Shown one piece after another: positions 1-64,000 of a stretch of DNA of 64,000 bases (positions within the stretch are counted from its first letter, which is position 1; each line of letters opens with the position of its first letter). A program made the translations under genes and the position numbers. Source of the stretch: an uncultured delta proteobacterium (lineage in GTDB: Bacteria; Myxococcota_A; Polyangia; Polyangiales; B10-G4); assembly GCA_963727445.1 (NCBI GenBank), contig CAVSGI010000006.1, positions 352,001-416,000 on the forward strand, read 5' to 3'. Under the pieces are notes generated by a model that saw only the letters and a list, made by a program, of their open reading frames with translations, had not been told where the DNA came from and ran no database searches.

Positions 1-1281
1 GGCCATGGTGGTACCGAAGGGGGAGTCGGGGCGAAGCACGGCGAAGCGGGTCGCGCCGCGGGCGCGGGCCGCGGCCACCAGCGCGTCGGTCTCTCCGCGT
101 GGGGTGACGAACATGCGGTGCACCATCGGCCCGATCTCCGTGAGATCCGCGTTGGGCGAGAGCACGACGAGCGGCACGCCCAGCTCCTGGGCGCGGCGCG
201 CGGCCGCCTCCGAAGTGGGGCCCGCCAGGGGACCTACGATCGCGATCACCCGGTGGAGCGAGACGAGGTCCTCCACCGCGGCGACCGCGCGCGCTGGGTC
301 GCCCCCATCGTCGCGAAAGACAATCTGGGGCGCGTCTCCGCTCGTCGGTCCGCGGAAGGGCGCACCGGCCGCGAGCATCATGCCCTTGAGCGCGAGCTGG
401 CCGACCTCGCGGCCGCGACCGGAGAGCGGCAGGATCGCGCCGATGGTGCGTGGGTCCGCTTCCTGGGTGCGGTCGGCGCGGACCGCCATCGAGGTCAACT
501 CCTCGTCGAGCTCGATCCCCTCGAGCCGAAGCGCCTCCGCCAGCGCGTGCACCCGCGCCATGTCGCCCACTTCGTAGGACTGGCGGAGCGCGCGCTGTGC
601 GACGAGGGGCCAGGCCGCGCCGTCGTGGGGGAGCTGGTCGGCGGCGCGCTGGATCTCCTCGGGTGCGTGCGGCTGCTCCACCAGCTCCGCGATGCGCACC
701 CGCGCGGCTTCTTTCTCCTCGTCGGGAACCGGCGCGCGCGTGAGCGAGTCGAGCGCCTCGATGGCGCCGACCGCGTCGCCGAGCTGATCCGACGCGGCGG
801 CGATGGTCTGCAGGAGGATGGTGGTCTCGGTGGGGTCGGCGGTGCGTCCGACGAAGGGCGTGAGGACGTCGAGGGCCGCCTGATACTCCCCCATCAAATG
901 CAGCGCGACGCCGTCGTAGAAGCGCCCCTTCTCCGCCACCGCGGCGTCGGGATGCGAGGAGACCACCCCAAAGTGCTCGCGCGCCTCCGCCGGCTCTCCT
1001 TCCGACAAGAGGATGCGCCCGAGACCGAGGTGGGCGATGGGGGCGAGGGGATCGTCGCCTCGCTCCGCCAAGAAGCGCGTGAAGCGCGCCTTGGCGTCGG
1101 CGGTCTCACCAGCCGCCAGCGCCGCTTTGGCCGCGTCCATCTCCGCCTCTGCCTGCGGGTCCTCGGTGGTGAGGGCGGGCAGATCGAGGGTGGCCTCGGG
1201 CGAGGCGTGGGGGCAGCCGAGGGCGAGGGTGACCAAGCAGGCGAGGATCGCCATCGATACCAGCCTGTGCCAGAGGTCCAT
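1..1281 (-). CDS. LpoA/LppC-like lipoprotein with periplasmic-binding-protein type 1 domain (runs off window start)
   Basis: Translated by hand (absent from ORF track): ATG at 1281 overlaps the upstream stop. MDLWHRLVSMAILACLVTLALGC lipobox; later RTIGAILPLSGRG...IVFRDDGGDPARAVAAVEDLV...VIAIVGPL, typical of this fold. Confidence 0.75.
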   Translation of the reverse strand, partial: MDLWHRLVSMAILACLVTLALGCPHASPEATLDLPALTTEDPQAEAEMDAAKAALAAGETADAKARFTRFLAERGDDPLAPIAHLGLGRILLSEGEPAEAREHFGVVSSHPDAAVAEKGRFYDGVALHLMGEYQAALDVLTPFVGRTADPTETTILLQTIAAASDQLGDAVGAIEALDSLTRAPVPDEEKEAARVRIAELVEQPHAPEEIQRAADQLPHDGAAWPLVAQRALRQSYEVGDMARVHALAEALRLEGIELDEELTSMAVRADRTQEADPRTIGAILPLSGRGREVGQLALKGMMLAAGAPFRGPTSGDAPQIVFRDDGGDPARAVAAVEDLVSLHRVIAIVGPLAGPTSEAAARRAQELGVPLVVLSPNADLTEIGPMVHRMFVTPRGETDALVAAARARGATRFAVLRPDSPFGTTMA

Positions 1282-2402
1282 CAGTCGGGCAAATTCCCCG
1301 CCGACCGCGCCATGAGCTCGGCGAATCCCAGCGTCCGTACCCCGGCCTTTTCGAAGGCTCGCCGCGAGGCCGGGCAGGGGCTGACGATCACGCCTCCGCC
1401 CGCCAGCGCGAGGTCGGCGCTCCGCTCCTCTGCGATGGCGCGCGCCGTCTGTGGGGCCGTGCGCGGCAAGAGCCCGCCGGCGCCGCTGCACTCCGCGTGC
1501 TCGTGGTGCTGGTGAAGCTCCCCCACCGGACGTCCCAGGACCCGCGCGAGGGCCTGCCGGGGTGGCTCGTAGATGCCCATGCCCCGGCCCAGGCGGCAGG
1601 GGTCGTGATACCGGACCTCGTCATCTCCGAGATTGACGCGCGATAGACGCGTCAGATTCCCCGCGGCGAGCTCGCTCAGGTGCACGAGCTGGGGTCCGGT
1701 CGCGCTCAGAGGCGCGCCTGCGAGGGCGGGCGCGGTGACCGCGAGCGCGTGAAGACAGCCCGGGTCGGAGAAGACGACGCGCTCGGCGCCGGCCACCTCC
1801 GAGAGAAAGAGCCTGGCGGCGCGGACAAAGCCCTGGGGGTCGCCGGCGTCGAGGAGCGGCAGCCCGCAGCAGCGGCCGGCGACGACGCCCACCTCCTTTT
1901 CGCCACAGAGCGCCTGCGTCGCCGCGGCGCCGGCGCGCGCGTCGTCAGGGGTGACGACGCAACCAGTGCAGCCCGGGGCGTAGAGGGTCTTCGTGCGGCG
2001 GCCGAGCTCCGCGCCGAAGAGCGACTCGGCCTCATGCCGCGCGCGCGCCTCACGCTCGCCGTGCGCGCGCTTCGCCTCGGTCGCCGCCTCGGGCGCCACG
2101 CCCCGCGCGGCGGCTTCGGCCCGCCCCGCGGCGAGGGCGCGCGCCACTTCGTTGTCGTGGTCGCAGAAGGTCTTGCAGCGCATGCAACCAGTGCACGCCC
2201 AGAAGGTCGCGGCGACCTCGCGACCCAGCGGAAGGTTGCCCTCGTCCACGTGATGGAGCGCCGCCATCTTGCCCCAGGGCGTGGTCGTCTCGCGCCCCTG
2301 CACCGTCGACACCGGGCACGCATGCCGGCAGAGCTTGGGGCAGTACGTGCAGTACGTGTGCTCCTTCTCGTGGGGCTCGACGAGCGGGAGGCGGCTCGAC
2401 AT
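1281..2402 (-). CDS. (Fe-S)-binding oxidoreductase, GlpC/HdrD-like (two 4Fe-4S motifs plus CCG domains)
   Basis: CTYCPKLCRHACP, CTGCMRCKTFC, RCCGLP, YHDPCRLGR, ECSGAGG. Likely start MSSRLP at 2402 within ORF 1281..3188. Confidence 0.85.
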   Translation of the reverse strand: MSSRLPLVEPHEKEHTYCTYCPKLCRHACPVSTVQGRETTTPWGKMAALHHVDEGNLPLGREVAATFWACTGCMRCKTFCDHDNEVARALAAGRAEAAARGVAPEAATEAKRAHGEREARARHEAESLFGAELGRRTKTLYAPGCTGCVVTPDDARAGAAATQALCGEKEVGVVAGRCCGLPLLDAGDPQGFVRAARLFLSEVAGAERVVFSDPGCLHALAVTAPALAGAPLSATGPQLVHLSELAAGNLTRLSRVNLGDDEVRYHDPCRLGRGMGIYEPPRQALARVLGRPVGELHQHHEHAECSGAGGLLPRTAPQTARAIAEERSADLALAGGGVIVSPCPASRRAFEKAGVRTLGFAELMARSAGNLPD

Positions 2403-2477
2403 GAGAGGGGATCTGACCACACCCGGCCCGAGACCCGCCCTGGTCATCCGTCCCCCTCGGCCGCATAGTCCGCCGCG

Positions 2478-3206
2478 ATGGCGGCCATGCCACGGCGCGA
2501 TCTGGTCCTCGACTCGGCGGAGAAGCTCTCCCCCGGGGTGCGTTCGTTGACCTTTCGCACCGCGGATGGCGCACCCTTTTCGTGGACCGCGGGGCAGTGG
2601 ATCACGCTCTATCTCACCGGGCCGAACGACGGCGAGACGCTGGACCGCAGCTACTCCATCGCCACCGCGCCCGATCCCAGCGCCCCCGACCGCTTCGAGA
2701 TCGCCGTCACCCTGGTGGAGGGCGGCCCGATGTCCACCGCGCTTCACGCCATGGCGCCCGGCGAGCGGATGGCGATGCAGGGGCCCTTCGGCTTCTTCAC
2801 CCTGGACCACGCGCCTCCCGATGCGCCGATGGTCTTCGTCGGGACCGGGACGGGCGTGACGCCGCTGCGCGCGATCCTTCAGGACGAGCTCCGGCGCCGC
2901 AGGACCCGCCCGCTCACGCTGCTCTTCGGCTGCCGAACGAAAGCGGACATCCTCTATCGCGAGGAGCTGGAGGCGCTCGCGTCGGCGCATTCGTGCTTCG
3001 ACTACCACGTCACGCTCTCGCGGCCCGAAGAGGGGTGGTCCGGGCGCCGCGGCTACGTGCAGACCCACCTCGAAGACTTCTGCGCGGATGCGCGCGCCCA
3101 CGTGTACGTCTGCGGGCTCTCGCGGATGGTCAAAGAGGTGCGCGCCACCCTCAAGGAGAGCCTCGGCTACGACCGGAAGCGCATTCACACCGAGCGCTAC
3201 GACTGA
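2478..3206 (+). CDS. Ferredoxin-NADP reductase-like FAD/NAD(P)-binding oxidoreductase
   Basis: RSYSIA, GPFGFF, VFVGTGTGVTP, LLFGCR, VYVCG, IHTERY motifs. Confidence 0.9.
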   Translation: MAAMPRRDLVLDSAEKLSPGVRSLTFRTADGAPFSWTAGQWITLYLTGPNDGETLDRSYSIATAPDPSAPDRFEIAVTLVEGGPMSTALHAMAPGERMAMQGPFGFFTLDHAPPDAPMVFVGTGTGVTPLRAILQDELRRRRTRPLTLLFGCRTKADILYREELEALASAHSCFDYHVTLSRPEEGWSGRRGYVQTHLEDFCADARAHVYVCGLSRMVKEVRATLKESLGYDRKRIHTERYD

Positions 3207-3682
3207 GCTCGGAGCGAGACCAGCCGGTCCGCGATCAGGAAGCCCGCCCGGCGGATGTCACGCCGGCACCCTTCGTCGTCCCCGATCCCCCGGAACGCTT
3301 CGATGGCCGCCTCGAGGATGGCGCCGTCCACCTCGCGGGCGCTCAGATCGTCGGCGTCGAGACGTCGGGCGATGGTGAGCGCCGAGAGGGCGGCGGCTGG
3401 TGCGAGATCGGGATCGCGGCCGCGGGCGAGATCGGCGAGGGGGGCCAGGGCCTCTTCGGGGGCGTGCAGCCAGGGGGTCGCGCGGATCGCCGACAGGCGC
3501 GCCCCAACGTCGACCTCCGCGCCGAGCTGCTGGAGCACCGCGGTATCGCCCATCCGCGAGACCGCCCGGGCCAACTCGAGGGGGTCGGTGCTGGTGACCT
3601 CCGAGAGCGGATCGTCCTGGGCGCGGGCGGGCAGGGCCACCACGGCGAGGGCGAGGGCGACGAGGAGCGGGATGCGGCGCAC
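3197..3682 (-). CDS. Secreted hypothetical helical (HEAT-like) protein
   Basis: GTG start, signal peptide RRIPLLVALALAVVALPARA-Q, Ala/Leu-rich helical sequence; C-terminal part of ORF 3197..4594. Confidence 0.6.
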   Translation of the reverse strand: MRRIPLLVALALAVVALPARAQDDPLSEVTSTDPLELARAVSRMGDTAVLQQLGAEVDVGARLSAIRATPWLHAPEEALAPLADLARGRDPDLAPAAALSALTIARRLDADDLSAREVDGAILEAAIEAFRGIGDDEGCRRDIRRAGFLIADRLVSLRAQS

Positions 3683-3802
3683 GGCCCGAGGATGGCGTCC
3701 CCATCGAATGCCGTAAAGGACCTGGATCGGGCGGTGGCCATCCTCCCGGTCCCTCTTGATCCTTGCTACCGCGCGCGATACCACCCGGCCGGGAGGCGTG
3801 GC

Positions 3803-4597
3803 ATGAGGGGAAGCATCTTGGTAGCCGTCGTGGCTCTGATCTCGATCTTCGGGACGATGGGAGCCGAGGCGCAGCGGCGGCCGCGGATTCGAGAGGCCGA
3901 CGTCGAGCAGGCGCTCGGATCCTCGGACCGGGCCGAGATCGAGCAGGGGATCGAGAACGTCGGCTTGTCTGGCAACGCCCGCTTCATTCCGCTCCTCGCA
4001 GCGCGGATCCGAAGAGGGCTTCCACCCGAGCTCCTCGACACCGCCATCGACACCCTCGCCGTCCTCGCGAAGCCCGAGGCGGGAGACGTGCTCTTCGTGT
4101 TGGCGACCCACCGTCGGGCCGAGGTTCGCCAGAAAGCGATCCAGGCGATCGTCGCGTGCGGCCCCGAGGGGGCCGATGCGGTGCTCATCGCAGCGCTCGA
4201 AGATCAATCCCCCGACGTCCGCGCAGCCGCCGCGGTGGGGCTCGGCGAGATCGGCGCGCAGACGGGTACGGGCGCTCTCTTTCATGCGCTCGACCGGAAC
4301 GTCCTCGAGGCCTCCGCCGCGCTCGGTCGGCTGGTGCGTCCGGCGGAGGTCGACCGCGTGCTCGGCTACGTCGGCCAGCTCCCCTTCGACGTGATCACCC
4401 CCGCGCTCACGGAGCTGATCGCCCGCGACGACATGTCGCAGGAAAAGAAGCTCCAGGTCATCGCCCACATCGCCGAGCTCGCGACGCCCGAAGCGGGCGC
4501 GTTCCTCCGAGGGCTGGCGGAGTCCCTGCCCGATAACCGCCGGACCAGCGCGCTTCGAGACGCCGCGAACGCCGCGGCGGAGAGGATCACGCAATGA
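3803..4597 (+). CDS. Secreted HEAT-repeat protein
   Basis: GGAGG then ATG 3803; signal peptide; HEAT-type LIAALEDQSPDVRAAAAVGLGEIG; ATGA overlap with next gene. Confidence 0.75.
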   Translation: MRGSILVAVVALISIFGTMGAEAQRRPRIREADVEQALGSSDRAEIEQGIENVGLSGNARFIPLLAARIRRGLPPELLDTAIDTLAVLAKPEAGDVLFVLATHRRAEVRQKAIQAIVACGPEGADAVLIAALEDQSPDVRAAAAVGLGEIGAQTGTGALFHALDRNVLEASAALGRLVRPAEVDRVLGYVGQLPFDVITPALTELIARDDMSQEKKLQVIAHIAELATPEAGAFLRGLAESLPDNRRTSALRDAANAAAERITQ

Positions 4598-6732
4598 GAG
4601 CCTCCATCGTCACTCTGGCCCTGCTGACCCTCGCCGCCTGCGGTGGCGCGGGTGGTCACGCCGCCTTCGACCTGACCTTCCCCGACAACCGCGCCGAGCA
4701 GCTCGACCCCGTCCTCGCTCGGATCGCGCGCGCTGGCGCGGCGAGCGAGACCCCGGTCGCCGTCTCTCTCGGAGGCACCCCCACCGAGCTGATCGCCCTC
4801 GATCTGGACAGCGGCGAGGTGCTCTGGCGCCAGCCCGCCGAGTCGTCGGTCGCGCCCGCGATAGGTGGACGGCTGGTCTTCACCGACGAAGGCGCCGAGA
4901 TCGTGGCGAGAGACCTCGCGACCGGCACCGTGGTCTTCCGCGAGGAGGACGACGGCTATCCGCTGATCGGCGCGGCTGGGGAGGGCGAGCTCTCGGTGGC
5001 CGTGCTCTCCACCGGTGGCGGCGTGGGCGCGCATTCGAAGCTCATCGTGGCCCGCGGCGGCGACCTCGCGTGGACCAAGAACGTCGACAAGGCCTTCGGG
5101 GCCCCGGCGGTCCGCGCCGGGATGCTCTTTCTGCCGTGGAGCAATCAGAACCTGAGCGCGGTCGACGGTGAGACCGGCGAGGAGCTCGCACGCGTTCGCA
5201 TCTCCAACGAGATCCTCGGACATGCGTTCGTGACCGACGGATCGGTGTACGCGGGGCAGGGGAGCATCTTTCGGCTGACCCCCTCCATCACTCGGGGCAC
5301 GCGCGACGGTGCAGCGTGGTTCGGCGCCAACGTGGGCGAGCTGCCGGGCACCCCCTCTTTCATGCACAACGCCTACGCGCTTCCTCCTTCCCCGCAGAGC
5401 GCCATTCACCGCGTCCGTCTCGATTTCCGGCCGGTGGGCGAAGGTGACGCGGTCTCGCTCTCCGACGGCAACCTCTACTACACCTTCTACCGTCTGGTCT
5501 TCGCCCTCGACCCGGAGACCGGGGACGTGCGTTGGGTGCATCGACACGGCGCCGACGTGGTCGGCGGTAGCGCACAGCCCGGCGGTTTCGCCTTGGCCGA
5601 CGCTGCGGGTGCGGTGACCTTCCTCTCCGCGGCGGACGGGCGTCCGACCTGGAACGCCGAGACAGGCGCCACCACGGTGGTCACCAGCATGCGCCTCGGT
5701 TCCTTCAGCCCCTCCGGCGCGCCCACCGGAGAGGCCGAGAGCCTCGCCGACCAGCTCTCCGCCGCGGCGCAGGTGACGGACGCGCGCCTCACCCCGGCCC
5801 AGGTCTACGCCGTCGGCAAGCTCGCCACCGTCAGCTCCGCCGAGGTCACCGGCAACCTGATCACGCTCTGCGACGGTGGGTCGCTGCCCAACGAGGTTCG
5901 GGAGAACGCGTGCGAGGCGATGGCGCAGCGCGTCGAGGGCCCAGACCAGCTCCTCGCCGCGCTCCAGCGTCACGCGCGCTTCCTCGAGGGGACGACTACG
6001 CCTCCGGTCGGCGCGCTCTCGCGGGCCGCCGCGCGCATGGAGGACCCTCGCGCGGTGCCCCTGCTGATCTCCCATCTTCGCGATCCGGCGACGCCGCTGT
6101 CGGCGATGCCTCCGCTCCTGTCGGCCCTCGGCAGTCTCGGTGAACAGAGCGCGGCCCAGCCGATCCGCGCGTTCCTTCGCCTCTATCACGCCGAGGAGAA
6201 CAGCGACGAGCTCCTCGCCGCCCTCGCGGCCGGCGTCGACGCTTTGGTCGCGCTCGAGGGCCCCGTGGCGCGCGACATCCTCGAGGAGATCGCGGGCGAC
6301 GAGCTCGGCATTCCGCAGCTGCGCGGCAAGGCCCGCGATGCGGTCGCGGCTTTCGACGCGGCGGACGCGGAGGCGGCTGCAGAAGACGAAGAGCGGGACA
6401 CGCCGACCGAGGACGAGGCCGAGGAGGCCGAGGAAGTGGAGGAAGCGGAGGGCGAAGAGGACGATCCCCGTCCCTTGCGCATCACCCAGGAGATCGTCTC
6501 CGACGTCCTCACCCCCGTCTCGCGCGACCTCACGCTCTGCCTGTCGCAGGCCGAGGGGCGGCCCCGTTCGGCGCGGCTCATCCTCCGCCTCGACGGCGAC
6601 GGCGCCATCGAGCACCTCTCGGTGACGCCGGAGCAGGTCTCGGAGTGTGTCTCCGCCCTGGTGCGCGCGCAGACCTTCCCGGCGAACAGGCGGGGCACCC
6701 GCCAGCAGGTCATCTACACCATCCGCCGCTGA
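4594..6732 (+). CDS. Lipoprotein: PQQ-like beta-propeller + HEAT repeats + acidic linker + TonB-C/AgmX-PglI-like C-terminal domain
   Basis: Lipobox LAAC; ALDLDSGEVLW, AVDGETGEEL, ALDPETGDVRW blades; AVPLLISHLRD HEAT; E-rich linker; C-terminal DLTLC...VSECVSALVRAQTFP. Confidence 0.75.
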   Translation: MRASIVTLALLTLAACGGAGGHAAFDLTFPDNRAEQLDPVLARIARAGAASETPVAVSLGGTPTELIALDLDSGEVLWRQPAESSVAPAIGGRLVFTDEGAEIVARDLATGTVVFREEDDGYPLIGAAGEGELSVAVLSTGGGVGAHSKLIVARGGDLAWTKNVDKAFGAPAVRAGMLFLPWSNQNLSAVDGETGEELARVRISNEILGHAFVTDGSVYAGQGSIFRLTPSITRGTRDGAAWFGANVGELPGTPSFMHNAYALPPSPQSAIHRVRLDFRPVGEGDAVSLSDGNLYYTFYRLVFALDPETGDVRWVHRHGADVVGGSAQPGGFALADAAGAVTFLSAADGRPTWNAETGATTVVTSMRLGSFSPSGAPTGEAESLADQLSAAAQVTDARLTPAQVYAVGKLATVSSAEVTGNLITLCDGGSLPNEVRENACEAMAQRVEGPDQLLAALQRHARFLEGTTTPPVGALSRAAARMEDPRAVPLLISHLRDPATPLSAMPPLLSALGSLGEQSAAQPIRAFLRLYHAEENSDELLAALAAGVDALVALEGPVARDILEEIAGDELGIPQLRGKARDAVAAFDAADAEAAAEDEERDTPTEDEAEEAEEVEEAEGEEDDPRPLRITQEIVSDVLTPVSRDLTLCLSQAEGRPRSARLILRLDGDGAIEHLSVTPEQVSECVSALVRAQTFPANRRGTRQQVIYTIRR

Positions 6733-7565
6733 AGCGCGGCGGCCAGCGCGGCGAACTCCTCGACGCTCAGGGTCTCGCCGCGGCGAGACCCGTCGATCCC
6801 CGCGTCCGAGAGGGCGCCATCGACGTGCTCCCTCGCTGCGCTCTTGCGGAGCGCGTTGCGCAGGGTCTTGCGCCGGGTCTCGAAGGCGGCTTTGACGACG
6901 CGACGAAAAGCGTCGCTCTCTTCGGCGCGCGGGGGATCGAGCGGAGTGAGGCGCGCCACGGCGCTGGTCACCCGGGGCGGCGGATGGAAACAGCCCGCCT
7001 TGACGTCCATGACCTTCTCCACCGCGAAGGCGGCCTGGGTGAAGACGCTGAGCACGCCGTAGTCCTTCGTGCCGGGGCGGGCGACCAGACGGTCCCGCAC
7101 CTCGCGTTGCACCATCACCACCGCGAGGGCCAGCGAGGCGCGGTGGGTGACGAGGTTCTTGAGGATCGCTCCGGTGACCGCGTAGGGCAGGTTGCCGACG
7201 ACCTTGATCGGCTTGCCCTCGTCCGCGGCGATGGCGCCGAAGTCGACCTCGGCGGCGTCCGCTTCACGAACCTCCACGCGTCCCGTGCGCCCGAGCTCTT
7301 CGCGCACCACCTCCACCATCTCCGGATCCTTGTCGATGGCGAGGACGCGTCCTTTGCGCCGCACGAGCTCGCCGGTGAGGGTCCCGAGCCCGGGGCCGAG
7401 CTCCACGATGCGCTCGCCCTCCTCGAGCATCGTCGCGTCGGCGATGCGTTCCACCACCGCGCGCGCGACCAGGAAGTTCTGGCTCATGCGCTTCTTGGGG
7501 CTCAGCGCATGGCGTCCGAGGACGCGCCGCGGATTCTCGAAGGGCGGCGGGTCCGAATTGCTCAC
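6714..7565 (-). CDS. rsmA: 16S rRNA adenine dimethyltransferase RsmA/KsgA
   Basis: PKKRMSQNFL, VELGPGLGTLT, VVGNLPYAVT, MVQREV, FHPPPRVTSAV, RRKTLRNAL. GTG at 7565 overlaps the DUF58 stop. Confidence 0.95.
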   Translation of the reverse strand: MSNSDPPPFENPRRVLGRHALSPKKRMSQNFLVARAVVERIADATMLEEGERIVELGPGLGTLTGELVRRKGRVLAIDKDPEMVEVVREELGRTGRVEVREADAAEVDFGAIAADEGKPIKVVGNLPYAVTGAILKNLVTHRASLALAVVMVQREVRDRLVARPGTKDYGVLSVFTQAAFAVEKVMDVKAGCFHPPPRVTSAVARLTPLDPPRAEESDAFRRVVKAAFETRRKTLRNALRKSAAREHVDGALSDAGIDGSRRGETLSVEEFAALAAALQRRMV

Positions 7566-9220
7566 GCCACCTTCTCGAGCGCCCCCGCCGGGCGCTGCTG
7601 CTTGTTGCCGACCGCCGTGCCCAGGGGCAGGACCGGGATGCCGAGGCGTCCGAACTCCGCCCGCGCTTCGCGCATCCGGCGCTTCTCGCCGCGTCCGTAG
7701 ACGAGGGAGAGATCCTGCTCGAGGCCGTCCTTGGGAGCCGGGGAGAGGGCTGGCGCATCCGGCACCACGAAAGTGATCGCGTGGCCGTGAGTCCGCGCCA
7801 GGCGGGCAGCGGCGACCAGCGGGCCGAGCTCGCCGGCTCCGTCGAAGTCGGTGAGCACGATGATGGAAGAGGGCTCTCGCTTCGTCCCGCCTGCCAGCCG
7901 GAGCGCGTCGGCGAGGCCCGGGGCTTTGTGGCCGTCGCGCGGGTCCGGGCGGTAGGGCAGGGGGATACCGCGGACCTGACAGAAGCTGCGCATCACCGCG
8001 CCAGTGGGGGACTCCGCCACGACGTTCTGCCCGATCTGAGAGAGGCGCGCCGTCTCCTCGTCTCCTGCCCCGCCCGTGGGGACTTCCAGCAGACTCCGAC
8101 GCACGTGTCGCAACAGGCCCGCGACGTCCCAACCTTCGTCGGTGCCGGGGCGCTTCGAGAAGTCGACCCCATCCTGATTGCGCACGTAGCGCCCGACGAT
8201 GCGTACCACCTCGTCGTCGCTCACGTCGGTCAGGTCCTGGTCGACCACCTCGGTGGCGGCGAGGAGCGCGTCGTATAGGTGGATCATGTGCGTCGCTCGC
8301 TCGCGCGGCGGCACGAAGGAAAGGACGCGCCCGTCGACGGTGATCAGCCCGAATCGGTCGCCTTCGTCCAGCGCCTTTCGCGCTTCCGCAGCGGCCGCCT
8401 CGATGGCGTAGTCGAGCTTGCGCTGGCCGGGCGCGCCGCCGCGCATCGTGCCGCTCACGTCGAGCACGACCAGACGCGTCTCCTGCACCTCCTGCTCGAC
8501 CTCGCGCACCATCAGCTTGCCGGCGCGCGCGCTCGCCTTCCACGCGATGCTCTTGAAGGGATCGCCAGGGTAGAGCTCGCGCAGCTCGTGCAGCTCGGTG
8601 CCGCCGCCGCGCCGCCGGAGCGCGTTGCGTCCCCCGCGATCGACGCCGAGACCCGAGCGCAGCCTCGCCGGCGTACGCACGCGCGCCGCCCGCGGCAGCA
8701 CCTTGATGGCCAGCGGGTTCGGGAAGTAGAGGGGAACCTCGAAGAGGCCCAGCGGGCCGCGCAGCTTCACGGCGAGGCCGTGCAGGACCACCCGCCCGGC
8801 CGCGGGAGCGACCAGGGTGAACGAGAACTCGGTGCGTGAGCGCGCGCCGAGCACCAACAGGTCCGGGTCGTCCTTCTTCACCGTCGCGCCTCCGGGCACG
8901 ATGGGCTCGAGGCCCGCGAGCAGGAGGCCCATCGGGCCGCGGTGCCGGATGTAGCACCGCACTTCGAAGGGCACGTTGGGGACCACGGCGCCGCCTCCAC
9001 CCGAGGGATCGCCGTGACCGAGCCACCAGGCGAACTCGAGTCGCTGTCGCCGAACGCGCCGGCCCAGCGGCATGGTGATGGCGAGGGCGCTCGCGAGGGC
9101 GACGAAGCCCGCGCTGGAGAGGGTCACGGCGGCGGGCGAGCGCGTTCCGAGCCCGACGATCAGCATCCCCGCAGCGCCGACGAAGGCGGCCAGCGACACC
9201 CGGGTGGGGATGGGAAGCAC
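7562..9220 (-). CDS. DUF58 domain membrane protein (MoxR partner, vWA-like C-terminus)
   Basis: Two N-terminal TM segments; GGGTELHELRELYPGDPFKSIAWKASAR; VVLDVSGTM; IIVLTDF. Confidence 0.9.
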   Translation of the reverse strand: MLPIPTRVSLAAFVGAAGMLIVGLGTRSPAAVTLSSAGFVALASALAITMPLGRRVRRQRLEFAWWLGHGDPSGGGGAVVPNVPFEVRCYIRHRGPMGLLLAGLEPIVPGGATVKKDDPDLLVLGARSRTEFSFTLVAPAAGRVVLHGLAVKLRGPLGLFEVPLYFPNPLAIKVLPRAARVRTPARLRSGLGVDRGGRNALRRRGGGTELHELRELYPGDPFKSIAWKASARAGKLMVREVEQEVQETRLVVLDVSGTMRGGAPGQRKLDYAIEAAAAEARKALDEGDRFGLITVDGRVLSFVPPRERATHMIHLYDALLAATEVVDQDLTDVSDDEVVRIVGRYVRNQDGVDFSKRPGTDEGWDVAGLLRHVRRSLLEVPTGGAGDEETARLSQIGQNVVAESPTGAVMRSFCQVRGIPLPYRPDPRDGHKAPGLADALRLAGGTKREPSSIIVLTDFDGAGELGPLVAAARLARTHGHAITFVVPDAPALSPAPKDGLEQDLSLVYGRGEKRRMREARAEFGRLGIPVLPLGTAVGNKQQRPAGALEKVA

Positions 9221-9228
9221 CTGGTGCC

Positions 9229-10197
<969 letters not shown>

Positions 10198-10208
10198 GCT
10201 CCGGCTCT

Positions 10209-11447
10209 CTATACCTCGGGATGGCCCCCTGATTCGAGTCGCCGAAGGAGCTTCTCCCCCCGGGCCACCATGCGCCGGAAGTCGGCGGAGCTCACCCGGG
10301 GCGGCCGGGGCGGGCTGTCCTGGCGTGCTCTGAGGGCGTCCAGGGCGAGCAGAAGGCTCCGAGCGTCGGCAATCTCCTCTGCCCCGAGGCCGCGCGATCG
10401 CAGCGCCTCCACCACGTCCCTGAGGAGCGTCTTGCCCTGAAGGCCGAGGAGTCGAACGATCTCCCCTTCGAGCTCGAACTTGTAGACCAGGGTCGGCGAG
10501 TAGAGATCCTCGCGATGGCGGCTGAAGTAGCCGACGCGCCCGATGAAGCCGCCCCAGGCGGGAGGCCGCGCGAACATCTGGGAGCCGTCGTAGGGCGAGC
10601 GGCGCGGCAGGGAGGTCGCCGCCACCACCAGCAGGATGGCCGCGAGGGCGATGGCGCCGATCAGCACGGCCAGGGGCGGCGCTTCGGCGTGGGCGATCCG
10701 CGTGAGCCATTGAGACAGATCGTGAAAGGGACGGTCGGCGCCCGGCTCTCCGTAACGGCCGACGATGGTGGCGTCCCCCGCGACCAGGTACACGGTCCCG
10801 CCACTGCCGGCCTCCAGGTAGTCGAGGAGGTTCTGCGCGAAGCGCCGGTTGTCCCGGAACTCGAGCATGTTGTTGATGACGATGCTGGGGTCTCCGATCG
10901 CGACGAGTCGACCGTCCCCGACGGCACCGGCGAGGACCAGGGCGTGCCCCTGATCGTCGAATGCGAAGAGCGCGTCGAGGTCCGGGTGGCGCAGGGTCGT
11001 CGGGTGATTGGCGATCAGCGCGGCGACGCCCTCGGTGAGCGAGTGACGGCTGGTGGCCTGGGCGACCGGGAGGTTCTCGTTGCCGCGGACGTGAGGGGCG
11101 TCGTCGAGGCGCGCCACGCTGCGGCCGATCTGGTAGACGCCCAGCAGCTCGTCGCCCCGACCGAAGTCGTCGAGGAGCGCCACGCGGCCTCCGTCGCGCA
11201 GGAAGGCTGCGATGCCCGAGAGCGGCAGATCGTGCTCGGGATAGACGATGACGATCGCGTCGGTGGGTGAGAGCTCTCCCACGTCCAGGTGATCGGTGAC
11301 GACCAGATTCAGCGGCATGGCCTCGCCGATCGCGACGAATTCACTCAGTCCGTTCCACTCGGTGCTCTCGGGATCGTAGTCGTCCGCGGCGAAGGCATGA
11401 CCCGGGATCGCGAGGGCGAAGAGGGATATGAGGACGAGACGCACCAT
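10209..11447 (-). CDS. DUF4350-like secreted/membrane protein
   Basis: Signal peptide; DYDPESTEWNGLSEF, FLRDGGRVALLDDFG, GRLVAIGDPSIVINNML...DNRRFAQNLLDYL; one C-terminal TM; first gene of the MoxR operon. Confidence 0.75.
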   Translation of the reverse strand: MVRLVLISLFALAIPGHAFAADDYDPESTEWNGLSEFVAIGEAMPLNLVVTDHLDVGELSPTDAIVIVYPEHDLPLSGIAAFLRDGGRVALLDDFGRGDELLGVYQIGRSVARLDDAPHVRGNENLPVAQATSRHSLTEGVAALIANHPTTLRHPDLDALFAFDDQGHALVLAGAVGDGRLVAIGDPSIVINNMLEFRDNRRFAQNLLDYLEAGSGGTVYLVAGDATIVGRYGEPGADRPFHDLSQWLTRIAHAEAPPLAVLIGAIALAAILLVVAATSLPRRSPYDGSQMFARPPAWGGFIGRVGYFSRHREDLYSPTLVYKFELEGEIVRLLGLQGKTLLRDVVEALRSRGLGAEEIADARSLLLALDALRARQDSPPRPPRVSSADFRRMVARGEKLLRRLESGGHPEV

Positions 11448-11536
11448 TTCGCGGAGGCCGGGATCATAACGCACTGCGTCTCTCCAAAGCGTCGGCGGAT
11501 TGTCGTGTCAATTCGGAGAGGTGCTTTGCTGAACTC

Positions 11537-11564
11537 TTGTCACCCACGGCACTGTTGCTATATT
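11537..11564 (+). promoter_or_regulatory. Candidate sigma70-type promoter for the small ORF at 11594
   Basis: TTGTCA (11537-11542), 16 nt, then TATATT (11559-11564) preceded by TGn (extended -10), in a locally AT-richer divergent intergenic region. Confidence 0.5.
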
Positions 11565-11593
11565 CCGCACATCCCCTCGCTCCGGAGCAAATC

Positions 11594-11779
11594 ATGCTTC
11601 CCCCCTTCATCATCGAGCAGATCCGCAAGCGCGAAGAGGAAGAGCGTCGCGACAAGAAGGGCGAGCTTCCCCGGCTGGAGCTGCCACTTCCGATGCCCGG
11701 CGACTACGCGCCACCCCCCGGTGAGGCCGAAGAAGACGCCGAGCGCGGCGTCGTGATCATCGACCTCCGAGGCGAGTAG
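11594..11779 (+). CDS. Small (61 aa) hypothetical protein
   Basis: GGAG 7 nt before ATG; MLPPFIIEQIRKREEEERR...ERGVVIIDLRGE; strong GC3 codon bias. Confidence 0.75.
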   Translation: MLPPFIIEQIRKREEEERRDKKGELPRLELPLPMPGDYAPPPGEAEEDAERGVVIIDLRGE

Positions 11780-12160
11780 CCCCCGAGGAAAAGGCTCGGA
11801 GTCGCGGAGCGGAGGTCTCGCAGAGAGCCCGCGAGGGCTCGGCGCGAGAGCGGAGCGCAGCGGGTCCGAGCCGGGAGTGCGTGCCCCCCGAGGAAAAGGT
11901 TCGGAGTCGCGGAGCGGAGGCCTCGCAGAGAGCCCGCAGGGCTCGGCGCGAGACCGGAGCGCAGCGCCTCCGAGCCGGCATTGCGTCCCCCCCGAGGAAA
12001 AGGCTCGGAGTCGCGGAGCGGAGGTCTCGCAAAGAGCCCGCGAGGGCTCGGCGCGAGACAGGAGCGCAGCGGGTCCGAGCCGGCATTGCGTCCCCCCCGA
12101 GGAAAAGGCTCGGAGTCGCGGAGCGGAGGCCTCGCAGAGAGCCCGCAGGGCTCGGCGCGA
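11780..12160. repeat. Tandem array of ~3.7 x 104-105 bp palindromic (REP-like) units between convergent genes
   Basis: GAGGAAAAGG anchor at 11785, 11890, 11994, 12099; each unit has nested inverted repeats around GAGCCC-GCGA/GCA-GGGCTC. Confidence 0.95.
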
Positions 12161-12164
12161 CTCT

Positions 12165-13025
12165 TCAATCCCGTCCCGGTCCTCTCATCGCCTCCGCAAA
12201 CCCGGCGGCGATCTCGGATTCCGTGAAGGGACGTCCCTCCGAAAAGATGCCCGTCGTCTCTCGCGCGCGCAGGCCGTAGAGGCGGCCCCCGGCGATGCCC
12301 ACGACCTCGCCGAAGACGTCCGCCGCATCGTCGCTCAGAAGATAAGCCACCACCGGGGCGACGTGCTCGGGGCTCATGGACCCTTCGCGCACGCCCTTGA
12401 ACATGGGCAGGTCCTCCGTGGCACGCGTCCGCGCCGTGGGGGCGACGGCGTTCACGCGGATGCCGTGCTTGCGCAGCTCCACTGCCACCGAGCGGGTGAG
12501 TCCCACGACCGCCGCCGACGAAGCGCTGCCGAGGCTCCGGCGTGCGCTACCGAAGAACGCGTCGGGCGAGGTCATGTGCACGATGGCGCCACCGCTCTTG
12601 GCGTCAATCATCGCCCCCGCCGCCGCTTGCGTCAGCGAGAAGGCGGCGAAGACCTGGTTGGTGAGATGGAACGACAGGTCTTCCTCGCTCAAGTGCATGA
12701 TGCCGCGCTCGCGCTTGAGCCCGTGCGCGGCGATCACGCCGTCGATGCGACCGAAGAGGTCGACCGTTCGTGACACCAGCTCGGCCGCGGCGCCCGGCAC
12801 GGCGACGTCCACGCTCGTGGCCACCGCCTCGCCGCCCCCGTCGACGATCGCCTTCGCCGCGAGCTCGGCGACCATCGGGTCGTGCCCCGTGCCGTCGAGC
12901 TCGGTGCCGCGATCGTCGATGAGCAGGCGTGCGCCTTCCGCAGCCAGATGGAGCGCCACGGCCCGGCCAATCCCCCGGCCGCCGCCCGTGACCAAGAAGG
13001 CGCGATCGGAAAAGGTGCCGGCCAT
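12165..13025 (-). CDS. Short-chain dehydrogenase/reductase (SDR)
   Basis: LVTGGGRGIG, FGRIDGVI, GAIVHMTS, GIRVNAVAP. ATG at 13025 overlaps the upstream stop. Confidence 0.9.
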   Translation of the reverse strand: MAGTFSDRAFLVTGGGRGIGRAVALHLAAEGARLLIDDRGTELDGTGHDPMVAELAAKAIVDGGGEAVATSVDVAVPGAAAELVSRTVDLFGRIDGVIAAHGLKRERGIMHLSEEDLSFHLTNQVFAAFSLTQAAAGAMIDAKSGGAIVHMTSPDAFFGSARRSLGSASSAAVVGLTRSVAVELRKHGIRVNAVAPTARTRATEDLPMFKGVREGSMSPEHVAPVVAYLLSDDAADVFGEVVGIAGGRLYGLRARETTGIFSEGRPFTESEIAAGFAEAMRGPGRD

Positions 13026-15061
13026 CAATGCCTCACGAGCGCGTTGCGCAGGAGCACGAAGGATTGCCCCTCGCTCAGGGTGACGTTGAAGCGGCGGCCG
13101 GTGTCGCCGCCGATCGACCACCACATCAGGTTGTCACCGTCGCTTCGCGAGGTGTCGGCGATCACGTCCTCGCCGCCGAAGGGGGCGCAGGGATCGGCCA
13201 TTGTGGGTCCGGTTCCGGTGGGGCAGGGCGTGAGCCGCTCTCGGTTGTGGTAGAGGCCGAGGAAGTGGCTGGACTCGTGCGCCATGACCTGCCCGATGTT
13301 CCGCTCACCCCGACTTCCCGAGCCGATGACCGACGGGTCGTAGGTCACCACCACCCCGCTGTGCATGGAGCCGTAGAGCAGAGGCGGGCCCGGGATGCCT
13401 CCCGCGATGCCCAACGCGATCCCCCCATCCCGCTCGGCGTTGATGCTGCGCACCAGGAAGATGGGGAGCGCGCCAGGCGTCGCGTCGCTCGAGAGGCGGA
13501 AGAGCTCCGCGAGCTCGCTCGAGGGACCGTCGGTGGAATCGATGACCGACAGCCGCGACACGGTGCCGCCGGGGACGTCGCGGTAGGTGATGGTGCCGAC
13601 GCGGATGCCGGCCGGCGACCAGATGTCGCTGAGGATCGACAGGGCGTTCGACAGGCGCGCGACCGAGGGGGCCTCGGCGGCGGTGAAGCCCACGCCCACC
13701 GGATAGATGTCGAGGTCGATGGTGCCGGTGTTCACGAGCGCTGCGCGCGCAACGCGCACGACGCGCATCGCGAGCGCCACCTCCTCGGCGCGGGCGTCGC
13801 CGGGGCCGTCTCCGAGGAGCATCAGGCGCACCGAGTGCCGGCCGCCGACCATGCGCACCCGGTCGGGCGTCGACGAGGGCACGGAGATCGTCGCTGCCTC
13901 CTCGTTCGACACGGGGAGCCAGCGGACGGGCTGATCGATCCATGCACCGAGCGCCTCGAGGTCGAAGAGCAGGGTCTCGGTGGGCGACACCAGCGTGCGG
14001 TAGGCGATGGGAACCGCGTCGCCCGAAGCGTGCGATGCGACGAAGGTCACGCTCACGGCGTCGTTGGGCACGCCGACGTTGACGCGCCTGTCGAGCCCGA
14101 GGGCGGTGAGCGACAGCGTGCCGAGGGGTATGTTGGAGACGGCGTAGCCTCCGCCCCGAGCCTCGTAGCCGCAGCCGGCGAAGCTGCCTTCACGGACGCC
14201 GGCCAGGTTCAGCGTGGTGCAGACCTGACCCGGCAGACAATCGAGGGTGGGGTCTTCGCACGCCTCGACGCATTGCCGGTCGACACACGCGTGCGACTCG
14301 CAATCGTCGGGCCCGTTGCAGCGACCGGCGAGGAATCGGCCGGTGGGATTGGCCGTGGTGCATGCGCCGAGGACGAAGTCCATGGTGCCGTCGCCGTCCT
14401 CGTCGATCGCCGCCGGTGAGCAGGGCATGCCCACCCGGCAGTCACGACGGCTGCCGCAGAGGTCGGCGCAGACACCGCCCATCTCCGGTGGAAGGCAGAT
14501 CCGCGACGCGCACTCGCTCGAGAGCTCGCAGGGGGCGCCCGTCGGGAGGTCGGTCCCGCCGTCGGTGACGCCCCCGACGCATCGCCCGGCCGCGCAGATG
14601 CGCCCGCGCATGCAGTGGCGGTCCTCGGTGCACTCGACGCCGCTGCACGTGCCGTCGAGACAGGAAGCGCCGGCCATGCCGCATTCGTCGTCGTTGCGGC
14701 ACGAAGGCCGACACACGTCGCCGAAGCAATGGTAGCCAGGGCGACAGTCGCTGGACATCGTGCACGAAGCGAGGCAGAGGCCGTCGATGTAGCCGCTGTC
14801 GCAGCGAGTGCCATCGGGGCAGTCGGCGATGCCGCTGCATTCGCGGCTGCAGTAGCCGCCGGGGAAGAGATCGGAGATCACGCAGTCCAGGCCTCCCTCA
14901 CAAGGCAGACCGCGACCGCACGGCGCGCCTGGCACGGGCGGCTCGGGATCGGCCGGCAGATCGTGGCTCTCGAAGCAGGAACTCGCCCCGAGAATCACCA
15001 AAAGGCCGAGAGAGAGGCGGATTTGGGCGACAGCGCGCAAAGGGGTCGTAGTATACGCCAA
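13025..15061 (-). CDS. Cys-rich lipoprotein with C-terminal metzincin (M43/pappalysin-like) zinc metalloprotease domain
   Basis: Lipobox-like LGASSC; ~280 aa of Cys-rich repeats; HESSHFLGLYH (HExxHxxGxxH) and Met-turn DNLMWW. Start position uncertain. Confidence 0.8.
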   Translation of the reverse strand: MAYTTTPLRAVAQIRLSLGLLVILGASSCFESHDLPADPEPPVPGAPCGRGLPCEGGLDCVISDLFPGGYCSRECSGIADCPDGTRCDSGYIDGLCLASCTMSSDCRPGYHCFGDVCRPSCRNDDECGMAGASCLDGTCSGVECTEDRHCMRGRICAAGRCVGGVTDGGTDLPTGAPCELSSECASRICLPPEMGGVCADLCGSRRDCRVGMPCSPAAIDEDGDGTMDFVLGACTTANPTGRFLAGRCNGPDDCESHACVDRQCVEACEDPTLDCLPGQVCTTLNLAGVREGSFAGCGYEARGGGYAVSNIPLGTLSLTALGLDRRVNVGVPNDAVSVTFVASHASGDAVPIAYRTLVSPTETLLFDLEALGAWIDQPVRWLPVSNEEAATISVPSSTPDRVRMVGGRHSVRLMLLGDGPGDARAEEVALAMRVVRVARAALVNTGTIDLDIYPVGVGFTAAEAPSVARLSNALSILSDIWSPAGIRVGTITYRDVPGGTVSRLSVIDSTDGPSSELAELFRLSSDATPGALPIFLVRSINAERDGGIALGIAGGIPGPPLLYGSMHSGVVVTYDPSVIGSGSRGERNIGQVMAHESSHFLGLYHNRERLTPCPTGTGPTMADPCAPFGGEDVIADTSRSDGDNLMWWSIGGDTGRRFNVTLSEGQSFVLLRNALVRH

Positions 15062-15063
15062 AC

Positions 15064-16399
15064 GTGCCTCCCACTCGCTACGGACGTTACGAGCTCTTGC
15101 GGAAGATCGCCGCCGGCGGAATGGCGGAGATCTATCTGGCGCGGCAATGGGGGGAGGGCGGCTTCTTTCGGGACGTGGTGATCAAGCGACTCTTCCGCCA
15201 CCTCGCCGAGCATCAGAAGGCGCTCTCGATGTTCCAATACGAAGCCCGCCTCCTCGCGGAGCTGAACCATCCGAACATCCCCCAGGTCTACGAGCTGGGA
15301 TACGAGGAGGGGACGTGGTTTCTGGCGATGGAGTTCGTGGACGGTGCCACCGTGGCGGACGTCTGGCGGGCAGGCGCCAAGCTCGGGCAGCGCATGCCTC
15401 TCGCCGGTCGCCGCCGGCGTCGTCCTGCAGGCGTGTGAGGCGCTTCACCACGCGCACGAGTGCGTCGACCGCGCGAACCGGCCGCTCCGGATCGTCCACC
15501 GCGACGTGACGCCTCACAACACGATGCTCACCCACGATGGAGTGGCGAAGGTGATGGACTTCGGCGTCGCGCAGACCGCGGCGCGCGCGGACACGGAGCA
15601 CGGCGCGGTGAAGGGGACGTTCTCGTACATGGCGCCCGAGCAGGTGCGGGCGCGGCCCCTCGACAAGCGCGCCGATGTCTTCGCCCTCGGCGTGATCCTC
15701 TACGAGCTCACGACCGGGACGCGGCTCTATCGCGGCAACGACGTCCAGGTCATGACCGCCATCGTCGAGCACGACGCGCCACCACCCTCCACCCGGGTCC
15801 AGGATTACCCCGCCGATCTGGAGGAGATCGTGATGGCAGCGCTCAGACGCGATCGCTCCCAGCGACTGCCGAGCGCGGCGCACATGGCGGCCGCTCTCGA
15901 GGATTTCGCCGTGCGCAACGCGGTGTCGATCGGGCCGCGCACCATCGCTCAGTACTGCCGCACGGTCTTCCCCTACGAACGCGAGCTCGAAGAAGAGCTC
16001 GCGCTGGTCCGCGAAGAGGAGCCGGTGGGCGAGGAGGAGTGGAACGCGAGCACCGACGACGAGTTCGGTGAGATCGACGAGTCGGGGATCATGCGCGACC
16101 TCGAGCTCCTGCATCCGGAGCCGGACACGACCCACATCGAGGCGATGGCGCACGACCGACCCACACCGGTGGCGCCGCCGCCGGCGGAGACCCTGCCGCC
16201 CGACGCCCTCGAGGAGCTGCTCTTCGACGACGTCACCCACGACAGCGACACCGACGAAGGGGACGATACTTCCCTGACCGGGTTGGACGACGACGACCGC
16301 CGCCCCGTGGTTCTGCTGGAGTCGCCGAAGTCCAAGCCCGAGCGCGACCGCGACTTCGTGGACGATCTGGCACGTCGTCTCGAGTCGGACGATGACTAG
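15064..16399 (+). CDS. Ser/Thr protein kinase with acidic C-tail (frameshift near 15403)
   Basis: IAAGGMAEIY, VVIKRL, LNHPNI in ORF 15064..15438; HRDVTPHN, DFGVA, YMAPEQ, DVFALG in ORF 15344..16399. One extra base joins the frames. Confidence 0.85.
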
Positions 16400-16458
16400 C
16401 CAGCCAAAACCGTAGCGCCCGGCACACTTGGGCACAGATCTGGTACTGTCCGTGTGCC

Positions 16459-19400
16459 ATGGTGCTCTCCCGCTATCAGATCCTGAAGCCGCTCGGACGT
16501 GGTGCTGCCGGTGGGGTGTTTCTGGCGCTGGACCGCCTCCGGCCCGGACGGCCACTCGCGCTCAAGCGCATTCACGCGCGGGCGGACGAGCTCTTGCGCG
16601 CGAGCTTCGAGCGCGAGTTCGCGGTGCTCTCCGCCATCTCGGCACCAGGGGTGGGACGGGTCTTCGACTTCGGTCTGGCCGAAGCCGAGGGCGACGACGA
16701 GGGAGGACCGTTCTTCACGCGCTCCTACGCCGAAGGCGAGCCCCTCGACGACGTGGCTCATGGGCTGTCGGAGAAGGAGCGACTCTCGCTCTTCGCTGCG
16801 CTCCTTCGGGTGATGGCGCCGGTGCATCGGATGGGGATCGCGCACGGAGACCTCAAGCCGAGCAACGTGATCGTGGACTCGGAGCGGAGGCCGCACGTCA
16901 TCGACTTCGGCCTGGCCGGATTGACCACCGACCAGGGCCGCGCGGCGGGAGCGGGCACACCGGCCTACATGGCGCCCGAGCTCTTCCGTGGCGAGCGACC
17001 CAGCGTCGCCTCCGACGTCTACGCCCTCGGCGCGACCTTGTGGTCGCTCTTCGCTGGTGGTCCGCCTTTCGCCGAGCGCGGTGAGCGCGGGCTCGCGGCG
17101 CGCCTCGAGGGTGAGCTCCCGCAGATCCCGAGCGACGCTTCCGAGCGCGCCCGTTCCGTCCTCGCGGTCGCTCAGAAGGCGCTCGCCGCCGACCCTCTCG
17201 AGCGCATCTCCACCACCGAAGAGATGCTGGCTGCCCTCGCGGAACACGTGCCCGAGAGCGATGGTCCGGGCGGCGCGTTCGTCGCCCCGCGGCCCCGGGG
17301 GCACGAAGGCGTGCTCGCGCAGCTCGACGCGCGCGTCACCGCCCGCACCGCTGGCAAAGCGGGCGATCAGAGCATGCTCCTCGTTCACGCGCCGCGCGGC
17401 GGGGGCAAGTCGACGCTCTTGCGCGAGCTCAAGTGGCGCATGCAGGTGCGGGGCCTCGAGGTGCTCGCCGTCGACGCGGGACACGGGCGTGCGCTCGAGC
17501 CGGTGCACGCGCTCCTGTCGCTGCTGAGCATGATCCTCGGTGACGAGGGAGACGCACCCTTGCCGACGACCGAAGCCGCGATCTGCGATGCGGTCGGCGA
17601 GGCGATCGGGCGGCTCGCGGCCCGCGGTCCCGCGGTGATCCTGGTGGACGACCTGGATCAGGGCGAATCGGTGCTCGGTCGCGCACTGCGGCTGGGCGTA
17701 CACGCCGAGGAAGCCTCGCGGGTTGCGTTGGTGGGGACGGCGACCGACCTGGAGGCGGTCGCGGTGCGCGACGCGGGCGCGCGCCATCTGGTGGAGGTTC
17801 CACCGCTCTCCGAAGAGGACACGACCGGTCTCTGCCGAACGGCGCTCGGGCCCGTCGACTCCTCGGTCACGAAGGCGATCTGGGAGCGGAGCGAGGGCGT
17901 GCCGGGGATCCTCGTCGACACCCTCTCGGAGCTCGCGAGTCGCACCGGCCTCAGCGCTGCAGACGTCGAGGCGCTCCCCGCGAGCCAAGCGGGCGAGGCC
18001 GCGGCGCGATCACGCGCGAGCGCCTGCACCGAGAGCGGTAGGCGCGTCCTGTCGCTCCTCGCCGCGACGCGCGTCGCGCTCGACGCCGCGACCATCGCTT
18101 CGGCGGCGCGGGTGAGTCCCGCCGACGTGGACGAGGTGGAGCGCGCCGGGTTGGTGGTGCGCGACGGCGACCGTTACGCGCTCTTCGACCACGCCTTGCG
18201 CTCGGTGCTCCTCGACGAGCTGACGGCGGAGGAGGTGCAGGAGCTGGCGTCGAAGACGGCGTCGGCGGCGGATGATCTGCCCCTCTTCGTTCGCGCGCAG
18301 CTCGCGGCGGTGGCCGGGGACGGGCCGACGCTCCGCGAGCTCGCGGAGCCCGCCGCGACCGAGCTCGCGACCGGCGGCGCGGCGATGGCGGCCCTGTCGC
18401 TTCTCGAAGAGGTCGAGGAGGAGCTCGAGGGCGAGGACCTGCGCCGCGTGAAGCTCACGCGCTCGGAGCTGGCGCACGCGCTCGGACGCTACCCGGACGC
18501 ATCCGCGACGGCGCGTGAAGTGCTGCGTGACCAGAAGGCCTCCGCGACCGAACGCGCTCGCGCGGGGATCGCCGCGGGGCGCGCGAGCATCTCGGCCGGA
18601 GAATTCGAGCGCGCCCTCGATACGCTGGGTCGCATTCCGGACGACGCGCCCGCAGAGCTCCGCGCGGCCGCACGCCGGGAAGCAGCCAAGGCGCACCTGC
18701 GCCTCGGCAACTACGACGAGGTGGTGCGGGTGGCGGACGAGGGGCTCTCGCTTTCGGGGCCCGAAGACCCGGTGCGCGTCGAGCTCCTGACGTCGGCCGG
18801 CATGGCTTCGAGCTATCGGGGCGACCGAGACGCCGCGCGCGCCCGCTACACCGAGGCGCTCTCTCTCGCGCGCGCCATCGGATCGACCCGCGACGAAGCG
18901 AACGTCATGACCTACATGGCGATCGACCGACACCGCTCCGGCGATCACCACGCGGCCAAGCAACTCTACGAAGAGAGCATGAAGATCGCCCGCGACCTGG
19001 GCGACATCGGCAGCATGGCGACCTTCGCGCTCAACCTCGGCGCGGTGAGCTACGATCTGGGCCTGCCGGGCAAGGCGGCCGAGAGCTACGAGTCCGCGGC
19101 ACGCCTCGCGCGGCGCGCGGGCAAGGCCTCGACCGAGGTCATGGCCCGGATCAATCTCGCCCAGCTCCATCTCTACCTCGGGCTCTACGAGCGGGCGCGC
19201 ACCGGGACCGACTCTGCGCTTCACGACGCCGAGGAGTCCGGGATGAAAGCCGCGGCGGCGAACGCGGTCGCGATCCTCGGCGACATTTCGGCGCGGACGG
19301 GCGACGTGGAGACGGCGCTGGTGCGCTACGACGACGCCATCGCCCGTTATCGAGGGCTCGGACATCGACGCGAGGTCGCCGAAGGGCTTCTGGACTCGGC

Positions 19401-21532
19401 GGAAGCGCTCCTGGATCGGGCGGGTCCGGCAGACACATCCGCGGCGGTCTCCCGCCTCGCGGAGGCGCGCGAGATGATCGGCGAACACTCGCTCACCGAG
19501 TTCGAGTCGCGCCTGACGCTCCTGTTGGCGCGCGCGCGGGGCGACACCGGCGACATCGACGGGGCGGTCGGGGATCTCGAGAAGCTCCTCGAGCGCGCGC
19601 GGGAGAGCGCGCAGGCGGAGCTCGAGTGGAGCGTCCTCGGGGCGCTGGGCAAGCTCAACGCGATGCGTGGCGCGGACTTCGTCGCGCGGCGCCAGGATCA
19701 GGAGGCGATGGAGGTGCTCGAATCCATCGCCACCAAGCTTCCGCGGGATCTGCGCGAGGCTTTCTGGCACGACCCGCGACGTCGCGAGGTGCGGCGAAGG
19801 GCAGGGCAGGGCACCACCACCAACCCGGGCCGCGCCCTGTCCAGCACCGGCATCGACGGCACCTTCCACGGCGTCGGGATCGAGGCGCGCACGGCGCGTC
19901 TCCTCGAGCTGATCAAGCGGCTCGCCAGCGAGCACGACCTCGACCGGCTTCTCGAGCGGATCACCGACTGCGCCGTGGAGCTCTCTGGCGCCGAGCGCGG
20001 CTTCGTGCTGCTGGTCGGGCGAAGACGGTAGCCTCTTGCCGCGCACCGTGCGCGACCGCCGCGCGACCGAGACGATCCCCACGTCGCGTTCTCGCAGTCC
20101 ATCGCCGAGGCGGTGCTCATCGACGGGGAGCCGATCATCACCGTGGACGCCCGCGACGATCACCGCCTGAGCGAGTACATGTCGGTGCACAAGCTCATGC
20201 TCAAGTCGGTGGCGTGCATGCCGATCCGCGGGCGGCGCGGGACCGTCGGCGTGCTCTACCTCGAGCACCGAATGCGGCGCGGCCGCTTCGACGAGGCGGA
20301 CGTCGATCTTCTCTTTGCCTTCGCCGACCAGGCGGCCATCGCCATCGAGAACGCCCGGCTGCTCGCGGCGATGGAGACGCAGCGCGAGGCGCTCGAAGAG
20401 GCGAACGAGGAGCTCGCGCGGCGCCAAGGCCGAGATCGAGCGCGTCCTCGGTGGCGCGCACCGCCGAGCTCGAGGAAGCGCCAAACGCGAGGTGGAGTCG
20501 GCGCGCGCGGAGCTCAAGGGCAGCTACGAACGACACGGGATCGTGGGCGCGAGCGAGGCGATGCGCCGGGTCTTCGCCGTGATCGATCGCGTGCGCGACG
20601 CGACGATCCCGGTGGTGATCCACGGCGAGAGCGGGACCGGCAAGGAGCTCGTCGCGCGGGCCATCCACTATCGGCGGGCCCGCGTCGCGAGGGACAGTTC
20701 GTCGCGCGTGAACTGCGCGGCGATCCCGGAGGCGCTCCTCGAGAGCGAGCTCTTCGGCCACGTGAGGGGCGCGTTCACCGGCGCCGACCGCGACCGGCGC
20801 GGCGTCGTCGTCACAGGCCAGCGGCGGCACGCTCTTCCTCGACGAGGTCGGGCGACATGCCGGCCGAAGATGCAGGTCGACCTCCTCCGCGTGCTGCAGG
20901 AGAGGAAGGTGCGCCCGGTCGGCGGCGACGCGGACGAGGACGTCGACGTGCGGGTGATCGCCGCGTCGAACAAGCTCCTCAAGGACCTGGTGCAGAGCGG
21001 GGCGCTTCCGCGAGGACCTCTTCTACCGCCTCAACGTCGTCGAGCTCCGGCTGCCGCCGCTCCGCGACCGGCCGACGGACATCCCGCTGCTCTGCGAGCA
21101 CTTCCTCGCGAAGTTCGCCAAGCGCGACGACGTGGCGCCCAAGCGCATCAGCCGCGAGGCGCTCGGTCGCCTGGCGGAGCACGGCTGCCCGGGCAACGTG
21201 CGGCAGCTCGAGCACGTGCTCCTCAACGCGTGGGTGATGGTCGGAGGGGGACGTCATCGACGCCGAGGACCTCGCGCTCTCGACGACGGAGCGCGGTGAC
21301 GGTGACCGACCGGATCGCCGAGCGTCGCGGGCAGCCCGCCATGGAGGCCGCCGAGGACGGGCCGAGACGCCCGCCACCGCAGAGCTTCGAGGAGTTCAGA
21401 AGGACCGAGAAGCAGCGGATCCTCGAGGCTCTCGAGGAGCACAACTGGAACCGCGTGCGGGCGGCGAAGGCCCTCGGCATGGCGCGCCGCACCTTCTACC
21501 GGCGGCTGAAGCAGTACGACATCCTCGAGTGA
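16459..21532 (+). CDS. Ser/Thr kinase-AAA-TPR-GAF-sigma54 enhancer-binding protein-Fis HTH fusion (several frameshifts after ~20017)
   Basis: [30 protein letters not shown] helices; GAF (LKSVACMPI...[17 protein letters not shown]); [39 protein letters not shown]-terminal [21 protein letters not shown]. Confidence 0.85.
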
Positions 21533-21693
21533 TCCGGGCGTGCCCGGCGGAGTCGCGATCCCTGCTGTGCTCCGCTCCCCTCCACGAGGGCTTTGCCCAA
21601 TCCGTGGGGTGTTCCGCCGCGGTGGCGCTCCGCCTTCTCCTGGACGTGTGCCGTCCTGTGTCGGCCCTGCGCGAAGATCACGGCCTTTTTTCG

Positions 21694-21709
21694 TGGCACC
21701 AACCCTGCA
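21694..21709 (+). promoter_or_regulatory. Sigma54 (-24/-12) promoter
   Basis: TGGCACCAACCCTGCA = GG-N10-GC, 14 nt upstream of ATG 21724 and directly downstream of the sigma54 activator gene. Confidence 0.7.
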
Positions 21710-21723
21710 CGTACAAGGCAACG

Positions 21724-22009
21724 ATGCGGAATCCTTCGCACGCTCGCTGCGCTCGTTCTCGCGGGGCTCCTCGCTTCGGGGTGCCTGGCGGGGCCCCAGC
21801 CGGAGCCGCCCACCGGGCAGCCGGGGAGCGATGGCGGCGGGTATGCCGACGCGAGCGGGGTTGCCGACAGCGGCGCTCCCTACGATGCCTCGGCCGGGTC
21901 CGACGGCGCCTCTCCTTCGCCCGCCGCACCGGCGGTGGCGCCGACCGTCCGGGTTCCGCTGCCCTCTTCGCCGCTTCCGCTACCCCCACTGCCGACTTCC
22001 GAGGATTGA
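21724..22009 (+). CDS. Small Pro/Ala-rich lipoprotein (apparent +1 frameshift just after the start)
   Basis: ATG CGG a ATC CTT CGC...: removing one A gives MRILRTLAALVLAGLLASGC (lipobox) in the frame of ORF 21593..22009. Confidence 0.55.
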
Positions 22010-22044
22010 CGCGACCCCGCCCGTCGGCCTGCTACGCTCCCCAC

Positions 22045-22281
22045 GTGCTCAGGGTCACGGCGCTCGCCATTGTCGTCCTCTTCGCCTCGGGATGTCCGCG
22101 CAAGCCGCAGGATCCTGCGCCGGGAGACGGCACGCCATGCTCGAGCCTCGCCGACTGCAACATGGGCGCGAGCTGTGGGGAGACCCCACTCTACGCCTGC
22201 GTGGACGGTCTCTGCGAGGAGACGCCTTCGCTGACCCGCCCCTGTCCGCCGCGCGCCTTTGCGCCCGACGCCGGGATGTGA
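22045..22281 (+). CDS. Small Cys-rich lipoprotein
   Basis: GTG start; LRVTALAIVVLFASGC lipobox; six further Cys. Confidence 0.65.
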   Translation: MLRVTALAIVVLFASGCPRKPQDPAPGDGTPCSSLADCNMGASCGETPLYACVDGLCEETPSLTRPCPPRAFAPDAGM

Positions 22282-22303
22282 AGCCGGGGCGGCGCTCCGC
22301 GCA

Positions 22304-23299
22304 TCAGGTGTGGGCGTCTTCGCGGGTCTCCGGCGCTTCGGCGGTCTCGGACTCGGCCTCCGCCGCGTCGCCCTCCTCGTCATCGTCGTCGCCCTCGGTG
22401 CCGTCTCGCTGTCGTCGGCGATACTCCGGCGCCTGACCCGGCGCGGAGGTGTCCACCCAGTACGCGCGCTCCTCGCGCACGTCGACGTGGACGAAGCGGC
22501 TCTCGGGATAGAAGCCCACCCCCACGCGGTCGAGGGTGCGTGCGTAGTCGCGGATGGCGGCGATGGGGACCCCGCGAATGCGCATGTCCATCGCGCGTCC
22601 CTGGGTGTGGCGGCTGGTTTCACGCGTGTATCCGCCTGCCTGCCGAAAGCCGCTGATCACGTAGATCGGGCGTCCCCCGAAGTGATCGCTGATCTGCGCG
22701 AGCACCTGGACCAGGCGCCGATGGGGCTCGTGCGTGTGCCGCGAGTTGCGCTCGCGCATCAGGGGTGCGAGGCGGCGGACGGCCGCGCGGCGCGCGCGCC
22801 CGCCTCTGTCCACGAGCCTGAGGCGCATCTCGATCTCCGGCCGGATGCGGATGAAGCTCACGACGCCGGGGTTGCGGGGCGATCCCCAGCGTGCCTCGGC
22901 GCGCTCGCGCTCCTCGTCGGCCTCTCGTCCTGGCAGGACGAGGCGCTGGCCGACCCGGATCGCGGCGTTCGGGCGGATGCGGTTGGCGCGCGCCAAGGAC
23001 TGGATGGAGACGTCGTGGTCGGCGGCGATCTCCGAGAGCGACTCCCCCGGCTGGACGTAGTGCACACCCCGGTCTGGGATGCGGATCTCCTGGCCTTCAC
23101 GCAGCCGATCGCTCCGGCTCATCCGGTTGGCGGCCAAGAGGTCGTTCACCGCGACCCGGTGGCGTTGGGCGATGCGTGCTGGGGTGTCCCCACGGCGAAC
23201 GCGATAGCTCCGGTCGGCAGCCGAAGGGCGAGGCGAGATCAGTGCCAGGGCGGTGCAGACCGCCACGAAAGTCAGCGTGCTCGTTACCCAGCGCCTCAC
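22304..23299 (-). CDS. LysM x2 + DUF882/YcbK (peptidase M15) peptidoglycan endopeptidase
   Basis: Signal peptide; YRVRRGDTPARIA, HYVQPGESLSEIA; ISGFR, SRHTQGRAMD, GVGFYPESRFVHVDV. Confidence 0.9.
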   Translation of the reverse strand: MRRWVTSTLTFVAVCTALALISPRPSAADRSYRVRRGDTPARIAQRHRVAVNDLLAANRMSRSDRLREGQEIRIPDRGVHYVQPGESLSEIAADHDVSIQSLARANRIRPNAAIRVGQRLVLPGREADEERERAEARWGSPRNPGVVSFIRIRPEIEMRLRLVDRGGRARRAAVRRLAPLMRERNSRHTHEPHRRLVQVLAQISDHFGGRPIYVISGFRQAGGYTRETSRHTQGRAMDMRIRGVPIAAIRDYARTLDRVGVGFYPESRFVHVDVREERAYWVDTSAPGQAPEYRRRQRDGTEGDDDDEEGDAAEAESETAEAPETREDAHT

Positions 23300-23534
23300 G
23301 GGGCGACGAGTATTGCGCGGACCCGAGCGAGAGCAACCGCCCCGCGTTTTTTTGACTCCAAGGCGCTGGCAGCCGAGTATCGATCTCGGTTCCGGTCGTT
23401 CTTTGACAACCGAAGATGCGCGCGACGCAAACGCCTGGTTTTTGCGATCTTGGGGTGTTGGGAATTAACCCCAAAGATCAATGAAGTCATACTTAAAATA
23501 CATATGAAATTAGGCGACAATTATAGAATATTGC

Positions 23535-23564
23535 TTGACGTTACGCGGGGATCACTCATAACCT
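23535..23564 (+). promoter_or_regulatory. Candidate sigma70 promoter of the HTH-pilMNOPQ operon in an AT-rich island
   Basis: TTGACG (23535-23540), 18 nt, TAACCT (23559-23564), preceded by ~80 bp of very AT-rich DNA. Confidence 0.55.
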
Positions 23565-23615
23565 GCTTGCACCGAGACGATGGGGGAGACACCCCTTCGC
23601 GAGGCGACTTCCCCG

Positions 23616-23957
23616 ATGGATCAGAACGACAAGGCTGCCATACAAGTCTCCGGGTCGAAGACCCAGGCCACGGCTCGTTCTGCAAAAGGCGACAGCACTG
23701 CTCAGGAGTCGAAAGAGCCGGCCACGCCGAAGAAGAAGAAGAAGGGGAAGGGCAAGAAGCCCAACAACGTCCGGAAGATCCGCATCGAGCGGATGATGTC
23801 CAAAGCCGAGCTGGCCCGTCGCGCGAATCTATCGGTTCTCACGATCGATCGTGTCGAGAAGGGTTTCGGGTGCCGCATGGACACAAAGCGGAAGATTCTC
23901 GAGGCTCTGGGTTTGAGCCTCGCAGACCGCGTACGCGTGTTTGGCGAGGAGGAGTAA
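23616..23957 (+). CDS. XRE-family HTH regulator upstream of pilM
   Basis: NNVRKIRIERMMSKAELARRANLSVLTIDRVEKG...KRKILEALGL; GAGG before ATG 23616 (ORF track start 23580). Confidence 0.85.
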   Translation: MDQNDKAAIQVSGSKTQATARSAKGDSTAQESKEPATPKKKKKGKGKKPNNVRKIRIERMMSKAELARRANLSVLTIDRVEKGFGCRMDTKRKILEALGLSLADRVRVFGEEE

Positions 23958-23966
23958 TGCTCGTCG

Positions 23967-25022
23967 ATGGCGTCGGAAGGTAAGAACCTGGTCGGGGTCG
24001 ACATCGGGTCGAGCTCGATCAAGGTCGCGGAAATCAAAGAGGGGAGGGGAGGCAAGCGCAGCCTCGTGCGCTTCGGCTTCCACCCTCTTCCACCGCAGAC
24101 CATCGTCGACGGGGCGATCATGAACTCCGGCGCGGTGGTGGAGGGGCTCGAGAAGCTCTTCCACAAGGCCAAGCGCCGAGACGTGGCCATGCGGGCCAGC
24201 GGGCACTCGGTGATCATCAAGAAGATCACCATGCCGCTGATGACCCTGGCGGAGCTCAACGAGCAGATCGGCTGGGAGGCCGAGCAGCACATTCCCTTCG
24301 ATCTCGCGGAGGTGCAGATCGATTATCAGGTCCTGCACGAGCGCGAGGAGCAGCGCCAGATGGACGTGCTCCTCGTCGCTGCGAAGAAGGAAGAGATCAC
24401 CGATCTCACGAATCTCGCGGTCGAGGCGCGGCTCAAGCCGCGGATCGTCGACCTCGATGCCTTCACAGTGCAGAACTGCTACGAGATCGGGTATGGGGCG
24501 CCGGCTCCCGGGGATACCGTGGTCCTCATCCACGTGGGGGCGTCGCTGACGACCATCAACATCCTGTCGGACGGCACCACCTCCTTCACCCGCGACATCG
24601 CCAACGGGGGCAACGCCATCACGGAGGAGATCCAGCGTCAGCTGGGGATCAGCGCCGACGAGGCAGAGGCCTACAAGCTCGGCGGTGACGGCCGGGGCAT
24701 CGTCCCCAAGGAGGTGCCGGAGATCATCGACCAGGTGGTCGACGGCCTGGCCGGCGAGATCCAGAGGTCCTTGGACTTCTTCCTGGCGACCAGCGGGGAC
24801 CGGGAGATCACCCGCATCGCGCTCTCGGGCGGCACCGCGAACGTGCAGGCGCTGCTCGATTCCATCGGGCAGCGCTCTCGGGTTCCGGTCGAGCTTCTCG
24901 ACCCTCTCCGCGTCGCCGCCCCCGATCCCAAGAAGGTGGACCCGCTGTCGCTCCAAGGACGGACGTCCCAGGCGGTCGTGGCGATGGGGCTCGCGCTCCG
25001 AAAGGACCGGGAGCGGAACTGA
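23967..25022 (+). CDS. pilM: Type IV pilus assembly protein PilM
   Basis: VGVDIGSSSIKV, WEAEQHIPF, VLLVAAKKE, EIQRSLDFF, LSGGTA, MGLALR. Confidence 0.95.
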   Translation: MASEGKNLVGVDIGSSSIKVAEIKEGRGGKRSLVRFGFHPLPPQTIVDGAIMNSGAVVEGLEKLFHKAKRRDVAMRASGHSVIIKKITMPLMTLAELNEQIGWEAEQHIPFDLAEVQIDYQVLHEREEQRQMDVLLVAAKKEEITDLTNLAVEARLKPRIVDLDAFTVQNCYEIGYGAPAPGDTVVLIHVGASLTTINILSDGTTSFTRDIANGGNAITEEIQRQLGISADEAEAYKLGGDGRGIVPKEVPEIIDQVVDGLAGEIQRSLDFFLATSGDREITRIALSGGTANVQALLDSIGQRSRVPVELLDPLRVAAPDPKKVDPLSLQGRTSQAVVAMGLALRKDRERN

Positions 25023-25684
25023 TGATTCGCATCAATCTACTGCCCCAGGCGAAGAAGACGGCGGCGGTTCGCGCCCCCGTGACGCCAGGCAACACCCAGG
25101 CCTGGGCCATCGGCTATGCGGTGGCGGCTTTCGTGTGGGTGGCGGCCCTGCTCGGCATCTACCTTCTCTATGACGCCGAGCTCCAGGAGGAGCAGGCGAC
25201 GAACGCGGCGCTTCAGACGCAGATCGACCAGCTGCGCTCCAAGAGCGCGCAGCTCGAGGAGGTGCAGGCCCGGCTCGCGGCGAGCCAGCGCCTCGAGGAA
25301 GTGGTCGGCGAGCTCCACCGCGAGCGTACCGGCCCGACCCGGGTGCTGATGGAGCTCTCCAAGATCCTGAGCCCGCCTCCGGCGGGCGGCCCGACCATCG
25401 ACCCCGATGAGCTCGAGGAGATGCGGCGCGAAAACCCGCTGGCGGGGTTCAACCGCAGCTGGGATCCCCGCCGTCTCTGGCTCGGCTCCTTCACCGAGAC
25501 CGACGGCAACTGCCAGATCCGGGGGCTCGGGCGCACCAACGAGGACGTCGCGGAGTTCCTCCGGCGCCTCGCCCTCTCCGACCTCTTCACGAACGTCACG
25601 CTGACCAAGACGCAGAGCTCGCATGTCGCGGACCTGGGCCTGACCCTCATCAGCTTCGAGCTGACCTGCCAGGTGAGTTACTGA
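25022..25684 (+). CDS. pilN: Type IV pilus assembly protein PilN
   Basis: MIRINLLP motif, TM, coiled coil; follows pilM. Confidence 0.93.
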   Translation: MIRINLLPQAKKTAAVRAPVTPGNTQAWAIGYAVAAFVWVAALLGIYLLYDAELQEEQATNAALQTQIDQLRSKSAQLEEVQARLAASQRLEEVVGELHRERTGPTRVLMELSKILSPPPAGGPTIDPDELEEMRRENPLAGFNRSWDPRRLWLGSFTETDGNCQIRGLGRTNEDVAEFLRRLALSDLFTNVTLTKTQSSHVADLGLTLISFELTCQVSY

Positions 25685-26265
25685 TGGCCTCCGCAGGTAC
25701 CAGCTTCGCCACCCTACCGACCGGCGTGAAGTTCGGTCTCCTCGCCCTGATCCTCGCGCTGATCTCGGCGATGTACTACTTCATCTTCCACATGCCGCTC
25801 TCCGAGGAGATCGACCAGGAGCTCGCACGGCGCACTCAGCTTCAGTCCGACCTCAACGCCGCGCGTGACCGTCAACAGGAGTTCCTGCGCATCACTCAGG
25901 AGCTGGCGAGCCGCGAGGCGATGGACCGCGAGAACAAGCGCGTCCTTCCCGAGGACGCAGAGATCCCAGCCTTCCTCCAGGACCTGAATCGCCTCGCGGA
26001 GCTCTCGGGTCTGCAGATCAGCCTGGTCGAGCCCCGACCCGAAGAGCGGGAGGAGCTCTACATCCGTATTCCGGTCACCCTGGCTCTGAGTGGGCGTTTC
26101 CATCAGGTGGCCAAGTTCTTCTACAACGTCTCCCGTCTGGAGCGCGCGATCAGCATGAGCGACGTGCGGCTTCAGGAACCCCGCGTGCAGGGCGAGGAGG
26201 TGGTGCTTCGGATCAACGTGCGCGCATCCACCTTCCGCAGGCCTGCGGAGGAGGGCGCACAATGA
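25684..26265 (+). CDS. pilO: Type IV pilus assembly protein PilO
   Basis: TM; LPEDAEIPAFLQDL, YIRIPVTLALSGRFHQVAKFF. Confidence 0.93.
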   Translation: MASAGTSFATLPTGVKFGLLALILALISAMYYFIFHMPLSEEIDQELARRTQLQSDLNAARDRQQEFLRITQELASREAMDRENKRVLPEDAEIPAFLQDLNRLAELSGLQISLVEPRPEEREELYIRIPVTLALSGRFHQVAKFFYNVSRLERAISMSDVRLQEPRVQGEEVVLRINVRASTFRRPAEEGAQ

Positions 26266-26909
26266 AGCGTGTGATCGAGCTGACGGGCCCCGGCTTCGTC
26301 CTCCTCTTCGTCGCGCTCGCCTGCGACGACCCGGTTCAGGTGGGGCAGGGGCTCGAGGGTGCTGCGGGCGCAGCACCTGCCGCGCCCGCTGCGCCCGCCG
26401 CGCCGGCGGCCCCCGTGGAGCAGGCCGACGCCGGTCTCGAGCTCCTCAGCTACGACGACGACGACTTCGTCGAGTCCGAGCGCAATCGAGATCCCTTCCG
26501 CAACTACGCGACGATGTTCAAGGTTCGCGCGCTCGAGACGCCTCAGCGCGCGGTGGTGATGCCCACCACCTCGATCGAGCAGATGCGCCTGATGGCCATC
26601 ATCAGCGGCGTCGCGCGGCCCCGCGCGATGCTCGTCGATCCCTCCGGGGTGGGCCACGTGGTGGCTCGCGGCGACTTCATCGGGCGTCCCGAGGTCGTCC
26701 AGACGGGTGGGGCGGACAGCACGCCTCTTCAGCTGAACTGGCGTGTCGACCGGATCCGCGCGAGCGAGGTGGTCCTCACGCGCGAGGACCCGACCGCCCC
26801 GGGCCGCGTGCCCCTGTCGCGCGTGATTCCGCTCTACGACGAGAACGACCGCGTCCGCGAAGGATTGACCTTCGCCGGCGAGGACACGCCTCCGCCGCCC
26901 GCAGAGTAA
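26262..26909 (+). CDS. pilP: Type IV pilus lipoprotein PilP
   Basis: Lipobox ALAC; RNRDPF; RAMLVDPSGVGHVVARGDFIG. Confidence 0.88.
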   Translation: MKRVIELTGPGFVLLFVALACDDPVQVGQGLEGAAGAAPAAPAAPAAPAAPVEQADAGLELLSYDDDDFVESERNRDPFRNYATMFKVRALETPQRAVVMPTTSIEQMRLMAIISGVARPRAMLVDPSGVGHVVARGDFIGRPEVVQTGGADSTPLQLNWRVDRIRASEVVLTREDPTAPGRVPLSRVIPLYDENDRVREGLTFAGEDTPPPPAE

Positions 26910-27089
26910 CCAGACCGTCAGGGCCGCTTCCCGTGCCTGCGAGGCCGAGCCGAGCCGGCTGGCCACGGCAGGTGCGCTCCGTCTCGTGGCGACGCGCTGC
27001 CGTTGCGTACGGGAGGCCGCGGGCGAGGGCAGTACGACCGTTTTTTTGCGCCCTTCGAACCCCGCATCGGATGATTCGGTTGCAAAGGA

Positions 27090-29273
27090 ATGTCGATGCG
27101 CAGAAACCCCGTCGTCACCAGCCTTTTCGGGCTCGCTACGCTCACCGCGATTCTGCTTTCGCCTCTCGTGGCGAGCGCAGATCCGCCGACCATCTCGGGC
27201 GTCTCGCTTCGAGGGGAGGATGACCACGCCACCGTGGTGGTGCGTGGTGTCTTCGACGTCCCTGCGTATTCGGTGAGGGCGCTCGACGACGGACGACGAA
27301 TCGTCCTCGACGTCGAGGAGGCCGTCCTACCGGAGGGTGGCCTCACCACCGAGGGCAGCATCGCTGCCGTGACGGGTGCCACTGCCAGCACTACCGCGCG
27401 CGGCGTGCGCATCGAGCTCGCGCTCACTCGTCCCCTCCGCTACCACGCGCGGGCGGGTCGTGGTCGCATCACCCTCACCCTCGGCGACGCGAGCAGCAGC
27501 GAGCACGGCGACGCGGCCGACGACGGCCCGCCGGTCGTTCGTGACGTCCACCTCGAGCGCCGCGACGGGCGCGACCGCCTCGTGGTCGAGCTCGACCGCC
27601 CGGCCGCATTCCGCGTTCGCACCGAGGGCGACGACAGGAGCGTCCTCGAGATCCGCAACGCCGAGCTCGCCACACAGCTCGAGCGCGAGCTGCGCGGCCG
27701 CAGCGATTCCCTCGTGCGCCGGGTGCGCATCGAGAGCGGTGATGACCGCGCGATCGTCGAAGTGGATCGCGCTGCGCACGCCTCCGCCACCGCGATCCGT
27801 CAGGGCAACCGCATCGTGTGGCTCTTCGCCGACTCGGGTGCGCGGAACGCGCGCCCGTCGACGGCCACCCTCGCCCGCGAGGAAGAGCTCACCGAGATCT
27901 CGACGCCGGAGGCGGCCGCCTTCCTCAGCGACGTGCCGATGCAGGTGCGCGCGGCTCGCGGGCGTCGTCGCTACGGCGGTCGTCGCATCGACCTCGACTT
28001 CAAGGACGCCGACATCCACAACATTCTGCGTCTCCTCGCCGAGGTGGGCGGCGTCAACGTCGTGACCTCCGACGACGTCAGCGGGTCGGTCACCATCCGC
28101 ATGCGCAACGTCCCCTGGGACCAGGCGCTCGACGTGATCCTTCAGGCCAAGGGCCTCGGCATGGTGCGCCGCGGAAACCTGATCCGCGTCGCTCCTCTCG
28201 AAGCGCTCGAAAAGGAGCGCGAGGCGGCCATCGCGCGCCAGAAGCAGCGGCAACAGCTCGCGCCGCTGGAGACGCGCCTGGTGCCCGTCAGCTACGCGAC
28301 GGCCACCTCGCTGCAGCCGCGCGTCGCCGAGCTCCTCTCGGAGCGCGGCTCGGTCTCGGTCGACGAGCGCACCAACGTCCTCATCGTCCGCGACATCCTC
28401 GAGAACCTCGACGACGTCGAGGAGCTGGTGCGCACCCTCGACACCCAGACCCCGCAGGTTCTGGTCGAGGCGCGCATCGTCGAGGCGACCAGCAGCTACA
28501 CCCGCGACGTCGGCATCCAGTGGGGTGGGAGCGTCATCGCCAGCTCGGGCACCGGCAACCCGACCGGCCTGGTCTTCCCCTCGGACGTGACCGCGGCCGG
28601 TGGTGCCTACGACAACCGGGCGCCCACCGCGGGTCTGTCGCCCTTCACCCAGCGGGTGAACCCGTCGAACTATCTGGTGAACCTCCCGGCGGTGGCCGGC
28701 ACCGGGGCTGGTGGTGCGATCGGCCTGAGCCTCGGGAGCATCAACGGCAACGTGAACCTCAACGTGCGCCTGAGCGCCGCGGAGGCGAGCGGCAACGTCC
28801 GCATCATCAGCTCGCCGCGGATCCTGACCCTCGACAACCACGAGGCGTCGATCTCCTCGGGTACGATGATCCCGTACTCCCAGGTGAGCGCCCAGGGTGT
28901 TCAGACCGCCTTCCAGCGGGCCGTCCTTCAGCTCACCGTGCGCCCGCACGTGACGAGCGACGGCTCCGTCGCGATGCACGTCGCGGTCAAGCGCAACGAG
29001 CCGGACTTCAACAACACCTCGGCGCGAGGTGACCCCACGATCCTCCAGCGCCAGGCCGAGACCGATCTCCTCGTCCCCGACGGCAACACGGCGGTCATCG
29101 GCGGGATCTACCAGCGCAACACGGGTCGCAACATCGACCAGGTGCCGTTCTTCGGCGACATTCCGGTCCTGGGTCTGCTCTTCCAGCGCCGCCGCGTTCG
29201 GGACACCCGCAACGAGCTGCTCATCTTCCTGACGCCCCGCATCGTCAACCGCGCGGAGTCACTGCGGCGGTAG
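27090..29273 (+). CDS. pilQ: Type IV pilus secretin PilQ with N-terminal AMIN-like domains
   Basis: RIDLDFKDADIHNILRLLA, VPWDQALD, VDERTNVLIV, PQVLVEARIVEA, VPFFGDIPVLGLLF, ELLIFLTPRIV. Confidence 0.96.
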   Translation: MSMRRNPVVTSLFGLATLTAILLSPLVASADPPTISGVSLRGEDDHATVVVRGVFDVPAYSVRALDDGRRIVLDVEEAVLPEGGLTTEGSIAAVTGATASTTARGVRIELALTRPLRYHARAGRGRITLTLGDASSSEHGDAADDGPPVVRDVHLERRDGRDRLVVELDRPAAFRVRTEGDDRSVLEIRNAELATQLERELRGRSDSLVRRVRIESGDDRAIVEVDRAAHASATAIRQGNRIVWLFADSGARNARPSTATLAREEELTEISTPEAAAFLSDVPMQVRAARGRRRYGGRRIDLDFKDADIHNILRLLAEVGGVNVVTSDDVSGSVTIRMRNVPWDQALDVILQAKGLGMVRRGNLIRVAPLEALEKEREAAIARQKQRQQLAPLETRLVPVSYATATSLQPRVAELLSERGSVSVDERTNVLIVRDILENLDDVEELVRTLDTQTPQVLVEARIVEATSSYTRDVGIQWGGSVIASSGTGNPTGLVFPSDVTAAGGAYDNRAPTAGLSPFTQRVNPSNYLVNLPAVAGTGAGGAIGLSLGSINGNVNLNVRLSAAEASGNVRIISSPRILTLDNHEASISSGTMIPYSQVSAQGVQTAFQRAVLQLTVRPHVTSDGSVAMHVAVKRNEPDFNNTSARGDPTILQRQAETDLLVPDGNTAVIGGIYQRNTGRNIDQVPFFGDIPVLGLLFQRRRVRDTRNELLIFLTPRIVNRAESLRR

Positions 29274-29319
29274 CGACTCGTCGCGTGGCCCGCGCCAAAT
29301 CGGGTATTGAGCTCTGTCG

Positions 29320-29353
29320 GTCGACCCGCGAAGATTCCTCTTCGCGGGTCGAC
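29320..29353 (+). terminator. Perfect 15 bp hairpin between pilQ and aroKB (probable intrinsic terminator)
   Basis: GTCGACCCGCGAAGA-TTCC-TCTTCGCGGGTCGAC followed by TCGTTTCTT. Confidence 0.6.
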
Positions 29354-29363
29354 TCGTTTCTTC

Positions 29364-30935
29364 ATGCGCATCTATCTCAGTGGTCCGATGGGGGCCGGGA
29401 AGTCGACGGTCGGGGAGGCGCTGGCAGCGCGCACCGGTCGCCCATTTTCGGACCTCGACCAGATGGTGGCCGAGGAAGCGAAGAAGTCGATCGCCGAGCT
29501 CTTCTCGCACGAGGGAGAGAAGGGGTTTCGGCGGCGCGAGTGTGCCGCGGCCTCGCGCTTGACCGAGGAGGGCGCCGCCGACCTGGTGGTGGCGCTGGGG
29601 GGCGGCACCGTCACCGACCCGCGCACGCGACGACTCCTCGTGGAGGACGGCCTGGTGGTGACGCTGACCGCGGGCGTCGACACGCTGACCCAACGGGTGG
29701 CGCACAAGACGGGGCGACCCCTCTTGGCCGAGCGTGACGCGCGGGAGGTGCTGGGCGAGCTGCTGGAGGAGCGCAAAGAGGCGTACGCGGAGTGTCACGC
29801 GACGCTGGACGCCGCGCAGCCCATCGAGAGCCTGGTCGATGCGATCCTCGAGGTGGAGAAGAGCGCACCCATCGCCGTCTGCCTCGGGACGCGGAGCTAC
29901 CGCGTCGAGGTGGGCGCGGGTGTCCGGGAGCGGGTCGGGGCATGCGCGCGCGCGCTCGCGCCGAGCTCGGTGGTGCTCGTGACCGACAGCGTGGTCCACG
30001 AGCCGTGGGGAGCGGGCGCGGTCGCCGCGCTCCGCGCGGTGGGGCTCTCCGTGGCGCCGGTCATCCTCGAGCCCGGCGAAGCGGCCAAGAACCTCGCTTC
30101 CGTGGAGGCCATCTGGGACGCGGCGCTCTCCGCATCGATCGATCGGTCGGCGCTGGTGATCGGCGTCGGGGGCGGGGTGGTCGGAGATCTCGCGGGCTTC
30201 GCCGCGGCGACGCTCCTGCGCGGCGTCCGCTTCGCCCAGCTCCCCACCACGCTCTTGTCGATGGTCGACGCTTCCGTCGGCGGCAAGACCGGCTTCGATC
30301 GGCCTCAGGGCAAGAACCTGGTCGGTGCATTTCACCAGCCGTCGTTCGTCCTCTGCGACGTCGAGACGCTCGCCACGCTCCCGGAGGCCGACCGCGTGGC
30401 CGGGCTCGCCGAGGTCGCGAAGAGCGCTTGGCTCGCGGGCCCGGCGGCGGTGGCCGAGCTCGAGTCGGATGCGGCCAAGCTGGCGAGGGGCGAGGCCGCG
30501 GCGACCGAAAGGGCGATCCGCATGTCGGTGCGCCTGAAGGCGCGGATCGTGGGCGAGGACGAGAGGGAAGGGGGCCGAAGGCGCCTGCTCAATCTGGGGC
30601 ATACGGTGGGGCATGCGTACGAGGCGGCGGCGGGCTTCGGCGGGATGCGCCATGGCGACGCGGTCGCCCGCGGCATGGTGGCGGCCTTCCGCATCGCGCG
30701 CGCGCTCGGGGTGGGCGACGTCGGGCAGGAAGCGCGGATGGTGGCGTTGCTCACCTCGCTCGGCCTGCCCACGGACGTCGCAGGTCGGGGGACGGAAGAG
30801 GTGCTGGCGCTGCTCGGATCCGACAAGAAGCGGCAAGGGGGTGATGTGCGCTTCATCGCACCTGGTGCGCCTGGTGAGGCCACCATCACACCCGTTGCAC
30901 TCGAGCGGCTTCGCGCGCTGGTCGCGTCCCTCTGA
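29364..30935 (+). CDS. aroKB: Bifunctional shikimate kinase / 3-dehydroquinate synthase (AroK-AroB fusion)
   Basis: GPMGAGKSTVG, VVALGGG, RPLL; then GGGVVGDLAGF, PTTLLSMVDASVGGKTG, KNLVGAFHQP, LNLGHTVGHA, DKK. Confidence 0.95.
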   Translation: MRIYLSGPMGAGKSTVGEALAARTGRPFSDLDQMVAEEAKKSIAELFSHEGEKGFRRRECAAASRLTEEGAADLVVALGGGTVTDPRTRRLLVEDGLVVTLTAGVDTLTQRVAHKTGRPLLAERDAREVLGELLEERKEAYAECHATLDAAQPIESLVDAILEVEKSAPIAVCLGTRSYRVEVGAGVRERVGACARALAPSSVVLVTDSVVHEPWGAGAVAALRAVGLSVAPVILEPGEAAKNLASVEAIWDAALSASIDRSALVIGVGGGVVGDLAGFAAATLLRGVRFAQLPTTLLSMVDASVGGKTGFDRPQGKNLVGAFHQPSFVLCDVETLATLPEADRVAGLAEVAKSAWLAGPAAVAELESDAAKLARGEAAATERAIRMSVRLKARIVGEDEREGGRRRLLNLGHTVGHAYEAAAGFGGMRHGDAVARGMVAAFRIARALGVGDVGQEARMVALLTSLGLPTDVAGRGTEEVLALLGSDKKRQGGDVRFIAPGAPGEATITPVALERLRALVASL

Positions 30936-31041
30936 GGTGCGCGCTCGAGGAGGTGCTTGACCGTTATTTGGAGGTTTGGCCCATAGCTCCTAGAATTGAC
31001 CTTGCGTGACCCAGTGACGTGCTGGGCGCGGGAGGAGCTTC

Positions 31042-31689
31042 ATGCGCGCTGCATCTCTGATGATCCTGCTTCTGAGTATGACCTTGGTAGGTTGCGTCGA
31101 TGACAGCGGCCCCGCGCTCTACATCGAGGGCAACCTCCAGCCCGACACCGATTGCACCATCTCCGCTGGAGGGACGCTCCTCGCGCGTGGTGTGTTCAAC
31201 CCGGCGATCGCGGCCGACTACACCTTCCATCCCCGGTACGCCAACCAGCTCTTCCAGAACGCGAGCTCGGCGCCCCCGCGGCCCGACCCGAACGGCGTTC
31301 TGATCCAGGGCGCCGAGGTGACCATCATGGACGCGGCGGGCGCCAGCCTGAGCTTCGGCTCGCTGCCCAATCCCTTCACGGTCGCCAACACCGTCTTCGT
31401 TCCTTCCAGCAGCGGCCCGAATGGTGGTCCGGGCACGGCCCCTGGCGTCCTTCAGATCATTCCCGCGGTGTATGCCGACCAGCTGGCGATGATGGCGAAC
31501 GACTTCCAGCTCCTGGTGAGCATCAAGGCCTTCGGCGAGACGCTGGGTCACGTGTCGGTCGACGCGCGCGAGTTCGTCTGGCCCATCGACGTCTGCTTCA
31601 ACTGCCTCATCGACACCAGCCCCGACGCCTCCGGCACCTGCTGCGAGGTCGGGCAGGACACCGCGTCTCCTATGAGCTGCCTGCTCTGA
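31042..31689 (+). CDS. Hypothetical lipoprotein with Cys-rich C-terminus
   Basis: GGAGGAG RBS; lipobox LVGC; clean codon bias. Confidence 0.8.
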   Translation: MRAASLMILLLSMTLVGCVDDSGPALYIEGNLQPDTDCTISAGGTLLARGVFNPAIAADYTFHPRYANQLFQNASSAPPRPDPNGVLIQGAEVTIMDAAGASLSFGSLPNPFTVANTVFVPSSSGPNGGPGTAPGVLQIIPAVYADQLAMMANDFQLLVSIKAFGETLGHVSVDAREFVWPIDVCFNCLIDTSPDASGTCCEVGQDTASPMSCLL

Positions 31690-34600
31690 CGACGCGCGAG
31701 CGCGCCGCCAGAAACGCATCCGAGAGCGCGAAAGAGAGCATCGCGCGGAGCGGGCTCGAGGCGCGCGCCGCGGAGACGAAGTCCTCTTCGCTGCCGATCG
31801 CGCTCGCGGTGAGGTCGAGGCCTTCTGCGGCCATCGCTTCGATCGCGGTGCGCACCGAGCCGACGAGGAGCAGGCCGGCGCGTGCAGCGCTCTGCCGGCA
31901 GAGCGAGACGAGCTCGTCGAAGGGGGGCGGCGGTCCTTCGGCCTCGAGATGTGCGCGAAGCTCGGCCTGCACGCGCGCTGGAATGGTGTCCCAGAGGCTC
32001 GCGGCGAGGCTCATCGCGTCGCGGCTCACCGAGGGCGAGGCGTCGGGGGGGGCGAACGCCGCGCTCACCGCATCGAGGAGCACCGCCCCTTCGTCGGGAT
32101 GCAGCGTGGTGAGCAGGATGTGCGCGGGGCGCGCGAGCTCGACGGCGCGACCGATGCGGAAGGGCAGGTGCTCTGGGATGGCCTCGGCCCCTTCGTCGGC
32201 GATGAGCGCCGGCGGGTGGGTCGCGACGATCTGAACCTCGATGTCCTTCGTTCGCCGGACGTAGAGCGAGACCTCGCCGGGGGACAGCACGCGCAGCGCG
32301 CGCGCATAGGTCTTGGCCAAGAGGCTCGGTGAGAGCGGCGAAAGCGGCGTGAGGCCGCTGGTGCCGGCTTCGCGTGCGCTCTTGCGGAAGAGCGGCATGG
32401 CACCTTCCCAGACGAGGGCGAGGAGCGTGCTGGCGCGCGAGAGCCGCGCATCGCGAACCGCTTCGGCCGCGTCCTCCACGTAGGAGCAGAGGTCCGACAG
32501 AGCGTGCGGATCGGGGGTCTCGACGCGGGAGTCGAAGATCGAGACGATCTCGGCGGCGGTCTCCGCCACCGCAGGTGCGTCGAGCTCCACCGCGACGCCA
32601 GCGAGGCGGCGCACGAGCGTGGTGCGGGCTGGGTCGCGGCGCACGGCCCAGAGCAGCACGTCGAGCCCCTCACGCCGTCGCGCCGGCTCGGCCAGGAGAC
32701 GCTCGGCCAGCGCCGCGGCGGCGTCCAGATCGTCCTGTGCCATCCGCGAGCGCAGGCGCATCTCCTCGTCGTCGACGACCGAGGGGCGGAAGTCGTGGCG
32801 GCTCGCCCCCATGGGCGGCGTGGGCGAGCCGGGCGTCTCTGGGGGTGACGCGGTCGCCGCGGGTTTGCTTCGTGCGGGTTCGGTCGGCGCCGCGTCGGTC
32901 TCGGGCGCCGCGTCGGTCTCGGGCGCCGCGTCGGTCTCGGGCGCCGCGACCGTCTCCGCGACCGTCTCCGCCGCCGCGTCGGTCTCCGCCGTTGTCTCGG
33001 GCGCCGCGTCGGTCTCCGCCGCCGCGACCGTCTCCGACTCCGACTCCGAGACCGTCCCCGACGCCGTCTCCGACTCCGTCTCCGACTCCGTCTGCGTCTC
33101 CGACTCCGGGACCGTGTCCGCGACCGACTCCTCGACCGACTCCGACGCCTTCTGCGACGCGGCTGCCACGTCCGCGACCGCGGCCGCCATCGGCGGCACC
33201 ACCGCTTCGCGCCGCGACTCGTCCTCGAGCATCGGGAAGGTCTTGGTGTCGGGGATGGCGTCGTAGTCGGTCTTGCCGATGAAGTCGTCGGTCCCCGGGG
33301 CGGGGGGGCGCACCGAGTCTTTGATGGCGGGCTTGTCGACCAGGACGCTCGGGGTGGGCATCCCGAGCTCCATCGTCATCCGCTGCACCACCTCGTCGTC
33401 GGGTGCGAGGGCCAGGGCCTGGTGGGCCTTCTCCGCCGCCTCCTCCGGCGCGGCGGGCGCGAGCCAGCGGGCGATGTCGGCGAAGAAGCGCGCGCGGGTC
33501 TCGTCCTCGACGTCGTGCGCGCCCTCCACCAGTGAGAGCGCATCGGTCATCGTCCGTCGGCCGGCCTCGTGGTCCCCGGCGTCCGCGAAGAGGATCTCGG
33601 CGGCGGCGAGGAGTTGGCGGGCCTTGTCCTCGTCATCCCAGCTCTGCTCGGCGCGGTTCTGGAAGAGCTGCACGAGTCGCGCGCGCGCCTCACGACCGGC
33701 TTCGCCAGAGCGGGTCTCGATCGCGCTCGCCAGCCGTCGCAGGTCGTCGACCAACTCGCGCCGTCCGAGCTTCTCGAGCGCTCGGAAGAGCACGTCGAAA
33801 GCACGCGCCGGATCGTCCAGCTCCCGATCGTGGATCGCCGCGGCCCGGCGCATCATCTCGAGCTGCGCGTCGGGATGGGGAAGGCGCGTTGAGAGCTGCT
33901 CACACGCCACCGCCAGGGTGAGGGGCTCGTGGAGCCGCTCGCTCAGGCGCTCGATGGCGGTGAAGAGCACGCCGGCCGTAGGGGCGACCGCGAAGGCGTC
34001 TCCGTAGGCGGCGAGGGCGGCGCTCAGATCGCCGGCGCGCTCCAACCATCGCGCCTCGCGGTAGAGCAGGGCGCGGCGTCCGTGGTTGCCCATCGCGCGT
34101 TCGATCAGGCGCGTGTAGGTATCGCGGGCGCGCACGATGTCCTCGAGCTCGAGGGACAGGCGTTCGAAGGCGAGGAGCAGGGGGGCGTTGCGCGGGCAGT
34201 GCGTCAGCCCTTCGATCGCGACGTCGAGAGCGCCGCTGCGATCGCCGGCGACGCGCTCGAGCAGGAGGGCGGCCTCCTCGAAGAGCGGAGCGGCGATCTC
34301 GGGCGGCAGCTCCTTGCCTGCCTGCACCAGCACTCGGACGCCGCTCGCGGTGTCGCCGACGGTCGCCATCGCGCTCGCGACCTGACGCGCGACGTGTGGA
34401 TCGCCATCGCTCTCGTCGACGAGTCGGGCGACGAAACCTGCAGCGCGGGCCTCGTCGCCCGCGCGTTCGAGGCTCGCCACGGCGAGGTCGAGGAGGCGCT
34501 CCTGCCGCTCGTGCAGATCATCGGCGGCCTCGAGCCGGAGCGCCAACACAGCGAGCAAGCGCTGCGATTCGCCGGCGCGCGCGTAGATCTCGGTGAGCCG

Positions 34601-37600
34601 GTAGAGGGCCCCCTCGTGATGCGAATCCACCCCGAGGATGCGCAGCAGCGTCCGCGCCTCGGCGGGGCGGCGACCCAGGCCCTGATAGAGCTGCGCGAGC
34701 GCCTCGAGATAGGGCAGGCGCTCGGGCTTGTCCGAGATGGCGATGGCGCGTTCGAGCGCCGCGACGCGATGTTCGGGGGCCTCGGCGTTGCCCGCGACCG
34801 AGAGCGCGTAGCGGGTGAGCATCTCCGAGCGGTGGCCGAGGCGGTCGACCGCGCGCAGGGCGAGGGCTGCGGCGCCGTCCCGCCCGGTGACCGAGGACAG
34901 CCGCCGGAGCGCACGAACCATCGACTCCGGATCGATCCCGTGGGCGCCGAGGGCGTGCATGATGGCGCGGCGGATGCGCTCCTCGTCTTCGGTGGCGGTG
35001 GCCCACAAGAGCCGGCGCATCGCAGGCTCGGGATTCGAGCGGGGACACCGCACACCAGGTGTCGATGGCCTCGTCGCGTACCTCGCGATCGGCGGCCAGC
35101 GAGGCGGCGTCGGCGATGCGTTCGAGGAGTGGCGCCGAGTCGCCGAAGCAGCGACGCATCGCGAGGAGCGCTTCGACCGCTTCGGTCGCGGGCATCGAGC
35201 CGGCGTGCCGGCCCATGAGCAGAGCGGCGGCAGCGTTGTCGGGGTCGTGGGCGAGGGCGCGCCGCGCTTCCTCCAGCGCGACGTCCAGCGTGCCCGTTTG
35301 CTCCGCCAGCGCGGAGAGGCGGGCGGCGATGCGGCCCTTGTCGCGCGGGCTCGGCGTCGCGTCGGCTCGGATCCGGAGCGCGCGCGCGATCCGTTGTGGG
35401 TCGCCGAGGGCGATCGTCGACCGTTCGAGACGCGCCAGTGCTTCGGGATCGAGGGGCGCGGCCTCGAGCAGGATGCGGCACGCGTCGCCACACGCCTCGT
35501 GATCACCATCGCGGAAGGTGAGGCGAACGATGCGGCGAAGCAGGCGCACGCGTTCGTTCAGCCCTTCGGTCTCGGTGAGCCGGCGCATGGCGTAGCTGAG
35601 CCGCGCCTCGTCCTCTGCCCCGGTCCAAGCGAGGCGTTCGAAGGCGGTCGCCGCTTCTTCGTCGACGGGGTCGTCCTTCAGAGCCTCGAGGTAGAGCTCC
35701 ATCGCGCGCTTGCGCTCGCCCGGACGCCCGCCCAAGAGCGAGGCGAGGCTCCGAACCCGCGCGTGGCGGTGCTCGCCGTCGGCGCGCGCCAGCTCCCGCT
35801 CCGCGGCGCGGATGGCCTCGTCCGAGACGCGTACGCGCTCGCGCAGATGCGCGAAGGTGGCCTCGTCGATGGCGTGATCGGGGACCGTGCGCGACAGCTC
35901 GTCGAAGGCCCAGAGCGCCCGGGCGGCCGCGTCCGGATCCTCGGCGGCGCGGACGCCCAGCTCCGCGAGGAGCCCCGCGCGCCCCTCACCCTCCGTCAGC
36001 CGACATGCGCGCTCGAGCGCGTCCAACGTGAGCTGCTCGTCGCCCGTGTCGAGGGCCAGGTCGTCGAGGAGGCGGAGCGCTTCGTCGCCGGTGGGCTTGG
36101 CGGCGAGCGCGTCGGTGACGATGTCGAGGACCAGCTCGATGCTGGTGCTCGCTCGCTGGTAGGCGCGGGCCGCGGTGATGAGCCACTCGGCGCGGTCGTC
36201 GCGGTTCGCTCCCCGCGCGACCGCTTCGGTGATCACCGCTTCGTCCATCGGCGTGCCGGACGCGGCGTACGCATCGACGATCTTGTCGTGCAGAGACTCC
36301 ACCTGCGGCGAGTGGTGGAAGACCACGGCCAGGTAGTCGGCCTCGAGGTCGCGGCGCCCGCCGAGGCCGGCGCGCTCGGCAGCTTCGAGTCGAAGCGAGC
36401 GCGCCAGGTCCGGGTCGGCCGCCTGGTCGGCGGCGTCACCGAGCACGGCCACCGAGGCTTCCGCGAAGCCGTCCGCGCTGAGCGCGGTCGCGTACTCGCT
36501 CACCAGGAGCGGATCGTCCGGGTGCGCCTCGTAGGCCCACGCGAGCAGGGCACGCGCCCGTCCGGGGTGATCGTCGACCAGAAGCCGCGCGGCGCGCTGC
36601 GCGTCGCGCACGGCGTGAGCTGCGTCGCCGGTGAGGCGCCGAACCTCGGCGGCGAGCTCGAGGGGCTCGGCGCGGCCATCGCCGATCTTCGCGGCCTTCA
36701 TCAGGGCGTCGATGCACGTATCCGGATCGCCCGCGCGGAGCGCCGTGCGCGCGAGACGCATGAGGGCCGGCTTCTTCCGGTCCTCGGCCGGGGTTCCGAG
36801 GATCGCCTGATCGTAGGCGACCGAGAGATCGAGCTGACCGGTCGCCGCGCAGAGGATGGCGCTCTGCTCGAGCGCCAGCACGTCATCCGGGTCGGCCGCC
36901 GCCGCTTCCCGGTAGGCACGCGCCGCCTCGGAGAGGGACGCCAGCTCGCTCTGCCAGACGCGCGCGAGCTCTCGCCACGCGGCCGCGCGCTCGGCACCGC
37001 TCGCACCCCGCTGCTCGAGGCTCAGGATGTTGCGCTCGATGGCGTCGAGGGGGTCTTCGAGGCTCGAGGAGACGGGCCTGAGGCGGGGCTTGCCGAGCGG
37101 CGCGGCGTCGGGGGAGGGCGCCGCACCGGGATCGAGGCGCGACGAGGGCAAGAGGGGCGGTGGCAAAGTGTCGCCGGGCCGCCCGGAGGGCACGACCGAC
37201 GAGGGGCGCTTGGGCGGCGGCGGCGCGGACTTTCCACTGCCGACGATGCGCGCGAGCCCCGCGCGGATCAGCGCAGCGATGTGGGAGGCGCTGCTCGGGC
37301 GCACCGGCAGGAGCGTCGCGATCTTCTTCGGCTCGCCCGATTCGATGGGCAGGTCGGCCCAGCGCGAGGCCTCGAACTGATGGGGCGTGTCCTCCCAGGT
37401 GAGGAGCTCCGACGCGCGCCCGCCGACGACGCCTGCATCCGAGAGGGCCGCGCGTCGGGCGAGCGCGTCGAGGACGAAGGGGACGAGCGGGACCCCGTCG
37501 ACGTCGTCACGGGGCGGCTCCGGCACGAAAGCGCCCGGGGGGGCGCCGCGTTCCTCGTCGAGCGCGAGACCGCGAACCAGGCGATCGAGCCACACGCCGC

Positions 37601-37919
37601 GCCGCGCGTCGCGGATGGCGTCCGGGCTCAGCGCCGTCGAACGGATGAGCGCTTCCGCTACCGAGATGTTCGCTCCGCGCGCGTCCTCCACCGCGGTCGC
37701 GAGGGTCTGCTCGTCGACGAGGCCAGCACGCACGACGAAGACTTCGAGGCTCTCGTCCTCCTCGGCGGGGGAGATGTCGACGATACGGCCGGACTGAACG
37801 ACCACCCGTCGGCCACCCACCTCGACGCTACCTTCGGCGCCCCGCTCCGCCAGGTCCAAGAGCAACCGGGCGACGGGGCTCGGCGCCAGCCCCTGGCCGT
37901 CCATCGTGGGCGGGACCAT
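31670..37919 (-). CDS. Very large (~2080 aa) TPR-like helical repeat protein with Pro-rich and acidic linkers (frameshift near 35030)
   Basis: ORF 34518..37919 is coding-like up to ...AVSPLES and ORF 31670..35509 from EPAMRRLLW; one extra C joins them. TPR-type helices throughout. Confidence 0.75.
32880..33145 (-). repeat. Intragenic 18-bp/6-bp low-complexity repeats encoding (APETDA)n and ETES tracts
   Basis: GGCGCCGCGTCGGTCTCG repeated near 32885-32945, plus CTCCGA/GTCTCC units. Confidence 0.8.
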
Positions 37920-37963
37920 ACCAGAAATTTCGGGGATCTACGGGTCGTTCGTGGAGAGCGCTC

Positions 37964-39718
37964 TCACTCCACGTGGACCACGAAGGGCATGGTCAGCACC
38001 ACCCGCTCCGGGCCCATGAAAAGCGGCGCCAAATCGGTGACCTGGCCCAGCCCGGCGGCCGCGGCGGCGTCCTCCACCAGGGCTCGGCTCCGCTCCCCGG
38101 GGGTCTCCCCCGCCATCCCCTGAGCGATGGTGTCGAGGAAGGTCCGTTGGGGCGGCCATCGTTCGATGGGCGCATCCTCCGCGAGCCCGCCTTCGCTGCG
38201 GGCCTTGGAGAGGGCATCCCACAGCCCTCCGAGCTCGTCGACGAGGCCCGCGTCGAGGGCGCGACTGCCCACCATCACGCGACCCTCGGCATAGGGCTCG
38301 ATGGCCGAGCGCTCCATGCCGCGACCGACCTCGATGCGGCGAAGGAAGCGCGTGTAGGTGTGGGCCATCTGGCGGCGAAGGAGGTTTCGCTCTTCGTCGG
38401 TGAAGGGGCGGGTGGGGCTCGAGTAGCCGGCGTGCGCACCACGCGTGATGAGCTCGACGTCGACGCCGATGGTGTCGGCGAGCTCGGCGGCGCTCACCTT
38501 GCCGCCGACGACGCCGATGCTCCCGACGAGGCTCGTGGGCTCCGCCATGATGTGCGTCGCCGAGGAGGCGATGTAGTAGCCGCCGCTCGCGCAGGTGTCG
38601 CCGATGCTGACAATCACAGGCTTCTTCAGGGCCACGCGGTGCATGGCGTGCCACATGCGATCGCTCGCGAGCGCCGAGCCGCCGGGGGAGTCGATGCGCA
38701 CCACCAGCGCCTTGATCTCGTCGTCGCGACCGAAGCTGCGCATGGCACGGGTGAACGGTCCGGCGCGACCGCCCTCTCCATCGCCGCCGTTTTCTTCACC
38801 GTCGGTGATCGAGCTCGTGAGGTACATCAGGCCGATGCGGTCGCCTTCGGGGACGGACTGCGGCGTCTCGCCCGCGAGGGCGCCGAGGATCTCGCCGAGG
38901 CCGACCTCCGGAGGTGGAGGCACGATGCGGATGCGGCGGACGCGCTCCGCGCCACCGGCTACGCGCGCGTGCTCCATCGCTTCGTCGTCGAATCCGACGT
39001 CGTCCACCAGCCCGAGCTCGTACGCGCTCCAGGCGTCATAGGGCCCCTGGTCGATGATCTCGCGGACGCGCTCTTCGGTGAGGTCGGCGCGACCCTCGGC
39101 GATCGAGCTCACGACGAACTCGAAGTAGTCGTCGAGGAGCTGGCCGATGTCCTCGCGCACGTCGTCCGTCGGCTCGACGCGGGTGAACATGTCCGCCACG
39201 CCCTTGAAGCGGCCGATCTGGATCAGGTCGGCCTGAAGGCCGAGGTGCTCGAGGAGCGACTTCAGGAAGAAGAGATGCGCCGCGAGGCCGACCAGATCGA
39301 GGTGCCCGGCGGGGGTGACGCTGATCCGATCGCAGGCGCGCGCCATGACGGCGTAGGAGAGGTTGTCGGCGATCGTGAAGTGGCAGTGCACGGGCTTGCC
39401 TGCGTCCTTCACGCGCTCGAGGGCCTGGATCAGCTCCATGCCGCGGCCCCAGCCGCCGCCCATCGGCCCGAGGCGAAGGAAGACGGCCTTCGCGTCGTCG
39501 TCGCGCTCCACCGCGCGCAGGCGGCGGATCAGATCGCTGATCGTGGGGGGCCGCGCACCGAAGGTCGCGCCGCCGCCGTCTTCGACCGGCGGAGACTCGA
39601 GGACCAGCTCGCGGACCTCCGGGGTGCCGTCGCCCTCCGACGCTGGCTCGCCCTGGTCGTCGCCGCAGGACACGGCCAGGAGCGCGACGAGCGCGCAAAG
39701 GATGGGCGCGCGCCTCAT
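37964..39718 (-). CDS. sppA: Signal peptide peptidase SppA (protease IV, two-domain), lipoprotein
   Basis: Lipobox AVSC; VVRIDSPGGSALASD, CASGGYYIA, GSIGVVGGK, AEGRV, GLVDELGG. Confidence 0.92.
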   Translation of the reverse strand: MRRAPILCALVALLAVSCGDDQGEPASEGDGTPEVRELVLESPPVEDGGGATFGARPPTISDLIRRLRAVERDDDAKAVFLRLGPMGGGWGRGMELIQALERVKDAGKPVHCHFTIADNLSYAVMARACDRISVTPAGHLDLVGLAAHLFFLKSLLEHLGLQADLIQIGRFKGVADMFTRVEPTDDVREDIGQLLDDYFEFVVSSIAEGRADLTEERVREIIDQGPYDAWSAYELGLVDDVGFDDEAMEHARVAGGAERVRRIRIVPPPPEVGLGEILGALAGETPQSVPEGDRIGLMYLTSSITDGEENGGDGEGGRAGPFTRAMRSFGRDDEIKALVVRIDSPGGSALASDRMWHAMHRVALKKPVIVSIGDTCASGGYYIASSATHIMAEPTSLVGSIGVVGGKVSAAELADTIGVDVELITRGAHAGYSSPTRPFTDEERNLLRRQMAHTYTRFLRRIEVGRGMERSAIEPYAEGRVMVGSRALDAGLVDELGGLWDALSKARSEGGLAEDAPIERWPPQRTFLDTIAQGMAGETPGERSRALVEDAAAAAGLGQVTDLAPLFMGPERVVLTMPFVVHVE

Positions 39719-42324
39719 TCCGAGCCCACGGCGGGTTGATCGGGGGGCGGCAGGTCTGCTTCCGTCGCGCCGCGCGGCGCGGGGAGCTCGTCGGGGGCCG
39801 TCTCGGGGGCGGGTGTGGGCTCGGTCGTCGTCTCGGTACCGCCGCCTTCGTCGCCACCACCGCCGCCGCCTTCGGTGCCGCTGCCTTCGTCGCCGCCACC
39901 GCCGCTCTCGGTGCCGCCGCCCGACTCGCTGCCGGCGAGCATTTCGATCTGGCGGCGCGCCGTGTAGGCGGCCGGGCCGTTCGGGAGGCGCTCGAGGTAG
40001 CCGCGGTAGGCCTCGAGGGCCTGCGCGTTCTGGCCCATCTGCCGGTAGGCGTCGCCGAGCCCGATGAAGGCGCCGGCAAACCCGGCGTTGCTCGCTGCGC
40101 GGAAGTTGGATACCGCGCCGCGGGGGTTGCCGGTCTCGAGCATCACGTAGCCGAGGCCGTTCTGGGCCTCCGAGGCGCCAGGGCGGACTTCGAGGGCGGC
40201 CTCGTACATGCCGCGCGCCCGACCCACGTCCCCGCGTTCCATGAGCTCGTCTCCACGTTCGATGTAGTAGCTGTAGTCGCGGCCGCGGGGCGGGGCAGAG
40301 CTCTCGCCACCGCCATGGGAGGATCCGGATTCGGTCTCGGCTTCGGTCTCGGTCTCGGTCTCGGCGACAATCGCCCCCGCTGCGTCGACGCCTGCGTCAG
40401 CGCCCCCATCGAGGCTCTCGACGATCGGCGCTGCGGGCGGCAGCCCACGATCCATCGCCTGAGCGAGGTAGCTCGCCACCGGATGATCCGGCACCGCGGC
40501 GAGCACGGCGTTGACCTCGGCACGCGCACCGGCGACGTCACCTGTCGCGAGGAGCGCCCGCGCGAGCAGCAGGCGCGCGCGCAACAGACCCGGCGCGGCG
40601 GTGGCTGCGCGGCGCGCCGCCTCGAGCGCGGGGCCCGGATTGCCTTCCGGCGAGTCGAGCTCGAAGAGCGCGACGACGTAGAGCTGCTGGGGGCTCGCTT
40701 CGGGCTCGAGGGTGCGCGCGCGGTCGAGGTGGCTCCGCGCCCCCCGACCGTCCCCCGTGAGCCGAAGCGCATCGGCCAGGGCGAGCACCGAGACCACGTG
40801 GTTGGGATCGATCCGCACCGCGTCCTCGCCGTAGCGTCGCGCCTCCGACGCGTTCTCCTCGGACTCGCGGCGGAGCGCCGCCGCCTCACCCGAGAGCGTG
40901 GGATCGGCCCCAGCGCGCGCCACCAGGTCGGCGGTCTTGAAAGCGAGCTCCTGGGCGAGGGCGGCGTGAGCCCTGCTGAGCCCCGAGAGCACCCGGAGGT
41001 CCCGCTCGTCGATCGCCGTGGCGCGGGTGAGCTCGCGGATCGCTTCGTGATAGGCGTCCTGATGGTCGAGGGCGAGGGCGGCTTCTCCGCGCTCGACGAA
41101 CTCCGCCACCCGGTCGGGCGGCTCCGCCAATCCCAGTAGCGGAGCGAGGCGGTTCCAGAAGAGGCCGGCGCCGATCCCGACCGTGAGGAGCAGGACGAGG
41201 GCGACGTAGAATCCAGTGCGGCTCGACTTCGGTTTCACCGCCGTCTGGGCTCGGATCGCGGCGACCTCCGCGTCCTCGTCGACGTACATCTTCTGCTTCT
41301 GTGGGGTGGGCGCGCCGCGGGATTTGGGGCGCGCCCCGGCCGTCTGCGCGGGCTCACCAGGGTCGCTGTATCCCTGTCGCGTAGTCGACTTCTGGCGGGG
41401 CTCGGCCTCTTCCTCCGGGACCTCCATCTTCGGCATGGAGCGGGTCTTCGGGACCTCGCCCAGCACCGGCGCGTCGGGCCCGCCGAGCCCCTCGAGGCGA
41501 CCTACCGAGCGATCGGCGGTGCGACCCGTCGCCGGGCCCTGATCCACCTCGGTCGGCTGCTCGTCGAAGCCGGTCGACGCTTCGGCGCGGGCGTTGGCCT
41601 GCGAATCGACGATGGTCGCGTCGGCCGCGGGGGAGCTCGCGCCCACGCCCATGATCGTGCGCTTCGCAGGCGGCTTCTTCAGGGGCACCCGTCCCGCGCC
41701 CGCCACCCGCGGGTCGGTGATCCGCTGCTCCTCCGGCTGGGTCGAACGCAGCGGCGCGGTGTCCTCCATGCCCAGCCCCGCGGAGCGATCGCTCGGCGGG
41801 ATGGCGGGCACGGGTGGGGTGGCGTGCTTCGGCGGTGGCGCGCTCGGTGGGCGTTGGAGCGGGCCCGAGCCGTGTCCGCGCGACGGAGCTTCGGGAACCG
41901 CGTTCGGACGCGCGGAGGGAGAGCGCGAGAAGGGGGTCGTCGACGCGGCCGGTCCCGTCGTGAAGGGCTGGGTGCCGTCACGACGCTTCGGCTTTTCGTT
42001 CCCCGCTTCGGCCGCGGAGAAGAAGGTCACCAGCTCCGCGATGTCGCCCAGCTTCTTCCAGCTCTCGCCGGAGCGGGAGATCTCGTCGTCGCGCTTCAGC
42101 TCGCCCTGGGTGATGAGGCGCTGCAGGTCGCGGAGCGACGTCAGGTTCTGAACCTTTCCTGCGCGGGTCCGGACGGTCCACGTCTTCGGGCCGTCGCTCG
42201 CCCCCGGGCGGAACACCTTGAAGAGGTGGCCACAGTGGGTGCACTTGACGGTGGTCCCGCGATCCGAGACCAGCGTCTCGTCGAACTCGTACTCGGTACC
42301 GCAGCGTTCGCAGGTGACGTCCAT
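39715..42324 (-). CDS. MJ0042-type zinc-ribbon / Pro-rich linker / TM / TPR protein
   Basis: MDVTCERCGTEY...TVKCTHCGHLF; GYF-like segment; TM FYVALVLLLTVGIGAGLFW; periplasmic TPRs. Confidence 0.85.
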   Translation of the reverse strand: MDVTCERCGTEYEFDETLVSDRGTTVKCTHCGHLFKVFRPGASDGPKTWTVRTRAGKVQNLTSLRDLQRLITQGELKRDDEISRSGESWKKLGDIAELVTFFSAAEAGNEKPKRRDGTQPFTTGPAASTTPFSRSPSARPNAVPEAPSRGHGSGPLQRPPSAPPPKHATPPVPAIPPSDRSAGLGMEDTAPLRSTQPEEQRITDPRVAGAGRVPLKKPPAKRTIMGVGASSPAADATIVDSQANARAEASTGFDEQPTEVDQGPATGRTADRSVGRLEGLGGPDAPVLGEVPKTRSMPKMEVPEEEAEPRQKSTTRQGYSDPGEPAQTAGARPKSRGAPTPQKQKMYVDEDAEVAAIRAQTAVKPKSSRTGFYVALVLLLTVGIGAGLFWNRLAPLLGLAEPPDRVAEFVERGEAALALDHQDAYHEAIRELTRATAIDERDLRVLSGLSRAHAALAQELAFKTADLVARAGADPTLSGEAAALRRESEENASEARRYGEDAVRIDPNHVVSVLALADALRLTGDGRGARSHLDRARTLEPEASPQQLYVVALFELDSPEGNPGPALEAARRAATAAPGLLRARLLLARALLATGDVAGARAEVNAVLAAVPDHPVASYLAQAMDRGLPPAAPIVESLDGGADAGVDAAGAIVAETETETEAETESGSSHGGGESSAPPRGRDYSYYIERGDELMERGDVGRARGMYEAALEVRPGASEAQNGLGYVMLETGNPRGAVSNFRAASNAGFAGAFIGLGDAYRQMGQNAQALEAYRGYLERLPNGPAAYTARRQIEMLAGSESGGGTESGGGGDEGSGTEGGGGGGDEGGGTETTTEPTPAPETAPDELPAPRGATEADLPPPDQPAVGSE

Positions 42325-42509
42325 CAGGGGGGCCGCCCCGTGTCCTACCGTGGCGGCGGGCACGATGCCAAGGAAGAGTACACCTCGGGGCCTCGATGAT
42401 TGGGTGGTGGGGCCGGTTCGGGCGGGCCCGGCCCCCGAGAGCCCCCGGAGGGACCCGACCGGCCTTGGCGCGTGACGAATTGCCCCTTCCAGGGTAGGGT
42501 TCCGCCCCC

Positions 42510-43385
42510 ATGCGACGAGACCTCGACCGCATCGTCGACGCCGTGGCCCGGCGAGTGGAGCTCAAGCTCTTCGACGAGCTCCGCAATACACCCTGCACCG
42601 CGACGGCCGAGGAGTGCAACGGCGATGGCCTGTGCGCCGTTCGCCGGCCTCACGACGTGGCGGTGATCCGGGACGCGGGCGCCGCGCGGGTGGGCGCTTC
42701 GCCTGGCATCGGGCCGGTCCGCGAGGATCTGGCGTCGATGATCGACCATACCCTCCTCAAGCCGGAGGTCTCGCGGGAGGATCTGGCCAAGGTTTGTGAG
42801 GAGGCCCGCACCTATCGCTTCGCCAGCGTCTGCGTGAACTCGGCCAACGTGGCCTTCGTCAAGAAGATGCTCTCCGGCTCGGGCGTCATGACGGTGGCCG
42901 TGGTGGGCTTCCCGCTCGGCGCGGCCAGCAGCAGCGCCAAGGCCTACGAGACCAAGCAGGCGATCCGGGACGGCGCCGACGAGATCGACATGGTGATCAA
43001 CATCGGGGCGGTGAAGAGCCGCGATTGGGCGCTGGTCTTCGACGACATCCACGCGGTGGTGATGGCGGCGAGGAACCATCCAGTGAAGGTGATCCTCGAG
43101 ACCTCCAAGCTCGATCACGACGAGAAGGTCGTCGTCTGTGGCTTGTCGAAGGCGGCCGGCGCGGCCTTCGTCAAGACCTCCACCGGCTTCGGCGGCGGGG
43201 GAGCGACGGTCGACGACGTTCGTCTGATGCGGTCGATCGTCGGCTCCGACGTCGGCGTCAAGGCGTCGGGCGGCGTGCGCGACGCGAGCGGCGCAGAGGC
43301 GATGCTGGCGGCGGGCGCCACGCGTATCGGCGCCAGCGCCAGCGTGGCCATCGTGACCGGCGGAAAAGGCAAGTCGGGATACTGA
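42510..43385 (+). CDS. deoC: Deoxyribose-phosphate aldolase with ~70 aa N-terminal extension
   Basis: IDHTLLKP, VVGFPLGA, GADEIDMVINIG, VKVILET, FVKTSTGF, VKASGGVR, GATRIGAS. Confidence 0.95.
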   Translation: MRRDLDRIVDAVARRVELKLFDELRNTPCTATAEECNGDGLCAVRRPHDVAVIRDAGAARVGASPGIGPVREDLASMIDHTLLKPEVSREDLAKVCEEARTYRFASVCVNSANVAFVKKMLSGSGVMTVAVVGFPLGAASSSAKAYETKQAIRDGADEIDMVINIGAVKSRDWALVFDDIHAVVMAARNHPVKVILETSKLDHDEKVVVCGLSKAAGAAFVKTSTGFGGGGATVDDVRLMRSIVGSDVGVKASGGVRDASGAEAMLAAGATRIGASASVAIVTGGKGKSGY

Positions 43386-43388
43386 GTC

Positions 43389-44030
43389 ATGGCGGTCGTC
43401 GCGGTCACGGATGCTTCCTTCGAAGCCGAGGTGATGAGATCCGAGCTCCCGGTTCTCATCGATCTACACGCCGATTGGTGTCAGCCCTGCAAGCAGCTCT
43501 CGCCTCTGGTGGCGCAGCTCTCGGAGGAGCTGGCGGGCAAGCTCAAGGTCGTCAGCATCGACGTCGATCACAACCCGATGATCGCCCAGAGCTTCCGGGT
43601 GCAGAGCATCCCCATGCTGGTGGTGATCGCCAACGGGCAGGTCGCCGGCCATCACCTGGGCCTGCTCGACATGGCGGGCCTGCGAAAGCTGGTGGAGCCA
43701 GCGCTCCCTGCCGACGCCGCCGAGGTCACGCCCGCCGAGCTCGCCCAGCTCCTCGTGGCCAAGCGCGCGGTGCCGGTGGACATCCGCGATGCGTCGGCCT
43801 TCGGGCGCTATCGGATCCCCGGAGCCGTGAACGTGCCGGCGGCCGACGCCCCGAAGCGCGCCGCGGAGCTCGCCCCCACCGACGGACGCGTCCGCGTGCT
43901 CTACGCGCGAACGACCGACGAGGCGAAGGAGCTCGCGGAGGCGCTGCGGGGACAGGGCGTCGAGGTCGCCTACCTCGCAGGCGGCTTCCTTCATTGGGAG
44001 GCCGACGGGCTCGAAGTGGAGCGCGGGTGA
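43389..44030 (+). CDS. Thioredoxin-rhodanese-like fusion
   Basis: [17 protein letters not shown]; then [21 protein letters not shown]...YLAGGFLHW. Confidence 0.88.
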
Positions 44031-44482
44031 AGCGTCACCTGGGCCTGTTGTCACAAGAGGTGGTCGACCCCGGGCTCCTCTTGCCGGCGGCGGAGCGACG
44101 AGACACCGGTCGGCGGACCATCGGGGTCATCTCGGTGCTCCCCGCGGAGGCGTTCCTGGAGGTGCTTCAGGAGGCGCTCGTCGATGCGACGCTCCTCGTG
44201 GCCCCCGCGGGCGCGTCGGCCGAGGAGGTCGACGCGCTGATCGGCAACCCTCCAGAATCGGAGCAAGGGGGGGAGAGCCGCGTTCTGATCGCCTGTGGCG
44301 AGGCGGTGGTCGGGCGCTCGAAGGTCGACCTCTGCATCGCGATCGACGGCGGGCGCCATCGGGTCGACCTGCCGCCTGCCTTTCGCACGCTCCGCGACGA
44401 AGCGGAGCTGATCCTCTCCGAGCCGCGCCTCGGAACGGCGCGCGCGCTCGCTGCGCTTCTCGAGAGGGCCGACGCGCGGTGA
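44027..44482 (+). CDS. Hypothetical protein
   Basis: GTGA overlaps with both neighbours; coding-like C-terminal part of ORF 43025..44482. Confidence 0.6.
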
Positions 44483-46542
44483 CCAATCGCCTCGCCCGCG
44501 AGCCCTCGCCCTACCTCGCACAGCACGGGGAAAACCCGGTCGATTGGTACCCCTGGGGACCCGAAGCGCTGACGCGCGCGAAGGACGAGGATCGCCCGAT
44601 CCTCTTGTCCATCGGCTACAGCGCCTGCCACTGGTGCCACGTGATGGAGCGCGAGTCCTTCGAGGACGCCCAGACCGCGGCGCTGATGAACCGCCTCTTC
44701 GTCAACGTGAAGGTGGACCGCGAAGAGCGGCCGGATCTGGACCAGATCTATCAGACGACGGTTCAGATCATGGGTCGCGGTGGCGGTTGGCCGCTGACCG
44801 TCTTTCTCACGCCCTCGCTTCGCCCCTTCTACGCCGGGACGTATTTCCCGCCCGCACCGCGACATGGGATGCCGTCGTTTCAGACGGTGCTCGGGGCGGT
44901 GGCCGACGCCTACGAAAACCGCCGCGCCGAGATCGAAGAGAGCGCGGCCGAGCTGACCCGGGTCATCGGCGAGGTCACGGCCGGCGCGCGCGACGCAGCG
45001 GACGTGCCGCCGGACCTTCTGGCGGAAGCCTCGCGGGTGCTCGCGGCCCGGAGCGACGAGACGCACGGCGGATTCGGTTCGGCTCCCAAGTTCCCGAACA
45101 GCCTCTGCCTCGACGTGCTGCTTCGCGCGCACCATGCGGGCGTGAGCTCCACCGCGCTCAGCGTGGTGACGAAAGCCCTAGACGCGATGCGCGCCGGCGG
45201 CGTCTACGATCAGATCGGCTGGGGCTTTCATCGCTACTCCACCGACGCCCGCTGGCGAGTGCCCCACTTCGAAAAGATGCTCTACGACAACGCCCTGTTG
45301 GCGGTGACCTACGTCGACGCCTTCCTCGTGACGGGCGAGGCGCGCTACGCCGAGACCGCGCGCGAGACCCTCGCCTGGGCGATGCGCGAGATGCGGGATC
45401 CGGCCGGGGGCTTCTACGCCGCTCGCGACGCCGACAGCGAGGGCGAGGAGGGGCGCTACTTCGTCTGGACACCCGAAGAGCTCGAGACCGTGCTGGGCGC
45501 CGAGCTCGCGGAGGTCGCGAAGATCCATTGGGGGGTCGCGCCTGGCGGTAACTTCGAAGGCGGCGCCACCGTCCTGTACCGCAATCGCGAGGTCGACGTG
45601 GTCGCGCGCCAGGTGAAAAAGGGCGCGGCGGAGACGAAAGAGGCGCTCGAAGAGGCGCGGCAGAAGCTCCTGAGAGCGCGGAGCGAGAGGGTGGCGCCGG
45701 CGCTGGACGACAAGGTCATCGCCGGCTGGAACGGGTTGATGATCGCCGCGCTCGCGCGCGCGGGTGCGGTCCTCGACGACGAGGCATTGACCTCCGCCGC
45801 ACGCGAAGCGCTCGACTTCGCAAAGCGCGCGCTCTTCGCGGAGGGTGAGCTCCTGCGCATCTACACGTCCCGCGGACGTGAGGACGACGAGGGCGAGGCG
45901 CGCATCGGGGCGTTCCTCGAGGACTACGGCGCCCTGGCAGACGCGGCCATCGACGTCCACCAGGCGACCTTCGATCCGCGCGCTCTCGATTTCGCGGATT
46001 CGCTCGTCCGCGCGGCGCTCGCGCGCTTCTGGGACGCCGAGGCGGGCGCCTTCCACTTCGCGGAGGCGAGCGACGAGCTGGTCGTCCGCGCCCACGACGT
46101 CTACGACGGCGCGACCCCTTCCGGCACCTCCACCCTCTGCAGCGCGCTCTTGCGTCTCGCCGCCCTTACGGGCGAGGCGGCCCACGCGGAGGTCGCCGAG
46201 CGCGCGCTCCGCGCCCTCGCGGGTCCGGTCGCGAAGAACCCCTTCGCCTTCGGTCACGCGATCTGCGCGATGGACCTCTACCTCCGCGGCGCGACCACCG
46301 TGGTGATCGTCGGCCGCGGCGACGACCCGAAAGTGGGCGAGCTCCTGAGCGCCGCGCGAAGCGTCTTCGACCCGAACCTCCTCGTGGCCCGCGCCCAGCC
46401 CGGCGACGAGGAGAGCCACGCCGCGCGCCTCCTGGGCGACGGCGCGACGCGGGAGGACGCGGCGGCCTTCGTCTGTAAGAACCGCACCTGCGGTCTGCCA
46501 CTCACGGACGCGGACGCGCTCCGCGAAGCTCTCGCGAGTTGA
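44479..46542 (+). CDS. YyaL/SSP411 family thioredoxin-domain (DUF255) protein
   Basis: [59 protein letters not shown]. Confidence 0.95.
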
Positions 46543-46545
46543 GCC

Positions 46546-47694
46546 TCAATGCGGGAGGCGGCCCTCGTCGTCGAGCTGCATGTTCCAGTGAAGGCGGTCG
46601 CGGAGGTTCGGCGTGACCACCACTTCGAAGTCGGAGGTGACGATCACCGCGCCGGTCTCGCCGGGAACGCGGTCGAGCATCTCGATGCACTTCTCGGCGC
46701 CGAGAACGAAGCAGGCGGTGGAGAGCGCGTCACCGTAGACGCCGCTCGGCGCGATCACCGTGACCGAGAGGGTGTGCTCGACCGGCAGCCCGGTGCTGGT
46801 GTCGAGGATGTGGTGCCAGCGCTTGCCTTCCTCGTCGATGAAGAAGTGCTCGTAGTCACCCGAGGTGGAGATGGTGCCTTCGGTGGCCTCGAGGAAGGCG
46901 AAGTAGTCGTCGCGCCGCGGGTGCTGGATGCCCACGCGCCAGGGGCGGTCTCCGCGCATGCCGTGCACCTGCACCTGTCCGCCTCCGAAGAGCATGAAGC
47001 TCTCCATCCCGCGCTCCCTCAGGATGTCCGCTGCGCGATCGAGGGAGTAGCCCTTGCCGATCCCGCCGGTGCCGATCTCCATGCCCTCCATGCCGAGGCG
47101 GACGGTGTAGTTCTCCTCGTCGAGCTCGATGCGGTGATAGTCGATGAGACGCAGCCGCGGCGTGACCTCGCTGCGCTCGGGGATGTGCTTCGACTCCGGT
47201 CGGAAGTCGTAGAGCCCTCGGAGGGCAGCCCAGGACAGGTCGAAGGCACCGTTCGACCAATCGCCGACCTGTACGCCCGCCTTCACCACCCGGAAGGTGT
47301 CGGGGCTGACTCGAACGGGCTCGCCACCGGCGCTGTCGTTGATACGGGAGATCTCGCTGTCCTCGCGCCACTCCGAGAGCACGACCTCGAGCCGTTCAAT
47401 CTCGTCGAGGGCCGCTTCGACCGCGGGTGCGGCCGTGGAGTCCGGCTCGCCCGCGACGGTGATCTGGAAGATGGTGCCCATCATCGGGCGGCTCGCCTTG
47501 TAGAGGCGGACGTCGTTCGGATCGTGGGGCGCGGTCTCCTCGGGAGGCGCTGTCGGGACCACCTCGGAGAGCCCGTCCTCTACCGGGCGCTCGTCCTGGC
47601 AGTCCTGGCAGGCGCTCGCCGCGAGGGCCGCGGCGGTGGCCAGCACCACCGAGAGCGAGATGCGACGGATGCGGGAGGCCGCGCGGCGCTTCAC
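46546..47694 (-). CDS. apbE: FAD:protein FMN transferase ApbE (lipoprotein)
   Basis: MGT, DSEISRIN, GGIGKGYSLD, WRVGIQHPR, STSGDYE, HHILD, DALSTACFVLG. Confidence 0.93.
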   Translation of the reverse strand: MKRRAASRIRRISLSVVLATAAALAASACQDCQDERPVEDGLSEVVPTAPPEETAPHDPNDVRLYKASRPMMGTIFQITVAGEPDSTAAPAVEAALDEIERLEVVLSEWREDSEISRINDSAGGEPVRVSPDTFRVVKAGVQVGDWSNGAFDLSWAALRGLYDFRPESKHIPERSEVTPRLRLIDYHRIELDEENYTVRLGMEGMEIGTGGIGKGYSLDRAADILRERGMESFMLFGGGQVQVHGMRGDRPWRVGIQHPRRDDYFAFLEATEGTISTSGDYEHFFIDEEGKRWHHILDTSTGLPVEHTLSVTVIAPSGVYGDALSTACFVLGAEKCIEMLDRVPGETGAVIVTSDFEVVVTPNLRDRLHWNMQLDDEGRLPH

Positions 47695-48353
47695 GGGAAT
47701 CGGACCTGGAAGCCGCCGGTGAGATCGATCGTGACCGCGAAGGCGCGGAGGAAGGCGAGGGAGACGCCCAGCTGCGTGTAGATCCCGATGTAACGCAGGA
47801 AGTCGTATTGCAGTCCGAACTCACCGCGGAGGCCGAAGTCGACGTTGGTCCAACCCGCGATGTTGCTCGAGGTGAGGTCGAGGATGACCCGCGCGCCGAA
47901 GAAGACGGAGAAGGCATCGAAGGGGCTGTTGTAGCCGCGGATCCCGAGCCCGAGCAGGACGGGGTGGCTGCTGGTGACGTCGTCCTCGGTCAGACCGAAG
48001 CGGGTCAGAAAGCTCACCTCCGCCCCGTCGGTGATGCCGAAGCTCAGCTCGACGTCCATGAGCGGCGTGCCGAAGCCGCGGCAGAAGGTCTCTCCCGGGT
48101 TGGTGCTGCACACCGGGCCGTCGCCGTACTTCACGGCAAAGATGAAGGGCATGCCCGCGCCCACGCGAAGGCCCACCTGATACTTGTGGCTGAGCTCCGC
48201 GGTGCCGTCCACGTCCGTGCCCGGGGCCTCTTCCTCCGCCGATGGGTGGGGCGCCGGGTTGGGGTCGCTCGGCGTCGCGTCCTGGGCACGAGCGATGCCG
48301 GCCATGGACGACCAGGCGAGCATCGCGAGGAGGAGGATTCTTCGAGGTGTCAT
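47691..48353 (-). CDS. Probable small outer-membrane beta-barrel protein
   Basis: Signal peptide; alternating hydrophobic beta-strands; C-terminal GGFQVRFP; overlaps the apbE start. Confidence 0.7.
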   Translation of the reverse strand: MTPRRILLLAMLAWSSMAGIARAQDATPSDPNPAPHPSAEEEAPGTDVDGTAELSHKYQVGLRVGAGMPFIFAVKYGDGPVCSTNPGETFCRGFGTPLMDVELSFGITDGAEVSFLTRFGLTEDDVTSSHPVLLGLGIRGYNSPFDAFSVFFGARVILDLTSSNIAGWTNVDFGLRGEFGLQYDFLRYIGIYTQLGVSLAFLRAFAVTIDLTGGFQVRFP

Positions 48354-48396
48354 CTCACATCCCAAGCCCGCGAACCTGCTAGGCTGAAGCGCCGCG

Positions 48397-49181
48397 ATGC
48401 TATCGGACCACTCGGAGCGGGACAAGATCACCCGGGTCGCCTTCACCCTCGCGGCGGCCCTGATCCTGAGCGCGCTCTGTCCAATCGGCGCCGAGGCGCT
48501 CGGGGAAACCACCCTCTTCGACGTGCGGCAGGTCGTCTACGGCCCCGCGTCCCGGCCGCGCGAGACGGCGGCGCGTCGCCTCTCCTGGGAGGTGCGCAAG
48601 CGCACCAGCATCGAGACGCGCCTCAGGCCCACCGAGGCGCGCCTCGACGATCCTTCGATCTTCGAGACGCCCTTTCTCTACTGGGCGGGGGACGCGGAGT
48701 TCGAGCCGCTGTCGCGTCGCGGAGATCACGGGCCTGCGGCGTTTCGTCGAGTTCGGCGGCTTCGTCCTCATCGACGACGCCTCCCCCGAGGGCAGCGGCT
48801 TCGACAGCTCCGTGCGCCGCGCGCTCTCCCGCGCGTTCCCGGATTCGCCGCCGACGCCCCTGTCCAGCAGCCACACCATCTACCGTTCTTTCTACCTGCT
48901 CGATCGTCCCGTGGGCCGGGTGCGGGGACCGGCGGCCAGCTCGCGCCATCGAGCACGGCGGCCGGGAGGCGGTGGTCTACAGCCGCCACGATCTCGGCGG
49001 CGCGTGGGCGCGCGACAACCTCGGCACCTGGGAGCACGCGGTGACGCCCGGCGGCGAGCAGCAGCGCGAGAGCGCCATCCGGCTCGGCGTGAACATCGTG
49101 ATGTACGCGCTCTGCCTCGACTACAAGGACGATCAGGTCCACGCGCCGTTCATCATGCGGCGTCGCGGCCCGGTGCCCTGA
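48397..49181 (+). CDS. DUF4159 domain protein (frameshifts near 48717 and 48940)
   Basis: IFETPFLYWAG | LRRFVEFGGFVLIDDA...HTIYRSFYLL | VVYSRHDLGGAW...AIRLGVNIVMYALCLDYKDDQVH across three frames. Confidence 0.8.
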
Positions 49182-49203
49182 GCGCTGTCGGTCACGCATT
49201 CTG

Positions 49204-51441
49204 ATGGAGACCTACCGCTTCGATCTCGCCGTCCCCGGCGGGGTGATCACCGCCGTGGTGCTCGGCGCCCTGCTGCGCGGCGGTGGTGGCGGTCGGGCTG
49301 ATCGAGCTTCGCCGCGATGGCCGCAGGAAGCGCGCGCTGATCCTCGGCGGCCTCCGGCTCGCGACTGCGCTCCTCGCCTTCGGTGTGGCGGTGCAACCCA
49401 CCTGGACGGGGGAGCGCTTCGCCCAGGAAGACGGGCGGCTCGCGGTGCTGGTGGACGCCTCGCGGAGCATGTCGGTGGTCGTCGACGACGAATCGCGGGC
49501 CGCGCAGGTTCAGGCGCTCTTGCGACGCTGGCAGGACGCGTTTGGGGCCGAGAGCGCGACGGTCTATCGCTTCGGCAAGGAGGCGCACCTCGACAGCCTC
49601 GAGGGCCTCGCCGAGTCGCTCGCGCCCACCGAGGACGAGACGGAGATCGCCCCGTCGCTGCGCCAGCTCCTCGGGGGGGACGAGGGCACGCGACCTCGGC
49701 GCGGTGATCGTCGTATCGGACGGAGCGGATACGCCGACGGAGGAGGATCCCGCTTACCTCGCGCGCACGCGGTGCGCGCATCCACACCGTGGCGGTCGGG
49801 GCGGACGAGGACCTCGTGGATGACGCCATCGCGACGGTGCAGGCGGACGAGATCGGGTTCTTGCGCCAGTCGGCGCGGGTGCGCGTGGTGGTGCGCACGA
49901 ACCGCGGTGAAGGTGTGGAGATCCCCGTGGCGCTCTCCCTCGGCGAAGAGGTCGTGCGCCAGGCCGTGGCGCGAAGCGACGCGCACGGCGAGGCGGTGGC
50001 GGAGATCGCCTTCACGCCGAACGAGCTCGGTCGCGGTGTCTATCGGCTGACGATCCCTCTCGCGCCTGGGGACGTCATCCCCGAGAACAACGAGCGGGTC
50101 TTTCTGGTGCGCGTCACCCGCGACAAGCTCCGCGTTCTGCTGGTCGCCGGCCGCCCCAGCTGGGACGAGCGCTTCCTTCGCTCGTTCCTCAAGCGCGATC
50201 CGGCCATCGATCTCATCTCCTTCTTCATCTTGCGGACGGGCGCCGACCTCACCATGGCCGCGCCCGACGAGCTCGCGCTGATCCCCTTTCCCACCGACGA
50301 GCTCTTCAGCGAGCACCTCGGCAGCTTCGACCTGGTCTTCTTCCAGAACTTCGAGTTCGGCCCCTATCAGATGGCGGGCTACCTTCCGCGGATCCGCGAC
50401 TACGTCATGCGCGGCGGGGGGTTCGCGATGATCGGCGGCGACCTCTCCTTCGGCTCCGGCGGCTACGCCGAGACGCCGCTCAGCGAGATCCTTCCGGTGC
50501 AGATGCCGCCGGCGGGGACGCCCGAGACGCGCGCCATCGTGACCGGCCGCTTTTCGCCGATGCTCTCCCCGGAGCTGTCGCGTCATCCGCTGCTGTCGCT
50601 GTTGCCGGACCCGCCCGCGAACGCCGAGGCCTGGGCGCGCCTCGCGCCCCTCGAAGGTGCGAACGCGATCACCGGCCTCGCCCGCGACGGCCAGGCGCTC
50701 CTCTTCCACCCGGAGCGGAGGCTGCCGGGCGGTGAGCGGATGCCGCTCCTCGCGGTGGGGACCGCGGGCCGGGGCCGCACCCTCGCCTTCGGCACCGACA
50801 CCAGTTACCGCTGGGGCATCTCCACGGGCGGCGCCACCGGCGACGCCTCGGCCTACGAGCGCTTCTGGGATCGGGCGATCCGCTGGCTCACCAAGGACCC
50901 GACCCTCGAGCCCGCCCAGATCACCACCGATCGGCCGCGCTACGGCGTGGGCGCCGACGTCCGCGTGACGGCGGTGCTCCGCGACGCGCGCTACGAGCCG
51001 CTCGCCGGGCGCACGGTGCGTCTGGCCCTGGTCTCGGCCGACGGGAGCGAGGTGGAGGGGCAGGAGGTCGTCACCGACGCGAACGGCGCCGCCGAGGTCA
51101 CCCTCGACGGGCCGGAGCTTCCGGGGGGCTACCGCGCGGTGGCGCGCCTCGCCGACGAGGTGACGCCGCTGGCGGAAGAGGGGTTCGTGGTCGAGTCCGG
51201 GGGAGACGAGCTCGCGCGACCCGCGGCGCGGCCCGAGGTGCTCGCGGAGCTCTCGGAGCGCACGCGCGGGAGCGCGTATCGGATCGAGGACGCCCCCGCC
51301 CTCGATCGCTTCGACACCACGCGCACGCGATCGCTCGGGACCGAGTCCCTGGCGCCGCTGTCGAGCTTTTGGGCATTCCTCGCCCTGGTCCTGCTCTTCG
51401 GCGCGGAGTGGATCCTGCGGCGCGCCTGGGGCCGACGCTGA
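49204..51441 (+). CDS. Membrane protein with vWA-like, Ig-like and glutamine-amidotransferase-like (DUF1355-type) domains (three frameshifts, ~49275-49775)
   Basis: LAVLVDASRSM | AVIVVSDGAD | IHTVAVG...LRVLLVAGRPSWDERFLR, GGGFAMIGGDLSF, YERFW; C-terminal TM ending AEWILRRAWG. Confidence 0.8.
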
Positions 51442-51460
51442 GTTGCGCTATATTGTCGGT

Positions 51461-52204
51461 ATGTCCTCGCTTCGTTTCTCCTTCGCCCTCGCGGTCGTCG
51501 TCCTGATCGCCACCGGCTGCGAGGAGAAGATGCACGCCCCCCCGGTGCCCCCGAGCGACGGGTCGACGCGGGACGTGTCGATCTCGCCGCCCCCGCCGAC
51601 GCGGAGGGACAGCGGGATGGACGGGGCGGCGATGGACGGCTCGGCGGATGCGTCGTTGGACGCGGACCTGGATGCCGACTTGGATGCCGACGCGGCGCTG
51701 CCGCTCGGCTGCTTCGCGGCGGGCGCGGCGACCGGCACCGACGCGACGATCATGAGCGGGGGCACGGACTTCCCCTTCGCGGTGACGCGCAGCTTCGCGA
51801 CCTGGGACCCGCTGTTCTGCGACACCACACCGCACAAGATCGTCGTCGGTCTGACCGAGGGCTCGTGCACCCCCGTCTCCGGTGACCAGCAGCTCGTGTT
51901 CTCGCTCGAGGAAGATGCCATCGGGACGACGCTCAACCTCGGCCCCAACTCGCTCCAGGAAGAGCCCACCTCGCTCGGGCTCACCGTTCGCTTCCGCGCG
52001 AGCGGAGAGGTGTGGGGCACGTGCCCCGGCTCGTCGGGGACCGTCACCTTCGACGCGATCACTGCCCTCGTAGGCGAGCGGCTCACGGCCCGCTACGACA
52101 TGATCCTGACCGATTGCACCTCGCCCACCGATTCACCCTCTCTGATGGTGACCGGCACCTTCGACGTTCCCCTCGACATCTCCTTCGAAACCGCGTGTCT
52201 CTGA
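51461..52204 (+). CDS. Hypothetical lipoprotein
   Basis: Lipobox IATGC; DA-rich myxobacterial-type linker; beta-rich Cys-containing domain. Confidence 0.75.
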   Translation: MSSLRFSFALAVVVLIATGCEEKMHAPPVPPSDGSTRDVSISPPPPTRRDSGMDGAAMDGSADASLDADLDADLDADAALPLGCFAAGAATGTDATIMSGGTDFPFAVTRSFATWDPLFCDTTPHKIVVGLTEGSCTPVSGDQQLVFSLEEDAIGTTLNLGPNSLQEEPTSLGLTVRFRASGEVWGTCPGSSGTVTFDAITALVGERLTARYDMILTDCTSPTDSPSLMVTGTFDVPLDISFETACL

Positions 52205-52205
52205 C

Positions 52206-52787
52206 ATGTTCCGACCGATCGCTCTCGCTGCCGCGCTCGCACTGATGGCTCTCGCCTGCGGCCGCACCCGCACGCCCCCACCGCACCCGCCCGCGGACGC
52301 TTCGTCCGATGCGGCGGACGGCGGCGGTGACGCCGACGCGGCGACCGAGTGCGCACCCCTCGGTCCGGCCGCCTGCCTCGCCGCGGGCTGCATCCCCACC
52401 TACGACGACACTTGCTGTCCGGCCTGTACGCCGATCGGCGCGTGTGCGGATTGCACCAACCCGGACTTCTTCATCTGCCGCACGATGGAGGACGCGTGCA
52501 CCGGGAGCTTCTGCAGCGTCCCCGCGGCCGGCACGTGTGACGCGCCCTCCGTGGATTGCACGAGCACCATGCCCTTCGACGAGGACTCGTGCTCGCTCCC
52601 CGGCTGCGTGCCCGTGGTCGCGGCGGTGGGAGACCCGGAGCTCCCGCCGACTTGCGTGGCCATCAGCGCCGAAAGCTGCACGGTCTCGTGTCGCAGCCTG
52701 CCGCCGGAGTGCCCGGACGGAACCACCGCCGAGGGCGACGGCAGCTGCTGGACCGGCCAGTGCATTCCGGCGTCTGTTTGTAGCTGA
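52206..52787 (+). CDS. Cys-rich lipoprotein
   Basis: Lipobox ALAC; about 20 Cys in ~150 aa. Confidence 0.8.
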   Translation: MFRPIALAAALALMALACGRTRTPPPHPPADASSDAADGGGDADAATECAPLGPAACLAAGCIPTYDDTCCPACTPIGACADCTNPDFFICRTMEDACTGSFCSVPAAGTCDAPSVDCTSTMPFDEDSCSLPGCVPVVAAVGDPELPPTCVAISAESCTVSCRSLPPECPDGTTAEGDGSCWTGQCIPASVCS

Positions 52788-52816
52788 CGCGCCCCGGGGG
52801 GTGAACGGGGGAGGAG

Positions 52817-52958
52817 GCATCGGGCGGCGCCCGATGCTGGGGAACGGGAGCGGGAACGGGAACGGGCACGTGGCTGTAGCCGTGCATGGCGGAGCGGACG
52901 GCAGTCCGCGGAGCTGCACGGGTACAGGCTCGTCGACGCATCGGGCGCAGCCCGATGC
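52817..52958. repeat. Two copies of a 21-bp REP-like palindrome
   Basis: GCATCGGGC-GGC-GCCCGATGC (52817-52837) and GCATCGGGC-GCA-GCCCGATGC (52938-52958). Confidence 0.85.
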
Positions 52959-52963
52959 TAGTC

Positions 52964-53188
52964 AACGGGAGCGTGAACGGGAGCGGGAGGGGGAACGGGA
53001 ACGGGAGCGTGAACGTGAACGGGAACGTGAACGTGAACGGGAGCGGGAACGGGAACGGGAGCGGGAACGGGAGCGTGAGCGTGAACGGGAGCGTGAACGT
53101 GAATGGGAACGTGAACGTGAACGTGAACGGGAGGGGGAACGGGAACGGGAGCGGGAACGGGAACGTGAACGGGAGCGGGGATGGGAGT
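52964..53188 (+). repeat. Hexamer simple-sequence tract G(G/T)GA(A/G)C, ~37 units (plus a short patch at 52840-52870)
   Basis: Mixed GGGAAC/GGGAGC/GTGAAC/GTGAGC units read directly. Confidence 0.95.
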
Positions 53189-53213
53189 GCGCGGCTCGGT
53201 GGGTCGTCTGATC

Positions 53214-53282
53214 GTGTTTCTTGGTCATCGCTGAGACCCCTTCTGGGTTGGGAAAGGGGTCTCAGCGATGACCAAGAAACAC
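53214..53282 (+). promoter_or_regulatory. Perfect 29-bp inverted repeat covering the RBS and start codon of four-helix-bundle gene 1
   Basis: GTGTTTCTTGGTCATCGCTGAGACCCCTT (53214-53242), 11-nt loop, AAGGGGTCTCAGCGATGACCAAGAAACAC (53254-53282). Confidence 0.85.
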
Positions 53283-53609
53283 TCTGATTCGATGATTCAT
53301 CACGACTTGCGTGTCTGGCAGCGGGCGCGAGCCCTCGTGCAGCTCGTGTATGCGAACCTGCCGGCCGATGCGGAGCTTCGGTCGCAGGTGAAGCGGGCTT
53401 CGACTTCGGTCGGGGCGAACATCGCCGAGGGTTGCACGCAGAGCTCGCGGGCGATGCGGCGCAAGCACTACGAGATTGCCCGCGGTTCGGCCGTGGAGAC
53501 CGTGGCGTGCTTCGAGTTGGCGGAGGCGACGGGGGATCGGCTACCGGTCGAGGAAGTCCGCAGCCACGGGGCGGCGATCGCCGCGATGCTCACCAGGATG
53601 CTGCGGTGA
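53268..53609 (+). CDS. Four helix bundle protein (23S rRNA-IVP / Avd-like, TIGR02436-type)
   Basis: DLRVWQRA...LRSQVKRASTSVGANIAEG...IARGSAVET family signature. Confidence 0.9.
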   Translation: MTKKHSDSMIHHDLRVWQRARALVQLVYANLPADAELRSQVKRASTSVGANIAEGCTQSSRAMRRKHYEIARGSAVETVACFELAEATGDRLPVEEVRSHGAAIAAMLTRMLR

Positions 53610-53611
53610 AG

Positions 53612-53650
53612 CACTCTGAGCCCGGAGGGGTTTCCCTCCGGGCTCGGGTG
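53612..53650. terminator. Hairpin filling the gap between the convergent four-helix-bundle genes
   Basis: GAGCCCGGAGGG-GTTT-CCCTCCGGGCTC (53618-53645), extendable with G-U pairs; no U-tract. Confidence 0.6.
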
Positions 53651-53652
53651 GC

Positions 53653-53979
53653 TCAGCGATGGATCATGCGAAAGAGGGTGGCGGCGGCATGATCGAAATG
53701 GTCCTCGGCGGCGTTGCACTCCGCCGCGCTCAGATAGCCCCAGGCCACGGCGATGCGCAGCGCCTGTCTGGCTTCTCTCGCTGAGTTCATCGCGACCGAG
53801 AGCCGCTCGGGCCGATGCCCTTTTCGCCCCCACTCGCCCTCGGCCGCGTTGAGCGCCGCCGAGCTGGCGGCGCGCCGCAGCTGCGACGCGAGGTCGCGGT
53901 CTTCGTGTTGGATCCTTTCGGCCAGTGGCCGGGTGGCCTCGATGGCTTCGAGGAGGATGTCGTGTACCAGCTTGCTCAT
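53653..53979 (-). CDS. Four helix bundle protein (second, divergent subfamily)
   Basis: DRDLASQLRRAASSAALNAAEG...AMNSAREARQALRIAVAWGYL; AAGGAG 9 nt upstream of the ATG. Confidence 0.9.
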   Translation of the reverse strand: MSKLVHDILLEAIEATRPLAERIQHEDRDLASQLRRAASSAALNAAEGEWGRKGHRPERLSVAMNSAREARQALRIAVAWGYLSAAECNAAEDHFDHAAATLFRMIHR

Positions 53980-53984
53980 GAGGG

Positions 53985-54055
53985 GTTGCTCCTTCCGCCC
54001 ACGTCAGGGGCTTCGCCCCGCCCGAAGGGCCCCTGACGTGGGCGGAAGGAGCAAC
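53985..54055 (-). promoter_or_regulatory. Perfect 27-bp inverted repeat sequestering the Shine-Dalgarno of four-helix-bundle gene 2
   Basis: GTTGCTCCTTCCGCCCACGTCAGGGGC (53985-54011), 17-nt loop, GCCCCTGACGTGGGCGGAAGGAGCAAC (54029-54055). Confidence 0.85.
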
Positions 54056-54060
54056 GCCGG

Positions 54061-54408
54061 GCGTTGGCCGCAACCTCGCGACTTGCGACCGCCTGGCGGT
54101 CACGACTGCGGGCGTTGGCCGCAACGTCGGGACTTGCGACCGCCTGGCGGTCACGACGGCGGGCGTTGGCCGCAACGTCGGGACTTGCGACCGCCTGGCG
54201 GTCACAACGGCGGGCGTTGAGCGCAACGTCGGGACTTGCGACCGCCTGGCGGTCACAACGGCGGGCGTTGGCCGCAACGTCGGGACTTGCGACCGCCTGG
54301 CGGTCACAACGGCGGGCGTTGAGCGCAACGTAGGGACTTGCGACCGCATGGCGGTCACAACGGCGCGCGTTGACCGCAACGTAGGGACTTGCGACCGCAT
54401 GGCGGTCA
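54061..54408. repeat. Tandem array of 7 x 51 bp units, each with two hairpins
   Basis: Units start at 54061, 54112, 54163, 54214, 54265, 54316, 54367. Consensus GCGTTG-GCCG-CAACG-TCGGGAC-TTGCGACCGC-CTG-GCGGTCACAA-CGGCGG. Confidence 0.97.
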
Positions 54409-54505
54409 ACTAACTCCGATGGGAATGATCCCGCTCCCGTTCTCTGTCCCCACTCACCCACCCATTCCCAGTCCCAGACCCAAGCGCAGCATGGGGTCGA
54501 GACGA

Positions 54506-54734
54506 CGGGAACGGGAATGGGAGCCGGAGCGCGAACGGGAACGGGAACGGGAGCGGGAACGTGAGCGTGAGCGTGAAGGGAACGGGAACGGGAACGGGAA
54601 CGTGAGCGTGAGCGTGAGACGGGAACGTGAACGCGAACGGGAATGGGAACGGGAACGGGAACGGGAACGGGAGCTGAGCGGGAACGTGAACGGGAGCGGG
54701 AGCGGGAGCGGGAATGGGAGCGGGAACGGGAGCG
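54506..54734 (+). repeat. Second G(G/T)GA(A/G)C hexamer tract, ~38 units, abutting the cheA stop codon
   Basis: Same unit set and same orientation as 52964-53188. Confidence 0.95.
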
Positions 54735-57384
54735 TCAGCTGTCGGTTTCGCCTCGTCTGGCTAGCTCGCGGCTGATGGCTTTGAGCACTTCCGTGGCGTC
54801 GGCGGGCTTGGTGAGGTAGGCGTCGACGCCTGCGTCGAAGCCGCGGATGCGGTCGATGCGGTCCTCCTTCGAGGTGACCATCACGATGGGGACGTCGCGG
54901 TAGGCCGGCATCGCGCGAAGGCGGCGGGTCAGCTCGTAGCCGTCCATGGTGGGCATCACCACATCGGTGGACACCAGGTCGAATCGCTCGTGGGCGGCGG
55001 CGGCGAGGCCTTCGGCGCCGTTGTGGGCGACCACCACGCGGTAGCCGGCCTCGGTGAGGATCCGGCGCAGCGCTTCGCGCACCGTGTCCGAGTCCTCCAC
55101 CACCAGGATCGCGGGCGCACCCTCTCGTTCGGTGACGGCCGCCTGGGCACCGCGCGAGGGGCCGACCCCGCGGATCGCCATCGCGACCAGGGTGGGAACG
55201 TCGAGGATCAGCACGCAGCGCTCGCCCACCAGCGTCGCCCCCGCCGCCCCCGGCACGCGGGTGAGCAGCGAGCCGAGGGATTTGATCACGATCTCCTGGC
55301 GCCCGATGAAGCCGTCGCAGGCGAGGCCGTAGCGGTGGCCGGCGATGTCCACCAGCACCACCGGCAGCTCTTCGGTCATGCGCCCGCTCGCGCCGCCGGC
55401 GCCGATCACCTCCGCGAGGCGGATCAGCGGGATCTCTTCGCCGCCGTCGTGAAGGAGCTCGCGATCCGTCGTCATGCGAACCCGCGATGGCGGCGCGGCG
55501 ACGGTGCGCTCCACCAGGTCGAGGGGCACGGCGTAGACCTGACCCGAGACGCGGAGGAGCAGGACCTGGACGATGGCCAGAGTGAGGGGGAGGCGGATCT
55601 CGAAGCTGCTCCCGGCGCCGAGCTCCGACTCCACCGCGACCGTACCCTTGAGCCGCCCGATGGTGTCGCGCACCACGTCCATGCCGACGCCGCGACCCGA
55701 GAGATCGCTGACCCGCCCGGCGGTGCTGAAGCCCGGCCGGAAGATCAGGTCGAAGACCTCGTCGTCGGCGAGGCCCTCGGCCTCTGCGCGTGCGAGGAGC
55801 CCGTTCTCGATCGCCTTGGCGCGCACCTTCGCCACGTCGATGCCGCCGCCGTCATCGGCGATGCGGATCACGATCTGGTTGCCGCGATGGGAGGCCGAGA
55901 GCGTCATCGAGCCCTCCGCGCTCTTGCCGCGCGCTTCGCGCACGTCGGGGAGCTCGATCCCGTGGTCGATGGCGTTTCGCACGAGGTGCAGGAGCGGATC
56001 GTCGAGCTGCTCGACGAGCACCTTGTCGAGCTCGGTCTCGCCACCTTCGAGGTCGAGGCGCACCTGCTTGCCGAGCTTGAGCGCGATCTCCCGCACCGTG
56101 CGGTGGTACTTGGACCAGCTGCGACCGATGGGCACCATCCGCAGCTTCATCACCTGATCGCGGAGCTCGCCGGCCACGAAGTCAATCTGCTGGCTCGCCG
56201 CGTCGAGGTCGCCGCTCAGCTGCTCGAAGGCGCGGTGGATCCGGCCGAGCTCGGTGGAGATCCCTTGAGAGCGCACCGCGCTGGTGCGCACCCGCGCGCC
56301 GTTCGGCGGCGCCGCGCCTCCGCGCTTGCGCTCGGTCCGCGCGCTGCGCCTCTGATCGTCGAGCTCGCGCGCCACCGAGCCGAGCCCACCGAGCCCCACC
56401 GTCAGCCGGCCTTTGGCAATCACCAGCTCGCCCACCAGGTTCATCAGGAGGTCGAGCTTCTCGAAGTCGATGCGGAGCGTCTGATGGCGAACGTTGGTCT
56501 TGCGCTCCGCCCCGGCGGTGGGCTTGGGGGCGGGCGCCGCACCCCGCGCCGCGATCGCACCCGCAGACTCGGGCACGCCCGTGAGCTTGGCGAGGGCGGG
56601 GCCGATGTCCACGTCGATGTCGCCCCGCGCTGCCGCCGCGTGCACGATGGCGGTGAGGGCGTCGAGGGAGCCGAGGAGCGCGTCGATCACCGCCTGATCC
56701 GCGCGCCGGCGTCCCTCGCGGACGTGGCCGACCAGAATCCTCGGCCGCGTGGGCGAGGCGGGTCATCCGTTTGAGGCCCACGAAGGCGCTCGACCCTTTG
56801 AGGGTGTGCAGGTCGCGGAAGATCGCGGCGACGAGCTCGCTGTCGTCGGGCGCGCGCTCCAGCTCCACCAGGCGCTCGCTCAGCCCTTCGAGGCGCTCCT
56901 GACACTCCTCGAGGAAGGGGTCGATCATGTCGGCGTCGACGGTGGGCTGCCAGGTGCCGTCGTCCTCGTCGTGCGCGGCGTGGGCGGCGCCGCCGCTCGG
57001 ACCGTGCACTGCCTCGGGCGGCGGGAGCCCGGCGCGAAGCGCCTCGGCTGCCTCGGCAATCCTCTCGGCGTCGAGGCGGGCGCCGCTCTCGTCGGGCCGC
57101 GCGAGGTCGGCGAAGGCGTCGACCAACGCGTCGGCGGCGCTCTCGAGATGCTCGCGGAGCTCGTCGCTGGGCGGCCGTGGGCCGAGCTGCTCGACGCGCG
57201 CTCGGATCGCCCCGGCGAGCGCCGCGACCTCCGGCACCCCCACCACGTGGGCGTCGAGCTCCACCGCGGTGAGCGCTTCGAGGAGCGCGTCGACGTTGCC
57301 ACCCTCGCCGCCGAGGATCTCCCGGATGCGGTTCGCGAGGTCCGTGCCTTCGGCGACGAAGGCGGTGAAGGCATCGCTGTTCAC
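54735..57384 (-). CDS. cheA: Hybrid CheA histidine kinase (Hpt-like x2, dimerisation, HATPase, CheW, REC); frameshift near 56737
   Basis: IFRDLHTLKGSS; extra T in GAG GAT T CTG; LDLLMNLVGEL, LHLVRNAIDHGIE, GFSTA..SGRGVGMDVV, LPLTLAI; REC ILVVEDS...TDVVMP...YLTKP. Confidence 0.92.
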
Positions 57385-58685
57385 GACGTCTTCTCCGAGT
57401 CGTCGTCGAGCACCGCGGGGGGGACGACGCCGCGGCGACCGAGGAAGCGACGCACGCTCGCGCGCGCGCCGACGATGCGCAGGGGCTCACCCGCTGCAGC
57501 GATGGCCGCGGCGGCGCGGGCGATTACCCGGAACACCTCCTCGTCGGCGAACGCGAGACCGGAGAGGTCGAGGATCGGCGGGCGCTCCGCCGCGACAATC
57601 GGCGAGAGCGCTTCGTGCGCCACGCGCGCGCCTTCGCTGCCCTGGAGGTCACCGGCGAGCCGCGTCATCCTCGGTCGGGGCGGCGTTCGAGGCTCTGGCG
57701 CCTCTTCGGGCGCGGGGGCCTTCCGAGGGAGCGGCGCCGCAATCGGGACGCGCTTTGGCTCGACGCGCTCCGGCGGCGGATGCGAGGAGCGCCGGCGCGG
57801 TGGTCGGGAGGATCGCCGGCGCGGACGTGGCTTCGGCTCGGGCGGCAACACCACGCGGCTCGTGCCGTCGGCGCGCCGGTAGAGGATCCCTTCGCTGGTG
57901 CGCAGGGGCAACAGCTCGCCGTCGCCTTCGTCGAGACGCTCCGAGTAGCCGAGGGCGACGTAGCCGCCGGGGAGCACCGCCCGGCAAAGGCGTCCCACCA
58001 CCTCGCGCTGCGTGCTCTTGCCGAAGTAGATGAGCACGTTGCGGCAGAGCACGAGATCGAAGCCGCGGGGGTAGGGCGTGCTCAACAGATTGCGCTTCTC
58101 GAACTTCACGCGGCTCCTCAGGCGCGGCCTCACCACCACCTCGTCGCCTTCGACCTCGAACGTCTTGTCCGCGCGCTCTTCGGGGACGTTGCGGATCGCC
58201 CCCTTCGGATAACGACCCGCGGCGGCGACGTCGAGGGCGCCCTGGCTGAGGTCGGTCGCCAGGATCTCGAAGTCGATGCGGGGATGCGATTCGAGGAACG
58301 CTTCGAGGAGCATCGCGACGGTGTAGGGCTCCTCGCCGGTGGCACACCCTGCGCTCCAGACCCTTATCGTGCGGATCGGATCGCGCTCGCGCCGCGCGAC
58401 GATCTCGGGCAGCGCCACGCGCTCGATCACCCGCAGCTGGCCCGCGTGCCGATAGAACTGGGTCTCGCCGACGCGCAGCGCCTCCACCAGCAGGCCGAGC
58501 TCCTCTGCGCCCGCTTCGTCCAGCACCCGCTCCACGTAGCGCGACTCGTCGGCGTCTCCCGTCGACGCCAGGCGCGCCTTGACCCGCGCGGCCAGCAGCC
58601 AGCGCTTCTCCGTCGCGATGTGGATCCCCACGGTCTCGGCGATGCGCGCCGACAGGGATCGGAACTCCGCGTCGGAGAGGCCCAT
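57381..58685 (-). CDS. cheR: CheR-type methyltransferase with Pro-rich linker and C-terminal STAS-like domain
   Basis: VGETQFYR, RVWSAGCATGEEPYT, ILATDLS, FDLVLCRNVLIYF, LGYSE; C-terminal LAGDL...ILDLSGLAFAD...LRIVGARASVRRFL. Confidence 0.9.
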   Translation of the reverse strand: MGLSDAEFRSLSARIAETVGIHIATEKRWLLAARVKARLASTGDADESRYVERVLDEAGAEELGLLVEALRVGETQFYRHAGQLRVIERVALPEIVARRERDPIRTIRVWSAGCATGEEPYTVAMLLEAFLESHPRIDFEILATDLSQGALDVAAAGRYPKGAIRNVPEERADKTFEVEGDEVVVRPRLRSRVKFEKRNLLSTPYPRGFDLVLCRNVLIYFGKSTQREVVGRLCRAVLPGGYVALGYSERLDEGDGELLPLRTSEGILYRRADGTSRVVLPPEPKPRPRRRSSRPPRRRSSHPPPERVEPKRVPIAAPLPRKAPAPEEAPEPRTPPRPRMTRLAGDLQGSEGARVAHEALSPIVAAERPPILDLSGLAFADEEVFRVIARAAAAIAAAGEPLRIVGARASVRRFLGRRGVVPPAVLDDDSEKTS

Positions 58686-58698
58686 CACGCGTTCACGC

Positions 58699-60774
58699 TC
58701 AGCTGGTGCTTTCGGTATCCGCGGGTAGCGCGGGCGCGCCGGTTCCGCTCTCCATCGCGCGAATCTTGAATCCCTTGACGCTCTCTTCGAGGTTGAAGGC
58801 GAGCCGGTGCAGGTGCTCACCCTGCGACACCGCCTCTTCGCTCGCCCCGAGGACGTCCTGCGCGATGCGCTGGACGACGTCCATGTTGCGGGCAATCTCG
58901 TCCGACGCGACCGCCTGCTCCTGCACCGCCGCTGCCGTGTCTTCGACCACGCCCACCAGCGTCTGAAGGTCCTTGAGGGTGCTGGTGACGAGACCGGTGC
59001 CGGCCTCGACCTCTTCGGTGCCCGCCTCCATCGCCGAGACCGCCTCCGCGGTCTGCTCCTTGATGGTGGCGATCAGGTCCTCGATGTCCCGCGCCGACTG
59101 GCCCACGCGCTTGGCCAGGCCGCTCACCTCGTCGGCGACGACCGCGAAGCCCCGGCCCTGTTCGCCCGCGTGGGCCGCCTCGATGGCGGCGTTGAGCGCG
59201 AGGAGCGTGGTCTGGTCGCTGATCTGGCGGATGACCTCGACGATGTTGCCGATGCGCTTGCCGCTCTCGCCGAGCTCCTGGATGCGCGTGGCCGCCTCTT
59301 CGACGGTGGCGCGGATCTCGTTCATCCGTCCGATCGCGTCCTGCACCGCCTCGCCGCTCGAGCGCGCGACCCGCGTCGCCTCCATCGCGTTCTCCGCGAC
59401 CTGCTGAATCGAGGCGGAGAGCTCCGTGACCGCGGCCGAGGAGGACTCGGTCTTGCGCGCCTGCTCCTGCGCGCCTTCGAGCATCTGCTTCGATGCCGCG
59501 CTGATCTCGGCGCTCGACGCGCCGACCTGAAAGGCCGAGCTCTGCACGTTCGCCGCGAGGTCGTGGATGTAGCCGAAGACGGCGTTCAGATTCTTGGCGA
59601 GCCGGCCGAGCTCGTCGCGCCCCCCGAGCTCGAGGCGCCGCGTCAGGTCGCCCTGTCCCTGCGCCAGGTCGTCGGTGGCCGAGACGTAGCGGTTGATGCG
59701 CCGGGTGATCAGCCAGGACAAGAGGAGGCCGACGAAGATCGCCGCGGCCAGCACACCGCCGAAGAGCCACTTGGCGTCCTTGAACTGCTCCTCGAACTGG
59801 TTCGCTTTGAAGTCGCGCGTACGCAGGAGATACATCGTCCCCAGCGTCCCGTACTCGCTCCCCGAGTAGCCGTTGACCTCCTGAGACCAGAAGTCGTAGA
59901 CGGCGTCACCGCCGTTCTCTCCCTGCCCGTGGACGACGATCACCGGCACCATCTCCTCCGGCCCTTCGGGTCGCTCCTGATGGTTGGCCGGGTCGAGGGC
60001 TTCGGTGAGGGCGGCCAGCGCGTCGTCCGGGAAGACACTGGCGGAGACGCGCCCATCGTTGGTCACCAGCGCCGGCCGGTGCTGCTTCGACTCGTTGGCG
60101 TCGCTCTGGCCCTGGTAGTCCTGCATGTAGCGCTCGATGCGCTGGCCGAGGATGACGCCGCCCACCACGTCCCCGTCGGCTGTGCGTACCGGCGCCCCCG
60201 AGACTTGATAGACGTTGGGCCCGAGGAGCCAGAGCTCGCTCACCACCGTCATGCCGCCGAGGACATCCGTGAAGATGCGCGACTGGGCCAGATCGGTGCC
60301 CTCGAGATCGGTGTTGCCGAGAACGGTGCCGCGCCGGTCGAAGGCGAAGACCAGATCGGGATCGAGGGTGCGGCGGACGGACGAGACGAAGCGCTCGTAG
60401 GCGGTGGTCCCCGCGGTCTCCCCTTCCTCCTCCGCGACGCGCTCGCCGATGGCGCGAGCCGCGTTCTCCTGGCCACCTTCGACGACGCGCATCACCAGCT
60501 CGACCTCGTCCTCGCGGTTGTGGGTGAGCTCGGCGACCAGCGCGGGCGCCTGCGCGACGAAGGCGGCGTTGGCGGCGAGGGCGCGTCCCAGGCCGCGCCG
60601 ATATTCGTCGAAGCGGTTGTAGTGCTTGCGCATGAACCGCCCGCGGCTCTCGGGCATGTGCGCGTAGTAGCTCTCGACCACGGCGACGACGATCACCCCG
60701 GCGGCGACCAGGAAGGTCACGCCGACGATCTTGGCCTGGAGCGTGCCGAGCCAGCGCCAGATGTATCTAAGCAT
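58699..60774 (-). CDS. Methyl-accepting chemotaxis protein (2 TM, periplasmic Cache-like domain, HAMP, PilJ-like signalling domain)
   Basis: GDLTRRL...RDELGRLA; ISDQTTLLALNAAIEAAHAGEQGRGFAVVADEV. ATG at 60774. Confidence 0.95.
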   Translation of the reverse strand: MLRYIWRWLGTLQAKIVGVTFLVAAGVIVVAVVESYYAHMPESRGRFMRKHYNRFDEYRRGLGRALAANAAFVAQAPALVAELTHNREDEVELVMRVVEGGQENAARAIGERVAEEEGETAGTTAYERFVSSVRRTLDPDLVFAFDRRGTVLGNTDLEGTDLAQSRIFTDVLGGMTVVSELWLLGPNVYQVSGAPVRTADGDVVGGVILGQRIERYMQDYQGQSDANESKQHRPALVTNDGRVSASVFPDDALAALTEALDPANHQERPEGPEEMVPVIVVHGQGENGGDAVYDFWSQEVNGYSGSEYGTLGTMYLLRTRDFKANQFEEQFKDAKWLFGGVLAAAIFVGLLLSWLITRRINRYVSATDDLAQGQGDLTRRLELGGRDELGRLAKNLNAVFGYIHDLAANVQSSAFQVGASSAEISAASKQMLEGAQEQARKTESSSAAVTELSASIQQVAENAMEATRVARSSGEAVQDAIGRMNEIRATVEEAATRIQELGESGKRIGNIVEVIRQISDQTTLLALNAAIEAAHAGEQGRGFAVVADEVSGLAKRVGQSARDIEDLIATIKEQTAEAVSAMEAGTEEVEAGTGLVTSTLKDLQTLVGVVEDTAAAVQEQAVASDEIARNMDVVQRIAQDVLGASEEAVSQGEHLHRLAFNLEESVKGFKIRAMESGTGAPALPADTESTS

Positions 60775-61243
60775 GGGCCTCCGTGGTGTCGGGCTCGTCG
60801 TCCGAGCGCTCGGTGAAAGGTGCGAGAACGGGAGAAGCGAGGAGCCGCCCCACATCGATCACCCCGATGGGATGATCGGCGTCGGGGATGATCCCCGACA
60901 GCACGGCAGCGATCTCGCTGTCGAAGGTCGAAGGGGTGTCGGCGAGGGAGTCGTCGTCGAGCTCGCGGATCGAGCCGAGGTCGTCGACCAACAGGCCCGC
61001 CGCCCGATCGTCGTCCTCGACAATCACGATGCGGGTGGACTCCTGGATGCGGGTGGGCGGCAGACCCAGGAGCCGTGCGGGATCGAGGATGGCCAGGATC
61101 TCTCCCCGGAGACTGGTGATACCCATCACGCATGCCGGGGTGTGGAAGACCGGGGTCACCGGGCTCACGCCGATGGTCTCCCGAACCTCGTCGATGGGCG
61201 CCGCAAACTCCTGATTCCCCAGATGGAAGCAGACCAGCTGCAT
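60767..61243 (-). CDS. cheW: CheW coupling protein
   Basis: QLVCFHLGNQEFAAPIDEVRE, MGITSLRGEILAILD, AGLLVD. Confidence 0.93.
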   Translation of the reverse strand: MQLVCFHLGNQEFAAPIDEVRETIGVSPVTPVFHTPACVMGITSLRGEILAILDPARLLGLPPTRIQESTRIVIVEDDDRAAGLLVDDLGSIRELDDDSLADTPSTFDSEIAAVLSGIIPDADHPIGVIDVGRLLASPVLAPFTERSDDEPDTTEAHA

Positions 61244-61273
61244 GGCCGCGGAGGCTATCACGGAAGGCGAAGG

Positions 61274-62605
61274 CTATCTTTGGGCGCGGTCGTAGCCTCG
61301 GTTCTGGGCGACGGTGGCGAGGGCGAAGAGGAGGCAGGCGACGACGCCGACCCAGCCCACGGTCTGGAGCGAGGCCCCGTGGACGGCGGCGGCGAGGCCC
61401 ACGGCGCCCAGGACCTGGGCGCCGGGGGAGACCAGGCCGAGAACCACCGCCCGGGCGGCCCCGCGATCGCCGGGCGGGAAGGCCTCGTAGAAGAGGCTGG
61501 AGAGGGGCGTCTTGATCGCGTGCTTCAGCTCCGAGTCCGCGAAGCGCGCGCCGAGCGCCGCGCCGATGCCGGGCGAAAGGAAGATCGCCACCTGCGCGCC
61601 GAGGGTGGCGACGGCATAGAAGAGGTTGGTCTTGGTGAGGCCGAGCTTTTCGAGGACGCGGCCGAGGAGCCCGAGCTGGATCGCTGCGCTGATGACGTTC
61701 GCCCCGGTGGTGTAGAGCGCGAGGAGGGCGGCGAGCTCGTGCTCCGGGGCCCCTTCGAGGAGCGCCTGCTGCTGGTAGCGGAGCGCGAAGCGCACGAAGA
61801 CCATGGCCGCGGTCGAGAGCGCCAGGGCGAGGAGCAGAGGCGAGGAGAGGAGCATGGCGAGCCCGCGCCTTCGCTCCGGCGGGATGCTCGGCGCGGCGTC
61901 TTCTTCGTCCGGCGGCGGGATGCTGTTCAGACTCGACGCGTTGGACGACTCTTCGCCTTCGGCGCGTTCGTCGTCACCGCTCGTCTCGCCGATTGGTCGC
62001 CCGACCACCGTGACCGAGAGCAGCGCGGCGAAGGTGAAGAGCGCCATCGTCACGTAGAGCCCGACGGGCGCGCCCGCGAAGCTCACCAGCGGTGCGAGGG
62101 CCGCCCCGGCGAGCGCGGCGCCGAGACGCGCGGCGGCGTAGACCGCGGGCGTGCCGCGGAGCGCGTGCGTGCCGCGGAGCTGGTGCAGCAGATAGACGCC
62201 CCAGTGAACCGTCACCAGGCTGGCCAGGACCTCCTGGATGACGTAGGCGGCGAGGGCGCCGAGGTCTCCCTGAGTGATCAGCACACGGCCGGCGAGGGCA
62301 CCTCCGGCCGCGATCAGCAGAAGGACGGAGAGCACCCGCTTCGGCTCGCGCGGCCGCGCGAAGCGCGCGTAGAGGAAGGCGAGGGCGGGGCTGATCAACG
62401 CGCGCGCGAAGAGCACCTCTGGCAGCCGATCGGCGCCGGCCCGGGCGACGAAGACCGCCTGCACCGTCGCGTCTCCCGCCGCGACCGCCCCGCCGACCGT
62501 GGCGTAGACCGCGGCCAGCCGCAGAACCGGGCCGAGCTCCTCTCGCGAAAGGCCGGTGATCTTCGAAAGCAAGGGGCCACCATATGCCGGGAGCGGCGCG
62601 CTCAT
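61274..62605 (-). CDS. MFS-fold membrane transporter (NTT/TLC Npt-like)
   Basis: About 12 hydrophobic segments in two halves separated by an acidic loop; start uncertain. Confidence 0.7.
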   Translation of the reverse strand: MSAPLPAYGGPLLSKITGLSREELGPVLRLAAVYATVGGAVAAGDATVQAVFVARAGADRLPEVLFARALISPALAFLYARFARPREPKRVLSVLLLIAAGGALAGRVLITQGDLGALAAYVIQEVLASLVTVHWGVYLLHQLRGTHALRGTPAVYAAARLGAALAGAALAPLVSFAGAPVGLYVTMALFTFAALLSVTVVGRPIGETSGDDERAEGEESSNASSLNSIPPPDEEDAAPSIPPERRRGLAMLLSSPLLLALALSTAAMVFVRFALRYQQQALLEGAPEHELAALLALYTTGANVISAAIQLGLLGRVLEKLGLTKTNLFYAVATLGAQVAIFLSPGIGAALGARFADSELKHAIKTPLSSLFYEAFPPGDRGAARAVVLGLVSPGAQVLGAVGLAAAVHGASLQTVGWVGVVACLLFALATVAQNRGYDRAQR

Positions 62606-62691
62606 CCACTGTCGCGTCGGCGCGCAATCCGCGCCCGACGGGCGAGCGACGACCCTTCTGTGTGATTGCACCAGGCACTAAGCTCGCCCCC

Positions 62692-63654
62692 ATGTGGCGC
62701 CGGGCCCTCGCTCCCATCGCATCGCTCCTCGTGCTTTCGTGCGGCGGTCAGCCGGCCTCCTCGCCTCTGTCGATGGATCCGCGGGGCGAAGGAGCGGGTT
62801 TCACCATCCGCATGCATCGGGACGCGGAGGTCGGAGATCGCTACCGCCTGACCGAGCGCTGGGAGCTCGAGCGAACGACGACCATCCGTCGCGGCGACTC
62901 GGTGGCGCTGGAGGAGGAGCAGCATCGGAGCGCCATCCTCGACGCCGACGTGCTGGTGCTGGCGGTGACGCCCGAGGGCAAGGAGCTCGAGCGCCGCTAC
63001 ACCGTGCGGAGCTTTCGTTACCTCTGGAACGGCGTGCCGGGCGCGCCCATCCCGGCGGGCTCCATCATCCGGGTCATCGCGGCCCGGGATGGACGCGGCG
63101 TGATCGAATGGAACGGGGACGAGCCGCTGCCGCCCGATGCCTCGGCGGCGCTGCGGGCCGTGGTGCACACGGTCGTGCGTCCCGGCACCGAGGACGAGAT
63201 GTTCGGGACGGCGGAAGCGCAGCCCATCGGTGGGCGGTGGCGGATCGACAGCGCTCGCGCCTCCTCCGACCTCTCGGCGGTTCCGGGCCTGAGGGTCGCG
63301 CCGGGCGGCGTCAGCGGCGAGTCGGTGTTGGTCGAAGCCACGCAAGAGGCCGGCATCGACTGCTTGAAGATCGAGACGACGATGGAGGCCGAGGTCAGCG
63401 AGATGCCGCCGCCACGTGAGGGGGCGGTGGTCGAGGAGGCGCGCTTCGACGTGCGCATCCGAGGTCTCTACCCCTTGGAGCGCGGACTGCCGCAGATCGC
63501 CGCGATGCGCCGGACGCGCTTCTACGCGCGAGGACGCATCGAGCCGCCGCCTTCGGACGGGGCCGAGCGGGCAGAGGGCGAAGCGCCGCCCGCGACCGAC
63601 ACCTTCGAGATGGAGGCGACGACCACCGCGCGCCGTCGTGTGATCCCTCAGTGA
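62692..63654 (+). CDS. Hypothetical lipoprotein (beta-rich)
   Basis: MWRRALAPIASLLVLSC lipobox; coding-like GC3. Confidence 0.7.
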   Translation: MWRRALAPIASLLVLSCGGQPASSPLSMDPRGEGAGFTIRMHRDAEVGDRYRLTERWELERTTTIRRGDSVALEEEQHRSAILDADVLVLAVTPEGKELERRYTVRSFRYLWNGVPGAPIPAGSIIRVIAARDGRGVIEWNGDEPLPPDASAALRAVVHTVVRPGTEDEMFGTAEAQPIGGRWRIDSARASSDLSAVPGLRVAPGGVSGESVLVEATQEAGIDCLKIETTMEAEVSEMPPPREGAVVEEARFDVRIRGLYPLERGLPQIAAMRRTRFYARGRIEPPPSDGAERAEGEAPPATDTFEMEATTTARRRVIPQ

Positions 63655-63684
63655 AGGGCGCAGCCGCGGCGCGCGAGTGGCAGC

Positions 63685-64000
63685 TCAGCCCGACTTGACC
63701 CTCAGGGCCACCTCGGGGTCGAGGACGTAGCCGTCGTCGCGCCGGATCAGCACGTCTTTGAGGCCCATCTTCCGCAGCGTGGCCACCGCGACGTAGACCC
63801 GGTTCTTCGCCGCTTCGGGGATCACCTGCTCTCCCGGCCATCCGCGTTCGAGCAGCTCTTCCACCGACAGGGCCTCGTGGCCGTCGCCGGTCCGCGCTTC
63901 GGCGAGAGAAGCGACGATGCGCCTGAGCGGGCCTCGCGTGGCGATGTCCACCACCTCGCCGCCCGGCAGGCGGAACCAGCGCCCGTCCTCGCCGATGAGG
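63685..64000 (-). CDS. C-terminal winged-helix-like domain of a larger regulator (starts beyond the window)
   Basis: RWFRLPGGEVVDI...ALSVEELLERGWPGE...AAKNRVYVAVATLRKMGL...RRDDGYVLDP, an OmpR-like wHTH tail common in myxobacterial ATPase/TPR regulators. Confidence 0.75.
   Translation of the reverse strand, partial: LIGEDGRWFRLPGGEVVDIATRGPLRRIVASLAEARTGDGHEALSVEELLERGWPGEQVIPEAAKNRVYVAVATLRKMGLKDVLIRRDDGYVLDPEVALRVKSG

Follow-up and report, generated by a model that had tools for sequence, protein, structure and literature searches.

The gap of about 1.95 kb between a lipoprotein gene (stop codon 52785-52787) and the stop codon of cheA (54735) was found to hold one copy of a cassette that is most probably mobile (probability about 0.85). 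Coordinates without a prefix refer to the window, which is the whole 64,000-nucleotide stretch of DNA that was analysed. Two genes of the PF05635 family are the sole genes in the gap, and no transposase accompanies them, in agreement with the initial annotation, which had described a cassette free of enzymes; every part that it had listed was found where it had been placed and in the same order. The features are as follows.

52788..52866, plus strand: ragged left end, with a truncated piece of the 97-bp unit and a short GGGAAC run, right after the host stop codon
52817-52837 and 52938-52958: palindromes, the first within the truncated 97-bp unit piece
52868..52964, no strand assigned: structured unit of about 97 bp, embedded in the hexamer tract
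52964-53187, plus strand: left hexamer tract, 36 units of GGGAAC and variants
53190..53311, plus strand: leader hairpin A, with a perfect 29-bp core (53214-53242/53254-53282)
53268-53609, plus strand: gene A, four-helix bundle, PF05635/TIGR02436, 113 aa, or 105 aa from the second ATG (53292)
about 53618-53645, no strand assigned: GC-rich hairpin common to both gene 3' ends, without a U tail
53979-53653, minus strand: gene B, four-helix bundle, PF05635/TIGR02436, 108 aa
53982-54058, minus strand: leader hairpin B, arms 53982-54011/54029-54058, 27 bp perfect
54052-54408, no strand assigned: REP-like array, 7.0 x 51 bp, 94% matches
54429-54475, plus strand: C-rich inverted hexamer patch
54477-54498, plus strand: small hairpin between the C-rich patch and the right tract
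54505-54731, plus strand: right hexamer tract, 38 units, oriented like the left tract and reaching the cheA stop

The long inverted repeats noted at the outset are present, but instead of enclosing the genes they are placed one at each gene start. The 51-bp unit, first described as a double hairpin, folds weakly when taken singly (DNA z -1.5 and -2.0). The 97-bp unit gave a DNA fold z of -6.4; it is present in three copies within the cassette on contig C27, and it recurs in the same-genus genome G001, in gene-less tracts as well as in in-frame tracts within genes. The GC-rich hairpin between the genes was kept in all five cassette copies of this genome and did not register as an intrinsic terminator. 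Three of the five copies contain a C-rich run and two lack it, and in the window the patch could base-pair over 23 nt (87%) with the left tract, and also with the nearer right tract. Rfam searches of the window and of eight related loci returned weak miRNA-like and mraW hairpin matches, all below the gathering scores, and no rRNA family matches were found within 52500-55000. A promoter scan yielded no sigma-70-like site and a single terminator-like match, at chance level.

Both proteins were assigned by profile scores, with 74.7 (A) and 42.9 bits (B) against a PF05635 cut-off of 33.8, and 70 and 47.2 against a TIGR02436 cut-off of 24. The two share a distant likeness only and belong to separate subfamilies of PF05635/TIGR02436. 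Protein A was modelled with high confidence (pLDDT 96) as a four-helix bundle, nearest to Xcc0516 (2GSC; Z 16.4, rmsd 1.5 A, 29% identity, TM 0.78-0.85), with BT_0352 (2RLD) at Z 15.6; the matches to Avd chains (Z 11.5-12.6, rmsd 1.8-2.1 A, 8% identity) are close to the level of unrelated helical bundles. Protein A is mildly basic (K+R 17, D+E 12) and B is neutral (15 of each). A search of 151 genomes of the phylum returned relatives of B at E<=1e-10 in 8, which all belong to the same class.

The locus is not unique. Sixteen PF05635 matches were found in this genome (G000), ten of which make up five convergent A/B pairs at unrelated loci. Every pair begins shortly past a host stop codon and is flanked by GGGAAC tracts in the same orientation on both sides, and the cassettes measure 1.3-1.9 kb. 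The C27 copy aligns to window positions 52857-54734. It lies in a different gene neighbourhood from the window copy on C6; the cores of the two are 98-100% identical, and they carry different numbers of array repeats and of the structured unit. In one C14 copy both genes contain frameshifts, and leader hairpin B is deleted there. The five copies are truncated to different lengths on the left, and the cassettes end in ragged direct tracts; neither terminal inverted repeats nor a target duplication could be seen when the ends of all five and one clean empty site were inspected. The remaining family genes, of types C and D, come with a hexamer of their own and with a separate hairpin that covers the start, and decayed family copies, frameshifted or truncated, are also present.

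The 51-bp array was rejected as an integral part of the cassette, given that only 2 of the 19 loci of this family in the genome lie at cassette genes (both beside gene B) and that three of the five cassette copies lack it; the C27 copy has 12 units. The array belongs to a separate REP-like passenger family. Two arrays of this kind flank an ORF with RAYT-like motifs at G000:C10:250509-251306 (single paralogue, flanked by 52-bp arrays), for which no Pfam or NCBIfam match was obtained and only an Atlas lead to Y1_Tnp.

Comparison with close relatives, which the initial annotation had proposed, was performed chiefly with G001. Four of the pair sites were located there, all without a cassette and one of them cleanly so, and the purM site was not located. 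At the clean site, the flanks of the C14a copy lie 23 bases apart in G001 (C304) and 1351 apart here, with no tract in G001. The C25 flanks are 42 bases apart in G001 (from coordinates only, and with an extra gene here too), no tract is seen at the bamA site, where the contig ends after 126 bases, and the rplQ site has neither tract nor cassette. The window site is free of the cassette in G001 and G005, but the neighbouring gene differs, and with a different gene there in G001 it is not a clean empty site. In the other direction, the G001 cassette sites L042, L046 and L047 are empty here and L045 is ambiguous. Five dispersed copies, a near-identical recent duplication, empty orthologous sites and the enrichment of repeats at these genes support the earlier suggestion of a self-contained mobile or expanding element.

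The 3' arm of hairpin A covers the ribosome-binding site, the ATG at 53268 and the first codons, with a predicted G-U-containing extension over the second ATG at 53292, and that of hairpin B covers AAGGAG (53994-53989). Folding of the leader RNAs gave z values of -10.7 (A) and -7.3 (B), with 0 of 200 shuffles for both, so that each fold lies far outside what chance would give. In a genome-wide census of perfect hairpins (arms of at least 20 bp, loops up to 30), 11 of 25 lay at the starts of PF05635-family genes. Enrichment of repeats in the flanks, also put forward earlier as a comparison to make, was far above controls: a helix of at least 13 bp over the Shine-Dalgarno region was present in 38 of the 80 family genes with usable flanks (1 of 150 controls) and an upstream tract in 45 (0 of 150 controls), counts that come from related copies and are not independent, and that for the Shine-Dalgarno region include some gene starts misplaced by automatic calling. 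Among 22 genes of five further genomes the helix was found in five and an upstream tract in six; G022 and 17 of these 22 genes show little covering of the Shine-Dalgarno sequence, so that a translational lock is not universal.

Compensatory pairs were observed in all six leader families (30 of 214 columns), and leader A carries compensatory changes relative to G001. On the mRNA strand the pair cells comprised 1346 Watson-Crick, 50 G-U and 17 A-C combinations, and the excess of G-U over A-C favours folding of the sense-strand RNA over that of the antisense DNA. A structured motif of about 170 nt is common to the leaders of several genomes, in an alignment in which row L046 is misplaced and covers coding sequence. 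GNA-triloop mini-hairpins are distributed differently, with 57 antisense and 11 sense in 72 leaders, versus 362 antisense and 304 sense in controls of 25 times more sequence. GNA loops are unusually stable in DNA. The two foldings can be compatible, in that RNA would serve the translational lock and single-stranded DNA would serve movement. Of 43 nearest upstream host genes, 24 were co-oriented and 5 divergent, with 14 unclear; the genome baseline is 62% co-oriented.

Proteins A and B are under purifying selection: across the four intact copies, with frameshifted and partial genes left out, mean dN/dS values were 0.05 and 0.11, respectively, at dS of up to 1.4; four other families gave 0.07-0.26. 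The coexistence of conserved proteins with decayed copies is what an element would show if its spreading lineages depended on the protein, and the selection also agrees with a benefit to the host. Matches to the PF05635 family were found in 18 of the 31 genomes of the order, at 0 to 32 copies per genome, with 13 genomes lacking any. The loci studied were 40 stretches chosen for pairs and multi-copy families, plus 30 other loci. Convergent pairs occur elsewhere in G001, G009, G011, G022 and G023; direct tracts flank the pairs in G009, G011, G022 and G023, and tandem pairs are present in G023. A separate clade of the family is enclosed by inverted tracts. A quick tree placed the proteins in genome-specific clades, and the partners vary by genome (A+B here, A+C in G001).

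The hexamer of the tracts differs among genomes. Counted as overlapping matches of exact units, GGGAAC x5 gave 139 matches here, 192 in G001, 2 in G029 and 0 in 28 of the 31 genomes; GGCACT x4 gave 81 in G009 and 4 across two other genomes; and GGAATC x5 gave 459 in G022 and 8 in G001. The expanded hexamer of each genome is the word that stands beside its own family genes. Related genomes share hexamer words by descent. Of the 106 merged GGGAAC tracts in this genome, 19 are no more than 1 kb from a family gene and the rest lie farther away. Solo GGGAAC tracts were considered as gene-less cassette copies, and this was rejected on finding that most of the 35 listed resemble, by eye, linkers within genes. 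Many tracts appear to be read in frame as dipeptide linkers in host proteins, and the places of the in-frame tracts of G001, some of which include the 97-bp unit, are taken here by ordinary linkers or by nothing. This genome also contains 21 GAGACG-type tracts, a word that was not seen at family genes.

The full account favoured here, to which we give somewhat less than even odds, is that of a selfish cassette whose proteins help to copy their own cassette and are kept mostly untranslated by the hairpins, as their folds predict. As in IS200, the leader hairpins would prevent translation, chiefly of transcripts that read through from host genes. By analogy with their structural relatives, A and B may form pentamer rings of the Xcc0516/Avd type, and these rings would bind the structured nucleic acid of the cassette itself. 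Movement would pass through a single-stranded DNA stage, followed by host recombination or repair between hexamer tracts. Recombination of this kind would give ragged ends, tandem copies, partner swapping, exchange of tract modules and no target duplications; the direct tracts, ragged ends, tandem pairs of G023, swapped partners and shared modules point to recombination through the tracts. Against the account, the clean empty site carries no tract, so that integration into a ready-made tract is not seen there, and both RAYT-like genes of this genome lie beside tracts. In a further form, which is speculative and unlikely, the cassettes would make up a class of mobile element without an enzyme, whose Avd-fold ring would recruit a host polymerase or recombinase, copy itself, and seed and expand its own hexamer genome-wide. 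Such seeding would explain why the expanded hexamer matches the word beside the family genes, and why in-frame tracts, even with the 97-bp unit, stand in host proteins.

Several other routes were weighed. Spread through an RNA copy, in which the RNA of the cassette is bound by an Avd-fold ring that brings in a reverse transcriptase (RT) encoded elsewhere, with the tracts as products of slippage or template jumping, is unlikely. It draws on Avd, the sole studied relative, being an RT cofactor (in the available part of bioRxiv 10.1101/2023.10.23.563531), on the match of the model of A to Avd chains, on left ends truncated to varying lengths, on GNA hairpins lying on the would-be cDNA strand, and on the presence of at least one RT in each of G000, G001, G005, G009, G011 and G022. 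However, the sole RVT_1 match in this genome (86% complete) is retron-like and lies on another contig (C1), searches of G010 (9 copies, 92% complete) and G023 (54% complete) yielded no RT, RTs also occur in genomes without the PF05635 family, and the Avd match has 8% identity and a strength close to that seen with unrelated helical bundles. We consider it improbable that the cassette is a passenger moved in trans, in the manner of REPINs, by an HUH nuclease of the RAYT or IS91 type that reads single-stranded DNA hairpins. The lack of a visible target duplication, the strand bias of the GNA hairpins, the two RAYT-like genes here that adjoin hexamer tracts, the Y1-like ORF flanked by the 51-bp array family and the IS91-like genes that adjoin D-type copies would all suit such a nuclease. 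At E<=1e-5, however, no Y1_Tnp was found in G005, G009, G010 or G022, and no Y2_Tnp was found in G001, G010 or G022; divergent HUH proteins escape Pfam. With 9 family copies, G010 lacks RT, Y1 and Y2 alike at the thresholds used, and none of the three was accepted as a common helper, none being common to all expanded genomes. RAYT as the owner of the hexamer tracts is unsupported outside this genome: only 1 of the 27 RAYT loci listed (of 30) has a hexamer tract above threshold, and G030 has 45 RAYT-like genes and no PF05635 match. Passive carriage would also leave a dN/dS of 0.05 unexplained. The term 'non-autonomous', used initially as one option for a mobile or expanding element, is doubtful in view of the strong purifying selection and of the lack of any helper-enzyme family that tracks the expansions.

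Selection of that strength would suit an RNA regulator or a stress or defence module that is useful to the host, spread incidentally by repeat-driven duplication and kept by host selection. Conserved leaders with compensatory pairs, the motif of about 170 nt in several genomes and a report of the PF05635 family in cas loci (in the available part of PMC3936711) agree with it. Since positions are not shared even within the genus, copy number ranges from 0 to 32 with 13 of 31 genomes lacking a match, and decayed copies exist, this is quite unlikely, and no finding points to the defence role that had been raised initially. Least probable by far is that A and B are toxins silenced by the hairpins in an addiction system resembling type I toxin-antitoxin pairs. 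The predicted sequestration of the Shine-Dalgarno sequences in the leader folds is as such a system would have it, but the proteins are soluble four-helix bundles of 108-113 aa and not small membrane peptides, no antitoxin was identified, and growth of E. coli was not slowed by expression of a family member (in the available part of PMC4990558).

Among known systems, the cassette is related to the ORF-bearing intervening sequences of rRNA, yet it stands outside these, diversity-generating retroelements (DGRs) and insertion sequences. The initial statement that it fits neither a DGR nor an rRNA intervening sequence was upheld, as it is flanked by a lipoprotein gene and cheA and the genome has no DGR RT. 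The S23p ORF-bearing 23S rRNA intervening sequence of Coxiella and Leptospira is described as selfish and, in Coxiella, as decaying; it shares with the cassette the PF05635 family, short tandem repeats just 5' of the ORF (heptamers in S23p) and a block of translation at the Shine-Dalgarno sequence, which for the cassette is predicted (available part of PMC4990558). It resides in 23S rRNA with its ORF in the loop of one stem, whereas the cassette lies outside rRNA, has many copies past the stops of protein genes, places its genes behind leader hairpins between direct tracts, and has conserved proteins in convergent pairs. DGR Avd (PDB 4DWL, 8UB7), like Xcc0516 and BT_0352 (2GSC, 2RLD), has the same fold as the model of A, and Avd binds an 11-bp UNCG stem-loop with all five protomers (available part of bioRxiv 10.1101/2023.10.23.563531). 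In DGRs an RT stands beside Avd, in contrast to this genome, and among the repeats of 52600-54900 no template/variable repeat pair differing at adenines was found. IS200 is a very small element present in multiple copies, and a hairpin over the Shine-Dalgarno sequence silences its only gene (available part of PMC4513863). The cassette resembles it in being small, multi-copy and furnished with a hairpin over the Shine-Dalgarno sequence (silencing being predicted here), and differs in having no transposase, no fixed ends and terminal hexamer tracts. REP/REPIN-RAYT systems are dispersed intergenic repeats close behind stop codons. Repeats past stop codons, and a 51-bp array beside its own Y1-like gene, recall these; what sets the cassette apart is that its conserved genes encode no nuclease and that its expansions do not follow the presence of RAYTs. 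The GGGAATC heptamers of Xanthomonas and Nostoc are likewise lineage-specific, G-rich intergenic tandem repeats skewed towards one neighbouring ORF; the available part of PMC4692102 gives them no general link to mobile elements and makes no mention of 'four helix'. The cassette words differ in being hexamers that also occur in frame inside genes. A literature search, with most subscription papers and supplements outside its coverage, found no description of the cassette layout.

Structures have been solved for the widespread PF05635 family, which has no assigned function; the cassette offers a compact unit in which it can be tested. This locus also links the family to the lineage-specific expansions of 6-7-base repeats that occur in bacteria. 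If the protein does drive its own spread, the cassette would represent a route of mobility with neither a transposase nor an RT in the element, and would be a source of low-complexity linkers in host proteins.

A structured leader of about 170 nt (positions 2775-2944 of locus L087) was conserved, with homologues in loci L088, L042, L199, L207, L050, L052, L057, and L059, and was common to several four-helix-bundle subfamilies across genomes. Its loops were pyrimidine-rich on the sense strand and no Rfam match was obtained among the loci scanned; together with its homologues, the leader is regarded as a candidate new structured motif. The structured 97-bp unit of the hexamer tracts was found in frame within coding linkers of the same-genus genome G001 (L131 and L134, with two copies in L134), and the orthologous linkers of the genome under study (G000) were without it.

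Within the family, loci L001-L004 and L022 grouped apart as a 'classic' clade, in which the short-repeat tracts enclosing the genes were inverted, not direct; the L001 copy was located after the end of a gene labeled cas6-like by eye. Two A copies (G000:C25:75830 and C14:127897) had lost one base after the first ATG; the resulting short ORF upstream ends in a stop codon that overlaps with the second ATG. The C25 protein was still conserved. Separately, one gene at window 48397-49181 was split over two frames by an apparent frameshift, as judged from the ORF list.

RAYT-like ORFs (motifs judged by eye) with 51- or 52-bp arrays on either side
G000:C10:250509-251306, RAYT-like ORF (L127/L177)
G000:C27:412259-413023, RAYT-like ORF (L179), related to the C10 ORF

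Pfam and NCBIfam profile searches returned no match for either ORF, and an Atlas lead pointed to Y1_Tnp. Four homologues were present in genome G005 of the same order, two of them with arrays of about 50 bp. These ORFs and their arrays are likely a divergent REP/RAYT family. A REP-like 105-bp array was observed at window 11780-12160, and similar 98-130-bp arrays were dispersed across G000.

RAYT-like genes adjoining mixed hexamer tracts
G000:C9:168541-169248, RAYT-like gene
G000:C10:985539-986235, RAYT-like gene

This RAYT-like family was matched 45 times in G030 and 11 times in G002 (both of the same order), and tracts were absent at most relatives among the matches listed. A retron-like reverse transcriptase, preceded by two large unnamed genes, was located on G000:C1 (L089:3475-4755); its best match, the retron St85 family, was below the cut-off.

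D-type four-helix-bundle copies
G000:C9:916.4k
G000:C9:924.0k
G000:C21:11.4k
G000:C12:56.9k

All four were preceded by repeated 3' ends of an ettA-like ABC-F gene, and IS91-like genes were next to some D-type copies or fragments in G000. The ABC-F 3' ends are possibly a hotspot of site-specific integration for the D-type copies behind them.

Follow-up and report, generated by a model that had tools for sequence, protein, structure and literature searches.

Long perfect hairpins at the translation starts of two convergent four-helix-bundle genes in a multi-copy myxobacterial module

The window analysed here, i.e. the whole 64-kb stretch of DNA, contains a module of two convergent genes for four-helix-bundle proteins, which lies between a small unannotated gene on one side and a CheA-like kinase gene (54735-56690, minus strand) on the other side, and which is present in five copies in the 9.47-Mb myxobacterial genome. 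Gene 1 (53268..53609, plus strand) encodes a protein of 113 aa and gene 2 (53653..53979, minus strand) a protein of 108 aa, both identified by profile matches to PF05635 (8.1e-21 and 6.3e-11, respectively). Their scores of 74.7 and 42.9 bits exceed the curated Pfam cut-off of 33.8, and those for TIGR02436 (70 and 47.2 bits) the cut-off of 24, so that both ORFs belong to PF05635/TIGR02436, a family first encountered in the intervening sequences (IVS) of rRNA. The structure 2gsc (XCC0516) of the PDB was matched at 1.3e-5. Aligned with each other, the two proteins are 34% identical over 56 residues (E = 0.034), and a PADLOC search with four proteins gave no match.

Arrays of 6-base repeats flank all five module copies. 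The left array (52964..53187) is a microsatellite of approximately 36 units of the GGGAAC/GTGAAC/GGGAGC type (TRF, period 6, 36 copies) and precedes gene 1 in sense orientation. It is preceded by a repeated spacer element of approximately 100 nt found between hexamer arrays (52857..52963; BLAST of copy C6 versus copy C27, printed flanks), which has a small hairpin immediately before the main array and occurs once in the window and in triplicate at the C27 copy. Between the convergent genes, a central GC-rich hairpin with 12 Watson-Crick pairs and a 4-nt loop (53618..53645; z = -5.5 and -5.6 for the two strands), which shows a compensated change in copy C14a, is probably a bidirectional terminator. 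On the gene 2 side, a 51-bp tandem repeat with seven copies and an internal palindrome (54052..54408; TRF, copy comparison) is found among the module copies in C6 and C27 only and belongs to a genome-dispersed repeat family. It is followed by a short inverted array of degenerate hexamers (54429..54480; inverted-repeat pair I4), the counterpart of which in copy C25 consists of 108 nt of CCCACT units; beyond gene 2, this weak array is the only inverted one. The right hexamer array (54505..54731), oriented as the left array, directly adjoins the CheA-like gene at its stop codon. Two further reading frames were considered and rejected: translation of an upstream ORF spanning the array (52886-53287) was discounted as a mechanical frame without conservation, and a mirrored minus-strand start (52962-53228) does not stay in frame between the copies, as read from their alignment. 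In Rfam scans, no rRNA was found at the window locus, and 11 loci gave only sub-threshold look-alikes of microRNA hairpins.

Both genes start at a long hairpin. Hairpin 1 consists of a 5' arm (53214..53242, plus strand; anti-SD and anti-start) and a 3' arm (53254..53282, plus strand), which form a 29-bp stem of 100% complementarity with a loop of 11 nt. Its 3' arm contains the SD sequence AAGGGG (53254-53259), the ATG at 53268 and five codons. Hairpin 2 has a mismatch-free 27-bp stem (given as 30 nt at 97% by the inverted-repeat search) and a 17-nt loop contributing four more pairs. Its gene 2-proximal arm (53985..54011, minus strand), which is the 3' arm in mRNA sense, contains the SD sequence AAGGAG (CTCCTT at 53989-53994 of the plus strand) and stops 5 nt upstream of the ATG (53977-53979, minus strand), while the distal arm (54029..54055, minus strand) is the 5' arm in mRNA sense. 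The RNA folds of -71.3 kcal/mol (z = -11.9) for hairpin 1 and -72.4 kcal/mol (z = -7.0) for hairpin 2 were not reached by any of 200 shuffles in either case, and with DNA folding parameters z was -10 to -12 for either strand. Thus, the claim of the first-pass annotation that in both genes the ribosome-binding site or start is buried in a perfect hairpin was borne out. Of the seven inverted repeats that were listed for the window, only hairpins 1 and 2 are long; the remaining five measure 18-22 nt at 84-94%, four of them being self-overlapping palindromes. When stem 1 was compared with stem 2, no sequence similarity was seen.

Between the module copies, dN/dS is 0.03-0.08 for gene 1 and 0.08-0.15 for gene 2, values which show strong purifying selection on both proteins. 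This implies that the proteins are made and are useful or needed. A toxic product, which had been proposed as a reason for tight silencing, therefore finds no support; moreover, the IVS homologue S23p of Coxiella caused no growth defect when expressed in Escherichia coli, as stated in passages of PMC4990558. In two of the five genomic copies of gene 1, one A is missing from the 3' arm, which places the ATG of the stem out of frame; the shifted frame ends at a TGA overlapping a second, universally conserved ATG (53292 in the window). Since the frame is lost in these copies, the stem ATG is best read as a ribosome entry site and not always as the first codon.

The architecture is not restricted to this module. 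According to a reading of the sequences, 15 of the 16 four-helix-bundle genes of the genome, which fall into four sequence-unrelated families, carry a long stem that includes the SD sequence or the start codon. The 9.47 Mb contain 64 perfect inverted repeats of at least 18 bp, 48 of them REPIN-like, and 12 of the 16 others are located at starts of four-helix-bundle genes. Relative to the start codon, the 3' arm spans -14..+14 in gene 1 and -32..-6 in gene 2, while in family 3 it extends from 0 to +27, the 7-nt loop there containing the SD, a G-run, and in family 2 the SD lies inside the closing stem of a leader of -128.6 kcal/mol. In every family the 3' arm, as read from the sequences, overlaps the ribosome footprint, and in at least ten sequence-unrelated families its end falls within -4 to +27 relative to the start codon. 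A sister species, the protein of which is 71% identical, has a 28-bp hairpin of different sequence that also encloses SD and ATG. With four families in the genome and at least nine related genomes showing the start stem, the proposal that the architecture recurs independently of sequence was supported.

That homologues would carry inverted repeats occluding the ribosome-binding site held in part. Among relatives of the same order, a perfect stem of at least 12 bp was found over -15..+10 in 42 of 94 genes versus 54 of 1796 control positions, and one of at least 18 bp in 23 of the 94 genes versus 5 of the 1796 positions; these counts comprise perfect Watson-Crick stems only, with starts picked by a simple SD/ATG rule, and the copies within a genome and the genomes within the order are non-independent. 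However, in the two copy-richest relatives, G022 (17 genes scored) and G035 (16 genes), no perfect start-overlapping stem of at least 12 bp is present, the best ones being 0 bp and 10 bp, respectively, and the start regions are not unusually paired. Pairing of the start region to upstream sequence had a mean probability of 0.54 in 93 genes versus 0.44 at 250 control positions, a measure which does not discriminate because the DNA is so G+C-rich, so that we relied on the counts of perfect stems. In distant phyla a different geometry was found: at 19 of 78 loci, versus 0-1 of 78 at shifted anchors, the start region lies in a long stem with the stop region. Such ORF-enclosing stems, which resemble that of the rRNA IVS, were detected in only 6 of 113 cases in the same order and are absent in the window module. 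At 19-31 of the 78 distant loci the gene is enclosed by inverted arms that consist of the repeat arrays, whereas in the window module the arrays are not arms, and perfect hairpins of unique sequence cover the ribosome-binding site.

Comparison of the copies revealed how the stems change. In stem 1, none of 58 nt is substituted across the five copies, the 5' arm being invariant in all of them, whereas of the 104 four-fold sites only 39 are unchanged, 1-5 of the 11 loop positions vary and the adjoining synonymous sites are near saturation (dS 0.67-1.43). Between copies, stem 2, including its distal arm, has undergone three substitutions and one base-pair insertion, all of them compensated, and its mismatches are both C·A in the gene 2 mRNA. 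The covariation that had been suggested as a check is thus present in stem 2, while stem 1 is invariant. Further, a conserved inner leader hairpin has double changes at 7 of 16 pairs and one-sided changes at none. From these alignments we conclude that the hairpin architecture is maintained by selection. Scarce G·U pairs make the hairpins a clean case for telling RNA-level selection from maintenance of a palindrome at the DNA level: the mismatches of 35 distinct hairpins comprise 2 G·U and 7 A·C on the sense strand and 12 others. The near absence of G·U and the lack of a bias to the sense strand are not predicted by selection at the RNA level alone. For the enclosing stems of distant phyla the corresponding numbers are small, with 5 sense G·U versus 2 A·C in 31 stems. 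The invariance of stem 1 goes beyond pairing and therefore points to sequence-specific recognition.

Based on these observations, we tentatively favour, at slightly short of an even chance, the view that the hairpins belong as cis-elements to a multi-copy four-helix-bundle cassette of the IVS type, in which the RNA stem has been shifted to the 5' side, where it blocks ribosome entry and offers an RNase III site. In this myxobacterial lineage the long stem would no longer enclose the gene, its 3' arm being the ribosome-binding region itself. If the transcript holds both arms, the -70 kcal/mol stem should form once the 3' arm is synthesized, and, judging from its geometry and stability, the 30S subunit would then be barred from SD and AUG, leaving translation off by default. 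By analogy to the rRNA IVS, the perfect duplex of 27-29 bp would be a substrate for RNase III, and its cleavage may free the cassette RNA from an upstream host transcript, and loss of the short 5'-arm fragment could expose the start region. The genome encodes one RNase III gene, and the expectation that the stems are long enough for this enzyme agrees with the 28-bp stem that it cuts in the Coxiella IVS, as described in passages of PMC4990558. Since the proteins are made and needed, the lock must leak or open conditionally. A promoter inside the loop, which had been offered as another way out, is implausible given that the two loops measure 11 and 17 nt; across the hairpins, loops of 7-17 nt are too small to hold one, and the promoter scan found 0 promoter-like (sigma-70-like) sites. 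The recurrence of this design across unrelated sequences suggests a selfish gene cassette that silences its own translation by default. The perfect Watson-Crick arms are probably kept by a process at the DNA level, e.g. template switching between the palindrome arms, and such copying would explain paired changes lacking G·U intermediates.

A host transcript reading into gene 1 would fit the neighbourhood of the loci. Upstream of the first four-helix-bundle gene, the neighbour is co-oriented at 10 of 11 loci and divergent at none, and at these 10 loci the arrays start 2-260 nt past its stop codon. In the relatives, 15 upstream genes are co-oriented and 15 divergent with 60 giving no call (12, 12 and 65 under stricter rules), but the flanks comprised only approximately 600 nt and several of the "divergent" genes are open frames through repeat arrays. 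For gene 2, read-through cannot be the general source of transcripts, since a co-oriented flanking host gene is present in just two of the five copies. In family 3, a mid-stem cut by RNase III would hit the coding sequence, so that processing cannot activate the gene there. Against the cassette with a 5'-shifted RNA stem we therefore count the scarcity of G·U pairs, the sequence invariance of stem 1, the orientation of gene 2, the relatives G022 and G035, and family 3.

A less probable but still appreciable alternative is that the hairpins act mainly as DNA, namely as extruded cruciforms or single-strand hairpins that serve as ends or recognition sites for the spread of the cassette, and that the overlap with the start merely reflects compactness. 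The perfectly Watson-Crick arms with almost no G·U, and the inserted base pair compensated on both arms, would be expected here, and the hairpins lie outermost on either side of the module, the five diverged copies of which occupy unrelated loci. Two flanking genes have orthologues in the sister genome that are followed after the stop codon by neither array nor module, although the synteny on the other side differs, so that exact cassette boundaries are not readable from these empty sites. Hairpin 2 is precisely deleted in a decayed module copy, as expected of an unstable palindrome, and four HUH/Y1-type transposase-like genes together with the 48 REPIN-like perfect inverted repeats indicate that hairpin-based DNA mobility exists in this genome. 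However, no recombinase lies within or beside the modules, single-gene cassettes have the long stem on the 5' side only, and the hairpin sequences were never found without the gene. That the 3' arm ends near the start in at least ten families is also unexpected for a mere boundary element.

It is tempting to combine both levels. In this speculation, which we regard as unlikely, the elements would represent an undescribed, cross-phylum class of recombinase-less mobile cassettes, the palindromes of which are copy-corrected at the DNA level and act as element ends in DNA and as an RNase III-gated lock in RNA of host read-through transcripts; the protein would recognise its own hairpin, and the rRNA IVS and the 5' start lock would be two geometries of one mechanism.

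Recognition by the protein has also to be considered on its own. The hairpin could be a putative sequence-specific binding site, possibly for the pentameric four-helix-bundle protein, which would thereby regulate its own mRNA or gene. The unsubstituted stem 1 next to a varying loop and near-saturated synonymous sites would suit such a site, the sister species differs in both the protein and the hairpin sequence, and the Avd relatives of diversity-generating retroelements (DGRs) bind nucleic acid and polymerase. Yet paired sequence changes are tolerated in stem 2, and perfect palindromes of 27-29 bp far exceed the usual operator length, which makes this explanation decidedly improbable.

Very doubtful is a service to the host neighbours, in which the hairpins would stop transcription or protect the 3' end of the upstream mRNA and thus insulate it, the occlusion of the start being a side effect. 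The high stability of the stems, the position of the arrays shortly behind co-oriented upstream genes and the placement of the C6 and C25 modules between convergent host genes are in line with this idea. But neither stem is followed by a T-run, and the terminator scan gave a single terminator-like site, unrelated to the hairpins; moreover, terminating stems would silence the downstream genes, which are under purifying selection, and an insulator has no reason to include SD and ATG. Finally, although fold-back copying yields perfect arms and short loops, it is hardly credible that the hairpins are functionless, neutral by-products of recent inverted duplication through replication template switching, since they persist across copies with near-saturated synonymous sites and recur, always at starts, in four unrelated families and nine related genomes.

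The analysis is important for several reasons. Genes of PF05635/TIGR02436 are annotated in very many bacterial genomes, and the only described context is the rRNA IVS. The cassettes combine purifying selection and multi-copy spread with a ribosome-binding site in a perfect duplex of the length of an RNase III substrate, across unrelated sequences. Thus, a vague "hypothetical protein" becomes a testable system for the translation of a locked gene, for the reader of the hairpin and for spread without a recombinase. In the literature searched, no description of a 5'-local start lock or of hairpin-locked cassettes outside rRNA was found; the only related report there, in passages of PMC3936711, concerns four-helix-bundle genes wedged within cas operons.

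The closest known system is the 23S rRNA IVS, with which the module shares the protein family (S23p/PF05635) and the behaviour of a selfish element. According to passages of PMC4990558, the helix-45 IVS of Coxiella burnetii has a 28-bp stem in which RNase III cuts mid-stem and removes the SD, tandem heptamers ahead of the start codon, and an ORF that is decaying and apparently untranslated. Correspondingly, the module has near-perfect stems of approximately 28 bp including the SD region, and short tandem repeats, here hexamers (52964-53187), upstream of the start; its ORFs, unlike the decaying ORF described in those passages, are under strong purifying selection. In further contrast to the rRNA IVS, the module is placed between protein-coding genes and not in the 23S rRNA gene, it carries two convergent genes, and instead of an ORF-enclosing stem it has hairpins that lie with both arms 5' of their gene.

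Avd of DGRs represents a homologous family of the four-helix-bundle fold, and a review reportedly cites PF05635. A role like that of Avd was rejected, as there is no reverse transcriptase and no template/variable repeat nearby: RVT_1 has a single match in the genome, on contig C1, and none near any of the 16 four-helix-bundle genes. The hairpins were not assigned to REP/REPIN-RAYT elements either, since their sequences occur only together with the gene (5, 4 and 3 copies), and the REPIN-like families of the genome are unrelated to them in sequence.

At the level of translation, mRNAs are known in which a long stem hides the ribosome-binding site until RNase III or another processing step frees it, and in integron cassettes upstream attC hairpins damp translation. 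The hairpins described here resemble both in having a stable stem over SD or AUG that would keep expression off by default, pending processing or unwinding. Unlike the perfect stems of the window, however, those of the sequestering mRNAs and of attC are imperfect and G·U-rich, and they belong to single genes or to recombination sites with a known enzyme, lacking the family-wide recurrence with unrelated sequences that characterizes the four-helix-bundle cassettes.

Inverted-repeat search and folding confirmed the two start-region hairpins which the first-pass annotation had described in the window. Hairpin 1 (arms 53214-53242 and 53254-53282, in the sense of gene 1) has a stem of 29 bp without mismatch and a loop of 11 nt, and its 3' arm contains the sequence AAGGGG, the ATG at 53268 and five codons. 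Hairpin 2 (arms 53985-54011 and 54029-54055, in the sense of gene 2, which is on the minus strand) has a perfect stem of 27 bp (30 nt at 97%) and a 17-nt loop, which contributes four additional pairs. Its gene-proximal arm contains AAGGAG and ends 5 nt short of the gene 2 ATG. Folded as gene-sense RNA, the hairpins reach -71.3 kcal/mol (z = -11.9) and -72.4 kcal/mol (z = -7.0), respectively, and in both cases 0 of 200 shuffles folded as well; under DNA parameters, either strand gives z of -10 to -12. Of the seven inverted repeats in the 64-kb window, no others are long. Both ORFs are members of PF05635 and TIGR02436, and the two proteins share just 34% identity over 56 residues. The genes converge at a central GC-rich hairpin of 12 bp (53618-53645), a putative terminator.

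The window (C6:352001-416000) is part of a genome of 9.47 Mb in 27 contigs, in which we found five copies of the module on the contigs C6, C27 (95% identical), C14 (two copies) and C25 (81-85% identical). The order is hexamer array, hairpin 1, gene 1, putative terminator, gene 2 on the opposite strand, hairpin 2, and more repeats with an array. The copies form three old lineages (C6/C27, C14b and C25) with dS of 0.5-1.4, while dN/dS is only 0.03-0.08 (gene 1) and 0.08-0.15 (gene 2). These low values indicate that both proteins are made and needed. The copy C14a is decaying, with a frameshift in gene 1 and a precise deletion of hairpin 2. Beyond gene 2 of the C25 copy lies a 108-nt array of CCCACT units (C25:76638-76745), inverted with respect to the left array; thus, inverted arrays also flank this copy on both sides, which is the classic arrangement. 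The CCCACT unit matches the complement of GGGAAC at four of its six positions; the remaining two would form G·U pairs, and only in the minus-strand transcript. Further repeats surround the module. A 51-bp tandem repeat that includes a palindrome is present in seven copies (54052-54408) in the interval from hairpin 2 to the right array; arrays of this repeat family occur at more than 10 other genome sites (C4, C6:74000, C8, C10, C12, C20 and others; 71-84% identity). A spacer element of approximately 100 nt, which contains a small hairpin of its own, is found between hexamer arrays, once in the window (52857-52963) and three times at the C27 copy (C27:289146-289390 and 291180-291270).

Comparison of the module copies revealed strong conservation of stem 1. 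In every pairwise comparison, none of its 58 positions is substituted, while 1-5 of the 11 loop positions differ between diverged copies. Across the three lineages, just 39 of the 104 four-fold degenerate sites have stayed the same, and for 58 neutral sites the probability of complete invariance is about 2e-25. The sole change is one A missing from the 3' arm in two copies. It places the stem ATG out of frame, and the resulting short frame closes at a TGA overlapping a second ATG (53292), which is conserved in all copies. The only good Shine-Dalgarno (SD) site is at the stem ATG; together with the frame-shifted copies, this suggests that ribosomes enter at the stem ATG in all copies. In stem 2, the lineages differ by three substitutions, all fully compensated, and by a one-base-pair insertion that is present in both arms; single mismatches are present in C14b and C25 (one each). 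The putative terminator hairpin shows one compensated change.

A profile search detected 16 four-helix-bundle genes in this genome, 14 of them intact. In addition to the types of gene 1 and gene 2, they include two further families. In family 3 (three copies), the ATG and up to nine codons make up the 3' arm of a perfect 24-28-bp stem, with a G-run in the 7-nt loop. Family 2 (three copies) has a structured 150-nt leader (-128.6 kcal/mol, z = -5.3), in which a 15-bp closing stem pairs the SD. By reading the sequences, we found the ribosome-binding region inside a long stem in 15 of the 16 genes, the exception being the hairpin-deleted copy. Across the whole genome, a scan yielded 64 inverted repeats that combine perfect arms of at least 18 bp with a loop of 3-40 nt: 48 in two REPIN-like families, 12 at four-helix-bundle starts and 4 elsewhere. 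All 16 genes are adjoined by a 6-base microsatellite array, and only about 20 of the 79 period-6 arrays of the genome are near such genes.

Several other elements were noted in this genome. The 79 period-6 arrays (60-400 bp; e.g. C10:46495, C14:205507, C21:713982) are among 120 short-period arrays. The REPIN-like elements of ~90-100 bp have perfect terminal inverted repeats of 26-32 bp and a variable centre of 17-40 nt (e.g. C2:139295-139389, C9:30229-30322). There are four Y1-transposase-like (RAYT-like) genes, one of which (C9:168805-169035, minus strand) is flanked by two short-period arrays (C9:167923-169574), much as the four-helix-bundle genes are. A perfect 24-bp hairpin (C12:61834-61894) is located exactly between a response-regulator-like stop codon (TAG inside the stem) and a histidine-kinase-like start. 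At C8:16823-17700, a Firmicutes-style terminator hairpin lies in a stretch that is A+T-rich, versus ~70% G+C elsewhere in the genome; this stretch may be foreign DNA or assembly contamination.

Of the 41 genomes of the order, 22 (own genome counted) contain PF05635 genes, often in multiple copies, as convergent pairs and at contig ends. From 100 fetched stretches with 124 located genes, 94 with a full upstream window were scored for perfect stems whose 3' arm lies over -15..+10 of the start; other positions in the same loci served as controls. Stems of at least 12 bp were found at 42/94 starts versus 54/1796 control positions, and stems of at least 18 bp at 23/94 versus 5/1796. This enrichment partly bears out the expectation that homologues carry perfect stems occluding the ribosome-binding site, but the two most copy-rich relatives, G022 and G035, depart from it: there, long imperfect leader hairpins and no lock on the start were found. 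The proposed sequence-independent recurrence of the architecture was upheld by four families in the own genome and by 9 of the 18 relative genomes represented, each with one or more such stems; the stems of different families have no sequence relationship. In the sister species, SD and ATG are again found within a hairpin, which is 28 bp long and differs in sequence. Family-3-like genes of four genomes (L079-L083 in G031, L078 in G023, L042-L046 in G010, L105 in G018) have a two-tier leader, in which an outer stem pairs the ATG and first codons and a conserved inner hairpin is followed by a G-run; the inner hairpin shows double changes in 7 of 16 pairs and one-sided changes in none. Immediately preceding the start codon, this G-run is 5 to 13 long depending on the copy and resembles a tract prone to slippage. 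Pairs of convergent genes for two different paralogues recur in G009, G023, G031, G022 and G001, and their products may work together.

Stems enclosing the gene are found in 6 of 113 genes of the order (up to 34 bp). Among the best 80 loci by gene 1 protein, which include a sister-genome locus (L133, 71%) and are mostly from Acidobacteriota, Gemmatimonadota, Chloroflexota and candidate phyla (31-56% identity), local 5' hairpins occur in two. A perfect stem of at least 12 bp links the start region to the stop region in 19 of 78 distant loci versus 0-1 of 78 at shifted anchors; its arms are arrays of 7-8-base repeats. A start region in a long, near-perfect duplex is the common denominator of both geometries.

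Stem geometry and stability, recurrence with unrelated sequences, conservation and purifying selection on the proteins are matters of observation. A transcript with both arms would be unable to load ribosomes, and the stems are of RNase III-substrate size; a single gene for RNase III is present in the genome. Upstream of the first four-helix-bundle gene lies a co-oriented gene in 10 of 11 loci, and the array begins soon after its stop codon. In the preferred reading, two levels are combined: an RNA-level function would select presence and position of the stem, while template switching between the arms at the DNA level would keep them perfect. The main rival explanation is a purely DNA-level role of the hairpins in cassette spread. 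A purely RNA-level account fits less well, which led us to the combined reading. Mismatches in 35 distinct hairpins comprise 2 G·U and 7 A·C (sense strand) and 12 others, and this near-absence of G·U pairs argues against it, as does the conservation of stem 1 in sequence, beyond pairing alone. Further, only two of the five copies place gene 2 beside a co-oriented host gene, and RNase III cleavage in family 3 would destroy coding sequence. A promoter inside the hairpin loop, also suggested in the first-pass annotation, is unlikely, since the promoter scan detected no promoter-like site and the loops are too short for one.

The four-helix-bundle protein family, the intervening sequences (IVS) of 23S rRNA and their excision by RNase III are already known. 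In the classic rRNA IVS the stem encloses the gene, as in the loci from distant phyla. For the Coxiella IVS, a 28-bp stem cut mid-stem with removal of the SD region, tandem heptamers ahead of the start and a protein non-toxic in E. coli were described (PMC4990558). In the papers searched, the only two kinds of mention were genes outside rRNA as odd inserts in cas operons (PMC3936711) and genes in rRNA insertions of candidate phyla (PMC11270868). This locus adds the 5'-local start lock of unique sequence, its generality within one bacterial order, the quantitative evidence of selection and the G·U deficit in the stems.
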